Source of the DNA: a virus | IMG/VR virus record: IMGVR_UViG_3300037483_000793 | Span: 1 to 64,000 of that record | DNA length: 64,000 nt | Reading direction: 5' to 3' (one strand) | In this document: piece after piece, positions 1-64,000 of the stretch | Numbering within the stretch: the first letter of the stretch is position 1 | Layout of the letters: every line of letters starts with the position of its first letter | Made by a program: the position numbers and the translations under genes | The notes under the pieces: model-generated | The model's input: only the letters and a program-made list of their open reading frames with translations | Databases searched by the model: none | What the model was told of the DNA's origin: nothing

Positions 1-1033
1 CGAAGCCCCAGCTCGTATCGAGCAGCGGCATACGGCAAACGCCGTTGCGATGGCGCTGGATGTCACGGAACGACCCGAAGTCGAGCAGGAAGTCGAACGT
101 GAACGAGCACAGGTCACTCATGAAGTGTGGCAGCACACAGCCCTTGGGGCGTGTCTTCAGGATCTCGCTGTAGCGTGTCCCGTCCTGCATGATCTCCGAG
201 AGCGGCATCCCCGGCCGGTTCCACGCGGGGTACATCTTCACGCCACCGTCCTTGTCGTGAAAGTGGTGGTAGCGGCGATCGACCGAGTACGTGAACTGCT
301 GTGCGACGCGCCACTCCCAGTCCTGGCGCACGTCGCGCGCATCGCGATCTTTGTTGTTGTTGACGCCGCTGACGCTAGCCAGTGACCGATCGAAGCCGCT
401 GGCCGCGTAACGTTCATGGAGCGACTCGCGCAGCTTGAACGCGATCTGCATGATCTCTGGTGACGGGTGGGCGAGCAGCCGTTCCAGGTGATCGCTCGCC
501 TGACGCAGATTCGAATGCCACGACAGCTGCGTCGTGATGCCCGCGGGCAGAAAGCCACGCAGGACGTCGAACGTGCGGGCCTTGACCGCACGATCGTACG
601 TCTCGGGCTTTTCCTCGTCGCGGCGCGGATAGCGTGCACGGATGATCTCGCCGACCGCGTCGTGCTTGTCCGTGTAAAACCGCATCCACCGATCGAGGAT
701 AGCTTTCGAGTCGCTCGTGCCGTACGGATCGACGATCGACTGCTTGCTCATGTCGATGTAGCGCGTGCTGGTTTCCTGACCGGAGTACAACGGCCAGTCC
801 TGCACAGCTTTTGCGGCCAGCAAGCTCACGCCCTCGATGAACATGGTGGTGCTGCCGCAGTCGGCGATGCTCTTGTGGCCGTAGCCGACGTAGAAGTTCG
901 ACATGAACTTGCCCGAGCCCGACTGCTTCACTTTCTCCAAGTGAACGTCGACGCTCTCGGCCGAACGCGAGTAGAGCGCCTGTAGCATGGCGGTGTCTTC
1001 GGGGGTCAAGTCGTCGACGATGCGGAGTTTCAT
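1..1033 (-). CDS. thyX: FAD-dependent thymidylate synthase ThyX (runs off left edge)
   Basis: Manual translation from ATG at 1033 is open to the window edge: MKLRIVDDLTPEDTAMLQALYSRS...GYGHKSIADC...QETSTRYID...RGFLPAG...SFRDIQRHR. Missing from the ORF track because there is no stop in the window. Confidence 0.85.
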   Translation of the reverse strand, partial: MKLRIVDDLTPEDTAMLQALYSRSAESVDVHLEKVKQSGSGKFMSNFYVGYGHKSIADCGSTTMFIEGVSLLAAKAVQDWPLYSGQETSTRYIDMSKQSIVDPYGTSDSKAILDRWMRFYTDKHDAVGEIIRARYPRRDEEKPETYDRAVKARTFDVLRGFLPAGITTQLSWHSNLRQASDHLERLLAHPSPEIMQIAFKLRESLHERYAASGFDRSLASVSGVNNNKDRDARDVRQDWEWRVAQQFTYSVDRRYHHFHDKDGGVKMYPAWNRPGMPLSEIMQDGTRYSEILKTRPKGCVLPHFMSDLCSFTFDFLLDFGSFRDIQRHRNGVCRMPLLDTSWGF

Positions 1034-1383
1034 GATGTCGTTCCTGTGATAGTGAATCCGCCGATCAGTACGAGAATCGGCCGCTCGGTTTCTTCGTACG
1101 TCACCTTCGCGACGTACGGTGCTTTTGCGACGCTGTACCAGCTGCCGGTGCCGTCCCAATCGATGTTGCACCACGTCTTGAGACGTTCGGCGCGCGCGAC
1201 CATGTCCTTCTTGACGCGTTCGTACTCGTCCGCGTGCTTGACGGGATCGAACACGAACCACGCGATGTGATCACAGAACGGCTTCGGTGGTGTCCAGTCG
1301 AACGACCCCACGAACCGGTACTCCAGGATGCCCTTGATGTCGGCGAGCTTCGTCACGCGGCCGTTCTTGTTTGCTGCACTCAC
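1030..1383 (-). CDS. hypothetical protein
   Basis: GTGA overlap with the upstream stop and ATGA overlap with the thyX start (translational coupling). Confidence 0.7.
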   Translation of the reverse strand: MSAANKNGRVTKLADIKGILEYRFVGSFDWTPPKPFCDHIAWFVFDPVKHADEYERVKKDMVARAERLKTWCNIDWDGTGSWYSVAKAPYVAKVTYEETERPILVLIGGFTITGTTS

Positions 1384-1916
1384 GCGAGCCGCTTCCATCC
1401 ACGGCAAGCAGCGCGCCTGCCGTGCAACGTTTGGTACAAGCCGTTTGGGCTCATACCGTGCTTCGTGAGCCACTTTCCGATGTCGGTTGTCGTCTCGACG
1501 CGACCGCTCTCGACGTGCTGTAGCTTGTAGACGTGGTCGCGGACCGATTCGTACTCACGCAACAACTGCCGGATCCGTGCCGTGCGCCGCGAACACATCA
1601 ACGGCAACAGCTGCTTCATCAGCTGGTACGCGAGATTTCCGCTGACCTGGAACGTATAACGCGGCAAGCGTCCGCGTGGACCGTTCGGATACGGACCCCG
1701 GAAGTAACCGGCACCGACAATCTTATGGAGTCTGTGCAGGACGTCGCAGTCAGTCATCTGACACATGACAACGATCCCGCGCGGAGAACTAGCTCTGCTT
1801 TTACGTGTGAAGCAGCCCTCGCCTTCGAGTAGACCGGCGACCCATGCCAGCTCCGTTGGCGTCAACCGCCGCAACTGCACGGGATCGATCTTCGTGTATT
1901 TCGACGTGACGCTCAT
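1380..1916 (-). CDS. free-standing LAGLIDADG homing endonuclease with C-terminal DNA-binding extension
   Basis: LAWVAGLLEGEGCF motif, followed by V-MCQMTD-DVL and Y-FQVSG strands typical of single-motif LAGLIDADG proteins; ATGA overlap at 1916. Confidence 0.85.
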   Translation of the reverse strand: MSVTSKYTKIDPVQLRRLTPTELAWVAGLLEGEGCFTRKSRASSPRGIVVMCQMTDCDVLHRLHKIVGAGYFRGPYPNGPRGRLPRYTFQVSGNLAYQLMKQLLPLMCSRRTARIRQLLREYESVRDHVYKLQHVESGRVETTTDIGKWLTKHGMSPNGLYQTLHGRRAACRGWKRLA

Positions 1917-2212
1917 ACCGGATTCTGTTCCAGCCACTCAACGATAATCATTCCGTGGCAGATCTTGGGAGCACAGTGACACCCAAGTCGCTTCCCGCGT
2001 AGCGCGAGCACGAGCTGCCGAAACTCGGGATCGTTGTTGACGCGCGCGTAGAAGTACTCGCGGTACTCGTGCAGCACAGTTCCGCGTGCACTCTCGTGCT
2101 TGAGATGAAACGGGTTCCCGAACGGTGACGACCGATCGATCGCGACGTCGTACGCCGCGAAACGCATGTTGACGACCGTCGTATCGACGATGCGCCGCGC
2201 CATGTGCGCCAT
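1913..2212 (-). CDS. DUF4326-like phage protein
   Basis: IDRSSPFGNPF and LRGKRLGCHCAPKICHG motifs. Confidence 0.85.
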   Translation of the reverse strand: MAHMARRIVDTTVVNMRFAAYDVAIDRSSPFGNPFHLKHESARGTVLHEYREYFYARVNNDPEFRQLVLALRGKRLGCHCAPKICHGMIIVEWLEQNPV

Positions 2213-2214
2213 GG

Positions 2215-2505
2215 TTACGCCGCCGGTTTGTTTGCGCGTGATTCGTTGAAAGCAGCGACAAGCTGCTTTGCGTAGTCGGCTGTGTTGCCGGAGCTGTGAC
2301 ACGGCCCGACGACGCCGACGTAGCTCTTCGCGAGCGTCGCGTCACAGACGTCACCGCCAAGCGCACAGATCGGACGCACCTCGCCATCTTGGTGCGGTGC
2401 TTCCACCAACAGCCAGCACGCGATCGGTTCGGTGGTGTACCCGTCACCGTCGAGTTGCTTGAAAACTGCTACCCAGCCTGGCTGGCACGCGATCAGATTG
2501 CTCAT
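2215..2505 (-). CDS. hypothetical protein
   Basis: RBS (TAGGGGAAG) before the ATG; tightly packed in the operon. Confidence 0.7.
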   Translation of the reverse strand: MSNLIACQPGWVAVFKQLDGDGYTTEPIACWLLVEAPHQDGEVRPICALGGDVCDATLAKSYVGVVGPCHSSGNTADYAKQLVAAFNESRANKPAA

Positions 2506-2530
2506 GCGAGACTTCCCCTAGTTCTCTCGG

Positions 2531-4240
2531 TTACGAACGACGGAACGTGTACAGCATGACGTCACCCACGCCGTTTTGACGGGTGATGTCGAAGTGCCGC
2601 CCAAGCGCACCACCGGCCTCTCGAAGCCGTGAAGCGAGTCCCTTGGGTGACTTGAAGAAGGTCTGGTTGCCCGTGGCGCGCGCGATCGCCGCTAGCTCGC
2701 GGTGAAGGTCAGCGACACGAATTTCTCGACCCTGATTCGATGCGACGTTGAGCCACTTGTCGATCAGATCGATCAACTGATCGCCCTCACCGATCACGAG
2801 CGCGTCACGCTCGGCCTGCATCGCCGCAAGCATCTCGTCGATCGCTTGGGGCGACCAATTGCCGGGCGGGCCCGCAGGCTGATCGAGCACACGGCCGATT
2901 ACGTGCGCGAGGTGCGCGAAGTCCGCCATGCGATACGGCGTCGTGGTCATCGGTTGCGGCTTGCGCAGCTCCTTCACGATCTTGTCGAGCCAGTACAGCC
3001 ACTCGCCCTGCAGCTCGGGGCGCCAGTAGCGCGCCTTCTCTAGCAGCTGATCAGACGACACGAAGTTCTCAGCGCGCCGTTCGAGCTTGATGATCAAGCA
3101 ACGATCCGCAAGCTGGCCTTGACGAAATGTCGACGGGTTGTTCGACGTGATACCGAGGAAGCTCTGCGGCTTGATCACGTGCTCGCTGTCGTCGGTGAAC
3201 AGCTTGCGACGCGACCATGTGCCGCCGGTCGCGTACGAACACAGCGTGTCCTGCAGCCACTCGATCGTCGTGTTGACGTCGTCGATGATCGCGATCGGCG
3301 AGCGCAGGATCTTGACGCCGAAGTCGGGGTCCTCTTTCTTGGCGATCGACAACGGCGTGCTCTTGCCGTGCAGCGTCATCGAGATGCGTTGCAACGCGAA
3401 CGTCTTGCCCGAACCCGGATCGCCCTCGACGAGGAGCAACGGCTTGGTCGGCATAAGATCCGGAAACGCGATCGCGAACATCCAGATCCCGAGGCAGGTC
3501 TTCTGGACTTCGGGCGACATGCCGCCGGACGACGTCTCGACGTAGTTGAGGTCGTCGATCAGGTGCGCGAACAGCTTGTGGTGGTTGCCGTACGTCGGGC
3601 CGTCTTGTGGCCACACATCGCAGTTGGAGCCGCCATCATCGTCGAGGAATACGGCACTGCCATAGCCGTTCGGCCGAATCTTCGGATCGTCGCTGCCGTC
3701 GATGCGGTAGCACGTACCGTCGTAGCGTGAGACGTAGAGCGTCTGCGTGTTGCGATCCCAGTACGAGAACCGGCGAACGTCGCGCGGCAGTCCCGTCGCG
3801 ACCGTACCGTTCTGTAGCGACGACATGAGATGCCTCGTGATCTGTTCGCTGGAGTTGAGTCCATACGCGATCTGCATGTAGCCGCGGAACTCCGGATCCT
3901 TCTCGTCGATGCGATAGAGCCGACACTTGTGGCCATCAAACAGGTAGGCGCGCTTGTCGGGCGTCTTCAAGAACGCACCGTGCGGTGCCTTCCGGTTTTC
4001 TTGCGTGATGATGAAGTTGTTGAGGATCCTGCGTTTCTGGTCCTCGTTGAACTTCTTGTGGTAGCGGATGGCCCACACCTGTTGGCGTGCCCACGCATGC
4101 GGATCGCTGATGGGACTGCCGCCACCGCCACCGCTACCGCCACCGGTTGTCGGTGTCGGCGCCGTTCCTGAACTCGTGCTCGCGTTGACTGTCGCGTTGG
4201 CACTGGTTCCTGGGAACGGGATAACGTTGTTGCCTGCCAC
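2531..4240 (-). CDS. primase-associated (SF3/D5-like) helicase-type ATPase
   Basis: Walker A EGDPGSGKT, Walker B IAIIDD, motif C ITSNN, RCLIIKL; C-terminal winged-helix-like region. No primase catalytic domain evident. Confidence 0.7.
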   Translation of the reverse strand: MAGNNVIPFPGTSANATVNASTSSGTAPTPTTGGGSGGGGGSPISDPHAWARQQVWAIRYHKKFNEDQKRRILNNFIITQENRKAPHGAFLKTPDKRAYLFDGHKCRLYRIDEKDPEFRGYMQIAYGLNSSEQITRHLMSSLQNGTVATGLPRDVRRFSYWDRNTQTLYVSRYDGTCYRIDGSDDPKIRPNGYGSAVFLDDDGGSNCDVWPQDGPTYGNHHKLFAHLIDDLNYVETSSGGMSPEVQKTCLGIWMFAIAFPDLMPTKPLLLVEGDPGSGKTFALQRISMTLHGKSTPLSIAKKEDPDFGVKILRSPIAIIDDVNTTIEWLQDTLCSYATGGTWSRRKLFTDDSEHVIKPQSFLGITSNNPSTFRQGQLADRCLIIKLERRAENFVSSDQLLEKARYWRPELQGEWLYWLDKIVKELRKPQPMTTTPYRMADFAHLAHVIGRVLDQPAGPPGNWSPQAIDEMLAAMQAERDALVIGEGDQLIDLIDKWLNVASNQGREIRVADLHRELAAIARATGNQTFFKSPKGLASRLREAGGALGRHFDITRQNGVGDVMLYTFRRS

Positions 4241-4447
4241 CTACCCGGCCGCCATCTGCTGGCGCTTGCGCAGCGCCGCTTCAACGTTGGTCTTCATGAA
4301 GACGGTACGGCCCAGAACGTGCCACGCGGTCAGTTCACCGCGCCCGCGCATCCGCCACAGCGTTGCGAGTGACACACCGAGTGCGGCAGCTGCCTGCTCG
4401 GGTGTCATGATGTCAGCGATGCGTTTCGTGCGACTCACTGTTGTCAT
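4241..4447 (-). CDS. helix-turn-helix (Xis/MerR-like) DNA-binding protein
   Basis: MTPEQAAAALGVSLATLWRMRGRGEL pattern. Confidence 0.8.
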   Translation of the reverse strand: MTTVSRTKRIADIMTPEQAAAALGVSLATLWRMRGRGELTAWHVLGRTVFMKTNVEAALRKRQQMAAG

Positions 4448-4661
4448 AGTGGGCTCTCGTGGGACACCGAGCGTGTCTGCTCGCATTACATGAGCGAAAG
4501 TACGTAGTCAAGTATCGTAAAACAATCCACAGGGATCTCTCGACGAGAAATTCAAATTGATCGCGGTGATCGGTCCGATCAATTCACAAGCACGCACAGC
4601 CTGTGAAGATCCTGTGGACGAGATCGCGCTTACAATCGATGCGCGTTGGCGCTCGATCCAC

Positions 4662-4691
4662 TTGACAGTTTCGGGGTGCACGACTTAGCGT
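4662..4691 (+). promoter_or_regulatory. putative sigma70-like promoter of the replication operon
   Basis: TTGACA-N18-TAGCGT in the divergent intergenic region, upstream of RBS and ATG 4729. Confidence 0.5.
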
Positions 4692-4728
4692 GCCACTTCG
4701 AGCGATTTCCGAGCTAGGGGTTGACAAC

Positions 4729-6522
4729 ATGCGAGCTACGATGGCGGACCGGGGTCGAGCAACCCTGGTCGCGCACCCGACACGACGCGACTGGTTTGCG
4801 ATACCTCCGGCATGGACGCCAGAGGTATCGGCGGCCCCATGCGTGCAGCTCGACGGACGGTGGGGACCGATGGTGCATCGATCGCACCTGCCGTTGCTCG
4901 CGAAGAGTCATCCCGAGGTCGAAAATTTTTTGCTACCTGCTGGATCGCTGCTGGGACTGGAAAGCGATCGCAGCAGCGATCGGGCGGCTTTCGACGCGGC
5001 CACGAACGTCAACGACTGGAAACTACGCAGCTATCAGCACGAGGGCCGCGAATTCATCCGTCAACGCCGCGGAACACTGCTCGCGGATCAGATGCGGCTC
5101 GGCAAGACCGCACAACTCGTGTCTTCTCACGAACTTGAAGACGGTCCGCTGATCGTCGTCGCGCCGCTCGCGACCCGCGAGGTCTGGCTCGGATGGTTCC
5201 GCCGCCGCTGGCCGAACGTCCGTGCAACGGTGCTGCAAGGCAAGCACGTCGCGTACGTCGACCCGAAGACCAAGAAGACGCCGCGGCGTCCGAAGGATCG
5301 CGGATACGCTCTGCTCGAAGGCGAGTACTTCGACACCGAGATGCTCATGAACGCGCAGCTCGTGTTCATGAACTACGACATCCTGGCGGGCTGGAAGAAC
5401 TTCGGCAATCGCCGCATCGGTACGCTGATCTTCGACGAGATCCATCTGCTCTCGAACAAGACGAGCCACCGCAGCAAGGCAGCGCTGTTCCTCGCCGCAC
5501 AAGCGAATCGCGTTGTCGGTGCGACAGGCACGCCCGTGTGGAACAAACCTGCGGGTCTCTACACGACGCTCGCGAGCATCTCGCCGGGTGCGTGGGGCAA
5601 GTACTACGAGTACGCCAAGCGCTACGCCGATGGGCGCATGGGCGCACACGGCTTCGTCGCCGATGGTGCATCGCACGAAGAAGAATTCCGGTCGCGCATG
5701 ACCGAGATCATGATCCGCCGCACGTGGCAAGGCGTGCTCGGACAGGTTCCACCAATCACGCGCACCGTTGAGGTCATTCAGATCACCGAACGTCAGGCAT
5801 TCGCCGTCGAGAAAGAGGCCGAGCGCGTTCGCGATCACGTTGGCAAGTCGACGCTGATCGGCGCGACCGCACGGTTTCGTCGCCTGCTCGCGAATCTCAA
5901 GATCGAAGGCGCCATCGACGCAGCAAAGCGCGTCCTCGATGGCGGCGAGCGTGTGATTGTCTGGACGTGGCATCGCGATGTCGCGCTCAAGATCGAAGCG
6001 GAGCTTGCCAAGCAAGGCCACCCCGGTTTCGTCGTCTCGGGCGGCACGCACGTTGATCTCCGCGAGCCGATCTTCAACCGCTGGCGCCAGCATCCGTGCT
6101 CGCCGCTGTGCATCACGTTGTCCGTCGGCCAGGTCGGCATCGACCTCAGTGCCGCACGGCAAGAAGTATTCGCCGAGCTGGACTACACGCCCGCGATCGT
6201 TGCGCAGGCCGAGATGCGTCCGTTCAACGGCATCCAGCCCGTCGCCGCGACATACGTGATCATCGATCACGACATCGAACGCAAAATCCTCGAAGCGCTA
6301 CAGACCAAGTGCGAGCTGGCGTTCCGTATGGGTGTGCCCGCGGCCGAAAGTGCCATCGACGTCATCGCCAGCGGCTTCACCGGCATCGGCGGCGGCGATC
6401 TGACACCGGACGATCTCGCGTCGCTTGCGAGCGCCGTGCTTGCTGATCATCCCGTGGACGAAGACGACAACGACTACCACGGGACGCTGTGGACCTTTGA
6501 TTGGGAAAAAGAGGGCGGATGA
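4729..6522 (+). CDS. SNF2-family (SF2) helicase, divergent motif VI
   Basis: LADQMRLGKT, LIFDEIH, GATGTP, MIRRT, GIDLS; motif VI reads QAEMRPF. RBS TAGGGG before ATG 4729. Confidence 0.85.
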   Translation: MRATMADRGRATLVAHPTRRDWFAIPPAWTPEVSAAPCVQLDGRWGPMVHRSHLPLLAKSHPEVENFLLPAGSLLGLESDRSSDRAAFDAATNVNDWKLRSYQHEGREFIRQRRGTLLADQMRLGKTAQLVSSHELEDGPLIVVAPLATREVWLGWFRRRWPNVRATVLQGKHVAYVDPKTKKTPRRPKDRGYALLEGEYFDTEMLMNAQLVFMNYDILAGWKNFGNRRIGTLIFDEIHLLSNKTSHRSKAALFLAAQANRVVGATGTPVWNKPAGLYTTLASISPGAWGKYYEYAKRYADGRMGAHGFVADGASHEEEFRSRMTEIMIRRTWQGVLGQVPPITRTVEVIQITERQAFAVEKEAERVRDHVGKSTLIGATARFRRLLANLKIEGAIDAAKRVLDGGERVIVWTWHRDVALKIEAELAKQGHPGFVVSGGTHVDLREPIFNRWRQHPCSPLCITLSVGQVGIDLSAARQEVFAELDYTPAIVAQAEMRPFNGIQPVAATYVIIDHDIERKILEALQTKCELAFRMGVPAAESAIDVIASGFTGIGGGDLTPDDLASLASAVLADHPVDEDDNDYHGTLWTFDWEKEGG

Positions 6523-7655
6523 CCAAAACAGCCGAGCTAGAAGACTTCGAGATCGAGGGCAGCACGCGCGAGCCCAACATGATCATCCCGCCGCCGATCG
6601 CGGGCGGTGATCGCATCAGCCTCGAACCCGATCCGAACATCCGGTCGTTCGACGACGTGATGAACGAGATCTTCGCCCACTTCAAGATGGAGAAGATGGG
6701 CGGTGCGTCGGGTCGCGGCTGGTCAAGCCACGCGACGTTCCAGCGCTGTCCGTACCTGTTCAAGTTGACGTACCTTGAAGGTCAGCGCAGCGCGCCGTCG
6801 TCAGCGCTCACGACCGGTTCGGCATTCCACACGTTCCTTGCACTCCACTACACGTGGATGCTCGACGATAATCTGCAGCTCACGCCGCACATCGCACGTG
6901 AAATGCTGCTCTCGCTCGGTGCCGACGCGAAAGCCGTCATCGAAGCGTTCCGCCTCTACGAGGCATATTCGTACAAGTACGAGCGCGACTACCTCACACC
7001 GATCGCGATGGAAGCGTGGGCGTCCGACGAGGACGGCAACACGTGCCGCTTCGACTTGATCGCCGAAGTGACTCAAGCGCAACCCGGTGTCATGCCCGGC
7101 ATCTACATCGTCGAGCACAAGACCGCGGCACGCTTCACTGCCGATGCACTCGAAGGTTGGCGCAACGACGGTGAAATCCTTGGCCAGATCATGATCTGGA
7201 AGCGCGCCAAGCTCGACAGGAAGTACGGCAAGCTCCGCGGCACGATCGTCAACATCGTCGGCAAGCAGAAGGTCATCCAGTTCCATCGCACGATCGTTCC
7301 GGCCCAGCGCTGGCACGTGCAGCAGCACATGGAAGACCTCAAGATGTCGTCAGCGCTGCAGCAGATGTATGCCGCTGCGGATCGCTGGCCGAAGTTCCGC
7401 GCAAACTGCGTGACCAAGTTTGGTCTCTGCAATTTTTTTGATCACTGCGCTGAGAACCGAAAGCTCGTGCCTATTCGCAAGCGTGAGTGGGTTCCGCAAG
7501 TGCGTCCCGCGATCCCAGCCGCGACTGAGTCGCAGGAGAGACTTGCTAACGACACAAGCAACGGTGTACAGGCCGATACCTTGCGTGGAGCACGCGATGG
7601 TGCGGCGGCCGACAACGACGCAACGACAGCAGAGAGCAAAGGGAGCAACGCATGA
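6519..7655 (+). CDS. PD-(D/E)XK (RecB/Cas4-like) exonuclease
   Basis: FQRCP near the N-terminus, RFDLI...IVEHKT catalytic motif and C-terminal Cys cluster; ATGA overlap. Confidence 0.8.
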   Translation: MTKTAELEDFEIEGSTREPNMIIPPPIAGGDRISLEPDPNIRSFDDVMNEIFAHFKMEKMGGASGRGWSSHATFQRCPYLFKLTYLEGQRSAPSSALTTGSAFHTFLALHYTWMLDDNLQLTPHIAREMLLSLGADAKAVIEAFRLYEAYSYKYERDYLTPIAMEAWASDEDGNTCRFDLIAEVTQAQPGVMPGIYIVEHKTAARFTADALEGWRNDGEILGQIMIWKRAKLDRKYGKLRGTIVNIVGKQKVIQFHRTIVPAQRWHVQQHMEDLKMSSALQQMYAAADRWPKFRANCVTKFGLCNFFDHCAENRKLVPIRKREWVPQVRPAIPAATESQERLANDTSNGVQADTLRGARDGAAADNDATTAESKGSNA

Positions 7656-8551
7656 AGGTCATCGACGTCAGTAAGCCCGGCAAGATCCAGCGCATCACGG
7701 CGCTCTCATACGGGCAGTCCCGCGCGGGTAAGACGCGCTTCGCGGGTTCGTGGCCTCGGCCACTGTTTCTGTCCGACGCGACAGAATCAGGCTGGACAAC
7801 CCTGTCGAACATGGATCGCAGTGCGCTGTTCGACGAGAATCGCCCGCCGATCGTGTGGGCGATCGAGAAAGCCGCCGACATGATGCAGGCGGTCCACGAC
7901 GCTGAGGCACTCGTCAAGCGCGGCGAGATCCACACCGTCTGCATCGACTCACTCACGTTCTACGCAGATCTGTTCTTCAACACGCTCGATGCCGCGGGCG
8001 GTAACCGCGCCGACGGACGCCAGCTCTACCAGAAGCTCGGCCAGCACCTGAAGAACCTCCGCGAGCAGGTTCACTTGCTCGGCTCGAACGTCGTCTGGCT
8101 CGCACTGGAGAAGCCGCCCGGCGAGGATACGCCGATCGGTGGTCCGATGTTGTCGGGTCAGAACGCCGCGAAGTTCGCCGCGGGCTGCGACTACGTGTTC
8201 TACCACCGCAGCTTCCAGGTGCAGGCGAACCAGCCGCTGCAGTTCGAGATCCGCACGAAGAAGTTCGGTGCGTATCAAGCCGGTGGTCGCGACGAGGGTC
8301 GCCTTCCGGATCCGCTCGGGTACATGCAAGCCGTCGACGGCGGCACGGACCTCTTCGTCCCCGACTGCACGTACCGCACGCTCGCCGAGGCGCTGGGCAT
8401 CTTGCCCATCGCTGATGGTGCGTCGATCACTGCTGCGCCTGTGCCTGCGCCTGCTTCGGCACCGACCGCAAGCACCAACGGCAAGAGCGGTGGCGCAGCC
8501 AACCGCCCGACACCACCTGTTTCCCAACCTGGACGGAGCACGCCCAGGTAG
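7652..8551 (+). CDS. AAA_24 / Sak4-like phage ATPase
   Basis: YGQSRAGKT Walker A and VCIDSLT Walker B; lies between an exonuclease and an SSB. Confidence 0.8.
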   Translation: MKVIDVSKPGKIQRITALSYGQSRAGKTRFAGSWPRPLFLSDATESGWTTLSNMDRSALFDENRPPIVWAIEKAADMMQAVHDAEALVKRGEIHTVCIDSLTFYADLFFNTLDAAGGNRADGRQLYQKLGQHLKNLREQVHLLGSNVVWLALEKPPGEDTPIGGPMLSGQNAAKFAAGCDYVFYHRSFQVQANQPLQFEIRTKKFGAYQAGGRDEGRLPDPLGYMQAVDGGTDLFVPDCTYRTLAEALGILPIADGASITAAPVPAPASAPTASTNGKSGGAANRPTPPVSQPGRSTPR

Positions 8552-8597
8552 TTAGCAAACCCCGAAACTGTCACTGCAGACGAAAGAGAGAGCTACG

Positions 8598-9155
8598 ATG
8601 GCCGAATTTGTCGATTACATCAGCATGAACTTGGGCGACCCCAGCATCACCGCACACGACGGTCGCTCGCAGCGTGTCGATCCCGGCACCTACGATTTCG
8701 AGATCACGAAGGCGGTCTTCGATCAGTCGAAGAAGGGTAACCGTACCCTGCGCGTGACCGCGATGGTGATCTCGGACGACAGCCCGATGAAGGGTCGTTC
8801 GTTGATGGGTGTCTACGTGATCTCCGACGACGAGTTCGCTCGTCGCCGCATGAAGGCGATCGTCGAAGCGAGCGCCATCGACCTGGATCCCCAGGGCGGA
8901 TTCTCGCGTGAAGCCCTGACGGGTGCCCGCTTCACCGCCGATGTCATCATCGATACGTTCGACGACATCGACTCGAAGACGGGTCAGCCGGTCACCAAGG
9001 ACTTCACGAAGTGGATCGGCGAGCGCGTCTACGAGGGCAGCGCAGCGCCCGTGCAGCAGGCTGCCAAGCCCGCTGCGGCTCCGGCAGCTGCGAACGCTCC
9101 GCGTCGTCCGGCTGCTCCGGCGGCCAACGGCAGCGGTGCCAACGTCCGTCGCTAA
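8598..9155 (+). CDS. DUF669-like single-stranded DNA-binding protein
   Basis: PGTYDFEITKA...SKKGN pattern, Ala/Pro-rich tail and gene context. Confidence 0.7.
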   Translation: MAEFVDYISMNLGDPSITAHDGRSQRVDPGTYDFEITKAVFDQSKKGNRTLRVTAMVISDDSPMKGRSLMGVYVISDDEFARRRMKAIVEASAIDLDPQGGFSREALTGARFTADVIIDTFDDIDSKTGQPVTKDFTKWIGERVYEGSAAPVQQAAKPAAAPAAANAPRRPAAPAANGSGANVRR

Positions 9156-9171
9156 CGCGAACGCGTTAGTC

Positions 9172-9238
9172 GCCGCGGTTGCATTGCTTTGCAGCGATCA
9201 CTTCCCTGATCGCGTCGGTTGGCACCTGACACCGCGGC
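9172..9238 (+). ncRNA. cloverleaf-shaped structured RNA candidate (non-canonical)
   Basis: Closing stem GCCGCGG/CCGCGGC encloses three hairpins: TGCA/TGCA, GCGATCA/TGATCGC and GTCGG/CTGAC with a 7-nt loop. Confidence 0.35.
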
Positions 9239-9283
9239 CTATCTTCGATCGTTGACAGCTCAACCCACGGAGCGCTTGCCCAC

Positions 9284-11668
9284 ATGATCGAACCCGTTCT
9301 GACCGACATCTCCCAGAAGATCCTCGCCACGCGGTACCTGATCCGCAACGAACACCAAGAAATCATCGAGACACCCAAGGCGCTGTTCCAGCGCGTTGCC
9401 GGTTTCCTCGCGGGTGCTGAATCAACACCACACGACTACGACAAGTGGGAGGCAATCTTCTACCGGTTGATGGCGTCGTGCGAGTTCGAGCCGAACACGC
9501 CGTGTCTCGTCAACGCAGGGCGCCCCGACGGAACGGGGCAGCTCAGCGCGTGCTTCGTAATTCCCGTCGCCGACTCGATGGATGGCATCTTCACCGCGAT
9601 GCGCCACATGGCGCTCGTTCAGAAGACCGGCGGCGGCACCGGCTTCTCGTTCTCGCGGCTACGGCCAGAAGGCGACTTCGTCGCCAGCACGTCTGGCATT
9701 GCGTCTGGGCCGTGCTCGTTCATGGAGGTGTTCGACTTCGCCACCGAGCGCATCAAGCAGGGCGGCGTACGTCGCGGTGCCAACATGGGCATCCTGCGCG
9801 TCGATCACCCGGACATCCTCAAGTTCATCAAGCTCAAGCTCGATGCGACGAAGATGCAGAACTTCAACGTGTCGGTAGCGATCACCGACGCGTTTATGCT
9901 CGCGCTGGAAAGTGGCAAGGACTACGACTTGCTGCACCCGGTGAACGGCAACGTCGTCGGGCAGCTCAACTCGCGCACGGTATGGAACCTGATCGTCCAC
10001 TGCGCACACATGATCGGTGATCCTGGGCTGTGGTTCATCGATCGCACCAACCGCGCTGATCCGTTGACCGAGGCACTCGGTCCGATCGAAGCGACAAATC
10101 CTTGCGGCGAAGTACCACTACGTCCGTTCGATGCGTGCTGTCTCGGCTCGATCAATCTCGCGAAGTTCTACGTCGAGAAGGAAGGCAACAGCGTCCACAA
10201 GTACGGCAACGTGACGATGCGGCACGGCTCGATCGACTTCGAGCGGCTGCAGCGCACCGTCCAGCACAGCGTCCGGTTTCTGGACAACATGCTCACGGTC
10301 AACAAGTACCCGATCCCCGAGATCGCGGACGTCACCTCGAAGTGCCGCAAGATCGGCCTGGGCGTGATGGGCTGGGCAGACCTGCTGATTCAGCTCGGTC
10401 TGCCGTACGGGACACCCGAAGCGCGCGAACTGGGTAGTCACGTCATGAAGCTCACCAACACGTGGGCCATCGACGCGAGCGAGAAACTCGCCGAAGAACG
10501 TCAGCCGTTCCACCACTGGCCACAGTCGAAGTGGGCCAAGCGCGGCGACAAGCCGCGCCGCCACGCGACCGTCACGGTCATCGCACCGACGGGTACCATC
10601 AGCATGATCGCAGGCTGCAGCTCGGGTGTCGAACCCGGGTACGCGCTGTCGATGACGCGCGAGCAAGCAGGTCTGACGATGCTTGAAGTGAATCCGCTCG
10701 TCGAGAAGATCGCCAAGCGTGAAGGTTTCTGGAGCGACGAGCTGGCCGAGTGCGTGCGCAAGACGGGCTCGCTCAAGGACGCGCCCGGCGTACCCGATCA
10801 CTGGCGTGCGGTATTCGCGATCGCGAACGAGCTGGACGCCGAGGCACACATCGGCATGCAGTCGGTCTTCCAGCAGCACACCGAAGACGCCGTCAGCAAG
10901 ACGATCAACCTGCACAGCACCGCAACCGAGGCTGACATCGAGCGCGCCTATCTGCTCGCGTGGCAGAAGGGCTGCAAGGGCATCACGGTCTACCGTGACG
11001 GTTGCCGTTCGGGTCAGGTGCTCACGGTCGGGACGCAGAAGATCAACGCACCCACCGAAGAGGTCGCGATCGTCGAAGTGATTCCTGCACTCGTCGCTGC
11101 CACGAACAAGCGTCGCGTTCCCGAAGACGGTCGTCGTGAAGGTGTCACGCTGTCGAAGTCGACGCCGTACGGTACGGTTCACATGACCGTCAACAACCAC
11201 CCGATCGACGGCGATCCGTTCGAGCTGTTCGTACGCGTCGGCAAGAGTGGCTCCGAGGTCATGGCATGGGCCGAAGCGTTCGGTCGTGCAGTCAGCTACA
11301 CACTGGCGATCCCGTCGCCGTTCTCGCCGCGTGTGCGTCTCGAAGAGATCGCGCGCCAGCTGCACAACATCGGCGGCGGTGACGTGTGGAACGTCGGTAT
11401 GGAGCGTGTCGTGTCGGCACCGGACGCGATCTCGAAGCTGCTGCTCTCGCACCTGGGCATCGACGACGGCGTCATTCCGTCGACGTCCGTTGATTCGCCG
11501 CCGACGCAGTCACCGCTGCTTGCGGTGTCTGCAGTCGATGCACGCATGTTCCACGGTCGCGCCAAGAGCAAATCGCTCAGCGATCTGTGTCCGTCGTGCG
11601 GACAGGCAACGTTCACGTATCAGCAGCGGTGCGGGCTCTGCACCAACTGCGGCCACTCGAAGTGCTAA
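9284..11668 (+). CDS. nrdJ: class II (adenosylcobalamin-dependent) ribonucleotide reductase
   Basis: PNTPCLVNAG, LSACF, GGGTG, RRGANMG, TNPCGE, CCLGSIN, IAPTGTIS, SSGVEP; TSCPD-like domain and terminal CxxC...CxxC. Confidence 0.95.
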   Translation: MIEPVLTDISQKILATRYLIRNEHQEIIETPKALFQRVAGFLAGAESTPHDYDKWEAIFYRLMASCEFEPNTPCLVNAGRPDGTGQLSACFVIPVADSMDGIFTAMRHMALVQKTGGGTGFSFSRLRPEGDFVASTSGIASGPCSFMEVFDFATERIKQGGVRRGANMGILRVDHPDILKFIKLKLDATKMQNFNVSVAITDAFMLALESGKDYDLLHPVNGNVVGQLNSRTVWNLIVHCAHMIGDPGLWFIDRTNRADPLTEALGPIEATNPCGEVPLRPFDACCLGSINLAKFYVEKEGNSVHKYGNVTMRHGSIDFERLQRTVQHSVRFLDNMLTVNKYPIPEIADVTSKCRKIGLGVMGWADLLIQLGLPYGTPEARELGSHVMKLTNTWAIDASEKLAEERQPFHHWPQSKWAKRGDKPRRHATVTVIAPTGTISMIAGCSSGVEPGYALSMTREQAGLTMLEVNPLVEKIAKREGFWSDELAECVRKTGSLKDAPGVPDHWRAVFAIANELDAEAHIGMQSVFQQHTEDAVSKTINLHSTATEADIERAYLLAWQKGCKGITVYRDGCRSGQVLTVGTQKINAPTEEVAIVEVIPALVAATNKRRVPEDGRREGVTLSKSTPYGTVHMTVNNHPIDGDPFELFVRVGKSGSEVMAWAEAFGRAVSYTLAIPSPFSPRVRLEEIARQLHNIGGGDVWNVGMERVVSAPDAISKLLLSHLGIDDGVIPSTSVDSPPTQSPLLAVSAVDARMFHGRAKSKSLSDLCPSCGQATFTYQQRCGLCTNCGHSKC

Positions 11669-11729
11669 TGCTGAGCTGAGCCGACACCGCAGAGAGCTGT
11701 ACCACTCGTCTTTAGGGAGGCGAGCCGAC

Positions 11730-13454
11730 ATGAAGCGTGAACCATCACTAGGCGCAGACTGCGCGATCAACGTCGACAAGCTCGTCGAATCGAAGCTGCT
11801 CGTGCAAGCCAACAGCGGTGCGGGCAAGAGTTGGGCGATTCGGCGCATCATCGAGCAGACGTACGGCAAGACGCAGCAGATCGTCATCGACCACGACGGC
11901 GAGTACCACACGCTGCGCGAGAAGTTCGACTTCGTGCTCGCGGGCCAGAAGGGTGACTGCCCAGCCGACATCAAGAGCGCAGCGTTACTCGCGCGTCGGC
12001 TCCTGGAACTGAACGTGTCGGCGATCATCGACATCTACGAGCTGGGCACGCAACGCGCCGAGTTCGTCAAGCGCTTTCTCGATTCGCTCGTCAATGCGCC
12101 ACGCGACCTGTGGCACTCGTGTCTCGTCATCCTCGACGAAGCACATCTCTACTGCCCCGAGAAGGGCAGCGCGGTCAGCGCTGACGCCGTCAAGAATCTG
12201 ATGGCGCTTGGGCGCAAGCGCGGGTTCTCTGGCGTGCTTGCGACACAGCGGATCGCCAAGCTCGACAAAGATGCCGCTGCCGAGTGCAATTCGAAGTTGA
12301 TCGGCCGGTCCGCGCTCGACGTCGACATGAAGCGCGCAGCCGACGAACTTGGCTTCACGTCTCGCGAGGACACACGCTCACTGCGTACGCTCAAGGCCGG
12401 ACAGTTCTACGCGTTCGGGCCTGCGTTCACCGACGAGGTCAAGCTGGTCCAGGTTGGGGGTGTCCAGACTACGCACCTGCGTGCCGGGCAACGCGCGGCA
12501 CCGTCAACACCGCCCCGCGACAAGGTCAAGAAGATCCTCGCGCAGTTGGCTGACCTGCCACACGAGGCCGAGCAGGAAGCCAAGACGGTCAGCGAGCTGC
12601 AGCTGCAAGTGAAGCAGCTACGCGGTGAGTTGAAGAAGGCGGTCGCAGCGCAGCCTGAACCCGTCGAGAAGATCATCGAGAAGCCGGTGATCACTGACAA
12701 GCAGATCGTGCGGCTCGAACATCTGCTTCACAAGGCTGATGCGTTCGGCAGCAAGACGATCGACGCACTTCACGTGCTGGGTGCCGAGCTGAACGCTTTC
12801 AAGAATGTTTGGCTGCCTGCCATGAAGAGCCCGCTCAAGCTCACGCCATCGAACGGTGTCCGTCCGATTGATCCGACGATCCGTGCCGCGGCACAGGCCG
12901 TGCGTGATCGTGCGCGTTCGGTGCCCGAAGAGAAATCGTGGTCCAAGGGCGATCCGCTGCACCATGCGTACGTCTCGCACCCACCTGATAGCGAGCTGCC
13001 GCAGGGCGAGCAAGCGATCCTACGCGCGCTGATCCAGTTTCCAGACGGACTGCGCCGTGAGCAGCTGAGCGTTCTGACCAGCTACAAGACCAGCACGCGC
13101 AACGCGTACATCGCGCGGCTGACCGCAAAAGGTTTCGTCGACGCGAATCTCGTGCTCGTGTTTGCAACGGACGCGGGCCGTGCAGCACTGCCAAACGCGG
13201 CACCGCTGCCGACGGGCGAAGCGTTGCGGGACTTCTGGTACCGCGAGCTACCGGACGGCGAGTGCGCAGTGCTCAAAGAACTCGTCCGCGTGTATCCTGA
13301 TACGGCCAGTCGATCATCGATCAGTGACGAGACCGGCTACAAGACCAGCACGCGCAACGCCTATCTCTCGCGTCTCCGCGCCAAGCAGCTCATCGTTGAA
13401 GTGAACCGCGAAGATGTCCGCGCGAACCAGACGTTGTTCGAGGTCGATGCGTGA
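11730..13454 (+). CDS. HerA/FtsK-like (DUF87/DUF853-type) ATPase with duplicated C-terminal winged-helix
   Basis: QANSGAGKS, VILDEAH, GRKRG, LATQR; RBS GGGAGG before ATG 11730. Confidence 0.8.
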   Translation: MKREPSLGADCAINVDKLVESKLLVQANSGAGKSWAIRRIIEQTYGKTQQIVIDHDGEYHTLREKFDFVLAGQKGDCPADIKSAALLARRLLELNVSAIIDIYELGTQRAEFVKRFLDSLVNAPRDLWHSCLVILDEAHLYCPEKGSAVSADAVKNLMALGRKRGFSGVLATQRIAKLDKDAAAECNSKLIGRSALDVDMKRAADELGFTSREDTRSLRTLKAGQFYAFGPAFTDEVKLVQVGGVQTTHLRAGQRAAPSTPPRDKVKKILAQLADLPHEAEQEAKTVSELQLQVKQLRGELKKAVAAQPEPVEKIIEKPVITDKQIVRLEHLLHKADAFGSKTIDALHVLGAELNAFKNVWLPAMKSPLKLTPSNGVRPIDPTIRAAAQAVRDRARSVPEEKSWSKGDPLHHAYVSHPPDSELPQGEQAILRALIQFPDGLRREQLSVLTSYKTSTRNAYIARLTAKGFVDANLVLVFATDAGRAALPNAAPLPTGEALRDFWYRELPDGECAVLKELVRVYPDTASRSSISDETGYKTSTRNAYLSRLRAKQLIVEVNREDVRANQTLFEVDA

Positions 13455-13615
13455 AGGCGCCGATCAACGACAAGACCAGCGTGCTCGAAACGCTGCGCGT
13501 CCGGTTGCGTGTCGCGGAGTCGCATCTGCAGTACCGCACCACGCGTACCGTCGCTGAGATCGCCGTCCAGAATCTCCGTGAAGCGATCCGTTTCATCGAG
13601 GAGCACGCCGAGTGA
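13451..13615 (+). CDS. small hypothetical protein (54 aa)
   Basis: GTGA overlaps at both ends; found by manual translation. Confidence 0.6.
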   Translation: MKAPINDKTSVLETLRVRLRVAESHLQYRTTRTVAEIAVQNLREAIRFIEEHAE

Positions 13616-14028
13616 CATCGAGCGCTCTGACCGAAGCTGTTGGCCTACTCGCGTTCGCGACGAACGTCTGGGCCAACATTCTCATCGCACGTAAGAGCGA
13701 GACCGGCTGGATCATTCGGCTCGTCAGCAACGTGTTCTGGCTCGCGTTCGGTATCATCGCGCTCAGCATCGCCAACATGCTCAATGCTGTAACGTTCGCG
13801 GCAATCAACATCTACGGACTGCGCCGCTGGCGCCGCGAAAGGCTCACCGTGCCGCCTCAGTCATCCTGCAACGATCACTACCGCATCGACTGCCGCTACT
13901 GCACGAACATCATCCGTCAGTGCCGCTGTCACATCGGAACGGACAAGCCGATCGAGCGCACCGGCATCTGCGGCATCTGCCAGCTGCAGCTTGTGGCAGC
14001 GATTGAGAAAGCAGCCAAGGCGTCGTGA
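13612..14028 (+). CDS. PnuC-like membrane protein with Cys-rich C-terminus
   Basis: Hydrophobic helices, with GW..RLVSNVFW and INIYGLRRW resembling PnuC; C-terminal CxxC/CxC motifs. Confidence 0.5.
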   Translation: MTSSALTEAVGLLAFATNVWANILIARKSETGWIIRLVSNVFWLAFGIIALSIANMLNAVTFAAINIYGLRRWRRERLTVPPQSSCNDHYRIDCRYCTNIIRQCRCHIGTDKPIERTGICGICQLQLVAAIEKAAKAS

Positions 14029-16643
14029 CACAGACGGCTGAAGTTCAACAGGCGCCCGTAGAAGAAGTCTACGAACCGCCGCTGACGATCCGTGGAACGA
14101 CCGTCGGTGCACAGTGCCCGACGTGTCCGTTCGCATCGATGGGTAAGCCGCGCAGCCCTGTTGTCGCGGAAGGACCCGAGCGTCCGATCTGGATCATCGT
14201 CGGTGAAGGTCCCGGTCAGAACGAGGTGATTCAGGGCCGTCCGTTCGTCGGACAGTCTGGTCGCATGGTCGTCGATGCGCTGGTGAAGATCCGCACACGC
14301 CGTGAGTCGATCTGGATCACCAACGCGACGCTGTGTCAGCCGCCAAGCGGCGCGACCGACACCCAGAAGAAAGAGGCCAGGCGCTGCTGTGCACCGCGGC
14401 TCCAGCAGGAACTGGCGCAGTACCCGGGCCGTCCCGTCGCGGCGCTCGGCGCGATTGCGGCGCAGGGCTTCTGCGGCGAAAAGTTCTCGATCACGCAGAT
14501 GGCGGGCGCGTATCACGAAGTCGACTTCGACGGTACTGGCAAGCGCGCTGTCATCCCGACCACGCACCCGGCAGCGATTCTTCGTGGTGGAACCGGCGGT
14601 GGCGGTGGCGCACACACGAGCGACCTCGGTTTCTGGTCGCTGCTCTACGACCTGCAGAAGGTCAACCTGCTCGCGCGCAACGTCGACATCAAGTTCACCG
14701 ACGACATCGAGTACGAGACCGCTGATCCGGCCCGTGGCGAAAAGCTCGTCGAAGGGATCGTCAACGAGATCCGCGTCGCGCGCGCGTTCGCTTGTGACAC
14801 CGAGACCTACGTCGACGATCCGAAGCAGCACTCCGCGCTGCAGGCCGCGCACGCCAAGCTCAACGCGATCGGTCTTGCGACGATCGAACGTGCCGTCAGC
14901 GTCGCGTGGCAGATCCTGACCCCGCGCGCGAAGCGCTTGATCGGTTCGGTGCTCGCCGATAGCAGCATCAGCAAGACGTTCCACAACGGCCTGTACGACG
15001 TGCCGGTGCTCAACCGTCACGGCTTCCAGGTCAACGGTCCGCGCCAGGACACACTACTGCTTCACCACAGCGCGTTTCCGGGTCTGCCACATGACCTGCA
15101 GCGCGTGACGACGCAGTTCTATGCGATCACGCCATGGAAGGCCGAGTACCGGCACGGACAGGGCACGCTCGAAGAGTTGTTGCCCTACAACGCGCGCGAC
15201 ACGCTCGCGACCGCACGCATCGAAGCGCCACTGACAATCGCGATCAAGCGGTCCAACGCCGAGAAGACGTACGAGGTCGACATGGCGATGGCACGCGCCG
15301 CCGCCATCATGCACGTCAAGGGCGTCCCGATCGATCGTGCGACCAACGAGCAGCTTCGTACCGGTTTCAAGACGCACATCGATCGCACGCGCGGTGAGTT
15401 GGTCGGCAAGGTCTTTGATCCGGGCGTGCATGATCGTTTCAAGGAGCGCCTCGCGTTCGAGCAGTCGCGCCGCGCACGTAAGAACGACCCACTCGACCTC
15501 GATGAGCGCATCAACAAGCGCATCGCCGAGATGGAGAATCCGAAGAAGCCGTTCAAGTTCATGCTCGACTCCGGTGATCACGTCGTCGCGTTCTTGAAGG
15601 CCTGCGGTGTTCCGCTGTCGATCCAGACCGCGAGTGGTCGCATCTCGACGAAGAAAGACATTCTGGAGAGCTTCGCGCACTACCCCGAGGTGCGAACGCT
15701 CCTGACCTACCGCGAGAACGCGAAGCTGCTCAACACGTTCGTCGAGCGCCTATTCACGCGTGACTACGGCAACGGCAAGATCGTCTACGGGTTTGCCGAC
15801 GCGTACGATCGTGTTCACCCGCGTTGGAGTGTCCACAAGATCACCGGCCGTTGGGGATCTGAAGCACCGGGCAGCCAGAACTGGCCCAAGGCCGACAAGA
15901 AGAAGGGCCGCCCGAACCTGCGTAGCCAGGTCATCGCACGGCCAGGTCGCGCGCTCGTCGCGTTCGACGCCAAGCAACTCGAAGCACGCATCATCGCGCT
16001 GCTGTCGGCCGATCCGTTCCTGCTCGACATTTTCAACAACGACAAGGACATTCACAGCGAGTTCGCCCGCATCGTATGGCCGGACTTCGACCTGCGCCCC
16101 GTCGACGAGCGCAAAGTTCTCCGCGACATGATCAAGCGTCCCGAGTACGGCGCGTTCTACGGCGGCGCCGTCGACACGCTGTGGAAGGCCGTCGTCCGCG
16201 ACTACCCGAACGTGACCATCACGATGATCGGCAAGATGGTCGCGACGATGAAAGTCAAGATGCCTGCCGTCACGGCATGGCACCAGCGCATGATGCGCGT
16301 CGCTGACGAAGTCGGTGAGGTCCGCAGCGCGATTCTCGGTCGCCGTCGCTGTTTCCCGCTCAAGCAGTTCGAGCTGTCCGAGGTCGTCAACTTCCCGGTC
16401 CAGTCGACCGGCGCCGACATCATCAACCTGGGCCTCATGGACATCATGCCGCGGCTACCGGCCGACGCATTCCCGATCCTGCAGATCCACGACGCCGTCG
16501 TGTTCGAGTGCGACGAGGACGATCAAGACATGATGAAGAAGCTCGTCATCCAGAGCTTCACGCGTGAAGTCACGCACGAGGGCATCACGGTGAATTTCCC
16601 CGTCGACGCCAAGAGCGGTAAGAGCTGGGCAGAGGTGAACTGA
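14025..16643 (+). CDS. polA: family A DNA polymerase with N-terminal family-4 uracil-DNA glycosylase and 3'-5' exonuclease domains
   Basis: UDG: CPTCPF, VGEGPG, GRPFVG, HPAAILR. Exonuclease: CDTET, HNGLYD, YNARD. Polymerase: FDAKQLEARI, KRPEYGAFYG, QIHDA. Confidence 0.92.
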   Translation: MTQTAEVQQAPVEEVYEPPLTIRGTTVGAQCPTCPFASMGKPRSPVVAEGPERPIWIIVGEGPGQNEVIQGRPFVGQSGRMVVDALVKIRTRRESIWITNATLCQPPSGATDTQKKEARRCCAPRLQQELAQYPGRPVAALGAIAAQGFCGEKFSITQMAGAYHEVDFDGTGKRAVIPTTHPAAILRGGTGGGGGAHTSDLGFWSLLYDLQKVNLLARNVDIKFTDDIEYETADPARGEKLVEGIVNEIRVARAFACDTETYVDDPKQHSALQAAHAKLNAIGLATIERAVSVAWQILTPRAKRLIGSVLADSSISKTFHNGLYDVPVLNRHGFQVNGPRQDTLLLHHSAFPGLPHDLQRVTTQFYAITPWKAEYRHGQGTLEELLPYNARDTLATARIEAPLTIAIKRSNAEKTYEVDMAMARAAAIMHVKGVPIDRATNEQLRTGFKTHIDRTRGELVGKVFDPGVHDRFKERLAFEQSRRARKNDPLDLDERINKRIAEMENPKKPFKFMLDSGDHVVAFLKACGVPLSIQTASGRISTKKDILESFAHYPEVRTLLTYRENAKLLNTFVERLFTRDYGNGKIVYGFADAYDRVHPRWSVHKITGRWGSEAPGSQNWPKADKKKGRPNLRSQVIARPGRALVAFDAKQLEARIIALLSADPFLLDIFNNDKDIHSEFARIVWPDFDLRPVDERKVLRDMIKRPEYGAFYGGAVDTLWKAVVRDYPNVTITMIGKMVATMKVKMPAVTAWHQRMMRVADEVGEVRSAILGRRRCFPLKQFELSEVVNFPVQSTGADIINLGLMDIMPRLPADAFPILQIHDAVVFECDEDDQDMMKKLVIQSFTREVTHEGITVNFPVDAKSGKSWAEVN

Positions 16644-17275
16644 TGCCGCCAGTTCCACGTCCACTCGTTGTTCCGTTCTCGGCTATCGACTGTGATAACG
16701 CCACCAAGTGGGCCAAGCTCGCTGAACGTGGCGGCCTTTCAAGTGTCCGTGACGCAGCGGAGCGTGCCGGGACGTTGCCAAACGACCAACTCGCGGGGCA
16801 GCTCGCGGGTATGGCAGGCTGCCGTTGGCTGACCGGCAACCTCGACGCGTATCGTTTGGCGCGTGCGTACGCGCTCGAACAAGGTAGCGGCACGCATGCA
16901 ACGCCTGTTCGTGGATCGGACACGTCATTCAAAGGCACGTTCATTCGCACTCCACAGGCGCTCTGGAAGTACACGTTATCGATCGCACCCACAGAAACAC
17001 GCACAGGTTGGGCGTACGTGCTCGTCCTCATGCCCAACTTGCCGCGTCCGTTAATTCCTGGGTGTCCCACGTTTGCGCTCCTGATGGGCTACGCACCGCT
17101 CACACTATTTCCAGACACAGTTGCAGGTGGCGGCACGTTCAAGGGCAAGTACACGCTGCAGGTGACACGGCTGACACCATGTTTGCCGCGTAACGGCGTG
17201 CAGTACGCTGACGACACGCTTATTGCGGCGCTCGAAGAAGCGCTCGACATTCCACGACCGGACCGTTGGATCTAG
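16643..17275 (+). CDS. hypothetical protein
   Basis: TGATG overlap with polA; no recognised motif. Confidence 0.6.
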   Translation: MPPVPRPLVVPFSAIDCDNATKWAKLAERGGLSSVRDAAERAGTLPNDQLAGQLAGMAGCRWLTGNLDAYRLARAYALEQGSGTHATPVRGSDTSFKGTFIRTPQALWKYTLSIAPTETRTGWAYVLVLMPNLPRPLIPGCPTFALLMGYAPLTLFPDTVAGGGTFKGKYTLQVTRLTPCLPRNGVQYADDTLIAALEEALDIPRPDRWI

Positions 17276-17284
17276 GGGAACAAC

Positions 17285-19270
17285 ATGAACGACCAACAGC
17301 ACAAGCACATGATCGAACACCTGTTCGACGATCACACGGGCGCGCTCGCTCGCGTAATCCCGAACTACGCGCGGCGCGAAGGCCAGGTGCAGCTGGCCCG
17401 CGATGTCTGGGACACGGCGTGCCGTGGCGGCATCCTGCTCGCTGAGGGCCCGACCGGCGTCGGCAAGTCGTTCGCGTACGCGATCCCGGCGATCCTGCGC
17501 GCGATCGCAACCGGAACACCGTCGTTGATCGTCACCGCCAACAAGGCGCTGCAGGATCAGCTCGCCGAGAAAGATCTGCCACTGCTCGCCGACATCCTGA
17601 AAGACACAGTCGCCGAGAACTTCCGGTTCAAGCTGCTCAAGGGTCGCTCGAACTACATCTGCCAGCGCGAGCTGATGCTGCGCGAGACCCGCAGCCTCAA
17701 CTGGCCGAGCGGCTGTGAATCCGAAGGTGACGCACTCGCCGCATGGGTGGCTGCGCCACCGTGTTCTGGCGATCGTAACGACGCGCCGATCGTCAGCGAT
17801 CAGACCTGGCGTACGGTTTCGATCTCGGGTGACGACTGCGACCACAACGCGTGCGTGAACTACCAGACGTGCTTCGCCGAGCGTGCGGCCGACGATGCCG
17901 ATCGCGCGCACGTCGTGGTCGTCAACTACGACCTGTTCTACGCCAAGCTGATGCACAGCAACGACCCGTTCTGGAACAAGTTCGGGTTTGTCGTGTTCGA
18001 CGAGGCACACGAAGCGGCCGCGATCGCGCGTCGCTGCTTCGGGACGGAGATCAACGAGTGGGGCGTGCGGCGCCTCGCGACGGCGCTCAGTGACAAGCTC
18101 GGCGAGCGTGACCTTGCGCGTACGCTCCGTGGCGTAGCCGCACCTGTGTTCGAAAAGATTGCCGACTACGCGATCCAGAACCGCGGCGGTCGCATGCAAG
18201 AACCTGGATTCGTCAACGTCGACGATCTCGTTGACACGCTCCGTGAGGTCGTCACGGTTGCTGCGGGTAGTTGTGGTGGCTGTGTTGAGGGTGAAGCCTG
18301 CGCAGCGTGCATGAGCCGCACAAAAGTTGCCGAGCGTGCCGCCGAGATGGCAACAGCCGTGCGCGAGTTCGTCGATCAGACCGACGACATGACGGCGTAC
18401 TGGCTCGATCGCCCGATGGACATGCAGCGCGTGACCGGCGCGACCGTCAAGCTCTGCGCAGCGCCGTACCACGTCGGCGAGAAACTGCGCAGGACGGTGT
18501 TCGAGCGCTATGGATCGGTCGTCTGTGTGTCGGCGACGCTTGCGGCCGGTGGTGGCTTTGACTTCATTCGCGGTGAGCTGGGCCTGAACGAGCCCTTGAT
18601 GACAGCCAAGACGCGCGTGCTGAAAGTCGCCAGCCCGTTCGACTACGCCAAGCAAGCCAAGTTCGTCATCCCGCTCGGTATCCCGTTCCCGACAGCCGAG
18701 AACGAAGCGATCTTCGACGTGGCAGCAGCCAAGGCGCTTGTTCAGATCATTCAAGAGTGCAAGGGCCGCACGCTTGCGTTGTTCACGTCGTGGCGGCGCC
18801 TCAAGTACATCGCCGATCAGATCCGTGACCAGATCGACTACCCGTTGCTCGTGCAAGGCGACGCACCGAACAAGATGCTCGCGCAGATGTTCCGTCAGCA
18901 GACGGACAGTGTTCTGCTCGCGACGCGCAGTTTCTGGATGGGCCTCGACATCTCAGGCGAGTCGCTGTCGTGCCTGGTGATCGACAAGCTGCCGTTCGAG
19001 AGCTTCGCCGATCCGTTCGTCGACATGATGAAGGAGAAGCACCCAGACACGTTCTATGATGACTTCTACGTGCCGCGTGCGGCGATCTCGCTCGCGCAAG
19101 GCGCGGGTCGCCTCATCCGTAGCATGAGCGACTACGGCGTGTTCGTGCTGCTCGACCAACGCATCAAGGCCAAACGCTACGGTCGTCAGTTTCTCGCGAG
19201 TTTGCCGTTCAAAGGCTACTCGCAGGATCTTGCCGATGCCGGTAAGTTCCTCGCGACCGTTCCTCAGTAA
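17285..19270 (+). CDS. DinG/YoaA-family ATP-dependent helicase
   Basis: EGPTGVGKS, LKGRSNYIC, Fe-S cysteines, FDEAH, SATL, ALFTS, GLD, QGAGRLIRS. Confidence 0.92.
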   Translation: MNDQQHKHMIEHLFDDHTGALARVIPNYARREGQVQLARDVWDTACRGGILLAEGPTGVGKSFAYAIPAILRAIATGTPSLIVTANKALQDQLAEKDLPLLADILKDTVAENFRFKLLKGRSNYICQRELMLRETRSLNWPSGCESEGDALAAWVAAPPCSGDRNDAPIVSDQTWRTVSISGDDCDHNACVNYQTCFAERAADDADRAHVVVVNYDLFYAKLMHSNDPFWNKFGFVVFDEAHEAAAIARRCFGTEINEWGVRRLATALSDKLGERDLARTLRGVAAPVFEKIADYAIQNRGGRMQEPGFVNVDDLVDTLREVVTVAAGSCGGCVEGEACAACMSRTKVAERAAEMATAVREFVDQTDDMTAYWLDRPMDMQRVTGATVKLCAAPYHVGEKLRRTVFERYGSVVCVSATLAAGGGFDFIRGELGLNEPLMTAKTRVLKVASPFDYAKQAKFVIPLGIPFPTAENEAIFDVAAAKALVQIIQECKGRTLALFTSWRRLKYIADQIRDQIDYPLLVQGDAPNKMLAQMFRQQTDSVLLATRSFWMGLDISGESLSCLVIDKLPFESFADPFVDMMKEKHPDTFYDDFYVPRAAISLAQGAGRLIRSMSDYGVFVLLDQRIKAKRYGRQFLASLPFKGYSQDLADAGKFLATVPQ

Positions 19271-19287
19271 CGAAAGAAGACCGCACC

Positions 19288-19512
19288 ATGCCGATGAATC
19301 CCACCAAGTACGAGTACACCCCGCCCGTTCAGATCTCTGGCGTGGCGAAGGACTTCACCTCCAAGGTCGAGATCGCGCAGAGCGCGAACGGCTGGATCGC
19401 GACGCTGCACATCTCGTCGAGCCCGTTCGACAACGCTGGGACCGCGAGCCAGCGGCTCCGCGCCGAGTTGATCCGGCTCGCCGAGGAGCTGGGTGGGCCG
19501 GTGACCAAGTGA
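19288..19512 (+). CDS. hypothetical protein
   Basis: ORF in operon; GTGA overlap with tmk. Confidence 0.65.
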   Translation: MPMNPTKYEYTPPVQISGVAKDFTSKVEIAQSANGWIATLHISSSPFDNAGTASQRLRAELIRLAEELGGPVTK

Positions 19513-20135
19513 AAGGCAAGTACATCGTCTTCGAGGGCCCGGACGGCAGCGGCAAGAGCACGCTTGCGAAGATGCTGCTGCACGCGTTACTCGACGCGCA
19601 CAAAGGGCAGATCGTGTGCTCGCTGGCGTTTCCCAGTCGCGAATCAGCCGTCGGTAATCTCATCCGTGACAACTTCGAACGCAAGGTCACGATCAGCCCG
19701 GAAGCCATGATGTGGCTGTTCGTCGCAGAGGGCAAAGACATGGAGCCGCAGATCCGGCGGCGTGTCGCCGAGGGTGGCTGGATCGTATGCGACCGTCACA
19801 CGATGGTTTCGGGGCTTGTCTATCAAGGCAAAATCCACGGTCCTGAGCGTGTCGACGCCGTTACGCGACCCGCGAACTTCACCGTTCCGGATCGTATCTA
19901 TCTCGTCGATGTTCCCGCAGCTGTGTCGCTGCAGCGCCGTGCAGCACGTGGCGGTGATCGCAATGTGCTGTACGAGCCCGAACAGATCGAGCAGGTCGAG
20001 GCACAGTGCAAGAGCTATCGCGATCTTCGTGAGCGATTTGCGTCGAGCGTAATCGTCGACGGTACCAAACCGCTCGAACAGAACATCCGCTGGATGTGGC
20101 AGGATCTCGGCCTTCCAGGCGAGCCCATGCTGTGA
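19509..20135 (+). CDS. tmk: thymidylate kinase
   Basis: IVFEGPDGSGKST P-loop, FPSRE, CDRH, YQG; GTG start at 19509. Confidence 0.9.
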   Translation: MKGKYIVFEGPDGSGKSTLAKMLLHALLDAHKGQIVCSLAFPSRESAVGNLIRDNFERKVTISPEAMMWLFVAEGKDMEPQIRRRVAEGGWIVCDRHTMVSGLVYQGKIHGPERVDAVTRPANFTVPDRIYLVDVPAAVSLQRRAARGGDRNVLYEPEQIEQVEAQCKSYRDLRERFASSVIVDGTKPLEQNIRWMWQDLGLPGEPML

Positions 20136-20422
20136 CAATCCACTCCGACATCGTTCGCCGTGCTCACGAAGAGCACCTCATGTCCGCGTTCGCGGTCGTG
20201 CTCACGCATCCAGCCGGATTCGGCATCGAGCTGTTCGCCGACCTCTGGATCGACCGGCTCGAAGACGGTCGGTTTCGTGTAGCACGCTACGACGTGACGT
20301 TGAAGACGATGCTGTCGGAAGAGCTGTTCAACGACGTGCGTGATGCCGTCAACTACTACCTCGATCTCCGCGACGAGCTGAAGCTGGGGATCGACTACGA
20401 AGGGCTAGATGCTAAGTCGTAG
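20132..20422 (+). CDS. hypothetical protein
   Basis: GTGA overlap; typical codon usage. Confidence 0.6.
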   Translation: MTIHSDIVRRAHEEHLMSAFAVVLTHPAGFGIELFADLWIDRLEDGRFRVARYDVTLKTMLSEELFNDVRDAVNYYLDLRDELKLGIDYEGLDAKS

Positions 20423-20555
20423 GACACAGAAGCAGTTGTGGCAGGAATTGCTCACGCGCAGCGCGATGCCCGACAACCGTCGAGCGCAGCCGCTGCTCTG
20501 GGTCCTGCCACTGCCGCTGATCGTCGCTGCGTTGTATCTGCTCGGCCGAATCTAG
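20409..20555 (+). CDS. small membrane protein (48 aa)
   Basis: Fills the gap before the methylase; C-terminal hydrophobic stretch LLWVLPLPLIVAALYLLG. Confidence 0.4.
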   Translation: MLSRRTQKQLWQELLTRSAMPDNRRAQPLLWVLPLPLIVAALYLLGRI

Positions 20556-20564
20556 GGGAACGTC

Positions 20565-21467
20565 ATGATGAATGAAGTGAACGATAACGTTGACGGTGCG
20601 CAGACCGTCGTCCCGCAAACCGGATCGCTACTACCGCCGCGTGCGAACTGCACCGCACCGATCAAGTGGGTCGGTGGCAAGCGTTGGCTCGTACCGACGA
20701 TCGCGCCATCGATCTACGAGCGGCTCGCAGCAACAGGTGGGCACTACATCGAACCGTTCATGGGCTCGGGTGCTGTTGCGCTCGACCTCGGGCTACCCGG
20801 CATGATCCTCGGTGACGTCTGCAAACCGCTCGTGTCGACATACACGACGATTCGCAAGAGCGCCGAAGCCGTTGCGTGGGCGCTCAAGACGCTCGTCGAG
20901 CGCGGTACCGACAAGGAGAGCTACCTTGCCGTTCGTGCATCGGAGCCGACGAGCATCGTGTTTGCTGCCGCACGCTTCATCTACCTCAACAAGTTCGGCT
21001 TCAACGGGCTCTACCGTGAGAACAGCAAGGGCAAGTTCAATGTCCCGCACGGCGGTGATCGTACGAACACGCGCATCCCCGATCTCGACACGTTGAACGC
21101 GGTCGCAAACGCGCTCAAAGGCGCCGACATCCGTGTGGCCGACTTCCGGCAGACGATCGATCGCGCCAACGAGGGCGACGTCCTCTACGTCGATTCACCG
21201 TACTACGAAACGTTCAGCGACTACACCGCGGGTGGCTTCAGCGACGACGACCATGCAGCGTTGTCGACAGTACTTCGTTCTGCCCACGAGCGCGGTGTGG
21301 TGTTCATCGCCTCGAACAGTGACCACGAACGCGTGCGCGAGCTGTACGACTGGGCAACTGTCGTGCCGGTACATGAGCGTCATGCCGTCGGCGCGACCGG
21401 TGATCGCCGTGGTATGAAAGCCGCTGTGCTGATCCTGTCGGACGAGTCGATCCTGCGAGGAGCCTGA
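20565..21467 (+). CDS. dam: Dam-like (D12 class) DNA adenine methyltransferase
   Basis: KWVGGKRWL, YIEPFMGSGAV, YLNKFGFNGLYREN; motif IV reads DSPY. Confidence 0.85.
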   Translation: MMNEVNDNVDGAQTVVPQTGSLLPPRANCTAPIKWVGGKRWLVPTIAPSIYERLAATGGHYIEPFMGSGAVALDLGLPGMILGDVCKPLVSTYTTIRKSAEAVAWALKTLVERGTDKESYLAVRASEPTSIVFAAARFIYLNKFGFNGLYRENSKGKFNVPHGGDRTNTRIPDLDTLNAVANALKGADIRVADFRQTIDRANEGDVLYVDSPYYETFSDYTAGGFSDDDHAALSTVLRSAHERGVVFIASNSDHERVRELYDWATVVPVHERHAVGATGDRRGMKAAVLILSDESILRGA

Positions 21468-21468
21468 C

Positions 21469-21741
21469 GTGGCCAATCCCAAGCTCTTCAAACTGCCCGA
21501 CGATCATGTCTACCCGGACGGCGTTGCGCTCAAGACGATTCGTGACGCGATCATCGCCGCGGGCCAGACCGGCATGTGGGGCACGACGTGGGAGATAGCC
21601 AAGCGCTATCACCTGCAAGAGGCGCTCTGCATGAAGTGCGCAAAGGCGATTCACTCGTCGCAGGGTACGTACCTGACCCGCAACGGTCAGGCGATGCGGT
21701 TCTGCTCGCGTTGCGTCAGTGAAATGCCACGCAATCACTGA
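21469..21741 (+). CDS. hypothetical Zn-finger protein
   Basis: Two CxxC motifs. Confidence 0.6.
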   Translation: MANPKLFKLPDDHVYPDGVALKTIRDAIIAAGQTGMWGTTWEIAKRYHLQEALCMKCAKAIHSSQGTYLTRNGQAMRFCSRCVSEMPRNH

Positions 21742-21744
21742 TCG

Positions 21745-21975
21745 ATGCAATTCGTTACGTCGAAGCGCCGTAGCGGTCGTCGTTGGGCTGCTTGGGCAGC
21801 GAAACGTCGCTGGACTGCACCGCTCGATCACGATCTATCCGTGCCACTGGAACACCGAATCCCGCCGTACGCGGAGTGCCAAGGCCCAGACGATCCGTGC
21901 TGTGGTCGCTGTCGTTTCAGTGTTCACGGCTGCAACGACAACGGACCGTCACGCGCCCAGTTTCTGGTCGATTAG
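21745..21975 (+). CDS. hypothetical Cys-rich protein
   Basis: Last ORF of the rightward operon; C-terminal Cys cluster. Confidence 0.4.
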   Translation: MQFVTSKRRSGRRWAAWAAKRRWTAPLDHDLSVPLEHRIPPYAECQGPDDPCCGRCRFSVHGCNDNGPSRAQFLVD

Positions 21976-22685
21976 TCGCGGTGCTGATCCTGACGCAACC
22001 ACCAGAAGCTGGTGATGCTGTCGAGCGACGCCGGGTTGAGCTGTCCGCGCGACGCAGCCTGACGCGTACCGTCTTCGGACAGATCGAACAGGTTCGCCAA
22101 CTCGCGGTAGCCGTACGACCACCGACTGCGTCGCGCGCTACGAACATGAACGTCGGCAGGCACGGCGAGATTGTCGGGATGGTTGTTCCACGGATTCTGA
22201 TCGACGTGCTCGACTGCGCCTGTGCCGATGACACCGAAGATCACGCGACAGATCGGTGTGTACTCGCGGCCGGTCCACAGCATGAAGTGGTCGTCGATGA
22301 TCTTCGCGAACGGCTGTAACGGACCGCCGTGCTGGTCACACAAGCCCGGCTGCAACATTGTTGCGGCGCAGCTCGGGAACCCGCAGCGAAACAAATCGAA
22401 CCGCGGCCAGCGGGTCTGCCAACGCTTGAGCGTCGTGTGCCCGTGCAGCGCCTGAACCGCTTCGTCGTCCGTGAGTCGAACCGAGCGCCCGGCGAGCGCA
22501 TCTACTATGTAGCGTGCGGCTGTACGTGCGTCGGTCGTGGTTCGCAGCTTGGACCGTGTCGTGGCCGGTGCTTCATCAGCGGCGCGGGCCAGATCGTCGA
22601 ACGTGAACAGCCGACTCGGACCCCGTTCGCGGTGCTTTTGGCGGAACACCTTGCGCGGATTCTCGCCTCTCTTGAGGATTGGCAT
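21972..22685 (-). CDS. HNH_3-like protein
   Basis: VEHVDQNPWNNHPDNL resembles the HNH core; preceded by CxxxxC...C..H and HTH-like segments. Confidence 0.55.
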   Translation of the reverse strand: MPILKRGENPRKVFRQKHRERGPSRLFTFDDLARAADEAPATTRSKLRTTTDARTAARYIVDALAGRSVRLTDDEAVQALHGHTTLKRWQTRWPRFDLFRCGFPSCAATMLQPGLCDQHGGPLQPFAKIIDDHFMLWTGREYTPICRVIFGVIGTGAVEHVDQNPWNNHPDNLAVPADVHVRSARRSRWSYGYRELANLFDLSEDGTRQAASRGQLNPASLDSITSFWWLRQDQHRD

Positions 22686-22745
22686 CGCCGGTTGACCGCA
22701 AGTGTACTTCAAACGTGGCTGAAACGCGCAGGAAGCCATGACGTC

Positions 22746-22761
22746 GATCGCAGCAGCGATC
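22746..22761. promoter_or_regulatory. palindromic site GATCGC-N4-GCGATC
   Basis: GATCGCAGCAGCGATC, intergenic; a 1-mismatch copy lies at 22776-22791. Confidence 0.55.
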
Positions 22762-22852
22762 GTCTTGACGTTGGCGATCGCTCATGGGATCGTTCTTGTC
22801 GAACCCGATAGAAGGCATGTCGCCAACTTGAAGGACAACCCTCACAAGGAAC

Positions 22853-23026
22853 ATGAAGATGAGCAACGAGAACCTCATGGGCGACGGTCTCGGCAAGCGC
22901 CGCCGCCGCCGCAAGAAGAGCCGGGGCCTCGGCCGCAAGGGCCGCAAGGGTCGCAAGATCTGTATCCGCACCGCCGCGGGTACCAAGGTCTGCGGCACCC
23001 GCTGGCGTCGGCGCCGCCGCAAGTAG
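22853..23026 (+). CDS. protamine-like basic protein (57 aa, 25 K/R)
   Basis: Manual translation MKMSNENLMGDGLGKRRRRRKKSRGLGRKGRKGRKICIRTAAGTKVCGTRWRRRRRK; RBS AAGGA; followed by a terminator. Confidence 0.75.
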   Translation: MKMSNENLMGDGLGKRRRRRKKSRGLGRKGRKGRKICIRTAAGTKVCGTRWRRRRRK

Positions 23027-23055
23027 GCCCGGCGCGCAAGCGCTAGCCTGAGAAC

Positions 23056-23091
23056 AGGGCCGTGTGCGATACGTCGTACGCGGCCCTTTTT
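23056..23091 (+). terminator. intrinsic terminator
   Basis: 14-bp stem AGGGCCGTGTGCGA/TCGTACGCGGCCCT (two G-U pairs), 4-nt loop, then a T run. Confidence 0.7.
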
Positions 23092-23119
23092 CGATCTGCC
23101 TGCAGCCTCGACCTACCCC

Positions 23120-23350
23120 ATGTCCAAGCGCACCCTCTTCGAGAATCTTGCTGTTGGTTCGTGCTACGCGCACGAATCGAGCACGCGGCATGCGACACGA
23201 CGCAAGATCGACGCGCGCCACACCATCACCCTTCCCGACGGTCGCCGTACGTTCCGCGTCGAGGACATCGAGACGCCCGTGTACGTTCGTCCGTGCGCTG
23301 TGAGCTTCGGCCGTCGCCGTAAGCGTCGCAAGAACAAGAGGAGTCGCTAG
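23120..23350 (+). CDS. small basic protein
   Basis: C-terminal FGRRRKRRKNKRSR tail. Confidence 0.7.
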   Translation: MSKRTLFENLAVGSCYAHESSTRHATRRKIDARHTITLPDGRRTFRVEDIETPVYVRPCAVSFGRRRKRRKNKRSR

Positions 23351-23352
23351 TC

Positions 23353-23595
23353 ATGGCAAAGTCGAAGAAGCGCAAACGTCAGTACTTCTGTGTCGGCGGC
23401 TGGACGAGCAAGCGTGACGCCGAAGCGGACGCCGCCATCTTCAAGAAGACTGGCGGTCATCGCGCCACCGTCAAGAAGACCCGCAGCGGCTACAAGGTCT
23501 GCTACACGATGGGCGCCAAGCGCCGCGGCAATGTCCCTGCGCACTTGCGTGGTAGTGGTGTGGGCAAGCGCCGTCGTCGGAAAGCGCGTCGGTAG
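23353..23595 (+). CDS. small basic protein
   Basis: K/R-rich at both ends (MAKSKKRKR; GKRRRRKARR). Confidence 0.75.
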   Translation: MAKSKKRKRQYFCVGGWTSKRDAEADAAIFKKTGGHRATVKKTRSGYKVCYTMGAKRRGNVPAHLRGSGVGKRRRRKARR

Positions 23596-23598
23596 GTC

Positions 23599-23901
23599 AT
23601 GGCGAAACGCCGCGAGCACGTCTCGCTCATCATCAAGGGCCCCAAGAAGAGCGCGAAGCGCGCCGCGTCCAGATACGGTGTGCCGATGGCATCGTGCGTG
23701 TCGCATGGGCAGGACGTGCAGTGCTTCGTCGCCTGCACACCGTCGACACGCGACCGCCTCGACAAGTGGTTCACTTCGGGTCGCCGCAACCGTTCTACGA
23801 CACGGACGTGGAATCCGCCCGGCACGCTGCTGTACGTTGGCGGCTCGTGCCTGAGTGCACTCGACGGCGCTCGTCCTCGTCGTAAGCTGCGGAGGCGCTG
23901 A
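23599..23901 (+). CDS. small basic Cys-containing protein
   Basis: K/R-rich; tail GARPRRKLRRR. Confidence 0.75.
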   Translation: MAKRREHVSLIIKGPKKSAKRAASRYGVPMASCVSHGQDVQCFVACTPSTRDRLDKWFTSGRRNRSTTRTWNPPGTLLYVGGSCLSALDGARPRRKLRRR

Positions 23902-23903
23902 AC

Positions 23904-25208
23904 ATGGCCGCGATCATTCCTCACCTCGAAGTCCCCAGCGACGTCTCGCCTGTCGAGCGCGCTTACGACATGTGCGTCGGGTCGTTGGCCGGTGACAGCC
24001 TCGGCGAAGATCATCCCGCGTGCCCCGCCCCGCAAGCCGTTCTCGCGGACAGTCACGCTGGTCTACTCGGCATGGTGTTCGTACGCGATGCCGTGTTCGA
24101 CAGCCTTCAGGGTTTGCAGTTCACGGTGCAGCCCGGTAACGCACAGGAGAAGGACACCAAGAAGGTCTACCTCGTGCTCGATCGGCCGATCGGTCCCGGT
24201 CCCGCGTGGAACCCGGCGACCAACCCCGGCGTGCGTCAGTACAAGGCACTGTCGTGGACATCGAAGATGAATGCGCCGAGCTGGAGCATTCCTGCAGGCG
24301 CGCCACAAATCGGCGGCGCGTGCCCCGGTGCAACAGCGGGACAGAGCATCGTCCCCGAGGGTGCACTCCGTGCCGGTGCACGCCTCGTCAACATCGGTCT
24401 GGGTCGTCCATCGGACGCACCTGTCAACCTCGCGCAGTCGATTTGCCAGCACTGCTACGCGACCGGCGGCCAGTACTCGACGGGCCAGGTGCAGTTCGCT
24501 CAGATCCTGCGCTTCCTGTGGGCGCGTCAGGCGATCAACTTCCGCGTCGACACACCGCACGGACCGTCCACCACGTTCATCGAGGCGATGGTCTACGCGA
24601 TCGACAACGCCGACTACAAGCTCGGTGGCGGAACGCTGCAAGCTGATCCCGAGACCGGCGAGAAGTCGCAGGCGCTGCCGCCCGAACCCACCGGTCGGCG
24701 GTTCTTTCGCATCCACGACAGCGGTGACTTCTTCGAGGAAGAGTACCTCGCGCAGTGGAAAGCGATCGCTGACCGGCTACCGGACATTACGTTCTGGGCA
24801 CCGTCGCGGATCTGGGCAACGAGCTGGGGCATCGCTGCCGTCAACCGCATCAACCACGACCCACGCAACTTCATCATCCGGCCGAGTGCATACGAGGTGA
24901 ACGAAGAAGGTCCACCGAATCTCGGGCCTGGTTGGGCGGGTGCAACAACGGTGCTGCAGGTGCAGCAGAACCTCGGTATGACACCCGAGCGCGAGAAGTA
25001 CGTCTACGAACACGCGCATCGCTTTCCGCCGAAGCTGACCGGACCGGACCCGCGCTACACCTGGAACTGCCAGGCGTACGCAACCGACGATCAAGGCCAC
25101 ACGTGCCGCAAGGCGGTTGCGCCTCCAGGTTACGGTGGTGCCGACGGCAAGGGTTGTCGCGCGTGTTGGATCGCACCGGACGAGATCGTCAACTACTCGC
25201 TGCACTGA
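23904..25208 (+). CDS. GP88-like (radical-SAM-related) phage protein
   Basis: WSIPAG...ACPG...CQHCYA and RFFRIHDSGDFF motifs. Confidence 0.65.
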   Translation: MAAIIPHLEVPSDVSPVERAYDMCVGSLAGDSLGEDHPACPAPQAVLADSHAGLLGMVFVRDAVFDSLQGLQFTVQPGNAQEKDTKKVYLVLDRPIGPGPAWNPATNPGVRQYKALSWTSKMNAPSWSIPAGAPQIGGACPGATAGQSIVPEGALRAGARLVNIGLGRPSDAPVNLAQSICQHCYATGGQYSTGQVQFAQILRFLWARQAINFRVDTPHGPSTTFIEAMVYAIDNADYKLGGGTLQADPETGEKSQALPPEPTGRRFFRIHDSGDFFEEEYLAQWKAIADRLPDITFWAPSRIWATSWGIAAVNRINHDPRNFIIRPSAYEVNEEGPPNLGPGWAGATTVLQVQQNLGMTPEREKYVYEHAHRFPPKLTGPDPRYTWNCQAYATDDQGHTCRKAVAPPGYGGADGKGCRACWIAPDEIVNYSLH

Positions 25209-25219
25209 AGGAGCCCGCC

Positions 25220-25420
25220 GTGGCGAAGAAGAAAAAGAAATCTACTTGCACCGTGACGTTCACTGCGTCGGCACACGGACCGTCTGCGGTGCTCTACGAC
25301 AAGCGTGGGCGATCCATCAACGTGATGAACTTCCCGAAGGGTCACCGACTGACAGCGAAGGATCAGGCGCGTGCGCGTAAGCGGCTCCTCGCGAGCTGCC
25401 GCGAACTTTCCCGTCGCTAA
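25220..25420 (+). CDS. small basic protein
   Basis: RBS AAGGAG plus GTG; MAKKKKKSTC... Confidence 0.75.
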   Translation: MAKKKKKSTCTVTFTASAHGPSAVLYDKRGRSINVMNFPKGHRLTAKDQARARKRLLASCRELSRR

Positions 25421-25431
25421 AGGAGCCTGCC

Positions 25432-25887
25432 GTGGCGAAGAAGAAAACATCGACCGCAAAGAACGTCGTCAAGCAAGCCGACGTTCCGTGCTTGCGCGTC
25501 GTCGTCGGCGGCAAGCCCGGCAAGACTGGCCAGAGCGACGCGAAGTCGTGTGCGATTGTCGGTGAGAGCCGCGGCGCCGCGACGAAGTTCGATCTCGGCC
25601 GCAAGTACAAATCGACCAGCAAGACCGTCTCGACGCCGGGCAAGAACAAGCCGTGTCTCGGCGCGCTCAAGCGCTCTGGCTGCCCCGTACAGCTTGCGTT
25701 CGAGGATGGTCAGCCGTTCCTGCGGTTCTGTACCATCGAGAAGAAGGCAGGCTACCGCGTCAACGTCGACACGCCCGCCGAAGCCGTCAAGCAGGCCAAT
25801 GCTGCGTGCGCGACCTGGAAAGCCACCGGCAAGTTCGACTTCCCGGCGGGAACCCCGCTGCGCGGTACGCGTAAGTCGAGCAAATAA
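25432..25887 (+). CDS. basic Cys-containing protein
   Basis: Leader and start nearly identical to the previous gene (AAGGAGCC.GCCGTGGCGAAGAAGAAA). Confidence 0.8.
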   Translation: MAKKKTSTAKNVVKQADVPCLRVVVGGKPGKTGQSDAKSCAIVGESRGAATKFDLGRKYKSTSKTVSTPGKNKPCLGALKRSGCPVQLAFEDGQPFLRFCTIEKKAGYRVNVDTPAEAVKQANAACATWKATGKFDFPAGTPLRGTRKSSK

Positions 25888-25888
25888 C

Positions 25889-25904
25889 GATCGCGCACGC
25901 GATC
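25889..25904. promoter_or_regulatory. palindromic site GATCGC-N4-GCGATC
   Basis: GATCGCGCACGCGATC followed by GTGG-TAGGCT. Confidence 0.65.
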
Positions 25905-25934
25905 GTGGTAGGCTGAAGCCCAAGGAGCTGCCCC

Positions 25935-26360
25935 GTGCCACACGTTTTCACCCTCGAAGGCAACACGCCCAGCCAGCTCGCGGGCCTCCGCGCCGGGCCT
26001 GTCGTCTCGTTCCCGCCGGGCGGCTCTGCGCTATCGCCGAGCACCGCGATCGTTGGGCCAACGCGTGTCGCGACCCAGGTGTTCGGTCCGGGCGGCACGC
26101 CCGTCATGTACCGTCGGCGCTACCCCGCGCGCGGTCCGGTGTGCGACTACTGCGATCCGAACTACTTCACCGTCATGAACGGTGGGCAGCCGACGATCCC
26201 GTCGCACACCCAGCAGTTCGGCAACGCCGACGCCGTCGAGTGGCTACGGCAGCGCAATCCACTCGTCGCGGGCTTGCTCATCCTCGGCGGCTCACTCGCG
26301 AGCGGGGCCGCCCTCGGTGGCTTCGCCATCTGGCTATCCCGCAAGGTTGCAACGTCGTAG
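25935..26360 (+). CDS. C-terminally membrane-anchored protein (putative virion)
   Basis: Terminal transmembrane segment LVAGLLILGGSLASGAALGGFAIWL followed by basic residues. Confidence 0.75.
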   Translation: MPHVFTLEGNTPSQLAGLRAGPVVSFPPGGSALSPSTAIVGPTRVATQVFGPGGTPVMYRRRYPARGPVCDYCDPNYFTVMNGGQPTIPSHTQQFGNADAVEWLRQRNPLVAGLLILGGSLASGAALGGFAIWLSRKVATS

Positions 26361-26369
26361 CCAACCGTT

Positions 26370-26385
26370 GATCGCTCACGCGATC
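26370..26385. promoter_or_regulatory. palindromic site GATCGC-N4-GCGATC
   Basis: GATCGCTCACGCGATC nested in an outer inverted repeat CCAACCGT/ACGGTTGG. Confidence 0.65.
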
Positions 26386-26446
26386 GACGTTACGGTTGGG
26401 GTACCTCGTCGCACCACGCGACCCGGTTACGGCAAGGAGGCCCAAG

Positions 26447-26839
26447 ATGGGTACGAAGGCAGGCGTTCTTCTCTGGAATCGACAGCGGCTCACGCTCGCT
26501 GCCGGACTCACAACCATCGACACGGGACTCCGTCAGGTCGGCAAGGCGTTCGGCAACATGTCGCCGAACGAACCACCGCTCGGCGTCAGTGCTGCGCCGC
26601 CCGGCCCACCGGACGGTACCGCACCCGCATCGCGCGTGATGGTCATCCCGATGCCGGTCGGATACGCGGCATGGATCAACATCACGCACGGCGAGCCGTT
26701 CGTCGATCCGGCAACCGGCACCATCAAGGTCACGTTTGCGAACAGTGACAAGACACCGGCCACCGTCAACGTCCTGTTCTGGAATCCGCACAGCATCCCG
26801 GGTCCAGGCCAGGCCGATACCTACAACGAGGCGGCCTAG
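26447..26839 (+). CDS. beta-rich putative structural protein, paralog 1 of tandem triplet
   Basis: KAG.LLWNR, IDTG, GEPFVDPATGT, NVLFWNPHSI.GPG.AD motifs; RBS GGAGG. Confidence 0.85.
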   Translation: MGTKAGVLLWNRQRLTLAAGLTTIDTGLRQVGKAFGNMSPNEPPLGVSAAPPGPPDGTAPASRVMVIPMPVGYAAWINITHGEPFVDPATGTIKVTFANSDKTPATVNVLFWNPHSIPGPGQADTYNEAA

Positions 26840-26841
26840 TC

Positions 26842-27174
26842 ATGAGCAAGAAAGCAGGCGCACTTCTCTGGAATCGTCGGCGCCTTGACTTCGAGGGTGG
26901 CCCCGTCGACATCGACACGGGCCTCACACAGGTCAACAAGAGCTTCGGCGGTATGTCGCTGAACGAGCCGGGACTCGCGTCACGTACGCAAGTCGTCCCG
27001 CTCTCGCCGATCGCGGGTTGGGCAGGTGTCACACACGGTGAGCCGTTCTTCGATCCCGCGACGGGCACCGTGCACGTCACGATCACGACACCCGGTGTCA
27101 CAACTCTCAACGTTCTCTTCTGGGATCCTCACTCGATCCTTGGACCGGGTGACGCCGATCCGTACGGAGGCTGA
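26842..27174 (+). CDS. beta-rich putative structural protein, paralog 2
   Basis: Same motifs as paralog 1. Confidence 0.85.
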   Translation: MSKKAGALLWNRRRLDFEGGPVDIDTGLTQVNKSFGGMSLNEPGLASRTQVVPLSPIAGWAGVTHGEPFFDPATGTVHVTITTPGVTTLNVLFWDPHSILGPGDADPYGG

Positions 27175-27176
27175 TC

Positions 27177-27545
27177 ATGAGCACCAAGGCAGGCACTCTT
27201 CTCTGGAATCGCATCCACGTCACGTTTCCGCCGGACACGAACTCGGTCACGATCGATACGGGTATTCGGCAGGTCAACAAGAGCTTCCCCGCCATGTCAC
27301 CGGGCGAGCCGAGCCTCGCTGATCCGACACGCATCCAAGTGATCCCGCTCGCTCCGACCGCGGAGTGGAGCGGGATGGGTATGTCGGAACCGGTTGTGAA
27401 TCCGGCAACGGGCACCATCGAGATCACGTTCGGTGGTGGGGCCATACCCGAACCACCGTTCCAGCGCGGCCCGTTGAACGTACTGGTCTGGGATCCCCAC
27501 TCGATCGTGGGCCCCGGCGACGCAGACATCTACAACGACGACTAG
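27177..27545 (+). CDS. beta-rich putative structural protein, paralog 3
   Basis: Same motifs as paralog 1. Confidence 0.85.
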   Translation: MSTKAGTLLWNRIHVTFPPDTNSVTIDTGIRQVNKSFPAMSPGEPSLADPTRIQVIPLAPTAEWSGMGMSEPVVNPATGTIEITFGGGAIPEPPFQRGPLNVLVWDPHSIVGPGDADIYNDD

Positions 27546-28117
27546 CTCTCGGGCGGTTGTTTCTGTGCAGCGTGCATCGCAAATTTCGCGATGCGATCAC
27601 GTTGCAGAAGCACCCAGCGCGCGTACTTCGACGTCTTGTAGTTGGTGAGCGCCGCGTTGCCACCGTTGTAACCGGCAAGCGCGCAACGCAGCCGCAGGTC
27701 GTCGTCGAGCGCCGCACAGCGCTTGTCATTGCGCCAGGCCTGCAGGTGCGCAGCACCGACCGAATACGCGTACGTGACGTCTTCACGCATCCGCTGGCAC
27801 TCGTCCCACGCCACGTAGCCGCCGGTCTGCATGACGCCACAGAACCAGCTCGGACGCGCTCGCGGCGGCTTCGTGGCCTTGGGCCAAATACCTGTCTTGC
27901 GTGTGCAGCTCTCCGGATCGTCGGTCGCGCACTCCTTCCGGCTCAACGCGCGACCGTCGTAGCGCGATTCGATGTACGCGATACTGAGCAAGATCTCGAC
28001 GGGGACGTCGTGCTCGATCGCTGCTGCTTGTACCGCTTCTGCGTGCGCAAGCGCGCGATCGGCAGGAACGTTCGAGACCATCGCAATGATGGCTGTGACC
28101 AGGCTTTCGATCGACAT
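27542..28117 (-). CDS. lytic transglycosylase (SLT domain)
   Basis: IAYIESRY (catalytic Glu), GVMQ, AGYNGG; hydrophobic N-terminus. Confidence 0.85.
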   Translation of the reverse strand: MSIESLVTAIIAMVSNVPADRALAHAEAVQAAAIEHDVPVEILLSIAYIESRYDGRALSRKECATDDPESCTRKTGIWPKATKPPRARPSWFCGVMQTGGYVAWDECQRMREDVTYAYSVGAAHLQAWRNDKRCAALDDDLRLRCALAGYNGGNAALTNYKTSKYARWVLLQRDRIAKFAMHAAQKQPPES

Positions 28118-28170
28118 GGCCGCGAACCTACTACGAGTTTGGGGCCACGGAAGGCGCGGATCGCCATCGT

Positions 28171-28186
28171 GATCGCGCGCGCGATC
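28171..28186. promoter_or_regulatory. palindromic site GATCGC-N4-GCGATC
   Basis: GATCGCGCGCGCGATC between divergent genes, followed by GGTGG-TAGGCT. Confidence 0.65.
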
Positions 28187-28203
28187 GGTGGTAGGCTGGA
28201 GTC

Positions 28204-28698
28204 GTGCTCGTTGCAAGTTCAGCTGCTTGGCCCGAAGTGTGGTCGACACAAGCCGAGTTCGATCTGCAGCAGCGCTTGAACCGCTTGCCGTTCTACGCAC
28301 CTACAACAGGACTCGGCGACACGATCTCGGACATCCAAGCGCTACTGTCCAAGGGCAGTCAGATCCTCACGCAGGCGGGTCCGTATCTCGACACGGTCCT
28401 GGAGATTGTTCAGGACCCGGCGATGCCGCAGCTGATTGCACGCGTCAAGACGCTCAAGGCAGTCAGCGCAAAGTCGTCGACGCCGACTGCGCCTGGTACT
28501 GCACCTGCGCCAGGTGTCGGCCTCGCGCGGACGTTTCCGTTGTGGGACGCCGCGATCTGGTACACGAAATACCCGTGGGCGCCGTGGGCGATCGGCGCTG
28601 GTACGATCGTCGTGCTCGGCGGTCTCGGCTTCGGTATCGGTCGCTGGACGAAAAAGTGCCGCGCAGGCATGTCCGGCCGTTACCGCCGTCGGCGCTAA
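28204..28698 (+). CDS. C-terminally membrane-anchored protein (putative virion)
   Basis: Transmembrane segment WAIGAGTIVVLGGLGFGIG plus basic tail; GTG lies 6 nt after TAGGCT. Confidence 0.75.
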   Translation: MLVASSAAWPEVWSTQAEFDLQQRLNRLPFYAPTTGLGDTISDIQALLSKGSQILTQAGPYLDTVLEIVQDPAMPQLIARVKTLKAVSAKSSTPTAPGTAPAPGVGLARTFPLWDAAIWYTKYPWAPWAIGAGTIVVLGGLGFGIGRWTKKCRAGMSGRYRRRR

Positions 28699-29003
28699 GT
28701 CGGCCGCGTTCGCGTGCGCGGCGGAATCGGCGGTAGCGTCAGCGATTCAGGATCGTTGCTTGTGATCGGCGGCGATGGATCGATGATCGCTGTGATGCTC
28801 TCGTCGGATGTTCCCAGAAACTGCGCGACCGCACGCGCGGTCTCGTAGTCAACCTCGACGAACGCACGCTGTTGAATGCCCCAACGCGCAGCGAATACGA
28901 TGCGGTACTTGCGCGTGCTCGGGATCCGGACCAAGTCGAGGCTGTGGTACGGCGAGAGGTGCAGGATCAGGACGTCGTCACTAGGACGTTCGATCTCGGC
29001 CAT
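28695..29003 (-). CDS. hypothetical protein
   Basis: ATG at 29003 immediately after the upstream stop. Confidence 0.6.
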   Translation of the reverse strand: MAEIERPSDDVLILHLSPYHSLDLVRIPSTRKYRIVFAARWGIQQRAFVEVDYETARAVAQFLGTSDESITAIIDPSPPITSNDPESLTLPPIPPRTRTRPT

Positions 29004-29005
29004 GA

Positions 29006-29329
29006 CTACAACGGAGTGATCGTCGCCTGGACGGGGCGTGTCAGTGCGACTGGACAAGTACCCGTGACGATAATCTGCTCGCCCGTCGGGAAGCGGATCG
29101 TGAATTGACAGTTGTACGCAGGCGGGACGACTACAACTTCGGGGCTGTAGTTGTAGTACGGCCCCCAACTGCTGCGACGGTATCCGTAGCCGCCGCCATG
29201 ACCACCGTGGCCGTGGCCGCCACCGTGACCGCCACCGTGACCGCCGCCGTGGCCGCCACCGTGACCGCCGCCGCCGCCGTGACCACCGCCGCCACCGCCA
29301 TGAGGTCCACTGAGTGTCACTGCTAGCAT
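29006..29329 (-). CDS. Gly/His-rich protein
   Basis: MLAVTLSGPHGGGGGGHGGGGGHGGGHGGGH...YGYRRSSWGPYY; RBS GGAGAG. Confidence 0.7.
   Translation of the reverse strand: MLAVTLSGPHGGGGGGHGGGGGHGGGHGGGHGGGHGGGHGHGGHGGGYGYRRSSWGPYYNYSPEVVVVPPAYNCQFTIRFPTGEQIIVTGTCPVALTRPVQATITPL
29189..29302 (-). repeat. coding tandem repeat (GGGH)n
   Basis: Imperfect 12-bp repeats (GCCGCCACCGTG-like) on the + strand. Confidence 0.8.
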
Positions 29330-29340
29330 TGTGCTCTCCT

Positions 29341-29700
29341 TCAGGCTGCCAACGTATGCCGGAATTCGAGCGCGACGATCGCGACCGCGTTGGGTTCGGC
29401 CATGATCTTGAGCGCCGCGTTCGTTGTCGATCCCACAACGACGCCGTCGATCGCGACGCGCGGGAACGACCGCGGCGTCACGAACGTGCGCATCGATGGA
29501 TTGCACAGCAGGTAACGACACGCAGATGCATCGTCACCGAGCCGCACGCCGCGTTCGATGTAGATACGAAGCGGACCGCGCACGCTGTCCTTGAGCAGCG
29601 CATCGCGGTCCAGTGTTACCTCGCCGCCCTCTGCGTCAGCGACGACGCTGTACTTCAGGAGGTTCGGCGTTGCGCCTTCACGTTTGACTAGGAGCCCCAC
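29341..29700 (-). CDS. putative structural protein (paralog of 29714-30175)
   Basis: GATPNLLKYSVVADAEGG resembles ATGNRLTYLLAQDGQAG; ends LEFRHTL. Confidence 0.6.
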   Translation of the reverse strand: MGLLVKREGATPNLLKYSVVADAEGGEVTLDRDALLKDSVRGPLRIYIERGVRLGDDASACRYLLCNPSMRTFVTPRSFPRVAIDGVVVGSTTNAALKIMAEPNAVAIVALEFRHTLAA

Positions 29701-29713
29701 GGCCCCAAGCCTA

Positions 29714-30175
29714 TCAGACTCCGATGGCGCCGGGGACTTCGATGTCGAGCATGACCGACGCGGCGGCAGCGGGTGCCGTGATCGCGAGGACCATGTTGTT
29801 GCCGCTGACGTTGGCGTCGACCTGCCAGTTGTCGGCAACCGCACCGCCGCGGTCGGTGATGCCCGCACGCGCCGTCGGGTACGCACCCGAGTTGGCCGCA
29901 GTCGAGCCCGACGGAGACGCGCCCGAGTAGTCCGAGAGTAGAACGGCGCGAGCCTTGGCCTGCGTCATTGGCGTCGCGATCGCGCCGAAGCCTTCCGCGT
30001 TGGCCTTCGCGATCCGGCGCATTGCGCCGTTGCGACCGGCCGTGTCGGTCACCAGGTCCGGCGACGCAGCGCCAGTCGAGGTGATGTTGAGGGCGGTACC
30101 AGCTTGACCATCCTGCGCGAGCAGGTACGTGAGGCGGTTGCCGGTGGCGCGAACGAGGGTAGCAGTGACAGCCAT
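29714..30175 (-). CDS. putative structural protein, A/G/T-rich
   Basis: RBS GGAGA before ATG 30175; virion-like composition. Confidence 0.75.
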   Translation of the reverse strand: MAVTATLVRATGNRLTYLLAQDGQAGTALNITSTGAASPDLVTDTAGRNGAMRRIAKANAEGFGAIATPMTQAKARAVLLSDYSGASPSGSTAANSGAYPTARAGITDRGGAVADNWQVDANVSGNNMVLAITAPAAAASVMLDIEVPGAIGV

Positions 30176-30240
30176 ATTGATTCTCCTGTGCCGTGGCCGG
30201 ACTCGGGACATCCGAGTGAGGTGATCCCAAAGCTACCGGC

Positions 30241-30256
30241 GATCGCTCGCGCGATC
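30241..30256. promoter_or_regulatory. palindromic site GATCGC-N4-GCGATC
   Basis: GATCGCTCGCGCGATC between divergent genes. Confidence 0.65.
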
Positions 30257-30286
30257 AAGGTCGGGTTCAGTGGTAGTATCGCGGAC

Positions 30287-30688
30287 ATGGCGAAGATGCC
30301 CAGCCAACGTGAGTACGAAGAGCGTGAGATCCGTGAAGCGCGGCATCACCTTGACGAGGTCAAGAAAGCCTCGCTTGCCGATCGCAAAGAAGCGCAAGCG
30401 GCATTCTTGGCAGCGATGCAGCATCACCCACGCCGCGTCGGCGAACGTGTCAGCTGGCTGCTCGACGGCAACTACGGCTACGGTTCGATGATCCTCGCCA
30501 AGCAGATCTTGCACAGTCCACGTATGAACCGCGTCGCTGCACTCACGCAGATGATCGGTGCATTCGAGTGGCAGTCGCCCGAAGAGATGACGCGTCAAGC
30601 GTGGAAGCGGCTGTCGGCCGGTGAGAAACACGAGCTGGCGCGCGCGGTCGAGCACGCGATCGAGCAAGCCGAGAACAACGAAGACTAG
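30287..30688 (+). CDS. hypothetical protein
   Basis: ATG lies 7 nt after TAGTAT; typical codon usage. Confidence 0.7.
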   Translation: MAKMPSQREYEEREIREARHHLDEVKKASLADRKEAQAAFLAAMQHHPRRVGERVSWLLDGNYGYGSMILAKQILHSPRMNRVAALTQMIGAFEWQSPEEMTRQAWKRLSAGEKHELARAVEHAIEQAENNED

Positions 30689-31257
30689 CCGCTGTTCTTC
30701 GCGAACGACGACGGCACAAACAGGTCTTCGAGGCGACGCGGAAATAACACGCGCGGCGTTTCGCGCACGGCCAGTTCGGCGGCTGCGGCGCACGTCTGTC
30801 GCAGCACGTGGCACACCGGCACGTGCGGGTAGTTGAGCGCGTAGCGTCGCTGCAGGTAGGGCCCACCCGTGAAACCGCGCTCGATGCCGACGACGAGACG
30901 CGCGAGACCGACGCTCGACTTCACGGTCCACTCACCGAGGTCGAAACGTATCTGCGCACCGTAGGCGCGGTTGCACCGATGGCTGACTTCGCGTGCGCAC
31001 CAGAACAGGATCACGCCGTCGCGAGCTGCACGATCGATACAGACCTGCTCCCACGCGAGGTGCCGCTCGACACCGCCATCGAAGTTCGCGCCGCGCGGCG
31101 ATGCGACGTGAACATCCGGTGCGAGATCGCCGAGAATTTTGATCGCTTCGGTCTGCCAAGCAACCGCGCCCTGGATCGGTCCCGCGAGGTAGATCAGCGG
31201 ACCGTCGAGCGTCTCGATCGCGTCCTGCTTTGGCGCGGTGATCACGCGGCGCGACAT
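30685..31257 (-). CDS. nucleoside 2-deoxyribosyltransferase-like protein
   Basis: IYLAGPIQGAVAWQ, WEQ..ID, ILFW motifs. Confidence 0.7.
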   Translation of the reverse strand: MSRRVITAPKQDAIETLDGPLIYLAGPIQGAVAWQTEAIKILGDLAPDVHVASPRGANFDGGVERHLAWEQVCIDRAARDGVILFWCAREVSHRCNRAYGAQIRFDLGEWTVKSSVGLARLVVGIERGFTGGPYLQRRYALNYPHVPVCHVLRQTCAAAAELAVRETPRVLFPRRLEDLFVPSSFAKNSG

Positions 31258-31299
31258 CTTCAGATAATAGCACTGGCAGTCACGGCCCGTCGGTGCATC

Positions 31300-31315
31300 G
31301 ATCGCTCGCGCGATC
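31300..31315. promoter_or_regulatory. palindromic site GATCGC-N4-GCGATC
   Basis: GATCGCTCGCGCGATC between divergent genes. Confidence 0.65.
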
Positions 31316-31344
31316 GGTCGCAATCGCGGTACGCTCAGACGCCC

Positions 31345-31926
31345 ATGCTTGCAGCAGCACACCTAGGCGATGTCGAACCCTACCAGCAAATCGCGAAGTA
31401 CAGCTGTGGTGCCGCCACGCTCAGGTCCGTGCTCAAGCACTGGGGCGAGACCGTCAGCGAACGAACGCTGATCCGCGAGATCGGCATCGACCCCGAACAG
31501 GGCTCGACTGCGCTCCAGGTTGCGGGCGCCGCCCGGCAACGTGGCTATCAAGCACAGGTCAAGCAGTTCGGCTCGCTCGAAGAGCTGAGCGCGTACACCA
31601 ACCGCAACGTTCCCGTGATCGTCGCGATGCGCAGCTTCACGAAGCCGAACCAGGGCCACTTCCTTGTCGCGACGAAGGTTGGCACCCACATCGACCTGAT
31701 GGACCCCAACGTCAAAGGAAACAAGCGCACGCTGTCACGGCGCGAGATGTTGTCGCGCTGGGCGTTCCGCGATCGCGTCGGTGTGATCGTCACACCCAAA
31801 TCCAAAACGGCTCAGCTCGGCGAGGTGACCAAGAAGACGATCACGTACGCGATTGTCGGCGTCGTGCTCGCGATCGCCGCGGCGACGACTGGTGTCGTGT
31901 TGTGGCGCCGCAAGCGCGCGAGCTAA
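31345..31926 (+). CDS. C39-like cysteine peptidase with C-terminal membrane anchor
   Basis: QQ....SCGAATL..VL (Cys), GHFLV (His), MDPN (Asp); transmembrane segment IVGVVLAIAAATTGVVLW then RRKR. Confidence 0.85.
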   Translation: MLAAAHLGDVEPYQQIAKYSCGAATLRSVLKHWGETVSERTLIREIGIDPEQGSTALQVAGAARQRGYQAQVKQFGSLEELSAYTNRNVPVIVAMRSFTKPNQGHFLVATKVGTHIDLMDPNVKGNKRTLSRREMLSRWAFRDRVGVIVTPKSKTAQLGEVTKKTITYAIVGVVLAIAAATTGVVLWRRKRAS

Positions 31927-32189
31927 TTCTGGCTCGTGTCTGTACCGCACGCACGACACCGGAAGTGTACGCGGTCACCAAGATTTCCCAGGATCTGTTG
32001 ATGACCGCCGCACAGCGGACATTGCGGTGTGACTGCGTCGACGATGTCTTCATCGAACGCGACGAGCCGATCGTCGTACAGCGCTTCGAGGACTTCGGGC
32101 GTCGCCGTCGGATGCAGTTTGCGAAAGTCTTCGAGTGTCATGACTTCGAGCGCGTTACGTTCGGCACGTGTCTTCGGCTTGCACGTCAC
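31923..32189 (-). CDS. hypothetical Zn-ribbon protein
   Basis: CPLC...CRAC. Confidence 0.7.
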   Translation of the reverse strand: MTCKPKTRAERNALEVMTLEDFRKLHPTATPEVLEALYDDRLVAFDEDIVDAVTPQCPLCGGHQQILGNLGDRVHFRCRACGTDTSQN

Positions 32190-32746
32190 GACGGAAACTC
32201 CACGCTGAACAGGTTGAGCCCGTTCCGTGCACAGAACTTATCCGCGAGCTTAACGACCAGCTCGGGGTCCTTGCGCATCTCACGGCCGTTGAGCAGCAAC
32301 ATGTCACGTCCATCGGCGCCGATACTGTAGACGTTGACCGTGTACCGGTCGCCCTTGCGGCGCGTGCCGTAGCTGACGTCCGACGGATCACGGTGCCGCA
32401 CGACACGCGCCGTGACCCGAAGCGCTTCGACGTCGGTCAGCGGATCGACCTCGGTCCCGAACACGTGAGCTTCCGAGAACCGGCCGTTCTGTTTCACGAA
32501 CCACTCGGGCGGCGCGAGCGGCTTGACGAGGAGCCCAAGGAACCCATGCTCGGTGAAGTAGCCGACGACGCGCGACGCGCGCAGTCGGTTGATCCGGACA
32601 TTGACGATGTCACCGATCGCGGGAACGTCGAACGTCAGATTCGACCACTTGATGCCGGTCGGGATTTCGTCGCGCGGCGTGTCCTGCTTTGCCAGGTAGC
32701 GGATGTGTGCGGGGACGGTCGATAGTTGGCGGTAGGCGGTGGTCAT
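32186..32746 (-). CDS. hypothetical protein
   Basis: Overlapping start/stop junctions in the leftward operon. Confidence 0.7.
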   Translation of the reverse strand: MTTAYRQLSTVPAHIRYLAKQDTPRDEIPTGIKWSNLTFDVPAIGDIVNVRINRLRASRVVGYFTEHGFLGLLVKPLAPPEWFVKQNGRFSEAHVFGTEVDPLTDVEALRVTARVVRHRDPSDVSYGTRRKGDRYTVNVYSIGADGRDMLLLNGREMRKDPELVVKLADKFCARNGLNLFSVEFPS

Positions 32747-33060
32747 GGCTTCTCCTTGATGGCAGGCAGGTCAGAGGCATCGAACGCGTAGGTCCGAACG
32801 ACGTACTTGGTGACGTAGCGCTCCGTGGCGCCGCCGGACAGGTACACGAACTCGTTGTCGGAGATCTCGTAGAGCACCGCGGTGCGGCCGTCGGTCTCGA
32901 TGAACTGCCGCAGGAGTGCCACGTCGATCGCGTTCGCGGCTCTGTGGTCGTTGGTGACGTTGTCGATTTCGATTCTGCGAATCGTCGTCGCAGCGTCGAG
33001 GATTGCTGCGATCCACGCACGTCCGGCCTTGGTGCGGGCCCTGTACTCGAACGGGGCCAT
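32743..33060 (-). CDS. hypothetical protein
   Basis: ATG at 33060 adjacent to the upstream stop; ATGA overlap downstream. Confidence 0.65.
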   Translation of the reverse strand: MAPFEYRARTKAGRAWIAAILDAATTIRRIEIDNVTNDHRAANAIDVALLRQFIETDGRTAVLYEISDNEFVYLSGGATERYVTKYVVRTYAFDASDLPAIKEKP

Positions 33061-33062
33061 CC

Positions 33063-33866
33063 TCACGACGCCGCCCCAGCGAGCGCGAGTGCGCGCTGTG
33101 CGACCGCGAGACCCGCACGGCGACACGCTGCGTGGTGCGCCCGCGCGGCGAATGCACGCACCGTGTTGTCGCAGTAGCCCTGCCAGTGCGCGAGCAGTCG
33201 CTCGGCGCTGGTGATCGTCTCGTCGGCAGCGATGCTGTGCTCACCGAACGGCCCACCCTTGAACACGAAATAGCTGTCGACGAGCCAGCAACCGAGCCGG
33301 AACCGCTCAGGCATGCTTTCGGGGCCGTCCATGTCGAAGAAGCCGAGCGCGCGGCCGTCGACAGCGACGCCCGAGTGACCAAAGTTGCGGGTGACGGTGA
33401 TGCGTGCAGCGAGCTTGGGTGCCTTCATGACGACGATCTCCTTCTTGGTGGTGACGGGAACGAGCACGAGAGCGCGAACAGCGACCGCGCGAAGAGTGCG
33501 GCGCAGCGACTGACGAACGAGGCGCGCGACCTTGCGCGCCGCGGAAACGGCCTGCGCCTTGCGCAGTGCAGCTTGCGTCGCGAGCGCACGAGCAACCGCG
33601 CGACCGATCGACGCGAGGGCGGCGAAGCCCGCACGGGCGAGGTTTCGGGCCGTGCGGGGCGCCGCAGCGACGGGCAGCGGCAGACCCGCGCGAGCAGCCT
33701 GCAGGCGACGGAGCGCGCGCTCCGAGGCCTTTGCACGGCGCCAGGCGACAGCCTCGGTCTCCGCGGCCTCTTCGGCACGAATCGTCGCGTCCCACTCACG
33801 CTCCATCTGACGCACGAGGCACATGTTGATCCGAGCGGCCGGGGCGAGCTGCGAAATCTTCATCAT
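33063..33866 (-). CDS. hypothetical protein, Ala/Arg-rich N-half, possible internal in-frame start at 33428
   Basis: First gene after the leftward control region; internal AAGGAG-N9-ATG. Confidence 0.6.
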   Translation of the reverse strand: MMKISQLAPAARINMCLVRQMEREWDATIRAEEAAETEAVAWRRAKASERALRRLQAARAGLPLPVAAAPRTARNLARAGFAALASIGRAVARALATQAALRKAQAVSAARKVARLVRQSLRRTLRAVAVRALVLVPVTTKKEIVVMKAPKLAARITVTRNFGHSGVAVDGRALGFFDMDGPESMPERFRLGCWLVDSYFVFKGGPFGEHSIAADETITSAERLLAHWQGYCDNTVRAFAARAHHAACRRAGLAVAQRALALAGAAS

Positions 33867-33895
33867 GGTGAACGACAGACGATCGACCGGCGCGG

Positions 33896-33920
33896 CTATT
33901 CAACAAAGCAAGAGTAAGTT
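33896..33920 (-). repeat. inverted copy of the early-promoter repeat AACTTACTCTTGCTTTGT(T)GAATAG
   Basis: Reverse complement matches 34074-34097 with a one-base insertion. Confidence 0.8.
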
Positions 33921-34073
33921 GAGAACGATCCCGGAAGCGATCTTTCCCTTATAAGGTGGGTTTCCTCGGAAAGGCCCCTAGAAACGTCCCATGCAGGACG
34001 TCCCGGCGAGCAGATCCCGAGCCAGGACCCACGGGACGTCCCTGGAAAGACCCTGGATTTACCCATACTTAGC

Positions 34074-34112
34074 AACTTACTCTTGCTTTGTGAATAGACC
34101 GGACGCTACAAC
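34074..34112 (+). promoter_or_regulatory. putative early promoter
   Basis: TTGCTT-N18-TACAAC within the repeated element. Confidence 0.6.
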
Positions 34113-34126
34113 GTCTCAAAGGCACC

Positions 34127-36100
34127 ATGCGCAACAACTACCCCGGAAGCTGCCAGGTCTGCAAAACCCGCGTCGCGGCCCAGGCCGGTGAGGCCCTCAA
34201 GATCGACGGTCGCTGGGCGGTCCTCTGCTCGGCCCACACGGGCGGCACCACGGCCGCCGCAGCGGTCATGGCCCTGGTGATCCGGATCTGGGTCGCGGCG
34301 GGCCGCGTGCTGTGCGCGCCGGTCAGCCGTCTGAACGGCTCGTTCGACAAGTACCTCGCGGCGTCCCGCGCGGTGGGCTTCACCTACAGCAAGGCTGACA
34401 ACGCGCAGGTCGGTAGCCTCGACCGCGCGCACGAACTGACGGCCACGCTCCGTGCCGCGGGCTTCACCTGCGATGTCGCGCCCGAGTTGATTGCCTCACT
34501 GCAGGCACGCAGCGCTCGCGCGCACGGCGAAGTCGCAGCAGCCAACAGCCGCGCCGCTGAGATCGACGCGTTGCTGCGCCAGACCGGCAAGTCGCTGTTC
34601 CCGTTCCAAGGCACAGGCATCAACTGGATTGCGCCACGTACCAAGGCCGTGCTCGGTGACGACATGGGGCTCGGCAAGACGGTGCAGGCGCTGTGCGCTG
34701 CGCCGGTTGGCGCCCCGATCGTCGTGGTCTGTCCCGCTGTCGCCAAGGGCGTGTGGGTCCGCGAGGCGAAGCGTTTCCGCCCCGATCTGACGCCGGTCGC
34801 ACTCGACGGTCGCGGTTCGTTTCGCTGGGCACAGCCAGGCGAGATGATCATCGTCAACTACGACATTCTTCCCGGCGAGAAGGCCGCGCGTAAGGGCTTC
34901 CCCGCGACACTGCCCGCTGACCTCGTGGTCGCGCCGAAGGGCACCGTGCTGATCGCGGACGAGGCACACGCACTCAAGACCAGCGACACGCACCGCACCA
35001 GCCAGTTCCGCGCGCTGCGCCAGTCGACGCTCGCCGCTGACGGTCGCGTGTGGCTGCTGACGGCGACGCCGCTGCTCAACCGTCCGCAGGAGCTGTGGGC
35101 TGTCATGCAGGCGATGGACGCGGGCCGCGAAGTGTTCGGCAGCTACGACAACTACAAGCGCATGTGGAACGCTGAGACGGGCGCGTACGGCCAGACGATC
35201 TGGGGTCGCCCGTCGCCCGAAGTCGCGAAGTGCGTGCAGTCCATCATGCTTCGCCGCATCAAGGCGGAAGTCCTCACCGAGCTGCCGGAGAAGATCGTCC
35301 GCGACGTCGAGGTCAACGGCCTGTCGGCATCGACCAAGAAGCTGTGCGACGCAGCGCTCAATGCGCTCGACGCGGCGGGCATCGACCTCGACGCGGCGCT
35401 CAAGCTCGCGATGGATACGGCTGAGGCACGGCTCGCGTTCGAGCAGCTGTCCAAGGCGCGCGCCGCGCTCGCCGCCGTCAAGCTCAACGCCGCAATCGAG
35501 ATGGTCGAGGCGTTCGAAGACGCCGAGGAGCCCGTGGTCGTGTTCAGCGCACACCGCGCCGCGATCGACGTGCTGGCGACCCGCGAGGGCTGGGCCACCA
35601 TCACGGGTGACACCGCTGCTCACAAGCGCACCGAGATCGAGGATGCGTTCCAGGCGGGCAAGCTCAAGGGTGTCGCCTGCACCATCAAGGCGGGCGGCGT
35701 TGCCATCACGCTGACCAAGGCCTGCAACGAGATCTTCATCGACGAAGAGTGGACACCCGCCCTCAACGCGCAGGCGCAGGATCGCTGCTACCGCATCGGC
35801 CAGTCGCGCGGCGTCGTCGTCACCCGCCTGGTGGCCGCACACGCACTCGACCGCCGTATCGCAGCACTGCTTGCCGTCAAGACCGAGATGATCAGCAGCT
35901 CGATCGACGCAGCACGCCGCGGTGCGACCGAGGTCGTCACCACCGACATCCCGGCGGTCGATGCTGTGGCGCTCGCGGCCGACGCCACGCGCATCCAGAC
36001 CGCGCGTGACACGCTCGCGGCTGCGACGGCCCCGCTCGCGGCGATGCTGCAGCCCGCTGCAGACATCGAGATCGCAGTCAGCACGGAGTGCCCGTTTTGA
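34127..36100 (+). CDS. SNF2-family helicase (SMARCAL1/HARP-like)
   Basis: LGDDMGLGKT, IADEAH, LTATP, MLRRIK, QAQDRCYRIGQ; N-terminal CxxC...C..H. Confidence 0.9.
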   Translation: MRNNYPGSCQVCKTRVAAQAGEALKIDGRWAVLCSAHTGGTTAAAAVMALVIRIWVAAGRVLCAPVSRLNGSFDKYLAASRAVGFTYSKADNAQVGSLDRAHELTATLRAAGFTCDVAPELIASLQARSARAHGEVAAANSRAAEIDALLRQTGKSLFPFQGTGINWIAPRTKAVLGDDMGLGKTVQALCAAPVGAPIVVVCPAVAKGVWVREAKRFRPDLTPVALDGRGSFRWAQPGEMIIVNYDILPGEKAARKGFPATLPADLVVAPKGTVLIADEAHALKTSDTHRTSQFRALRQSTLAADGRVWLLTATPLLNRPQELWAVMQAMDAGREVFGSYDNYKRMWNAETGAYGQTIWGRPSPEVAKCVQSIMLRRIKAEVLTELPEKIVRDVEVNGLSASTKKLCDAALNALDAAGIDLDAALKLAMDTAEARLAFEQLSKARAALAAVKLNAAIEMVEAFEDAEEPVVVFSAHRAAIDVLATREGWATITGDTAAHKRTEIEDAFQAGKLKGVACTIKAGGVAITLTKACNEIFIDEEWTPALNAQAQDRCYRIGQSRGVVVTRLVAAHALDRRIAALLAVKTEMISSSIDAARRGATEVVTTDIPAVDAVALAADATRIQTARDTLAAATAPLAAMLQPAADIEIAVSTECPF

Positions 36101-36321
36101 TGGCACCCGGCGACGGATTCGACGCTGAGCTGCTGCAGCGTCCGCTCGCGCAGAAGATCATTCGCGCGCTCAGCGACTTGGAAAGCTCGTTGATCTACGC
36201 CAAGAGCTACTGCCCCGTCGAGCAAGCAAAGCAACACGAAGCGCGCGAGACACTCCGTCACCTGCGCGAGACCTGTCCGACCGTTTACAGAGCCGTCATG
36301 CGACGGCTCGGAAAGAGCTAA
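36100..36321 (+). CDS. hypothetical protein
   Basis: TGATG overlap. Confidence 0.6.
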   Translation: MAPGDGFDAELLQRPLAQKIIRALSDLESSLIYAKSYCPVEQAKQHEARETLRHLRETCPTVYRAVMRRLGKS

Positions 36322-36323
36322 CG

Positions 36324-36677
36324 ATGCGTGAACGTGAAGTAGGCGGATACGAGCCCGACGACAAAGAGCAGCACGAGCTGTTCAAGTTGTGGCACATGTC
36401 GCGGACGGCGATTGCGTTGCCCGGCCCCGAGCGTCAAGCGCTGTTCGACAAGCACGGCGGTGAGCGCGGCGCACGCATCGCGTGGATTGTCGACGAGTTC
36501 CTGAAGGCGCACGCGGGCGAGCCCAACGTCGCGCGCAAGTGGATCTACGTCTGGTGCGAAGCCGTGCTCGGCCGTCCCATCGAAGCGCGTACAGTGACGA
36601 TGACAGACGCGTGGGGACACAAGCGTGTCGTCGGCGGATTCGGCGACGTCGGGATCGCCAAACCGCGCCGCAAGTAA
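36324..36677 (+). CDS. hypothetical protein
   Basis: Operon packing. Confidence 0.65.
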   Translation: MREREVGGYEPDDKEQHELFKLWHMSRTAIALPGPERQALFDKHGGERGARIAWIVDEFLKAHAGEPNVARKWIYVWCEAVLGRPIEARTVTMTDAWGHKRVVGGFGDVGIAKPRRK

Positions 36678-36710
36678 CTCTTGCTTTGTGAATATGGACC
36701 ACGCTACAAG
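36677..36710 (+). promoter_or_regulatory. putative early promoter (third copy of the repeat)
   Basis: ACTCTTGCTTTGTGAATA; TTGCTT-N18-TACAAG. Confidence 0.6.
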
Positions 36711-36729
36711 CGTCTACTCGGTGAACACC

Positions 36730-37152
36730 ATGTCCGACAAGATTGTCATCGTCAGAAACACGTTCAGCTCGCTGCCAAGCGCGCTCGCGGTCATCGAAGA
36801 CCCGAAGCTGCCGCCGCACGTGATGATCTTGCGTAGCGAGGACTGGGAAGTCCTCGTCGATGCCAAGAACGGCAAACTCACCAAGCGCAAGCGCGTCAAG
36901 TTCGAGTCGGTGCCCGACTACGGCACGCTCATGACGTGGGCCGACTTCATCGAAGGTGTCGCGGCCGGTGGCCTCGATGACGACGACGGCGAAGGCGACT
37001 TCGCGACCGCCACCGAGGTCTCGAACATCCTCGTTCCTACTTCTGACATCTACGCCAAGCTGCACCACGGCAACGAGGACGCAGACATCGTCGCGCAGAA
37101 GCTCAAGCCACCGTATGCGTGGGCGACGCACGTCCACTGGTGCAACAAGTAG
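36730..37152 (+). CDS. hypothetical protein
   Basis: First ORF after the promoter; acidic middle region. Confidence 0.7.
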   Translation: MSDKIVIVRNTFSSLPSALAVIEDPKLPPHVMILRSEDWEVLVDAKNGKLTKRKRVKFESVPDYGTLMTWADFIEGVAAGGLDDDDGEGDFATATEVSNILVPTSDIYAKLHHGNEDADIVAQKLKPPYAWATHVHWCNK

Positions 37153-37163
37153 AGAGGTTCATC

Positions 37164-37385
37164 ATGAGCGCTATCACTCCACGTTCGTATCCGAAGCAGA
37201 AGCCGTTCATCGTCACGCACAAGCCGGTCGGCGTTGGCTGTCCAGCGTGCCACAAGGCCAAGCGTCTGCACGGCGTGATGTTCCGTCTCACGCTCTCGCG
37301 CCTCGAAGAGGGCCTCGGTCACGAGGGCTTCGAGTGCGACAAGTGCGGCGAGCGGATCAAGTACGTGCCCAAGGAGATTAGGTAG
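37164..37385 (+). CDS. small Zn-ribbon protein
   Basis: CPAC...CDKC; RBS GAGG. Confidence 0.7.
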   Translation: MSAITPRSYPKQKPFIVTHKPVGVGCPACHKAKRLHGVMFRLTLSRLEEGLGHEGFECDKCGERIKYVPKEIR

Positions 37386-37387
37386 CC

Positions 37388-37693
37388 GTGGGCTTTCCCC
37401 ATCTGCAGCGCTGTGCGAAGCGTGACCACAACTGGAAGCCGATGAAGCGCGGCGGTGCACATGAACAGTGCACAAAGTGCGGTGACGTATTTCCGTGCCG
37501 CAGCGCGTGTGAACATCTCGATTGCATGGTTGCGACCGGCCGAACACTGCCCGACTACGTTGCAAACCACGATCAAGCGCGCGATGCGCTTCTCTCCGAG
37601 CTGGAGATCATCGCGCCGACCGTCTTTGCCGCGGTCGGTACGCCCAAGCGCAAACGCAAACGCAAGCTGGTAGCACTACCGGAGGCCGCATGA
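37388..37693 (+). CDS. Cys/His-rich hypothetical protein
   Basis: C...H, CTKC, C...C.H..C pattern. Confidence 0.65.
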   Translation: MGFPHLQRCAKRDHNWKPMKRGGAHEQCTKCGDVFPCRSACEHLDCMVATGRTLPDYVANHDQARDALLSELEIIAPTVFAAVGTPKRKRKRKLVALPEAA

Positions 37694-38511
37694 AGGCAGC
37701 AAAACCGAAGAGTCGTGTGCCAGGCGGGATGGCTGAGCTGTCTGACGATCGCGTCTATGGAGACAACATGACGATGAAGGGTGTACCGGCGTCCAAGCCG
37801 CAGAAGATTCTGCCGAAGGCTGTCGACATCACGTACGAAGCCGTGCGCGCGCAGCTCATCAAGTACGCTGAGCAGCACAGCGGCAAGTACTGGTTGTCGA
37901 CGAACCGAATCATCGATCTGATGAACGGTTGGGACGGCGTAGATACGTACAACAGCAAGTCACTCGAACGTGCCCGCAAGAAGCTGCAGCAGGCATCGGG
38001 CTGGGACAGGCACGAGAAGCCGACATCGGCACAGGCAACAGCGCTGCGTAAGCAGCTCGACAAGCTCGTCGAGGAAAAGCTCGTCGAGAAGGCACGCGGT
38101 CATACCGACGGTAACAACAGCTGGGGCTATCGCTGGATCACCGATGGACTGAAAGCACAGCAGGCCACGCGCCAAGACAACGGCACGAAGGCAAAGGACA
38201 TCGCCCGACGGCTCTCACTTGCGCTTGGCGGCGACGGCGAGTCTGGTGTGAAGCCGTTCCTGACACCCGACGACGGCATCGGCATCCGTGTGAATCTCTA
38301 CGGCGCAACCGCCGAACGCTTGCTCGAAGCAATCAAGGCCTCAAGACTGAGCCCAGACTTCTTCACCGGCAAGCACTGGGAGATTCTCGCTACGCGTGAC
38401 GGTGCAGTTCAGGGTTGTACAGCTGATCGCGAGGACGCGCGTGAAGAGGGCACGATGTTCCACGAAGTCGAAATCGAAAAGTGTCGCAGTTGCCGGGGCG
38501 AGAACGTATGA
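37690..38511 (+). CDS. hypothetical protein (possible winged-helix)
   Basis: GGAGG RBS and ATGA overlap. Confidence 0.7.
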   Translation: MKAAKPKSRVPGGMAELSDDRVYGDNMTMKGVPASKPQKILPKAVDITYEAVRAQLIKYAEQHSGKYWLSTNRIIDLMNGWDGVDTYNSKSLERARKKLQQASGWDRHEKPTSAQATALRKQLDKLVEEKLVEKARGHTDGNNSWGYRWITDGLKAQQATRQDNGTKAKDIARRLSLALGGDGESGVKPFLTPDDGIGIRVNLYGATAERLLEAIKASRLSPDFFTGKHWEILATRDGAVQGCTADREDAREEGTMFHEVEIEKCRSCRGENV

Positions 38512-38774
38512 ACATCAGCATCGGCAACAACCGCTGGGTCAAGTTCGCACGACGTCCCGATGGTGTGTGGGGCGGACGCGGGCACGGCTACCGATTCCAG
38601 GTCGAGCGCGTGCTGGGCAGTAGACAGTTCAGCGAGCAGTGGCGCTGCCGCGTCTGGCGTGACAAGGGCGGTCCGGTTATCGCAGGCTGCCTGTTCTCCA
38701 AGATGAAGTCGGCGATTCAGGAAGGCGCACGTCGTGCTGACGTCGCAACGACGGAGGCACCGTGCCCTACATAG
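38508..38774 (+). CDS. hypothetical protein
   Basis: ATGA overlap. Confidence 0.6.
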   Translation: MNISIGNNRWVKFARRPDGVWGGRGHGYRFQVERVLGSRQFSEQWRCRVWRDKGGPVIAGCLFSKMKSAIQEGARRADVATTEAPCPT

Positions 38775-39085
38775 AGATCAGCTCACGCGACGGCGCGTTC
38801 GACGTTCGCGCCATGACCGACGCCAGCGCCGATTCACTGCGCATGCAGGGCGGCGATCCTATCCATGTCGAGGATGACGTCTACGAGGCATGGCTCGCGC
38901 ACCTCCGCGAACACCGCGCGTACAACACCATCTGGCGTTCACTCTCGAACGAGCACGGACTGCAGCTGCGTATGCGCGAGCTGACCGACAACGTGGTGCG
39001 CCTGCGCGGCATCGTTGAGCTGGCACGCAGAGTCGCAGAGGCAGACGACGCGAAGAAGACGCAGACCAAGAAGAAGAAGTCATGA
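38762..39085 (+). CDS. hypothetical protein
   Basis: GGAGG RBS before GTG. Confidence 0.65.
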   Translation: MPYIEISSRDGAFDVRAMTDASADSLRMQGGDPIHVEDDVYEAWLAHLREHRAYNTIWRSLSNEHGLQLRMRELTDNVVRLRGIVELARRVAEADDAKKTQTKKKKS

Positions 39086-39528
39086 GCACCAAATGCAAAT
39101 CACCCATCGACAACACGATCAACCAGAGCCCGACGACGCGTATCGCAAAGATGCTGTACGACCTCGTGCTTGCACTGCCGGGCCATCCACCGACAGCGCG
39201 GGCGCACGCCGTAATCGCGCGCGGGATCGCGCTGCTTGCGCAGCAAGCCAAGTTGACGCCGAAGGCATTCGATTGCGCCAACGGCGCCGACGCGCTTGCC
39301 GCGATCGCGCATACCGTGTCGCGCGACGAGCTGGTGCATCTCGGCAACAGCTCAGCACAGGTACTGAGCGCTCGCTGGTCAGCGGCGATCTATCTCATCG
39401 GGACAAAGCTGCACCCGTCGCTGTCGCTGGCCGATGTGCGGCGCTTCGCCGACACGTCAACAGATCCCGTCGACCGTCCCGCTGATGATTCTTGGCCACC
39501 CAAGTTGTTCGGAAAGTTCATGTCATGA
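39082..39528 (+). CDS. hypothetical protein
   Basis: ATGA overlaps at both ends. Confidence 0.65.
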   Translation: MSTKCKSPIDNTINQSPTTRIAKMLYDLVLALPGHPPTARAHAVIARGIALLAQQAKLTPKAFDCANGADALAAIAHTVSRDELVHLGNSSAQVLSARWSAAIYLIGTKLHPSLSLADVRRFADTSTDPVDRPADDSWPPKLFGKFMS

Positions 39529-41327
39529 CGCAAACAAAAGAACACGCAGCGCACTTCCGGATCAGCGGCGCGGACTTCACACGCATCGCGCGTGAGCGTC
39601 TACTCGAAGACGCGCCAGGTCATGCGTGGCGCATCGCAACTTGCCTCGGCAACGACAGTGGCGAAGATCGTGACAGCGGCGTTGCGGACATCGCACTCGG
39701 GATTCTGAACGGCACCAAGAAGCTCGTCGGTGACGAACGTGACATGCGCGTCGTCAAGGAACACGCCAAGGTCACCGCGAAGCACGTGAAGGACGTGGAC
39801 TTCATCTACGCTGGCCGAATCCGCATCGGTGACAAGTGGTACCGCCCGATCGCGTACGTCAGCGACATGGGCGCACGCGACATGCGCAACGATCACGGTA
39901 AGCCGGTCATGCGGATCGGCAGCGGTATGCGAACCGGCTACGGCAACCGCGCCTGGCACTACTGCGGCAGGGACGAAATCGTCGTCGATAACGCCACCTA
40001 CAAGGACCCGCACAGCCACGGCATGGCGCGCGAGGTCATCTTCCGAACCTGTGGCGAGCGTCCGCACTGGATGGACGTCCCGCGCGATGGCCAAGCCGCA
40101 CTCGACGAGTTTCTCGCACTCGGGCACAGTCTCGAAGAACGTAGCCACAGCAAGTGGTACGGCACGACGTCCGAGGAGATCTGGGCCGACGACGCCAATG
40201 AGCGCACTCCGCTGGAAATGAACGACGGGCCTGAACAACCTGCACGTGTTGCACGCGGTATTTACACGAACGCCGAACGCAACAGACGAGAGCGCGCCGC
40301 ACTCGAAAAGGGCGACGTCGGATTGATGAACGCACGCATCAATGCCGAACTGGAACTCGCGAACGAACTCGATGAAGACGACCGGCCTGAGATCCAAGCA
40401 CTCCGCGACGACCCGCAGCGCGGCGAAATGATCAAGCGTGCGTACAAGAAAGGTCTCGGCGTTGGCGTGATAGCCGAGATGCTCGACGAGATGGACCCGA
40501 CCGCGCTCGCCAAGCTCAAGCCCGAAACGGCACACGAGATCGAAGCCGAGCGGCTCCGCGAGGACTACCGTCTCGCGCAAGAGATCACCGACGAGGCCGC
40601 GCGCGAGGAAGCCGAAGACCAGATCGATGCTGAGCGCGAGGCTCTGCGCCTGCGACGTTTGGCTGACCTACGCGTCGTGATTCTGAAGCAAGCGGGCGAC
40701 GATCTGCTCGATCTCAGCTGGAACGTGGTCATGAACCACGACAACACCGAGGTTCGTGTACCGGCCGGTTCTGCGAAAGTTCCACGCGCGCCGTTCCTGC
40801 ACTGGGCATTCGCGCGCATGAAGATGTTCGAGGAGCAACTGCCGCCGTGGCAGACAGTTTGCCCGCCGGGCATGAAGATGATGAACGACGATCCGTACCA
40901 CACCGACTGGGTGGTCGGCGCCGGGCTCGATCCGGACGATCGATCGCTGCTCTACTATCCCGGACCGGTCGCTGACGCAGCGATGCAACTCGCGCACGAG
41001 CTGCAGGACAAGTTCGACAAGCCGTCGCCGGTTCACGTCCTCGTCGACGGCCCGCACGCAATCGGTCCAGTCCATCACGGCAAGCGCAAGAAGCCGTGCC
41101 CCGCGGGCGCAATCGTCGTGCTGCCGAACCTGCACCCGGATTACGTGATCACGATCGAAGACGCGGTCGGCGTCATCACCGAAGAGGGTGGCGCCGTCGC
41201 GCATCTGGCTCAAGTCGGGCGCGAGCGGAACCTGCCGATCGTTCGCATCGAGAACGCGCTCAAGCGATTCGCACCCGACGAGCAAATCGTGATCGACACG
41301 GCATCACGCTCGGTGACGGGGTTGTGA
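39525..41327 (+). CDS. large protein with C-terminal PEP-utilising enzyme mobile (phospho-His swivel) domain
   Basis: GAIVVLPNLHPDY...GVITEEGGAVAHLAQVGRERNLPIV resembles the GGxxSHxAIxARExxxP signature. Confidence 0.75.
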   Translation: MTQTKEHAAHFRISGADFTRIARERLLEDAPGHAWRIATCLGNDSGEDRDSGVADIALGILNGTKKLVGDERDMRVVKEHAKVTAKHVKDVDFIYAGRIRIGDKWYRPIAYVSDMGARDMRNDHGKPVMRIGSGMRTGYGNRAWHYCGRDEIVVDNATYKDPHSHGMAREVIFRTCGERPHWMDVPRDGQAALDEFLALGHSLEERSHSKWYGTTSEEIWADDANERTPLEMNDGPEQPARVARGIYTNAERNRRERAALEKGDVGLMNARINAELELANELDEDDRPEIQALRDDPQRGEMIKRAYKKGLGVGVIAEMLDEMDPTALAKLKPETAHEIEAERLREDYRLAQEITDEAAREEAEDQIDAEREALRLRRLADLRVVILKQAGDDLLDLSWNVVMNHDNTEVRVPAGSAKVPRAPFLHWAFARMKMFEEQLPPWQTVCPPGMKMMNDDPYHTDWVVGAGLDPDDRSLLYYPGPVADAAMQLAHELQDKFDKPSPVHVLVDGPHAIGPVHHGKRKKPCPAGAIVVLPNLHPDYVITIEDAVGVITEEGGAVAHLAQVGRERNLPIVRIENALKRFAPDEQIVIDTASRSVTGL

Positions 41328-41479
41328 TGAGCTGGATCGAGATCATCTGCTGGCGTCAGACCTACGACCCACGCGAGTTCATGTCAGTTCTTCAGTGCAT
41401 GATCGTTGAATCGGCGCTGATGCGCGGCGACACCAAGACGGCGAAGCAGCACATGATCGACTGGAAGATCATCCGATGA
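41327..41479 (+). CDS. small hypothetical protein
   Basis: TGATG and ATGA overlaps. Confidence 0.55.
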   Translation: MSWIEIICWRQTYDPREFMSVLQCMIVESALMRGDTKTAKQHMIDWKIIR

Positions 41480-41736
41480 AGTCACTATCACTGTTCGAAG
41501 CACTCCGTGAACGTGCCGTTGAGAACGTCGATCAGCGTCACGGCTATACGATGGAATTCGCGCCGTCGCCGGTTCAGCACAAGCTCGAATACGACGAGGA
41601 AGAGCAGAAACTACGTAAGCAAGCTGCCGACGATCCGGGCCTGGTTATGTGCGGACACGCAGATCGCATTCACTATCTCGGTGGCGGTTTACGTGTCTGC
41701 TTCGAGTGTTGGGCACGGATGTTGGGACGGTCGTGA
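41476..41736 (+). CDS. hypothetical protein
   Basis: Overlap-coupled; C-terminal C.H...C..C. Confidence 0.6.
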   Translation: MKSLSLFEALRERAVENVDQRHGYTMEFAPSPVQHKLEYDEEEQKLRKQAADDPGLVMCGHADRIHYLGGGLRVCFECWARMLGRS

Positions 41737-42023
41737 TGACGCTCAGCGACATGATGCAGCTCTACATGCGCGTCATGGGCATCAACTCGTGGAGCACTGA
41801 CGATCGCTTCACCGTGCGCGTATGGGACGGCATGGACGGCTGCTGGTGCGACGTCATTGCAGGTGTCGATCTCGGCTTCGCACTGCGTGCGTGGTGTGAG
41901 AAGACCGAGAACGGGACAGTCAAGACGAGCTTCAGAGACATCGATTACTACCGGATCTTTCCAGCTGACGCGAAGCTGTTGTACAGCGGCGGGCACACAA
42001 TGTTTCGGGACGAAGACGAATGA
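41736..42023 (+). CDS. hypothetical protein
   Basis: TGATG overlap. Confidence 0.65.
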   Translation: MTLSDMMQLYMRVMGINSWSTDDRFTVRVWDGMDGCWCDVIAGVDLGFALRAWCEKTENGTVKTSFRDIDYYRIFPADAKLLYSGGHTMFRDEDE

Positions 42024-42868
42024 AGATTCTTCGAGGCAGGGTCAACTGGATGGAGGGTCGCGAGAACCGCCCGAACCTCTACTTGCTCGTCGACAACATT
42101 CCAGCGCTCGACGAGCTGCGCTTCACGCTGCACGACAACGGTGGCACGATGGATGGCGGGTTCTATTTCGCTGAGCGTGACGGCTATTGCCGGTTCTTTC
42201 GGCACTACGGCAAGGGCAATGCGGGTGGATACAGTGGCGCGAAATTCGACATCACGATGATCGATGGTTCGCCGAAAATGTTGCACGGTCCTTGGTCGTC
42301 GAACACAGGCGAAATGAACGAACGCGGCTTCGGGCCGTGCACGGAAGCGTGGGTGACTGCAGATCCAGCGGTGTTCACGCGCGGGCACGGATTCACTACA
42401 GGCGCCGTACTGCTGTCGAAGCTGCGTGAAGCTGCAGACTGTATCGACGTCGGCACTAGCTACACGTGGCGTCCCGGCGCTGCGTACGCTGCAGAAACGA
42501 TGTTTCCGAAGGGTTCGCGTTTCGCGCTCGCGTGCAACGGACACGTCGTGACGTACACACGAACGCGAGATCGCGAAGAGAAATTCGTCGCGCGGCCAGA
42601 AGTTTTCCCAGATGGCGTGCAAATCGAGACCATCCGTGCAGCGATCGGTGCAGCGCTTGCACTCGACGGCAACACGAATCGTTCGGCGTGGGTCGCGAAC
42701 ACACCAGCCGCGCGATCAATCGGTCACGAGCTAGCCTACGAGATCGGTCAGCGCTACCAGCGGCACCTGCCCTACGACCCGATCGACACACTGCTCGCGC
42801 TGTCAAGCTACGAAGCCGCAGTTCAGTTTCCCGACGGTGAATACTGGGTCAAACCAGCGACGATCTGA
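42020..42868 (+). CDS. hypothetical protein
   Basis: ATGA overlap; 282 aa. Confidence 0.7.
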   Translation: MKILRGRVNWMEGRENRPNLYLLVDNIPALDELRFTLHDNGGTMDGGFYFAERDGYCRFFRHYGKGNAGGYSGAKFDITMIDGSPKMLHGPWSSNTGEMNERGFGPCTEAWVTADPAVFTRGHGFTTGAVLLSKLREAADCIDVGTSYTWRPGAAYAAETMFPKGSRFALACNGHVVTYTRTRDREEKFVARPEVFPDGVQIETIRAAIGAALALDGNTNRSAWVANTPAARSIGHELAYEIGQRYQRHLPYDPIDTLLALSSYEAAVQFPDGEYWVKPATI

Positions 42869-42873
42869 ACGAC

Positions 42874-42950
42874 GATCGCTCTTGCGATAATACTCTTGAC
42901 AAGTCCCAGCAGCGATCATACAAACGGTGTACACAGTCGCTCACGCGATC
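42874..42950 (+). promoter_or_regulatory. putative promoter flanked by two near-copies of the palindrome
   Basis: TTGACA(42896)-N17-TACAAA; GATCGCTCTTGCGATA at 42874 and AGTCGCTCACGCGATC at 42935. Confidence 0.65.
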
Positions 42951-42976
42951 GAGCAAGGAACTAGGGAAACAAGACC

Positions 42977-44059
42977 ATGGCACTGTCATTCGCCCAAGCA
43001 AAGCAAGCCCTCCTCGCATGCGTCGAGGCTAAGATCACTCCACTTGTCGTCGGACCGCCCGGTGTCGGAAAGACGGCGCTGATGCGCGCGGTCGCGGCCG
43101 AGGCTGGTATGCCCTGCCATGAGCTGCTCGCGAGCAACTGCGACGCGGTTGACATTGCTGGGCTGCCCTACGTGGTTGACGGCGTGCTCAAGCGCGCCCT
43201 GATCACGCAGATCAAGGCCTGCGTCGAGGCGCCGGGCTTGCTGTTCTTGGACGAGCTGACCAGCGTGCCACCGAGCGTGCAGGCGCCACTGATGCGCCTC
43301 CTGCTGGAGCATGTTGCGGGTAACGAGCGGCTTCACCTGGACAGCTGCGTCGTCGGCGCCGCGAACCGTCCCGAGGAGTGTCCCGGCGGTATCGAGATGT
43401 CCGCCGCGAGCATCAACCGCGTCATCAAGTTCGTCGACTACATGCCCACGCTCGACGAGCTGCGCAACTTCTACGAGACGATCGGCGCGTCGGGCACGCG
43501 CGTGCACGAGGAGTTCCTCGACTTCTCCGCGACACTCACCGTCAACAGCGACTTGCTCGACATGACACCGCCGCGCGCGTCGATCGATGCCGGTGCGCCG
43601 TTCGGTTCGCCGCGTGCTTGGGAGCGCGGTCTGCGCGCGTACGCTTCGTACTGCGACAAGGCAGGCGTCGGCTTCAACGTCGGCAAGGACGACGACGACA
43701 TCGGCTATGCGATTCTTTCGGGCGCTGTTGGTGAAGCCAAGGCAGTCGCGTTTCTCGGCATCCGCAAGATGCGCAAGCACCTGCCCTCGATCGAAGAGAT
43801 CCTGGCCGATCCCGTCAAGGCCAAGATCCCCGAGCAGAAGGATCGCCAGATCGCGGCCGTCGGCCTGCTCTCGCGCGTCGCCGAGAAGGATCTCTGGTGC
43901 GCGTGGCTCTACACCGAGCGCCTGCTGCCCGAGATCAGCGCTGCCTGTGCGCGCGTTCTCATGACGCGACAGGGCACGGCAGGTACGAGCAAGTGGTTCC
44001 AGCAGGGCAAGAAGGCCCAGATCGACGCTCTCGCGAAGGTCCGCCGCGCGATGCAGTAG
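42977..44059 (+). CDS. MoxR-like AAA+ ATPase
   Basis: VGPPGVGKT, LFLDEL, GAANRP, SINR, SPRAW. Confidence 0.88.
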   Translation: MALSFAQAKQALLACVEAKITPLVVGPPGVGKTALMRAVAAEAGMPCHELLASNCDAVDIAGLPYVVDGVLKRALITQIKACVEAPGLLFLDELTSVPPSVQAPLMRLLLEHVAGNERLHLDSCVVGAANRPEECPGGIEMSAASINRVIKFVDYMPTLDELRNFYETIGASGTRVHEEFLDFSATLTVNSDLLDMTPPRASIDAGAPFGSPRAWERGLRAYASYCDKAGVGFNVGKDDDDIGYAILSGAVGEAKAVAFLGIRKMRKHLPSIEEILADPVKAKIPEQKDRQIAAVGLLSRVAEKDLWCAWLYTERLLPEISAACARVLMTRQGTAGTSKWFQQGKKAQIDALAKVRRAMQ

Positions 44060-44077
44060 CATCGAAGGACAACTACC

Positions 44078-45349
44078 ATGGCACGCCAAAACACTAACGA
44101 AGCACAAAAGAACGGGCACACGCGCATCGACCCTGATGCCGCTGCCGCGCTCGTCAAGCGCTGCAAGGCGCAAGCGATGTCGCTCGGCTGGAAGTCGCCG
44201 TTCTTCCTGCCGTCGATTGCACGCATCGAGTTCCTCGCGACGAACTTCCCGGACACGGCATGCGTGGATCTGCGTGGTCGCATTCGCGTCAACCCGACGT
44301 TCGCAGCAACGCTCAAGGACAGCGAGCTGCAGTTCGTGATTGCACACGAGCTGATGCACCTACTGATGCTTCACCATGACCGTCGCGGTCACCGCGAGCC
44401 CGTGCGTTGGAACATCGCCACCGACCTGATCATCAACCGCACGCTCAAGAACGTCTCGACGGCGATGGGTGCGGGCTCGTTCACGATGCCGTCGGTGGGG
44501 ATCATCGCGGACGAGGATCAGGCCGAGATGACGGCCGAGCAGCTCTACAGCGAGTTGCCCGAGCCATCAGCACAGCAGATGGCAGCGCACGCGGCCGGTA
44601 CGGTGCCGGTCGGTGCAGGTTGCGGTCCAACGCCAGGCAACGGTACGGACGACGGCGACGATCCGCAGGATCAAGCAACCGAGGATCAGCTCAAGCGCCA
44701 GTGGCGCGAGTGCGCGGCGCAGAGTCAACTCTCAGGCCGTCAGGCCGGTACACAGGAAGGCAACCTGCTCGCCGACCTGCTCGACATTCCACCGCCCAAG
44801 GTCCGCTGGTCCGAGGTTCTGCGCGGTGCGTTGTACCGCGCGATCGCCGAAGCAGGCCGCGATGACGTCTCGTGGAGCCGTCGCTCGCGCCGCAGCAACA
44901 CCGAGATCATCCTGCCCGGTGGTATCACCTACCGCTGCAAGGCCGCTGTCGTCATCGACACGTCAGGCTCGATGTCCGACGAAGATCTCAGCCGCTGCGT
45001 CGCCGAGACCACAGCGATCGTCAACAACTGCCGCGTGCCAGTGTTTCTCGTCGTGCACGACCATGCCGTACAGGAAGCCTGCTGGATCCGTCCCGGCGCG
45101 AAGTCGACGGTTCACAGCAACATCAAGAAGCGGATGAAGGGTCGCGGCGGTACGAGCTTCGAGGAAGCCTACGACCGCGTCGAGAAGGAACCCGGCAAGT
45201 TCAACTGCATGGTTCACCTGACGGACGGTGAAGTCTATGACTGGCCGCAGCGGCCTGCCAGCGTCCGTCGGCTCGTCGTAGCGCTCGTCGGCTCGTCGAA
45301 CCGTGAATCTTGTCCCGACGATGCACGTATCATCGAAGTCGAGCTGTGA
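44078..45349 (+). CDS. DUF2201-type metallopeptidase-vWA protein
   Basis: IAHELMH (HExxH), WNIATDLIIN, VIDTSGSM MIDAS, GRGGTSF, LTDG. Confidence 0.88.
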   Translation: MARQNTNEAQKNGHTRIDPDAAAALVKRCKAQAMSLGWKSPFFLPSIARIEFLATNFPDTACVDLRGRIRVNPTFAATLKDSELQFVIAHELMHLLMLHHDRRGHREPVRWNIATDLIINRTLKNVSTAMGAGSFTMPSVGIIADEDQAEMTAEQLYSELPEPSAQQMAAHAAGTVPVGAGCGPTPGNGTDDGDDPQDQATEDQLKRQWRECAAQSQLSGRQAGTQEGNLLADLLDIPPPKVRWSEVLRGALYRAIAEAGRDDVSWSRRSRRSNTEIILPGGITYRCKAAVVIDTSGSMSDEDLSRCVAETTAIVNNCRVPVFLVVHDHAVQEACWIRPGAKSTVHSNIKKRMKGRGGTSFEEAYDRVEKEPGKFNCMVHLTDGEVYDWPQRPASVRRLVVALVGSSNRESCPDDARIIEVEL

Positions 45350-45393
45350 CCCTGGCGCTTGATCGCGTCAGTGACTACTAGGGAGAAAGAGCT

Positions 45394-46221
45394 ATGAGCA
45401 AGAACAAGCGCACCAGCACCATCAAGAGCGAAGGCGTCTTTCACTTCCGTCCGGGGTGGATGATGGTCGACTGCTCGTCGGCGAGCGGCGGTATCCGGTA
45501 CGACCGCGAGCTGCTGAAGGAGAAGTCGATCAACAAGGGCAACGGCCTGCAGGCCGACCACAAGACGCGCAAGACCGTCGACAACGTCGAGTTCTGTGCA
45601 GCGGTCGACGCCGTCGTCAAGAAGGTCGACTACGTGCTGCGCAAGCACTGTGCGCGCACGGACATGGGCTGGTTCGCCGACGACAGCGTACTCCACAAGG
45701 TCAAGGCCGAGGTCGCCGAGATCGAGCGCGAGGCGAACGAGCTGAACACGATCGCGGCCAAGAAGGCCAAGAGCGCGCGCCGCGCGAAGATCCGTGTCGT
45801 GCCGCTCAAGCTCGACCTCGCCAAGCCAGAAGCCGTTCAGGAGATCGCCGCGACGATCCGCAGCGTGCTGACCGAGCTTCGTGACGCGCTCAGAGCCGGT
45901 GACCTCGCCAGCCTGCACAAGCTCCGTATCCGTTCCAAGAACCTGGAGCGCCTCGCGACGGGCTTCCAGAGCGATGCCATCCGGTTCGCGCTGGAGCGCG
46001 TCCCGGCCGCAGCGACCGAGATCCGTGAGACGGTCAAGAACGCTGTTCGTGCTGCCAAGAACGACGGCGAGGATGCGGACAAGGTCACCGAGGTCGGTGA
46101 GCAGGCTGCAAAGCGTGCCGGTGCGAAGGTCGATGTCGAGTCGATCGAAGCTGCAATTGCACACTTCGAGGACTCGACGCTCGGAGCCGCTGTTGACGAC
46201 GACGTCAACGACGCCGCATAG
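45394..46221 (+). CDS. coiled-coil hypothetical protein accompanying the MoxR/vWA pair
   Basis: RBS TAGGGAG; charged helical composition. Confidence 0.75.
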   Translation: MSKNKRTSTIKSEGVFHFRPGWMMVDCSSASGGIRYDRELLKEKSINKGNGLQADHKTRKTVDNVEFCAAVDAVVKKVDYVLRKHCARTDMGWFADDSVLHKVKAEVAEIEREANELNTIAAKKAKSARRAKIRVVPLKLDLAKPEAVQEIAATIRSVLTELRDALRAGDLASLHKLRIRSKNLERLATGFQSDAIRFALERVPAAATEIRETVKNAVRAAKNDGEDADKVTEVGEQAAKRAGAKVDVESIEAAIAHFEDSTLGAAVDDDVNDAA

Positions 46222-46228
46222 GACACCG

Positions 46229-46375
46229 ACGCTCGCGCGCACGCGCGAGCGGCTGGGACGCTAAGCCAGGCGCGGTCCTGTTGTCAGCGGGTGCACACCG
46301 CGGGCGGGGATTAGAGAGGCAACCGTCCGGGTGGTACGGCGACGCGCCGCGAGCCAGTACCCCACTTTTTCTTTC
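46229..46375 (+). ncRNA. multi-hairpin intergenic element ending in a U-tract (ncRNA or terminator candidate)
   Basis: Stems CGCTCGCGC/GCGCGAGCG, CTGG/CCAG, CGCGGT/ACCGCG, GGGCGG/CCGTCC, GGTAC/GTACC, then TTTTTCTTT. Confidence 0.35.
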
Positions 46376-46388
46376 GTAGGAGGCTGAC

Positions 46389-46730
46389 GTGAGCGACGAA
46401 GAGAACACCAAGGACGCGTGGCTACAGGAAGCCATCAAGCGGGCCAAGCAGAGCGCGCTGCCGATCCTGCTCCGCGAGTTCGGCTTTGGTGATCCCGACG
46501 ACCCGACCGACGCTGACTCGCTCTGTGACGCGGTCGAGCTGGCGCTACTCGCTGTGACCGGCGAGGTCACGGAAGCTAAACTACGCGACGCACTTCGGTC
46601 GATCGCCGAGATGTATGCACAGACGATCGACGCGAAGTGGGAGAGCGTCGCGGACGCGATCATCAGCACACTGGAGTGGTTGCCGCCGGACAAGAAGACG
46701 CACGTGCTCGACTCGTGGGGTGGCCGGTGA
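46389..46730 (+). CDS. hypothetical protein
   Basis: GGAGG RBS before GTG. Confidence 0.7.
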   Translation: MSDEENTKDAWLQEAIKRAKQSALPILLREFGFGDPDDPTDADSLCDAVELALLAVTGEVTEAKLRDALRSIAEMYAQTIDAKWESVADAIISTLEWLPPDKKTHVLDSWGGR

Positions 46731-47008
46731 CGGGCATCCAACACGAGCTACACGAGGTTCAGGTCACGCTCTCGTACTTCGAGCACTGGTTGTCGGCGGG
46801 ACGATTCGCATACGTCGACGAGCTGTTGCAGACCTTCCCTGTCGACGGTGAAATCGCATGCGCCGCCTTCCTCACCGTTCTAACGATCACCTTCAACGCG
46901 AAGGACAAGCTGAAACACCGCGAAGCATTTCTCGCTCGCGTTGAGGTGCTGCTACGCGAAGCACTCGGCAGCGAACGCGCTGAGAAACTGTTGGAGTACC
47001 GACGATGA
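46727..47008 (+). CDS. hypothetical protein
   Basis: GTGA overlap. Confidence 0.65.
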   Translation: MTGIQHELHEVQVTLSYFEHWLSAGRFAYVDELLQTFPVDGEIACAAFLTVLTITFNAKDKLKHREAFLARVEVLLREALGSERAEKLLEYRR

Positions 47009-47427
47009 TGACCAAGCGCCGACTCTGTAAGATTCTCGCTGACATTCAGATCTTCGATCGGTTGTTCGAAGTCACGGGACCTGTAACCGTCCAGGACGAC
47101 GAAGGTGTGACCAACGGCTGGCACGTCCAGGTCTGCTACTACGAGCCGGACGTTCTCAAACCGAACGGGAACATGGAGCTACAGAAGTCGCGGACCTGGT
47201 TCATCTGGGAAGGCGCCAGTGAATCCGAGGTCGTCGATACCGCGTTTGCGGCCGTGATGCGCAGCTATGATCACGTGGTGCAAGAGCACTTCACGTACAA
47301 GGGCAAGCGCATCTTCTCGCCGCACTTCACCGTCGGTCAGCGTCTGTCGATGGCGACGGACTGTCCCGTGTGCAACGGGCCGCATGACGACAACACGCAT
47401 CGCCAAGCGCGCGCCAACGGTCAGTGA
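47005..47427 (+). CDS. conserved-looking phage hypothetical protein
   Basis: SEVVDTAF.AV...DHVVQEHFTYKGKRIFSPH pattern. Confidence 0.7.
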   Translation: MMTKRRLCKILADIQIFDRLFEVTGPVTVQDDEGVTNGWHVQVCYYEPDVLKPNGNMELQKSRTWFIWEGASESEVVDTAFAAVMRSYDHVVQEHFTYKGKRIFSPHFTVGQRLSMATDCPVCNGPHDDNTHRQARANGQ

Positions 47428-47609
47428 TGAGCTTCCGTAGCCAGGTAGCGGCACTATTCCCGCTTGCGCGTTCGCTGACGCTGCTGTCGTTCGCGATCTT
47501 GTTTCTCAGCTACTACAACGACCCGAATCCCGTCGTTGGCGCGTGCACACTCGTATTCGGCGCGATGGCGATCGTCGCTATCATAATCACACCAACGGAG
47601 AAGTCGTGA
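47424..47609 (+). CDS. small two-helix membrane protein
   Basis: Two hydrophobic segments. Confidence 0.55.
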   Translation: MMSFRSQVAALFPLARSLTLLSFAILFLSYYNDPNPVVGACTLVFGAMAIVAIIITPTEKS

Positions 47610-47830
47610 CGCGCGTACGGAAACCTCGCCCGTTATCGCGAACGCAGCTGCGCATGCTCAAGAACGTGCGTGACGGCCGCGACGCCTTCGCGCACTGCAA
47701 AGGCATGTCCGAGTACGGTGGTGCCGATGGCACCTGGCGATCGCTCGTACGACGCGGCTTGCTCGCGTGGGACAAGCGAGATCTCGTGATCACGGCAGCA
47801 GGTCGCGCTGCGCTCGCAGGAAACTCTTGA
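47606..47830 (+). CDS. small winged-helix-like protein
   Basis: LSRTQLRML...TWRSLVRRGLL...ITAAGRAAL pattern. Confidence 0.6.
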   Translation: MTRVRKPRPLSRTQLRMLKNVRDGRDAFAHCKGMSEYGGADGTWRSLVRRGLLAWDKRDLVITAAGRAALAGNS

Positions 47831-47867
47831 CTTGTCACAAGCAACCACGATAAGCCGGAGAACGAAC

Positions 47868-48137
47868 ATGCCTCAGATCGCCACGAACACACCGATGCCA
47901 CCGTTCGGCGTCGCTGAAGCGCTCGCGCCGATCGATCTCGTTGGCAGCGCCGACCTGTTCCAGTTCTGGCTGCAAACACACGCCGAACTGCTCGGCGCAA
48001 AGTTCTGGCGCACTGCTGTGATGCGCGAGTGCCTGCCCGACCCCGATGGCGAGCTGCTGTTTGTTTCACTGTCGCCGTTGGTTCAGATCGCGCCACGTAC
48101 TGCGCTCGTGCGTGTTGCTCTCGGAGGCGTGCAGTGA
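47868..48137 (+). CDS. hypothetical protein
   Basis: GGAG RBS; preceded by a CTCTTGAC promoter-like element at 47824. Confidence 0.6.
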   Translation: MPQIATNTPMPPFGVAEALAPIDLVGSADLFQFWLQTHAELLGAKFWRTAVMRECLPDPDGELLFVSLSPLVQIAPRTALVRVALGGVQ

Positions 48138-48424
48138 CGCTCGATCGGCGTAAACGTGTTGCTGAACTGCTAACTAAGATCGTCGCAACACTATCGCCGA
48201 CCTGGGCGCCGCGGACCATCCTTCGACATCGCTTGCGCGTGCTCTGCGGCTACGCGCAACAGATGCAGTTGCAACCCGAGGACGTGCTCACGCCTACAGG
48301 CCACGATGCATTTGTAGCGATCGCGGACACGATCTTGTGGACGCGCCACGCTGGCGAACCTCACATGAAACCGTATCGGCCACTCGCGGCTGAGTGGCAA
48401 ACCGTTATCCAACTAGCAGCATGA
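48134..48424 (+). CDS. hypothetical protein
   Basis: GTGA overlap. Confidence 0.55.
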   Translation: MTLDRRKRVAELLTKIVATLSPTWAPRTILRHRLRVLCGYAQQMQLQPEDVLTPTGHDAFVAIADTILWTRHAGEPHMKPYRPLAAEWQTVIQLAA

Positions 48425-49152
48425 CGCTCGAACGCGACACACGAACGAGTATCTTCGGCGTCCACTGGTGGAAGCTGGACCTCGGCACCGACAGGGAACA
48501 GCGCCATCGACATCGACAGCTGATTCTAGAACCGTACGCGCCGTTGTCAGCCAGTGGGGTCGTCCAGCTCAACGCATGGGTCGAAGAGGAGAAAGCCTGC
48601 TACACGTACACCGTCGATCGGCCTGACGCGAAACCCAAAGGACCACCGACGTTTCAAACAGTGTGGGAGCGTATCGAGACATCGATGCGGCGCGACTGTC
48701 CCGGCGTTCCGGGCTTGGGGCAAACGATCATCAAGGCGCTGTCGCGCTACGAACTGTGTGGCGAGTCGGCACAAGAAGGTGTGCACGGATTGTTCTGGGC
48801 TACGTTCGTCGACAACTGCGACGGCCTTGACTACCTGTGTCGTTGGGCGACAGCGGACATCAGCAGCTTCTACGCGCGGACAAGCATGAATGCCGCCTTC
48901 AGCAAACTCGCTCGCGCGACCCGTACAACTTCCGAACGCTTCATCGACGACGTCGCGCAGCTGCTTTACGACATCGGCAGCGAGCACGAGACGCCGCTGT
49001 GTCTTCGCGCGTGGCAGCGCGCCATGGTCGACGACGTGTTCTACGACGCACTTCACGCGCTCGCGACAGCTGGTTCTGGTCCCGCTGAGCGCGCACAATC
49101 GGCACTCGCGTTTCTCCGTACGCACGAATCCAAGAGGTCTCATGCCACCTGA
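48421..49152 (+). CDS. hypothetical protein
   Basis: ATGA overlap. Confidence 0.65.
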   Translation: MTLERDTRTSIFGVHWWKLDLGTDREQRHRHRQLILEPYAPLSASGVVQLNAWVEEEKACYTYTVDRPDAKPKGPPTFQTVWERIETSMRRDCPGVPGLGQTIIKALSRYELCGESAQEGVHGLFWATFVDNCDGLDYLCRWATADISSFYARTSMNAAFSKLARATRTTSERFIDDVAQLLYDIGSEHETPLCLRAWQRAMVDDVFYDALHALATAGSGPAERAQSALAFLRTHESKRSHAT

Positions 49153-49384
49153 TCCGCTTCTTGTCCGTATGCAGCAGCCCGAAGTCAAACCGATCGAGCC
49201 ACGGCTCGATGAATTTCAAGTGCCGTGGTGTGACGCGAAGTGTCCGCACTTCGCAGGAACGCGCTGCGAGCTGACGGATAGCGCGCCAGAGACGCTCTGC
49301 ATTCCTGGTGTCCGCATGCTTGTCCAGATGGCGAACCAGTTCGTGCAGCTGCAACACAACACCTACGGAGGGCGCAGGTCATGA
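49142..49384 (+). CDS. hypothetical Cys-containing protein
   Basis: GAGG RBS; C...CPH...C...C pattern. Confidence 0.55.
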   Translation: MPPDPLLVRMQQPEVKPIEPRLDEFQVPWCDAKCPHFAGTRCELTDSAPETLCIPGVRMLVQMANQFVQLQHNTYGGRRS

Positions 49385-49752
49385 CACGTGAACCGCACCA
49401 ACCGACGTTCGCTGTCGTCGTCGAGGGTACGTACCACGACGGTACCGTCGACGATTTACAGTTGACGATCCCGTACGCGATCCGTCTCGATCGTGTGGGG
49501 CCTGGCGCGATCGAATTTACGTTGACGATCAACAACAAGATCTGCGGCCAGCTGCCGTTCGACAACTTGGTGAAAGCTGCGACACGCATCGATCCCGACA
49601 ACGCTGTCGGGCCCGAGAAACAGATCCAGAAGCTGCGCAAGGAAACCGCCGAGGCGCGTGCCGAGATGTACGACTGGCAAGCCAAAGCGCTGCAGCTCGA
49701 AGAGCGCCTCAAGCAGTACGAAGCCGCAGAAGCCGTTCCCAATGCCGACTGA
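49381..49752 (+). CDS. hypothetical protein with C-terminal coiled coil
   Basis: ATGA overlap. Confidence 0.65.
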   Translation: MTREPHQPTFAVVVEGTYHDGTVDDLQLTIPYAIRLDRVGPGAIEFTLTINNKICGQLPFDNLVKAATRIDPDNAVGPEKQIQKLRKETAEARAEMYDWQAKALQLEERLKQYEAAEAVPNAD

Positions 49753-50407
49753 CCCCACACCAATCGAAGATCCGCGCAACGCAGTTGGGCTGCTAACTGA
49801 CGTGCTAGATCTCGTTTTGGCGCAGCCGGTGTACCAGCTGTTCGAAACGGACGCGATCAAGGCCGACGTCTACGTCGCTGGGATTCCCGCGGCGCGTGAC
49901 CTCGGGCGCATGTTCACGCGCGGACCACGCAAGGTGTTCAACGGCTACCGCCGACGCGGCACCTCCGAGCTGTACCAGCAACTCAAGACCGTTCAAGAGA
50001 CGCCGCCCGACGCCGATTGGCGCATCCGCGACAACCGTCGCCGCGAACTGGCCACAGCTTCGTGGAGCATGGCTTCGCGCATCCTCAAGATCGCGATCGA
50101 CGTGATGGAAGACGCGCGTCGCTGGGAGAAGTACAACAAAGCGATCGTCGAACCCGCGACACCGTACACGCCGATGCGTGCGTATCCGGCGCCGTGGGCC
50201 AAAGACTGGGAAGACCACATCCGTTATGCGCGAGACTACTTCGGTGTCGACGTCGGCGCGATCGCGATGGCCGAATGTAGCTGGCGCTTCCGTGACCTCA
50301 CCGAACGCAGTCACCGCGGACTCAACACGCGCGCCGCATTCGAGGCAGCGTGGCTGGCTGGGCAGTACGACTTCGCGAAGCGCCTCATCACGGAGCCGTT
50401 CCAGTGA
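49742..50407 (+). CDS. hypothetical protein
   Basis: Operon packing. Confidence 0.65.
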   Translation: MPTDPTPIEDPRNAVGLLTDVLDLVLAQPVYQLFETDAIKADVYVAGIPAARDLGRMFTRGPRKVFNGYRRRGTSELYQQLKTVQETPPDADWRIRDNRRRELATASWSMASRILKIAIDVMEDARRWEKYNKAIVEPATPYTPMRAYPAPWAKDWEDHIRYARDYFGVDVGAIAMAECSWRFRDLTERSHRGLNTRAAFEAAWLAGQYDFAKRLITEPFQ

Positions 50408-50871
50408 ACCCGCGCGTCAAATCACCGTGGCAGAAGTACGTCGAGAAGCGTGCACACCAGAACATGCGACTGATCCGCATGGCGACGTCGCGGCTTCAAC
50501 GCGACTACCAGGCACCGTCCGAGATGCCGCCGCAAGCACAGCTCGGCATCCACCTTGGGCTCATCACACTCGTGAACTGCTCGGACAAGCTCATCGACAT
50601 ACGTGCTCGCGCGCGTTGGCTCTTGCACTGGATGCTCGGCTACTTGATCGTGCAAGGATTCACTGTCGAAGATGCCTCGACGGACAACGCACTCGACGCA
50701 CTCGAAGCGATTGTGATCGCTGCTGCGCAAGCGAAAGAGAAGCAACCCGGCCAGCTCCAGTGGCGCAACGGCGTGCTGATGCACGATGACGGTACGCCGG
50801 TCCCCAATACGTGGACCAGCGTCTACAACACCGCGTGGAAGTTCATCGGCGCACTGCAAGGGCGCGCATGA
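50404..50871 (+). CDS. hypothetical protein
   Basis: GTGA and ATGA overlaps. Confidence 0.65.
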   Translation: MNPRVKSPWQKYVEKRAHQNMRLIRMATSRLQRDYQAPSEMPPQAQLGIHLGLITLVNCSDKLIDIRARARWLLHWMLGYLIVQGFTVEDASTDNALDALEAIVIAAAQAKEKQPGQLQWRNGVLMHDDGTPVPNTWTSVYNTAWKFIGALQGRA

Positions 50872-51092
50872 TCGTCAAAGTCCAGATCAGCCAGAACACG
50901 AACGCGGCCGAGCGCCAGGTGCTCGTCTACGACCTGGAGTACCAGTACTACGCAGAGCTGCCGTTGTCGGCGTGTCCCGGCCTGCGAGAAACCATGCTCG
51001 ACACCGCGCCTGTGTGGCGTGCGTTCTTCGAGGCCGAGATCGTCGATACCAAGTTGAGCCTCGGGCGACGCCTGCCCGACCAAGAGTGGTGA
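50868..51092 (+). CDS. small phage hypothetical protein
   Basis: MIVKVQIS...LVYD...LGRRLPDQEW pattern. Confidence 0.7.
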   Translation: MIVKVQISQNTNAAERQVLVYDLEYQYYAELPLSACPGLRETMLDTAPVWRAFFEAEIVDTKLSLGRRLPDQEW

Positions 51093-51325
51093 CCGTGCCC
51101 AAATCCAAGCTCGAATACCATCTGTTCGCGCGGTTCTCGTCGAACGGCGGCGCCGTCCGCATCGGCGTGTTCCTCAGCGAACGCAAGGTACGGGAAATCG
51201 GCAACGCGATGCACGAGTTTGCCGACGACGTCTGGTACCGCACCAAGGTCCGACGTCCGGACACCAAACCGTATCGCAAGCCGCTACGCCGACCAGCGAT
51301 CGCACCTTGGCGATCGACACTCTAA
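51089..51325 (+). CDS. hypothetical protein
   Basis: GTGA overlap. Confidence 0.55.
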   Translation: MTVPKSKLEYHLFARFSSNGGAVRIGVFLSERKVREIGNAMHEFADDVWYRTKVRRPDTKPYRKPLRRPAIAPWRSTL

Positions 51326-51436
51326 CGGGGAATGAACAATGCGAATGATTGTGCCAGTGCCAGACAAAGATCCACGACGACAGCTCGGAGCCGTCGAAGC
51401 ACTGAGACAGCTCATGCAGACCATCGGAGTACCGTG

Positions 51437-52105
51437 ATGGGTATGGCGCATCAAGCACCCGTCTCGCGCTACAAGCGTCGCTACACGATCAGCACGCACG
51501 CCGTCGATCGCTTCCGCGAGCGTGTTGACCAAGACACCAAGTGCCGACCGCACCACGATCTCGCGAATCTGCTCGACGAGAAAGTGCAGCAGTCCAAGAG
51601 CCAGTACACAGTCCGCGACCCGCGCGCACCGGAGTCGACGACGCAGCTGTTCGCAATCGAGATGCGCGGCGGCACATACTTCGCCGTCGTTCGTGACGAG
51701 ACTGTAATCACCGTGCTCGACGAATCGATGGTCAAGACCAACTACGAAGTGAACTGGAAGCCAGTGCTCAACGCGCCGTTCGCTGACAAGCTCAAGGACG
51801 TGCAGATCGCGAAGCCGCCCGAGAAGTTGGATCAGACACCGAAACAGATCGTCAAGACGCCGATCGATCAAGCGATCCTCGTCGGCGCGTTGCCACTGCC
51901 GGTGAATTCGCCGCCGCTACCAAACCCGCTCGACACCGCAGGCGCGGACTACGCGCGAGCGCTCAAGCGCAAGCGCGATGCGCAACTCGCTGTCGATGCA
52001 GCGAAACAAGCCGTCACGACAGTCGAACAGGCCTTTTTCGACGCCGAGGTCGAGTGCGAGCAGGCACGTCTCGCCCTGTTCACGCTCGCGGAGGGTGCTG
52101 AATGA
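51437..52105 (+). CDS. hypothetical protein (N-terminal 'THAVDRFRER' domain)
   Basis: GGAG RBS; ISTHAVDRFRER...VVRDETVITVL pattern. Confidence 0.65.
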   Translation: MGMAHQAPVSRYKRRYTISTHAVDRFRERVDQDTKCRPHHDLANLLDEKVQQSKSQYTVRDPRAPESTTQLFAIEMRGGTYFAVVRDETVITVLDESMVKTNYEVNWKPVLNAPFADKLKDVQIAKPPEKLDQTPKQIVKTPIDQAILVGALPLPVNSPPLPNPLDTAGADYARALKRKRDAQLAVDAAKQAVTTVEQAFFDAEVECEQARLALFTLAEGAE

Positions 52106-52545
52106 CGATCCCGACGACCAAAGGCGAGTGGATCACCAACGAAGAACAGCTGCAGCGCTGGGTACGCGGTGAATCCGTGCATCGGCAGTTCAAGATGGAG
52201 TTCGTCGACCGTGACGGCGTTACGGTCGTGCGAACGCAGAACATGGACGAGTGCACGCCCGACTTCTCGTGCTGTCGCCCTCAACTGCGCGCGGTGCGCG
52301 CGATTCGTGAAGCGTTTGCAGCCGCGTCCGAGCGTGAACGTCACAAGTTTCTCGGGACGTTCCTGCAAGCCATGCTCGCGGACGCCAGTCTCGCAGAGCA
52401 GGTAAAGGTCGTTGTTGCCGACGTCGTGCGTGAGCGTTTCGTCACCGAGATGATCGCGTTGTCCGGCGAAGACAGCTGTCAGGCGTGTGGTGCACGCTGG
52501 GAAGTTCACGGGCAAACGTGTGCCGGATCGAAGGGACAAGCATGA
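52102..52545 (+). CDS. hypothetical protein
   Basis: ATGA overlap; QLQRWVRGES.H...ECTPDFSCC. Confidence 0.7.
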   Translation: MTIPTTKGEWITNEEQLQRWVRGESVHRQFKMEFVDRDGVTVVRTQNMDECTPDFSCCRPQLRAVRAIREAFAAASERERHKFLGTFLQAMLADASLAEQVKVVVADVVRERFVTEMIALSGEDSCQACGARWEVHGQTCAGSKGQA

Positions 52546-52778
52546 GCGACGACAACAACGATCCGAAGTGCGGTGTCTGCGGCGAGCGCCGTAGCGTGCA
52601 CGTTCCGAGCGAGAGCGGCCCACTCACGCACCCGCGCGAAGCGCGCGGCGAGGGTATGTACCGGCTCGTGAGCCCCGGCTGGACGATGTCTGGCGCGATG
52701 GATTCATCGGCGCGCGGGTGGCGTGACGACATCGAGATCCCACCGAGCTACGAGTTCGTGCCGAAGACAGTTGGATGA
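52542..52778 (+). CDS. hypothetical protein
   Basis: ATGA overlaps; CGVC...H. Confidence 0.65.
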   Translation: MSDDNNDPKCGVCGERRSVHVPSESGPLTHPREARGEGMYRLVSPGWTMSGAMDSSARGWRDDIEIPPSYEFVPKTVG

Positions 52779-53140
52779 TCTACACCAACTACATCACCGT
52801 CACAGATCGTGTCGCAGCGCAGCTTGTAAAGGTGACCGTCGAACGGATAGGCGGCATCGACATACGTCTTGCCACCGCGAACGGGACGCAGGTCATCGCT
52901 GTACGCATCGCACGCCAAGCAGCGCGACAGGGACTTCTGCCCGCCGATCTCGATCAAGAAGTGGGTGAGGACGTACTGCACGCGATCGCAGCTACGATTC
53001 CCGGACGTTCACTACTCTCCTACGTGAAGTCGACCGATCCATGGACCGGTTATCTACGGCTGCTTCCTGATGAGTGGAAGCACGTGGTCAACGCCGCCGA
53101 ACGACAGCTGGTCGATCAGTGGTCAAGGATCCGACGGTGA
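52775..53140 (+). CDS. hypothetical protein
   Basis: ATGA overlap. Confidence 0.6.
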   Translation: MIYTNYITVTDRVAAQLVKVTVERIGGIDIRLATANGTQVIAVRIARQAARQGLLPADLDQEVGEDVLHAIAATIPGRSLLSYVKSTDPWTGYLRLLPDEWKHVVNAAERQLVDQWSRIRR

Positions 53141-53643
53141 AAGAAGTGCGCCGTTACTCCGACAAGACCATCACAATCGCTGCCAAGTGCATTCGGCGCG
53201 CGTTGCGATTCATTCCGGGGCACGAGCTTTCGGTGCAAGTGCGCGTCGATCGATTGATCGAGTACCTCGTGCGCAACGGCTTTCAGCCTGTCGACCTCGC
53301 GCGCCCTACGGGCGCCGCGGCGCTCGTGGCTATCGCGTCTGCGCTGCCGACGACGACACACAGGCACATCAACATCGACAGCGAAGGGTCGCCGATCCTG
53401 AACACGCCGTACGTGCGCACGAAGCCCGCAATCATGATCGATAGCTTCACCAACGACCTCGCGACGCTGCAGGCGTTGCACGAGACGAAGACGACAAATC
53501 GAGGCCTAGGCTGGGCAGGCATCAACTACAGCGCACTTGAACTTCAAATCGCGGCGCAGCTCGCGCTGACCACGCCTGTGAAGCTCTCGAAGACGTGGCA
53601 GCGCGTCATCGACCGCGTGATGCGAATGCCGGGACTCACGTGA
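53137..53643 (+). CDS. hypothetical protein
   Basis: GTGA overlap. Confidence 0.6.
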   Translation: MKEVRRYSDKTITIAAKCIRRALRFIPGHELSVQVRVDRLIEYLVRNGFQPVDLARPTGAAALVAIASALPTTTHRHINIDSEGSPILNTPYVRTKPAIMIDSFTNDLATLQALHETKTTNRGLGWAGINYSALELQIAAQLALTTPVKLSKTWQRVIDRVMRMPGLT

Positions 53644-54062
53644 ACTTCGAGAACCTGCCGACACTGGAGCAGTTGCGATCGGCCACAGCGACCGATGTCC
53701 AGTGGCGCATCGCGGACATGTGCAACAACGCGATTTGGCCGTACCTGTTACCGCAGAACATGCCGCAACGGATGCCGAAGTGGCTCGGCGAAGGGCGCGT
53801 CGACTTTCAGTTCGTCGCGCGGTTGTGTGCGCAGCTGTCACAGCAAGGACTCGAACCCGCCGATCTCGACAACCCGAACGGGCAAGCGGCCATACAAGCG
53901 ATCACAGCAGCGATCATGGCGTCGGATGACAATCGCTTCGTAATCATGATTCATGACGAGATCTTGATCGAGACGCCGAGCGGCGAGTGGCCCGCCGTCA
54001 TCTTGGCTGCACAGCACCTGCTTCACCGACAACCTCGTCGCTACGCAGTCGATCACGGGTAG
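53640..54062 (+). CDS. hypothetical protein containing a PolA motif-C-like segment
   Basis: GTGA overlap; FVIMIHDEILIETP. Confidence 0.6.
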   Translation: MNFENLPTLEQLRSATATDVQWRIADMCNNAIWPYLLPQNMPQRMPKWLGEGRVDFQFVARLCAQLSQQGLEPADLDNPNGQAAIQAITAAIMASDDNRFVIMIHDEILIETPSGEWPAVILAAQHLLHRQPRRYAVDHG

Positions 54063-54071
54063 ACTACAGGC

Positions 54072-54236
54072 ATGGCACCTTACATCCTGCTTCTCGCAAT
54101 GCTCACTGGCCTCCTCATGTACCTCCTCGCGTCCAATTCCAAGGCGCAGGACATCGGTCGCATGTTGCTGATCGCGAGCTTTATCGGGCTCATGGTCGCG
54201 CTCGCGCCGTTCACCGTCGCGAAGTTCTTTCACTGA
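54072..54236 (+). CDS. small two-TM membrane protein (holin-like candidate)
   Basis: MAPYILLLAMLTGLLMYLLASNSKAQDIGRMLLIASFIGLMVALAPFTVAKFFH (manual translation). Confidence 0.55.
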   Translation: MAPYILLLAMLTGLLMYLLASNSKAQDIGRMLLIASFIGLMVALAPFTVAKFFH

Positions 54237-54814
54237 TGGGCATTCTGACGTGGGAGCGCACGGGCGATCTCGTACAGGATTTGAAACTGTATATGGCACA
54301 CCAAGAAGAGATGGCGATTTGGGGGCTCCCTAACTACGTACGTTACCTGCGTGCGATCATCATCAAACTAACGCCGCAGCTTCATCACTGCACCGAGGCC
54401 GTTCTCGACGCCGCTGCTGTCGTGCTCGCAGCGAACGAACCAGCACTGCTGCAGCGGTTCATGACGACGCCGCCGCACGTGCATCCAAAGACGCGTGCGC
54501 TCGTCTCGCGTGAAGCAGCCAATGCAATCTGCGAGGTCATCGGCTGCTGGGCTGGTTGGGACGCACACGCTACCGCCAAGCTCCGTGACAATGATGCAGT
54601 GAACGAACGCGCCAAGGGCGCAGTGCGGCGCATTGAGGGTGACGCGCTCGCTGTTGGGTTGACCCTGAACGATCTCATGGATTGTGCCGTCGATGCGTTC
54701 ACCGACAAAGACATCGACGCAAACCGCCGCGATGCTGCCGTTGCTGCAATGTCTGCTGGGCACTTCAAGCTCGGTAGCCAAATCATCGCCGAAGCGCCCA
54801 GCGACGAGAGCTGA
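54236..54814 (+). CDS. hypothetical protein
   Basis: TGATG overlap. Confidence 0.65.
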   Translation: MGILTWERTGDLVQDLKLYMAHQEEMAIWGLPNYVRYLRAIIIKLTPQLHHCTEAVLDAAAVVLAANEPALLQRFMTTPPHVHPKTRALVSREAANAICEVIGCWAGWDAHATAKLRDNDAVNERAKGAVRRIEGDALAVGLTLNDLMDCAVDAFTDKDIDANRRDAAVAAMSAGHFKLGSQIIAEAPSDES

Positions 54815-54884
54815 TCGCCGCCGCGATCGTCGAGATCACACCCGCAACACGCTCTTGACAAGTCCCAGCCAAACCGGCTACACG
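54813..54884 (+). promoter_or_regulatory. palindrome plus putative promoter
   Basis: GATCGCCGCCGCGATC at 54813; CTCTTGACAAGTCCCAGC (identical to 42893-42910) with TTGACA-N18-TACACG. Confidence 0.65.
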
Positions 54885-54890
54885 CGATAG

Positions 54891-55091
54891 ATGGGCAAGT
54901 TCGAGATTCGCAAGGGACGGACGGGCGCGTTTCGTTTTGTGTTGATCGCCAAGAACGGTGAAGTACTCGCGACCAGCGAGAACTACACGACCAAGGCGAA
55001 GTGTCACAAAGGCATCAACGCCGTGATCGATCTCTTGCTAGGGCTGCCGACGGCATTACCGCCGATCGTCGACACGACGATCAAGAAGTAG
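54891..55091 (+). CDS. YegP/DUF1508-family protein
   Basis: KFEIRK...FRFVLIAKNGEVLATSENYTTKA.C..GI.AV. Confidence 0.88.
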   Translation: MGKFEIRKGRTGAFRFVLIAKNGEVLATSENYTTKAKCHKGINAVIDLLLGLPTALPPIVDTTIKK

Positions 55092-55094
55092 CAA

Positions 55095-55238
55095 CGAGAC
55101 CAAGGAGAACGTCGAGCCTCGGGATAAAGCAACGGCGAAACCGCCCACGGAGTCGACGCCGTGTAGGCACCTCGCTCGCGCAAACAGGTTGATTGGTCGA
55201 CGCCCGAAACCAGACGTGACAGCTTGGAGAGACAGCAC
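55095..55238 (+). ncRNA. structured intergenic/leader RNA candidate
   Basis: 150-nt non-coding gap with hairpins GGCG/CGCC, CACGG/CCGTG and TGGT/ACCA, and possible crossing pairs CGTCGA/TCGACG and TCGGG/CCCGA. Confidence 0.3.
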
Positions 55239-55240
55239 TT

Positions 55241-55870
55241 ATGAACATGAGCGACGCCACCGAGTGGCTGAAGATGGCCGTGCAGGACGAAGACGCTGAT
55301 GTCTGGCCACGTATCCGCTGGAAGAACGTCGAGCGTCCTGGCTACTTCGGCAAGCGTCGTGACCTGTCCCATGCACGCTACGATCAGCGGCACGGGCGCC
55401 ACCGCTGGCGTCTCCGCTGGCTGGTCGTGACAACCCCAAGCGCGCAGCCGCTCACGCTCAGCTTCGAGCAAGCGTGCAAGCTGATCTACGAAGAGAGCTA
55501 CTTCCGCTACCTACAGGATCGGCCCGACGATCTCGACTTTATCTGCGAGTTCACGGACTGCATCGACAACGCGCCGACGAACATCCACTCGGGACTCGAC
55601 TACACGGCACAGGAAGCTAGCTCAACACACATTCAGGACATCGCAGTGCGCAACGTGCTCGCGCGGCTCGGTCGTACGTTCACGGGCAATCGCACCGAGC
55701 TTCTCGTGATCCGATCGGCTGACTCGAACGGTTACCGTTTCGGGCCGGGCAACGTACCGCTGTTCGCACCGGATCTCGTCATGCAGCCGTCGCTCGCACC
55801 GTCGTGGGCGAACCCGGGCACCGTCGAGGACTTCTGGCAGTCGAACAAGTGGTTGCAGGTTCACCGATAG
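55241..55870 (+). CDS. hypothetical protein
   Basis: 209-aa ORF, aromatic-rich. Confidence 0.7.
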   Translation: MNMSDATEWLKMAVQDEDADVWPRIRWKNVERPGYFGKRRDLSHARYDQRHGRHRWRLRWLVVTTPSAQPLTLSFEQACKLIYEESYFRYLQDRPDDLDFICEFTDCIDNAPTNIHSGLDYTAQEASSTHIQDIAVRNVLARLGRTFTGNRTELLVIRSADSNGYRFGPGNVPLFAPDLVMQPSLAPSWANPGTVEDFWQSNKWLQVHR

Positions 55871-55889
55871 ATCGTGCTAGCCTCGCCGG

Positions 55890-56562
55890 ATGCGCAACGC
55901 GGTGATCATCGAGATCCGCGCCGCCGAAGGTGGCGCCGATGCCAAGCTCTTGGTGGAAGAGCAGACGAAGATCTACATCCGGCTGGCAGGCCGGAGGTCA
56001 CTTTGACGTCGAACTCGTAGAGGAACGCAGCGGCCTCACAGTGCTGCGCGTGACCGGCAAGCACGCTGTCGAGACGTTCCAGCACGAGCCCGGCGGCCAT
56101 CGGTGGCAGAGAATTCCACCCACCGAGAAGCGTGGTCGCGTTCAGACGTCGACGATCACGGTAGCTGTCCTGCCTGAGCCTACAGAAGCGCAGATCGTAC
56201 TGCGCGACGGTGATCTCGACTACAAGTTCTGTCGCGGTTCAGGCGCTGGCGGACAGCACAGGAACGTCACGGACAGTGCCGTGGTGCTGACGCACAAACC
56301 GACTGGCGTCGTCGTTCGTTGCGAGAGCGAACGGTCACAGAACGCGAACAAGGAAACGGCACTCGCCGTTCTGCGCGCGCGGATCTGGGAAGTCACGCAG
56401 CTCGCGCTCGACGGCAAGCGTGCCCATCAACGTCGGCAACAGGTCGGCAGCGGCATGCGCGGCGACAAGATCCGGACGATTCGTGTCCGTGACGACGTCG
56501 TGAACGACCACGTGACGGGCCGCCAGTGGAAGTTTCGCGACTACGAACGCGGCAACTGGTAG
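55890..56562 (+). CDS. class I peptide chain release factor homolog (RF1-like, lacking domain 1), via +1 programmed frameshift: join(55890..56003,56005..56562), 223 aa
   Basis: Frame 0 gives MRNAVIIEIRAAEGGADAKLL...RRSL then TGA. The +1 frame continues DVELVEE...GGHRWQRIPPTEKRGRVQTSTITVAVLPE...RGSGAGGQHRN.TDSAV...ERSQ..NK...RGDKIRT. Confidence 0.9.
55993..56007 (+). promoter_or_regulatory. prfB-type +1 ribosomal frameshift cassette
   Basis: GGAGG-TCA-CTT-TGA-C: internal Shine-Dalgarno, 3-nt spacer, slippery CTT-TGA-C. Confidence 0.88.
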
Positions 56563-56571
56563 TGTCGACGC

Positions 56572-56799
56572 ATGACGCCGATGCACGGCACCGATCTGGA
56601 AGCGATCGTGACGCTGCTCGAACTCGGTGCGATTGAGCTGACGCCGGACCCGTCGGCGCGCTTCACGTTCGAGCAGCTGCTCGCGGAGGCGCGGCGTTAC
56701 GGCGGCGACGAGATCACGCTCGACGAGCGCGACGTTCGCATCGTGCTCGCGGACATGAAGTCGATCAAGCACGAGCGCGGTCTGTACAAGCTCGTCTAA
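56572..56799 (+). CDS. hypothetical protein
   Basis: Last ORF of the rightward operon. Confidence 0.65.
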   Translation: MTPMHGTDLEAIVTLLELGAIELTPDPSARFTFEQLLAEARRYGGDEITLDERDVRIVLADMKSIKHERGLYKLV

Positions 56800-56885
56800 T
56801 TATGCACGCGTGTAGTCAGCGATAGCGTCGAGCATTTCACGTACCGTCGACGCGCGACGAGCCGGTTATGCGGGACTAGTCCCGA

Positions 56886-58145
56886 CTAGACCGGGATCTG
56901 CGCAGCGAGCATCGGATTGAACGCGACGGCTTCGCCAGGCCCACCGGCAGTTCCAGCAGGAGTTGGAATTCCATCGCCAGCGCCGCCTGCGCCGCCACTC
57001 ACGTCGGTCAACCCGAGAAGCGTCATGTTCTCGGTGACAATGAGGATCGAGCCACCCGTACCGCCACCACCACCGCCACCGGGCTCGTTCTCAACCGTAT
57101 CGGCAGCGCCGCCAGCACCGCCGATCGCCCGGATCGATCCGGCGGGCGCGACGATCGTCTTGGCGAAGATCACGAGTGTTCCAGCGCCACCGCCACCACT
57201 GCCGCTACTGCCGCTCACGCCGTTGCCACCACTACCACCGCCGTTGCCGCCACCAATCGCTGTCAACAGTGAGCTGATCGTGATCGCCTGCGACAGCGTG
57301 TATGGCCACGACGGATCAGCCAAGTCGATGCCACCAGCGCCACCCGGTTGCGTCAGGCCGATGGCGCCCGCACCGCCCGTGCCACCCACCCTGGTCGCCG
57401 ACGATTGCGCGGGGCGGTCTGTGCCTCCGATACCAACGTTCCCGGGTCCTGACCCGAAAGGTGGATTGCCTGTCCCGCCGTCGCCGCCGTTGGATGATCC
57501 GATGATCGCGTTCCGGCCGAGTCCCGGCGCAGCCCCCGTGCCACCAGCGCCACCGTTGACGTTGATGTTGCTGCCCGCACCGATCGTGAGCGTGTCCCTG
57601 ACGAAGATCACGACTGCCCGTTGCGTCGCCTGATCCGTGAGACCGCCCACGGTGACACTGTCGCCGGGGCTGATCGTTAGGTTGTCGAAGAACGCGAACG
57701 GTAGCGCCGAACCGACGGGGACTACGGGCGCGCCAGGTGCGCCTGCGAGCGACGTCCATGTTTCGTCACCAGCCGTCACGTAGTCGCCGTACGCACCGTC
57801 GCCATAGATGCTCAGCAGCTGCGACGCCGCGCCGCTACCACCACTGCCGCCCGCGAAGAACAGCGGCGTCAGGCCAATCAACTGCCCCGGCGGTGGGATG
57901 AGCGGCGTGACCGACTCCAGCGTGTGCCAGTATTCGACGTAGACGTTGACGTCCGGATCCGCGCCTGCCAGGCGCGTCGCCGTAACATCGACCGTATCGG
58001 CTGTGATCGTGAAACCGCCTGCGTCGCCGCCGCCGATCTTGGGCATGACCGGCCGACCGTTGACGTTCAGTCGGTGCGGAAGCGATGTGGGCACGCCGAT
58101 AACGAGCCCCGTGAACTGGACGATGTTTTTCAGGATCGTGCCCAT
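56886..58145 (-). CDS. Gly-rich fibre/spike-like protein with N-terminal beta domain
   Basis: GGxGGxG repeats and GGGGGG..G.I.I motifs; N-terminus paralogous to 58460-59080. Confidence 0.75.
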   Translation of the reverse strand: MGTILKNIVQFTGLVIGVPTSLPHRLNVNGRPVMPKIGGGDAGGFTITADTVDVTATRLAGADPDVNVYVEYWHTLESVTPLIPPPGQLIGLTPLFFAGGSGGSGAASQLLSIYGDGAYGDYVTAGDETWTSLAGAPGAPVVPVGSALPFAFFDNLTISPGDSVTVGGLTDQATQRAVVIFVRDTLTIGAGSNINVNGGAGGTGAAPGLGRNAIIGSSNGGDGGTGNPPFGSGPGNVGIGGTDRPAQSSATRVGGTGGAGAIGLTQPGGAGGIDLADPSWPYTLSQAITISSLLTAIGGGNGGGSGGNGVSGSSGSGGGGAGTLVIFAKTIVAPAGSIRAIGGAGGAADTVENEPGGGGGGGTGGSILIVTENMTLLGLTDVSGGAGGAGDGIPTPAGTAGGPGEAVAFNPMLAAQIPV

Positions 58146-58169
58146 CGGTGTAATATACCCCAAAACAGC

Positions 58170-58185
58170 GATCGCTCACGCGATC
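58170..58185. promoter_or_regulatory. palindromic site GATCGC-N4-GCGATC
   Basis: GATCGCTCACGCGATCGACG is identical (20 bp) to 26370-26389. Confidence 0.65.
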
Positions 58186-58274
58186 GACGCACGCCAACGT
58201 CATGTCTACACACCCGTTTCCATGCCTCAGCCCCACTACCGCGCGGGTATCGCCCGCGCCTCGTGGAGGCCAAC

Positions 58275-58463
58275 ATGTGGAACAGCAAGCCCAAGAAGTC
58301 AGGATGCGACTGCCGCGGTCGCGCACACGGTAACCCAAAGACGGGCCACGGCCCATGCTACGGCTACAACGACCAGCGTCCCGCCGTCGTACAACGTATC
58401 GCCGGAAAGAAGCTCGTGAAGCGCTGGCTAGTAGCGTGTCGGCTCGATGACGTCGACGACTAG
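58275..58463 (+). CDS. small Cys/His-containing protein
   Basis: GGAGG RBS; CDC...H...PC. Confidence 0.6.
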   Translation: MWNSKPKKSGCDCRGRAHGNPKTGHGPCYGYNDQRPAVVQRIAGKKLVKRWLVACRLDDVDD

Positions 58464-59080
58464 AAGTTCCTGAACGTCAGGCTGGCGCCGACGCTGAACG
58501 CGAAATCGGTCGGGGCACCCGCTGCGCTGAACGTCCGCACGAGGAGCTGCGAAGTGCTCGCCCACTCGTACGTGATCATGCCCGGCGTCACACCCGTGTT
58601 GAGACCGGGCGCGACGACGACGTTGTCAGTACCGCCGGGGGCAGGCAACGGCACGGTGAGGTTGATCGTGTAGAGACCGGATGCAGGTACGTGCACGATA
58701 CTCGCGACGTTGTACTGTCCAAGCGGCGAACCTGCAGCATCAACATTCGCCTCCATGAACGGAAAGCGATCGCTGCTCGACGCAGGGACGAACGGTCGCG
58801 GAGAGAGGCCTGCAAACGGGTTACCGAAGGCTCGACCGATCTGCCGCGGGATCGAGTGCTTGTGCTCGACCCAGACGTTCGATTGCGTGATCAGCCCGCC
58901 CGTGTTGTTGGTGAACTCGACGATGGTCTCGGTCGCGGACAACCGGATGCCTGCCTGATCAGCCATGAGCAGATCAGGGACCTCGGGCGTACCGTTGATG
59001 TTGATGTTGTGCGGCAGCTGGACGGTCGCGCCGGGTGCCACGTTCGTGAACTGGAGAATCTGAAGAAGCTGCTGCGCCAT
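58460..59080 (-). CDS. two-domain putative structural protein
   Basis: N-domain QILQFTN...LPHNINING.P.VP...NVWVEHKHSI; C-domain resembles fibre-tip beta domains (GLYTINL...FSV). Confidence 0.75.
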   Translation of the reverse strand: MAQQLLQILQFTNVAPGATVQLPHNININGTPEVPDLLMADQAGIRLSATETIVEFTNNTGGLITQSNVWVEHKHSIPRQIGRAFGNPFAGLSPRPFVPASSSDRFPFMEANVDAAGSPLGQYNVASIVHVPASGLYTINLTVPLPAPGGTDNVVVAPGLNTGVTPGMITYEWASTSQLLVRTFSAAGAPTDFAFSVGASLTFRNF

Positions 59081-59105
59081 GCCCCGAATGTACGCCTTTG
59101 TGGCC

Positions 59106-59121
59106 GATCGCGCGAGCGATC
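59106..59121. promoter_or_regulatory. palindromic site GATCGC-N4-GCGATC
   Basis: GATCGCGCGAGCGATC, intergenic. Confidence 0.65.
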
Positions 59122-59123
59122 AC

Positions 59124-59354
59124 CTACCAACCGTCGAGCCGGACGAACAGATGAAACGTGCACGGCGGGAACGGACATACGTACGACGGCGAGACCGTAC
59201 CGTCGTCGGCGACCATGTGATTGCGCCCAACCATCGAGACCTTGCCGCAGTTCGGGCACACGCACTCGGCCCAGAACCGCTGCGTCGGCGTCTTCAGGTG
59301 GTATCGCCGCCAGATCTCTGTGATGCGTCGATAGGTACCCGGCTCGGTCGGCAT
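59124..59354 (-). CDS. small Zn-finger protein
   Basis: CPNCG...H.V..DG.VSPSYVCP...C.FH pattern. Confidence 0.65.
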   Translation of the reverse strand: MPTEPGTYRRITEIWRRYHLKTPTQRFWAECVCPNCGKVSMVGRNHMVADDGTVSPSYVCPFPPCTFHLFVRLDGW

Positions 59355-59394
59355 CGCACGCGAATCGGCACGACGAAACACGTACACGATCTTC

Positions 59395-60156
59395 GTGTAC
59401 GCTCGAAGCGTGTTGCAGCGCAAGGACATGTACGAGTTGTCCGATCCGCTCAGCCCGCTTGCGCGCGCTGAGGAGCGACAGATCATGCTCGATCTACTCG
59501 ATGTGCAACCGCACCACGTCGTCGTCGACGTCCCAGCGTGGACTGGCTATCTCGCCGAGGGCATCACGAACATCGTCGACCCCAAACAGATCATGTGCGT
59601 CGAAGCGTCGCCGCGCTTCGCCGCAGGTATCTCACCGCGGTTCGATGCGCGCTGCACGTCGCAGATAACCATCCCGATGGCCAATGCGCACGCCGATCGC
59701 CTCGGCAGTCTCGTCGGCATGCATCACTTGCCCGACAAGCTCGCGTTCATCCGCGAGTGCACGCGCGTCGTGAAGCCCGGCGGTCGGCTCGCATTCAGTG
59801 AAGTCGTCGTCGACTCACCCGTCGCCGAGTTCTTGAACGGCCCCGTGCATCGCTACACGACCAACGGTCACAAGGGCGCGTTCGTCAAACCGGGCGAGCT
59901 GTACGACCTCTTGTGGGCTGCAGGCTGCAACAGCATCACCGAGCGCGTCTGCCACCTGTTCTGGGTGTTCTCGTCGCTCGACGAGCTTGCGCGCTTCGCG
60001 CGCGGCTTGCTTGGCTTAGCACGAGCGACCGAGGCACAGACACTGACGGCGATCCGCGAGTACTTCGAGCTGGCCATCACGGTGCAGCCCGATGGAACGA
60101 TCACACAGGTGAAGTTGCCGTGGTCGCTCGCGTACGTCGTCGGAGTGCGATCGTGA
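59395..60156 (+). CDS. class I SAM-dependent methyltransferase
   Basis: VVVDVPAWTGY motif I, CVEASP, LVGMHH, RVVKPGGR. Confidence 0.85.
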   Translation: MYARSVLQRKDMYELSDPLSPLARAEERQIMLDLLDVQPHHVVVDVPAWTGYLAEGITNIVDPKQIMCVEASPRFAAGISPRFDARCTSQITIPMANAHADRLGSLVGMHHLPDKLAFIRECTRVVKPGGRLAFSEVVVDSPVAEFLNGPVHRYTTNGHKGAFVKPGELYDLLWAAGCNSITERVCHLFWVFSSLDELARFARGLLGLARATEAQTLTAIREYFELAITVQPDGTITQVKLPWSLAYVVGVRS

Positions 60157-60464
60157 CCGTCGCAGACGGACGCTGCTTCCCGTGGGCGTACGAGAACCTG
60201 CCCGACGCGAGCAACGCGCGCCTCGTGCACGCGACTGTCCACGATCCGTGGTCCGGCAAGCCGTACCTGCACGCGTGGATCGAACGTGTCGGCCGCGTCT
60301 ACGACTGGCAGTCGGTCGAGCGGGGCATGGGACCGGGCGCCCGTGGCTGGGGCAAGAAGAAGTTCTACGCCGCGTACAGGCCCGTCGATGTCAAGGTGTA
60401 CGACTACGAAGCGGCGCAGGAACGCCCGTGGCTGAGCCACGGACCGGGAAAACTCGTTCGCTGA
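60153..60464 (+). CDS. hypothetical protein
   Basis: GTGA overlap; YLHAWIE...VYD. Confidence 0.65.
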   Translation: MTVADGRCFPWAYENLPDASNARLVHATVHDPWSGKPYLHAWIERVGRVYDWQSVERGMGPGARGWGKKKFYAAYRPVDVKVYDYEAAQERPWLSHGPGKLVR

Positions 60465-60504
60465 CGATTTCCTGCAACAAACAGCTCGCTCGCGCACATA
60501 GAGA

Positions 60505-60607
60505 AGTGACGGCGAGGAGCGGGCGTTGCACACCGGAGTAGCTACTCGGTGTTCGGCGAACGTGGGGTCAACGAACGGGAAAGCCTAGCCCTGACCTCGC
60601 CGTCACT
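60505..60607. ncRNA. about 103-nt structured RNA candidate
   Basis: Perfect 13-bp closing helix AGTGACGGCGAGG/CCTCGCCGTCACT enclosing ACACCG/CGGTGT and other stems. Confidence 0.45.
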
Positions 60608-60636
60608 GCACGTAAGCCAGAGCGCGGAGCGCCGAG

Positions 60637-61014
60637 CTACAGCTTCTTCGCGCAGTCGACGCAGAGATCCGGCGCAGTCTTCGCGGGACCGTCGATTTGA
60701 TTGACGAAGCGCCAACCTTGCGCCAGCAGTTGAAACCAAGCCGCTCCGCGGCTCTGGCCTATGACAGTGCTGCTTGCGCCGCAGCGATCACACGTGATCG
60801 TCAGCTCGACGTGATCAGCCATCTTGAACTTCGTCGGCCTGTCATCGTGGTCATGGCACAGGAACGGCCCGTCGGGCAGGCGCGGATCGTCTTTCGCAAC
60901 GAAGAACGACATCCGGCAGTCGCCGCGTGAACAGTCCACGGTCACGTGGGGTGCGTTCGGATCGGGCGGGCCTTCGAGCGGTGAGAGGTATCGATTGTCG
61001 TCGTCGTTCGGCAT
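60637..61014 (-). CDS. Zn-finger hypothetical protein
   Basis: C....C, CHDH, CDRC, CVDC. Confidence 0.7.
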   Translation of the reverse strand: MPNDDDNRYLSPLEGPPDPNAPHVTVDCSRGDCRMSFFVAKDDPRLPDGPFLCHDHDDRPTKFKMADHVELTITCDRCGASSTVIGQSRGAAWFQLLAQGWRFVNQIDGPAKTAPDLCVDCAKKL

Positions 61015-61278
61015 CTACTTCCCTTGGTCGTCCGGGTCCACCGGCAGTCCCGGCAGCTTCTCACGACACTTCGGGCACGTCATCGTCAACGTCGTTTTCG
61101 CGATGCGGCCACCCGAGTACAGCCAGCCGGACAGTGTCAGCCAGCGCATCACGAACGCTTTGGGGTCGGTGACGTGTCGGCCGAAGCCGAATGCTCCGTT
61201 CGCGTGCAGCTCGTGCTGTGCGTACGTCGCCGAGATGCGCACCGAGTTGCTGCAGTAACCGCAGTCGACGCGAAACAC
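61015..61278 (-). CDS. Zn-finger hypothetical protein
   Basis: TAGTG overlap; CGYC, CPKC. Confidence 0.6.
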   Translation of the reverse strand: MFRVDCGYCSNSVRISATYAQHELHANGAFGFGRHVTDPKAFVMRWLTLSGWLYSGGRIAKTTLTMTCPKCREKLPGLPVDPDDQGK

Positions 61279-61532
61279 TACGTGCTGACCGTACCGATGT
61301 GCGTGCGTGCGAGCTTGCGGCCCGTCAACTTGAAGTACTTGACGTCGTCGCGCCGCGGCCACGTGAAGCCGCACATGCGCGGGTTCGGGTAGTCGCCGAT
61401 CATGCCGTGGCAGTGGCCCGTGCCGCTCTGTGGATCGTCGAGCGCGCCCATGTCGAGCGACGTTCCAAACTCCAAGCCGCCGCAGCGCGGGCATTTGAAC
61501 TGCGTCTCGGCGATCAGGGCGTCGTTCGGCAT
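61278..61532 (-). CDS. Zn-ribbon hypothetical protein
   Basis: CPRCG...C...CGF.W. Confidence 0.65.
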   Translation of the reverse strand: MPNDALIAETQFKCPRCGGLEFGTSLDMGALDDPQSGTGHCHGMIGDYPNPRMCGFTWPRRDDVKYFKLTGRKLARTHIGTVST

Positions 61533-61673
61533 CTAGTGACGATAGCGCCAAGCGTCGAAGCGGTCACGTGCCGCTATGTAGATCCCGATGGGGATCCCGA
61601 ACACGATGAACAGTGACCAGTCACGCAGTCGCACGCGCCCGCCTTCGATGCCGAACAGTACGGTCTTTGCCCA

Positions 61674-61961
61674 TCACGCCACCACGAACCTGAATGTATC
61701 AATGACTTGCCCGTTGCGGACGATCGCTAGGCCGCGGCTGCCCGCGCGTGCAGTCCACGGACCGTTCCAGTAATAGAGCTGATCGCCGAGCTGCATCGTA
61801 GCTGCGATTGTTTGGCGCGTCGTCGTGCCGTAGATCTTCGGGTTGTGCATGTCCTCTGCGAGCGTCGTCTTTGGCATGCTTGGATGTGGCGGGAACTTCC
61901 ACGGCTGCAGCCGTTCCTCGACGGACGTCACGAGCCACAGCGTCTTGCCGTCGTAGGACAT
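61674..61961 (-). CDS. hypothetical protein (alternative GTG start at 61976)
   Basis: Downstream of the palindrome and TAGGAT; GLAIVRNG.VI ending. Confidence 0.65.
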   Translation of the reverse strand: MSYDGKTLWLVTSVEERLQPWKFPPHPSMPKTTLAEDMHNPKIYGTTTRQTIAATMQLGDQLYYWNGPWTARAGSRGLAIVRNGQVIDTFRFVVA

Positions 61962-61991
61962 GCTCGGCGGCGGCACGCACCATCCTACCTC

Positions 61992-62007
61992 GATCGCTCG
62001 CGCGATC
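61992..62007. promoter_or_regulatory. palindromic site GATCGC-N4-GCGATC
   Basis: GATCGCTCGCGCGATC; on the - strand it is followed by GAGG-TAGGAT. Confidence 0.65.
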
Positions 62008-62647
62008 AGCGCGGTGCACGAGCCGCCTTCGGCGGCGACTTCGGGCCCGGCTTTCGAGCGCCGCGCCGCGCGGGCGGCAGGCTTGCGGCGAGCGGCCGGA
62101 CCCGCAGGTTGCGTGGGTCGCAGTTCCACGGGTCGCCGTCGATCAGCTCGACAGCTTCGCCGCGGGTCAGCGGACGGCCGAGCTGGAGACTGGCGACGAG
62201 CCGGTGAATCGACACGTAACCGCGGCGGTCGGCGAGAACGTACTCCGGCCAGCGCACCGACGGGGCGGCGCCGCGCAGAACGACCTCTCGCGTGATCCCG
62301 TCGGGACACGTGAAAACCTGCCCGGAAGACGGCTTACGGCCGCCTTTGTACGGACGACGATTTGCGGCCTGTTCGAGCCATGTCGCCCAGCGGCAGTTGT
62401 CCGGCGCGTAGTCCCCGTTGTTGTCGGGATACCGATCGAGCGTGTGCTTGGGGCTCGGACGCGGTCCGAGGTCCGCGTAGAAGGCCTCGAAATCCCGCCA
62501 GCGATCGCAGACGCGGATCCCCCGGCCGCCGTAGTGCTTGAAGGCTTTGTTCCCAGGGTTGGTGCAGCGATTCAACATCCCACGCCAGACGCTGTACTCG
62601 GGGCGGTAGCTGGCTGGGGGCAAGTCGAGAAGCCGAGGGCGGGGCAT
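62006..62647 (-). CDS. HNH endonuclease-like protein with two HNH-type modules
   Basis: YSVW..M..RC.NP...YGGRGI.VC.RW..F..F..D.G...TLDR..NNGDY.PDNCRWAT.LEQ..NR, then HRLVA...ELIDGDPWNC...NL. Confidence 0.85.
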   Translation of the reverse strand: MPRPRLLDLPPASYRPEYSVWRGMLNRCTNPGNKAFKHYGGRGIRVCDRWRDFEAFYADLGPRPSPKHTLDRYPDNNGDYAPDNCRWATWLEQAANRRPYKGGRKPSSGQVFTCPDGITREVVLRGAAPSVRWPEYVLADRRGYVSIHRLVASLQLGRPLTRGEAVELIDGDPWNCDPRNLRVRPLAASLPPARRGARKPGPKSPPKAARAPR

Positions 62648-62801
62648 CGAGTTGAGGTACGTCGTCGTCGGGCTAACGTCAACGCAAAAGTAAATCATAG
62701 TGTAAATGCTTGAAATCATTAAGGAATCCAGGGATCTACCACCCGCAACACTCCCACCGGAGTGTTGCGTTTCCAGGCCCTGATGTCGTAGGGTTACGGG
62801 C

Positions 62802-63281
62802 ATGCCCGACGACGACGATCCGGAGGCCGCCGTGGAGCGTATCGAGCGGCTCTCCGACGAGGAGCTGCTGGCCGAGGCCGCCGCCGCAGGCGTCGACGTT
62901 CCAGCTGAGGCCGCGCGGGTCCGCGGGGTGCTCACCGACGCTGTTCGCCGGGCGAAAGCCGATCTCGATTGCTGGAGCCCTGCCCTACCGGCCGCGCTGG
63001 CCGTCAGTCCCGTCTGCGACCTGGTTCTGCTCTACGCCAGCCCGGCCGAGCGGAGTCGGGCTGTCCTTGAAGCGATCGCCCGTCAATCGCCGCCCGCGGC
63101 TCTCATGGTCGACCGGCCGAAGGCCGCCGAGCCCGAGCTGCCGATCGACGTGTCGATCACCGTGCCGTTCGTGGGGCGGTTCCGCGGGGACGGCTGTTCA
63201 CCGATGTGCCGCGTGCTCGACGGCCCCGACCGGCGCCGCGGGTTGCCGCTGAAGTGCATCTGCGGGCGGTACCCGTCGTGA
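62802..63281 (+). CDS. hypothetical protein
   Basis: ATG lies 7 nt after TAGGGT; GTGA overlap with the recombinase. Confidence 0.55.
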   Translation: MPDDDDPEAAVERIERLSDEELLAEAAAAGVDVPAEAARVRGVLTDAVRRAKADLDCWSPALPAALAVSPVCDLVLLYASPAERSRAVLEAIARQSPPAALMVDRPKAAEPELPIDVSITVPFVGRFRGDGCSPMCRVLDGPDRRRGLPLKCICGRYPS

Positions 63282-64000
63282 CCGACCGCGACCTCAAGCC
63301 CGTGAAGCCGAACCTGCTCGACGAGGCGATCGCCCGCAACCTCGATCTCGGCGATCGCACGCGTGAGCTGTACCGCGAATGCCTCGCAGACTTCATCGCG
63401 TTCGCGGGGACCGATCCACAGGGCTGGAACTACGGCGCCGTCGAGGACTGGCTCGGCCGCCTGCTGGCGTCCGGTCGCACGGTCGCCTCGCGCAAGCGCG
63501 GCAAGTGCTCGACGCAAACCGTCGGCGTCTACCGCAAGGCGATTCGCTGCGCGAGCCGCCAGTACGCGCGGCGGCAGGGCCGCCAGGAACTCGACTTCGC
63601 GCGTGACATCGGAAAGATCAAGACGAAGCCGAGTGCTGCACGTGAGCCGCTGACGTACGAAGAGGCGGGCAAGCTGCTCGACACGTGCGTGGGCAACATG
63701 CCGGTCAACATCCGCGACCGCGCGCTGATCGTGCTCGCGCTGCGCTCTGGCTTACGTCGCGGCGGGCTGCACGCGCTCAAGATCGAGAACATCCGACCGC
63801 CGAAGATCACGACGCGCAACAAGGGTGGCGATCCGATCACGTTCGAAGCTGACGACGAAACGTTTGCTGTCGTCGGCGAGTGGCTGCAACTGCTCGCGGT
63901 CGCTGGTCACAAGACCGGTTCCGTGTTTCGTGATACGTGGGCTGCGAACGACGGCACGACGCAGATCGGCGAGCCGCTCACACCGTATCAGCTGTGGCGC
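63278..64000 (+). CDS. tyrosine recombinase/integrase (runs off right edge)
   Basis: Manual translation: T...Y...L.DF, PLTYEE...LL, RDRALIVLALRSGLRRG...L, K (NKGG); the C-terminal catalytic residues lie outside the window. Confidence 0.85.
   Translation, partial: MTDRDLKPVKPNLLDEAIARNLDLGDRTRELYRECLADFIAFAGTDPQGWNYGAVEDWLGRLLASGRTVASRKRGKCSTQTVGVYRKAIRCASRQYARRQGRQELDFARDIGKIKTKPSAAREPLTYEEAGKLLDTCVGNMPVNIRDRALIVLALRSGLRRGGLHALKIENIRPPKITTRNKGGDPITFEADDETFAVVGEWLQLLAVAGHKTGSVFRDTWAANDGTTQIGEPLTPYQLWR

Follow-up and report, generated by a model that had tools for sequence, protein, structure and literature searches.

The DNA analysed here (the window) is a stretch of 64,000 nucleotides corresponding to positions 1-64,000 of the IMG/VR record IMGVR_UViG_3300037483_000793, which is 195,792 bp in full and encodes a terminase, a DNA polymerase, helicases and a ribonucleotide reductase (RNR), identifying it as a phage. 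On the plus strand, where all of the features described below lie, a short reading frame (ORF1, 55890..56003, designated frame 0) begins with the ATG at 55890-55892 and comprises 38 sense codons, specifying the first strand and the long first helix of release factor (RF) domain 2 with the motif EIRAAEGG. Its last codon is a shift-prone P-site codon, CTT (Leu38, 56001..56003), situated directly 5' of an in-frame TGA (56004-56006) and a C at 56007, a weak context for termination (56004..56007 together), and we refer to this TGA as the gate stop. Upstream of CTT, and separated from it by a 3 nt spacer (TCA), is a Shine-Dalgarno-like GGAGG (55993..55997) contributed by the Arg codons CGG-AGG. If the T at 56004 is skipped, translation continues in the +1 frame from GAC at 56005 through ORF2 (56005..56562), which supplies the rest of domain 2, the GGQ domain 3 and domain 4, and ends with the TAG at 56560-56562. 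ORF2 includes the tripeptide 'anticodon' PPT (within IPPTE, 56116..56124), which is of the PxT type as in RF1 and falls on PVT of Thermotoga maritima RF1, and the catalytic GGQ motif (56248..56256), which is invariant in both of our family alignments.

The whole cassette, GGAGG-TCA-CTT-TGA-C, occupies 15 nt (55993-56007), and the corresponding pattern GGAGGNNNCTTTGAC (GGAGG-N3-CTTTGAC) occurs only once in the 64-kb window, with 0 matches in 100 dinucleotide-preserving shuffles. A first-pass annotation of this DNA had described it as an SD-N3-CUU-UGA-C cassette of the type found in prfB, the gene for RF2, and all of its statements about the sequence hold. The +1 frame is also open from a GTG at 55930, and gene callers predict that ORF alone. 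The preceding gene stops at 55870, 19 nt 5' of the ATG at 55890, so there is no room at this locus for domain 1, which the same annotation had correctly reported as missing. There is no obvious Shine-Dalgarno sequence before the ATG at 55890, no RNA structure is predicted downstream of the shift site (z 0.73), and a promoter and terminator scan around the release factor gene gave nothing exceeding chance. A megablast search with positions 55000-57000 gave zero matches among GenBank phages, a PHROGs search with the gene returned only an unnamed RF-like family, and the upstream 209-aa ORF has no Pfam or PHROG match.

Profile comparisons show that the two frames encode consecutive parts of one protein. 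ORF1 matches positions 100-133 of the Pfam PCRF model and ORF2 matches positions 154-194 of the same model, so that the matches are collinear, and ORF2 also matches the RF-1 domain containing GGQ (Pfam, E 1e-27). Reading the two frames with one four-base step at CTT-T gives a product of 223 aa with the junction RRSL/DVELVE. This joined protein aligns with residues 87-297 of the solved RF1 from T. maritima (2fvo; E 1e-45) without a gap across the junction, where yirlagrrsldvelve in the phage protein lies opposite ytryaerkgwnlevae. An AlphaFold2 model built from 33 sequences has a pLDDT of 89.5 overall and 96 around the junction, which is situated between a helix (16-35) and a strand (39-46) that follow a first strand (4-11).

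The joined protein belongs to the RF1 lineage, as had been proposed from its PxT-type tripeptide. With NCBIfam models it scores 213.6 and 209.3 bits for RF1, 142.6 bits for RF2, 81.7 bits for PrfH and 39 bits for ArfB. The 209.3 bits with TIGR00019 (RF1, prfA) compare with a curated cut-off of 423.25, only model positions 113-325 being covered. The protein does not qualify as RF2 (TIGR00020), having the tripeptide PPT rather than SPF and a score below those of the RF1 models, and the PrfH score (TIGR03072) is under the cut-off of 166.65. An ArfB or ICT1-type rescue factor was also considered and rejected, since domains 2 and 4 are present and the ArfB model, with a cut-off of 100 bits, matches residues 100-135 only. 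Foldseek searches with the AlphaFold2 model give the same order, with ribosome-bound RF1 and mtRF1a at the top (TM 0.86-0.91 over the whole protein), RF2 second (TM 0.78-0.87) and PrfH last (TM 0.67; 9mor_A). The decoding residues, namely PPT, the Gln of HRWQR and the Thr of QTST, are determinants of the RF1 type, although a Gln replaces the His of the IHTST motif of RF1 and the decoding site is thus not fully canonical. The product is therefore an RF1-lineage class-I release factor consisting of domains 2-4 and lacking domain 1.

It resembles canonical RF1 (prfA; TIGR00019 and NF001859) in having about 40% identity over domains 2-4, a PxT-type tripeptide, GGQ and a TM score of about 0.9 to ribosome-bound RF1. 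It differs in lacking the domain 1 of about 105 residues that is concerned with RF3 interplay, in reaching only about half of the curated cut-off, in the Gln for His substitution, in the variability of the tripeptide among its relatives, and in requiring a frameshift. PrfH (RF-H), which forms a rescue and repair pair with RtcB2, is likewise a class-I RF homologue that lacks domain 1 and keeps GGQ, but the low score and TM value given above separate it from the phage protein, PrfH genes are not frameshifted, and the phage gene has neither an RtcB nor a conserved neighbour to accompany it.

Comparison with homologues shows that the frame break is a conserved property of the gene. The first homologue, found by tblastn in a 485-kb metagenomic phage, gave a match starting exactly at residue 38, and inspection of the DNA revealed an ATG, 37 codons, GGAGG-GGT-CTT-TGA-C and then the +1 frame, with the break at the same codon in spite of a protein identity of only 47%. 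IMG/VR and a set with one genome for each prokaryote species were searched, first with a protein query and then with an alignment query, which yielded about 170 loci, and after tblastn frame parsing and removal of duplicates and of canonical RF1 genes 125 distinct short-form proteins were left. A +1 shift is required in 110 of these, always 31 codons past the EIR motif, and all 110 have CTT directly before the gate stop. Three others have an in-frame stop at the gate codon (TAT-TAG-A, CTA-TGA-C and CTC-TGA-C) and 12 have an uninterrupted frame. The first-pass annotation had named continuous homologues as an outcome that would undo its proposal, and what is seen in the great majority of relatives is the opposite.

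The nucleotides of the cassette are conserved beyond what the protein sequence demands. The family consensus upstream of the gate is CGGAGG at -12 to -7; at codon -3 AGG accounts for 65 of 69 Arg codons, compared with 6.8% of Arg codons elsewhere in the same genes, and at codon -4 CGG accounts for 79 of 90, compared with 20%. Similarly, CTT stands at the gate in 109 of 109 parsed shift members and makes up 9.7% of Leu codons elsewhere in these genes, and in these members the gate stop is followed by C 91 times, by G 16 times, by A twice and never by T. The synonymous sites that form the CGG-AGG and CTT elements are under selection, and the combination of cassette conservation and synonymous constraint that had been suggested as a check on the proposal is thus present.

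These comparisons also bear on whether there might be two separate products, ORF1 being a small peptide gene and the downstream ORF having a start of its own, such as GTG 55930, and no frameshift taking place. The open +1 frame and the gene calls noted above are what such an arrangement would give, but what ORF1 specifies in frame 0 is an indispensable, conserved segment of RF domain 2, with E6, R8, E11, G12 and G13 invariant across the family alignment, and the residues that the +1 frame would encode before the junction show no conservation. Furthermore, in 43 of the 110 shift members the +1 frame lacks any start codon from the preceding stop up to the junction, so that the C-terminal part cannot initiate alone there, and selection on the CTT and Shine-Dalgarno sites would have no place in this arrangement, which we consider very improbable. 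A sequencing or assembly error or a recent pseudogene can be dismissed almost outright, single-base frame breaks being the commonest of artefacts notwithstanding, as 110 distinct sequences, 40-90% identical, share the break at the same codon and the same 15-nt cassette; they come from many samples and include those of two finished bacterial genomes. The constancy of the position, the selection on the cassette and the missing +1 starts together exclude error, pseudogene and independent initiation for practical purposes.

A FastTree phylogeny with myxobacterial RF2 as outgroup places the short factors in one clade (support 99, branch 0.51) that is sister to canonical RF1. The deepest branches within it are ungated viral genes, and the gated genes fall in a clade of 121 rows (support 95) in which the gate has been lost a few times and on two or more occasions has become an in-frame stop. 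Sequences from viruses and bacteria are intermixed, with 16 label changes on the tree, and we read this pattern as exchange of the short factor between phages and myxobacteria. Nearly all of the bacterial matches are from Myxococcota. The nearest relatives of the window protein are from a viral contig (83%) and then from myxobacterial MAGs, which hints that the host of this phage is myxobacterial.

The gene is not restricted to phages. Archangium gephyra (TAG gate) and Minicystis rosea (TGA gate), whose genomes are complete, each carry it in addition to canonical prfA and prfB, with host-like GC3 and in surroundings that comprise glycosyltransferases, an MFS transporter, a radical-SAM enzyme, a lipase and a sigma factor, and no phage genes were seen near either copy. 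In a sample of 201 genomes from the phylum (one of them, G198, unpublished and outside the four that follow) only four have a third RF match, this count being the only measure used because the score cannot separate the families cleanly. When all ORFs of the 125 loci were clustered no conserved neighbour gene emerged, the only recurrent 'families' being the RF gene and ORFs that lie antisense within it, so an operon partner in the style of PrfH-RtcB is unsupported for the family as a whole; RtcB (PF01139) is also absent from the 196-kb phage record.

The identity of the gate stop varies among relatives. Among the 110 shift members it is TGA in 77, TAG in 29 and TAA in 4, and on the tree TAG requires 20 changes, at least 10 of them forced by strongly supported branches, and all gate states taken together require 31. 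One Polyangiales MAG carries, on large contigs, two paralogs that are 90% identical and whose gates, CTT-TAG-C and CTT-TGA-C, differ only in TAG versus TGA. Versions gated by UGA, UAG and UAA all exist, sometimes two in one genome. Genes flanking these loci end in TGA in about 55-60% of cases, in TAG in 32-38% and in TAA in 6-13%, irrespective of the gate stop, so that with TGA at 70% of gates against a background of about 57% there is a mild enrichment of TGA and a depletion of TAA. In the three phages with an in-frame gate stop we saw no sign of recoding by an ORF-coverage test over 5.6-kb flanks, which is a crude and weak one.

The recognition loop of the product is variable as well. About half of the family have PPT as the tripeptide and about 30 have PPN; a few have PPG, PPS, PPH or SPT, and some loops are shortened or deleted. 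Because the third residue of the tripeptide varies across the family (T, N, G, S or H) and a few loops are missing altogether, we regard RF1-like stop recognition as uncertain. The gate codon is not significantly coupled to the tripeptide or to the His-equivalent residue (Fisher p 0.1-1.0, and independent-pair sign tests). One column in domain 3 (residue 152 of the window protein) has a different composition in the TAG and TGA groups, with a p value of 5e-7, which is uncorrected and ignores phylogeny and to which we give no weight.

The phage itself uses the standard code, as all three stops are in use and TAG is common: heuristic GC3-based calls of about 280 genes in the genome give 151 ending in TGA, 86 in TAG and 43 in TAA. 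The first-pass annotation had stressed a high UGA load arising from ATGA and GTGA overlaps, and this is roughly right, as TGA ends 41 of 79 genes in the window and about 54% of those in the genome (107 of the 151 within ATGA or GTGA by the same heuristic calls), with the qualification that TAG is also frequent. In the window ARAGORN detects no tRNA, and over the whole record its output is limited to a tRNA-Met and one malformed tRNA-like gene, with no suppressor tRNA among them. The standard code and the absence of a suppressor tRNA rule out a code-change module of the kind found in alternatively coded phages, where RF2 is encoded by the TAG-recoded Lak and Agate phages and RF1 by the TGA-recoded Jade phages, with no mention of a frameshift (Borges et al., bioRxiv 10.1101/2021.08.26.457843). 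These are similar in being phage class-I release factors, but the phage described here uses all three stops and its gene is short and frameshift-gated. Mimivirus and Megavirus are also reported to have a virus-encoded termination factor gene linked to recoding (Jeudy et al. 2012, PMC3521657); that factor, from giant viruses of amoebae, is of eukaryotic type and belongs to another family with other signals.

Taking these observations together, we regard it as highly probable that the gene product is a class-I peptide release factor of 223 aa, of RF1 lineage and without domain 1, which is expressed through a prfB-type programmed +1 frameshift. In prfB the mechanism is established and involves slow termination, re-pairing of the tRNA on UUU and assistance from pairing between the Shine-Dalgarno and anti-Shine-Dalgarno sequences. 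By analogy, we infer that shifting occurs at the phage site and that its rate rises as termination slows. A ribosome initiating at the ATG at 55890 would arrive at the gate with CUU occupying the P site and UGA-C the A site, where termination at UGA would compete with slippage of the peptidyl-tRNA-Leu from CUU to UUU, which pairing of the GGAGG located 3 nt upstream with the 16S rRNA anti-Shine-Dalgarno would be predicted to stimulate. Termination would yield a useless 38-aa peptide; after a shift GAC would be decoded and the full factor made. Output would then be governed by how slowly the gate stop is read, and at the UGA of this phage, as in prfB, the shift rate is expected to depend on host RF2.

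The product itself, judging from its motifs, would act as a GGQ hydrolase in the ribosomal A site with RF1-like decoding and without RF3-assisted recycling. Release in vitro does not require domain 1, and a truncated RF1 works in vivo (PMC1586002); by extension, loss of domain 1 should leave peptide release by the short factor intact and remove RF3-assisted recycling. If the protein reads only UAA and UAG, as its RF1-type determinants suggest, the UGA gate would give no feedback from its own product.

The likeness to prfB is base for base across the cassette, from the Shine-Dalgarno-like GGAGG through the 3-nt spacer and CUU to the stop and the following C, and includes the absence of a downstream structure and a class-I RF as product. 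There are also differences. In the two myxobacterial prfB genes examined, those of A. gephyra and M. rosea, the site is GGGGG-cat-CTT-TGA-C at about codon 25 within domain 1, and so the site in the short factor, which is at codon 38, where the first helix of domain 2 ends, in a protein of RF1 lineage that has no domain 1, is not at a homologous position, in agreement with what the first-pass annotation had noted. In the short family the gate may be TGA, TAG or TAA, and prfB never uses TAG, a survey having found TAG in 0 of 8,164 prfB motifs and no programmed shift in prfA (PMC12421855). Finally, UGA-gated short factors, unlike RF2, are probably not readers of their own gate.

What the gate responds to can be considered in the light of its variable stop. 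As relatives use UGA, UAG and UAA interchangeably, we favour the view that the gate is a valve sensitive to the rate of termination, keeping a potentially harmful factor scarce and raising its level when termination lags, rather than a dedicated sensor of RF2. The latter had been the proposal of the first-pass annotation, according to which the UGA gate lets the phage make its factor only when host RF2 is limiting; it draws on the prfB architecture, on the RF2-specific UGA in this particular gene, on the TGA endings of about 54% of the genes of this phage, and on the slight excess of TGA among gated relatives. Across the family, RF2-specific sensing is not the feature that has been conserved: gate usage is close to background stop usage with many switches on the tree, 29 relatives have the RF1-specific TAG and four have TAA, and the paralogs of a single MAG differ at the gate only in TAG versus TGA. 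In prfB, where sensing RF2 is the function, TAG is not found at all in the survey cited above (PMC12421855), and a shortage of RF2 would not be relieved by a product of RF1 type. We therefore consider a dedicated RF2 sensor doubtful.

It is also conceivable, but in our view unlikely, that the short proteins are rescue factors that free abnormally stalled ribosomes, whether stalled by damage or through defence, in the manner of PrfH, ArfB and mtRF-R, with the gate opening when A sites are left unoccupied for a long time. The missing domain 1, a feature shared with PrfH, the variable or deleted codon recognition loops of some relatives, the patchy, accessory-like spread seen in the phylum sample and the frequent exchange between phages and bacteria would all suit such a role. 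On the other hand, most members, including the window protein, retain RF1-type decoding residues, the phage has no RtcB and no partner gene is conserved in the 125 loci, and the PrfH model gives 82 bits against a cut-off of 167 for a protein whose fold is nearer to RF1 than to PrfH.

We give still less credence to autoregulation by a product of broadened specificity, in which the short factor would itself read the gate stop, UGA included. Free exchange of TGA, TAG and TAA at the gate might be understood in this way, as might the relaxed tripeptide and His-equivalent residue and the existence of SPT variants, but the window protein carries RF1-type determinants (PPT, the Gln of HRWQR and the Thr of QTST) and across the family the gate codon and the decoding residues are not significantly coupled.

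Returning to the valve that we favour, a more speculative extension, which we put forward tentatively, is that short RF1-type proteins make up a third functional class among the class-I release factors of bacteria and phages, whose synthesis is turned on when termination is slow, whichever the stop, and which serve as an RF3-independent back-up or rescue terminator of broadened or altered specificity. By carrying such a factor, large phages might sustain termination during infection or escape host responses directed at RF1 or RF2.

To our knowledge, CUU-UGA programmed +1 frameshifting has for forty years been known only as a peculiarity of prfB, and in the openly accessible full-text literature we found no published description of a frameshift-gated factor of RF1 type. 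The device itself is thus known; what is new is its presence on the RF1 lineage with an unconstrained gate codon, kept at the same codon in more than 100 genes. The free choice of stop provides a natural experiment on what the cassette senses, including paralogs in one genome that differ only at the gate. For annotation, thousands of database entries of 170-240 aa named 'peptide chain release factor 1' probably represent this gene, called in truncated form. The family defines a compact release factor without domain 1, for which the candidate roles are extra capacity for termination at UAG and UAA, a back-up under termination stress, and rescue.

The stop codon at the gate, the CTT-stop site that typically follows an SD-like GGAGG in shift-gated members of the short release-factor family, differs between two paralogs in the Polyangiales MAG_AAO_H10.19 (L101 and L108, on contigs JBGARZ010000012.1 and JBGARZ010000008.1). 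These share 90% identity, yet the gate reads CTT-TAG-C in one and CTT-TGA-C in the other. We count 23 differences between them in total, three of which fall within the recognition loop of 10 residues, PPSEKRGRVH in one paralog and PPGDKRGRVQ in the other.

Three relatives carry an in-frame stop exactly at the gate codon: L019/L008 in a 466-kb phage (TAT-TAG-A), L026/L013 in a 183-kb phage (CTA-TGA-C) and L024 in a 199-kb phage (CTC-TGA-C). The SD is absent at all three stops, and from the sequence the full product would require readthrough, not frameshifting. Their 5.6-kb flanks did not clearly point to a changed genetic code by a crude and weak ORF-coverage measure. The RF1-like genes of seven low-GC viral contigs (24-34% GC; L068, L069, L077, L080, L093, L089 and L090) contain several in-frame TGA codons, with hardly any open frame ahead of them. 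They probably represent short RF1 genes from TGA-recoded phages, a situation that would be distinct from the CTT-stop gate. One more divergent paralog with a GGQ domain (L184) is found on the Minicystis rosea chromosome (G002:C1:15128425-15129039), where the domain sits within a 388-aa open frame; in the tree it sits on a long branch that attaches loosely near the base of this family.

The window also encodes a 66-aa DUF1508 (YegP-like) protein (54891-55091, +), two genes before the release factor. Convergent with the release-factor gene cluster is a 425-aa glycine-rich ORF (56886-58163, -), which has no Pfam match and may be a structural protein resembling a fibre. Also present is a protein with a class-I SAM methyltransferase domain (59395-60156, +), and the ORF at the window end (63206-64000, +) has a weak match to tyrosine integrases that stays below the threshold (E 2.6e-4). 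The only tRNA genes that ARAGORN finds in the 196-kb phage record lie outside the window (G000:C1:165980-166157): a tRNA-Met(CAT) and, 25 nt beyond it, a tRNA-like gene whose anticodon loop is 6 nt long and to which ARAGORN can assign no identity.

The protein database search returned 7,465 candidates at a cut-off of E 1e-20. For the short family (hits P0002-P0121), whose most specific source name is 'peptide chain release factor 1', gene callers predict just the downstream ORF of 170-240 aa; given the number of candidates, many public entries are probably N-terminally truncated calls.
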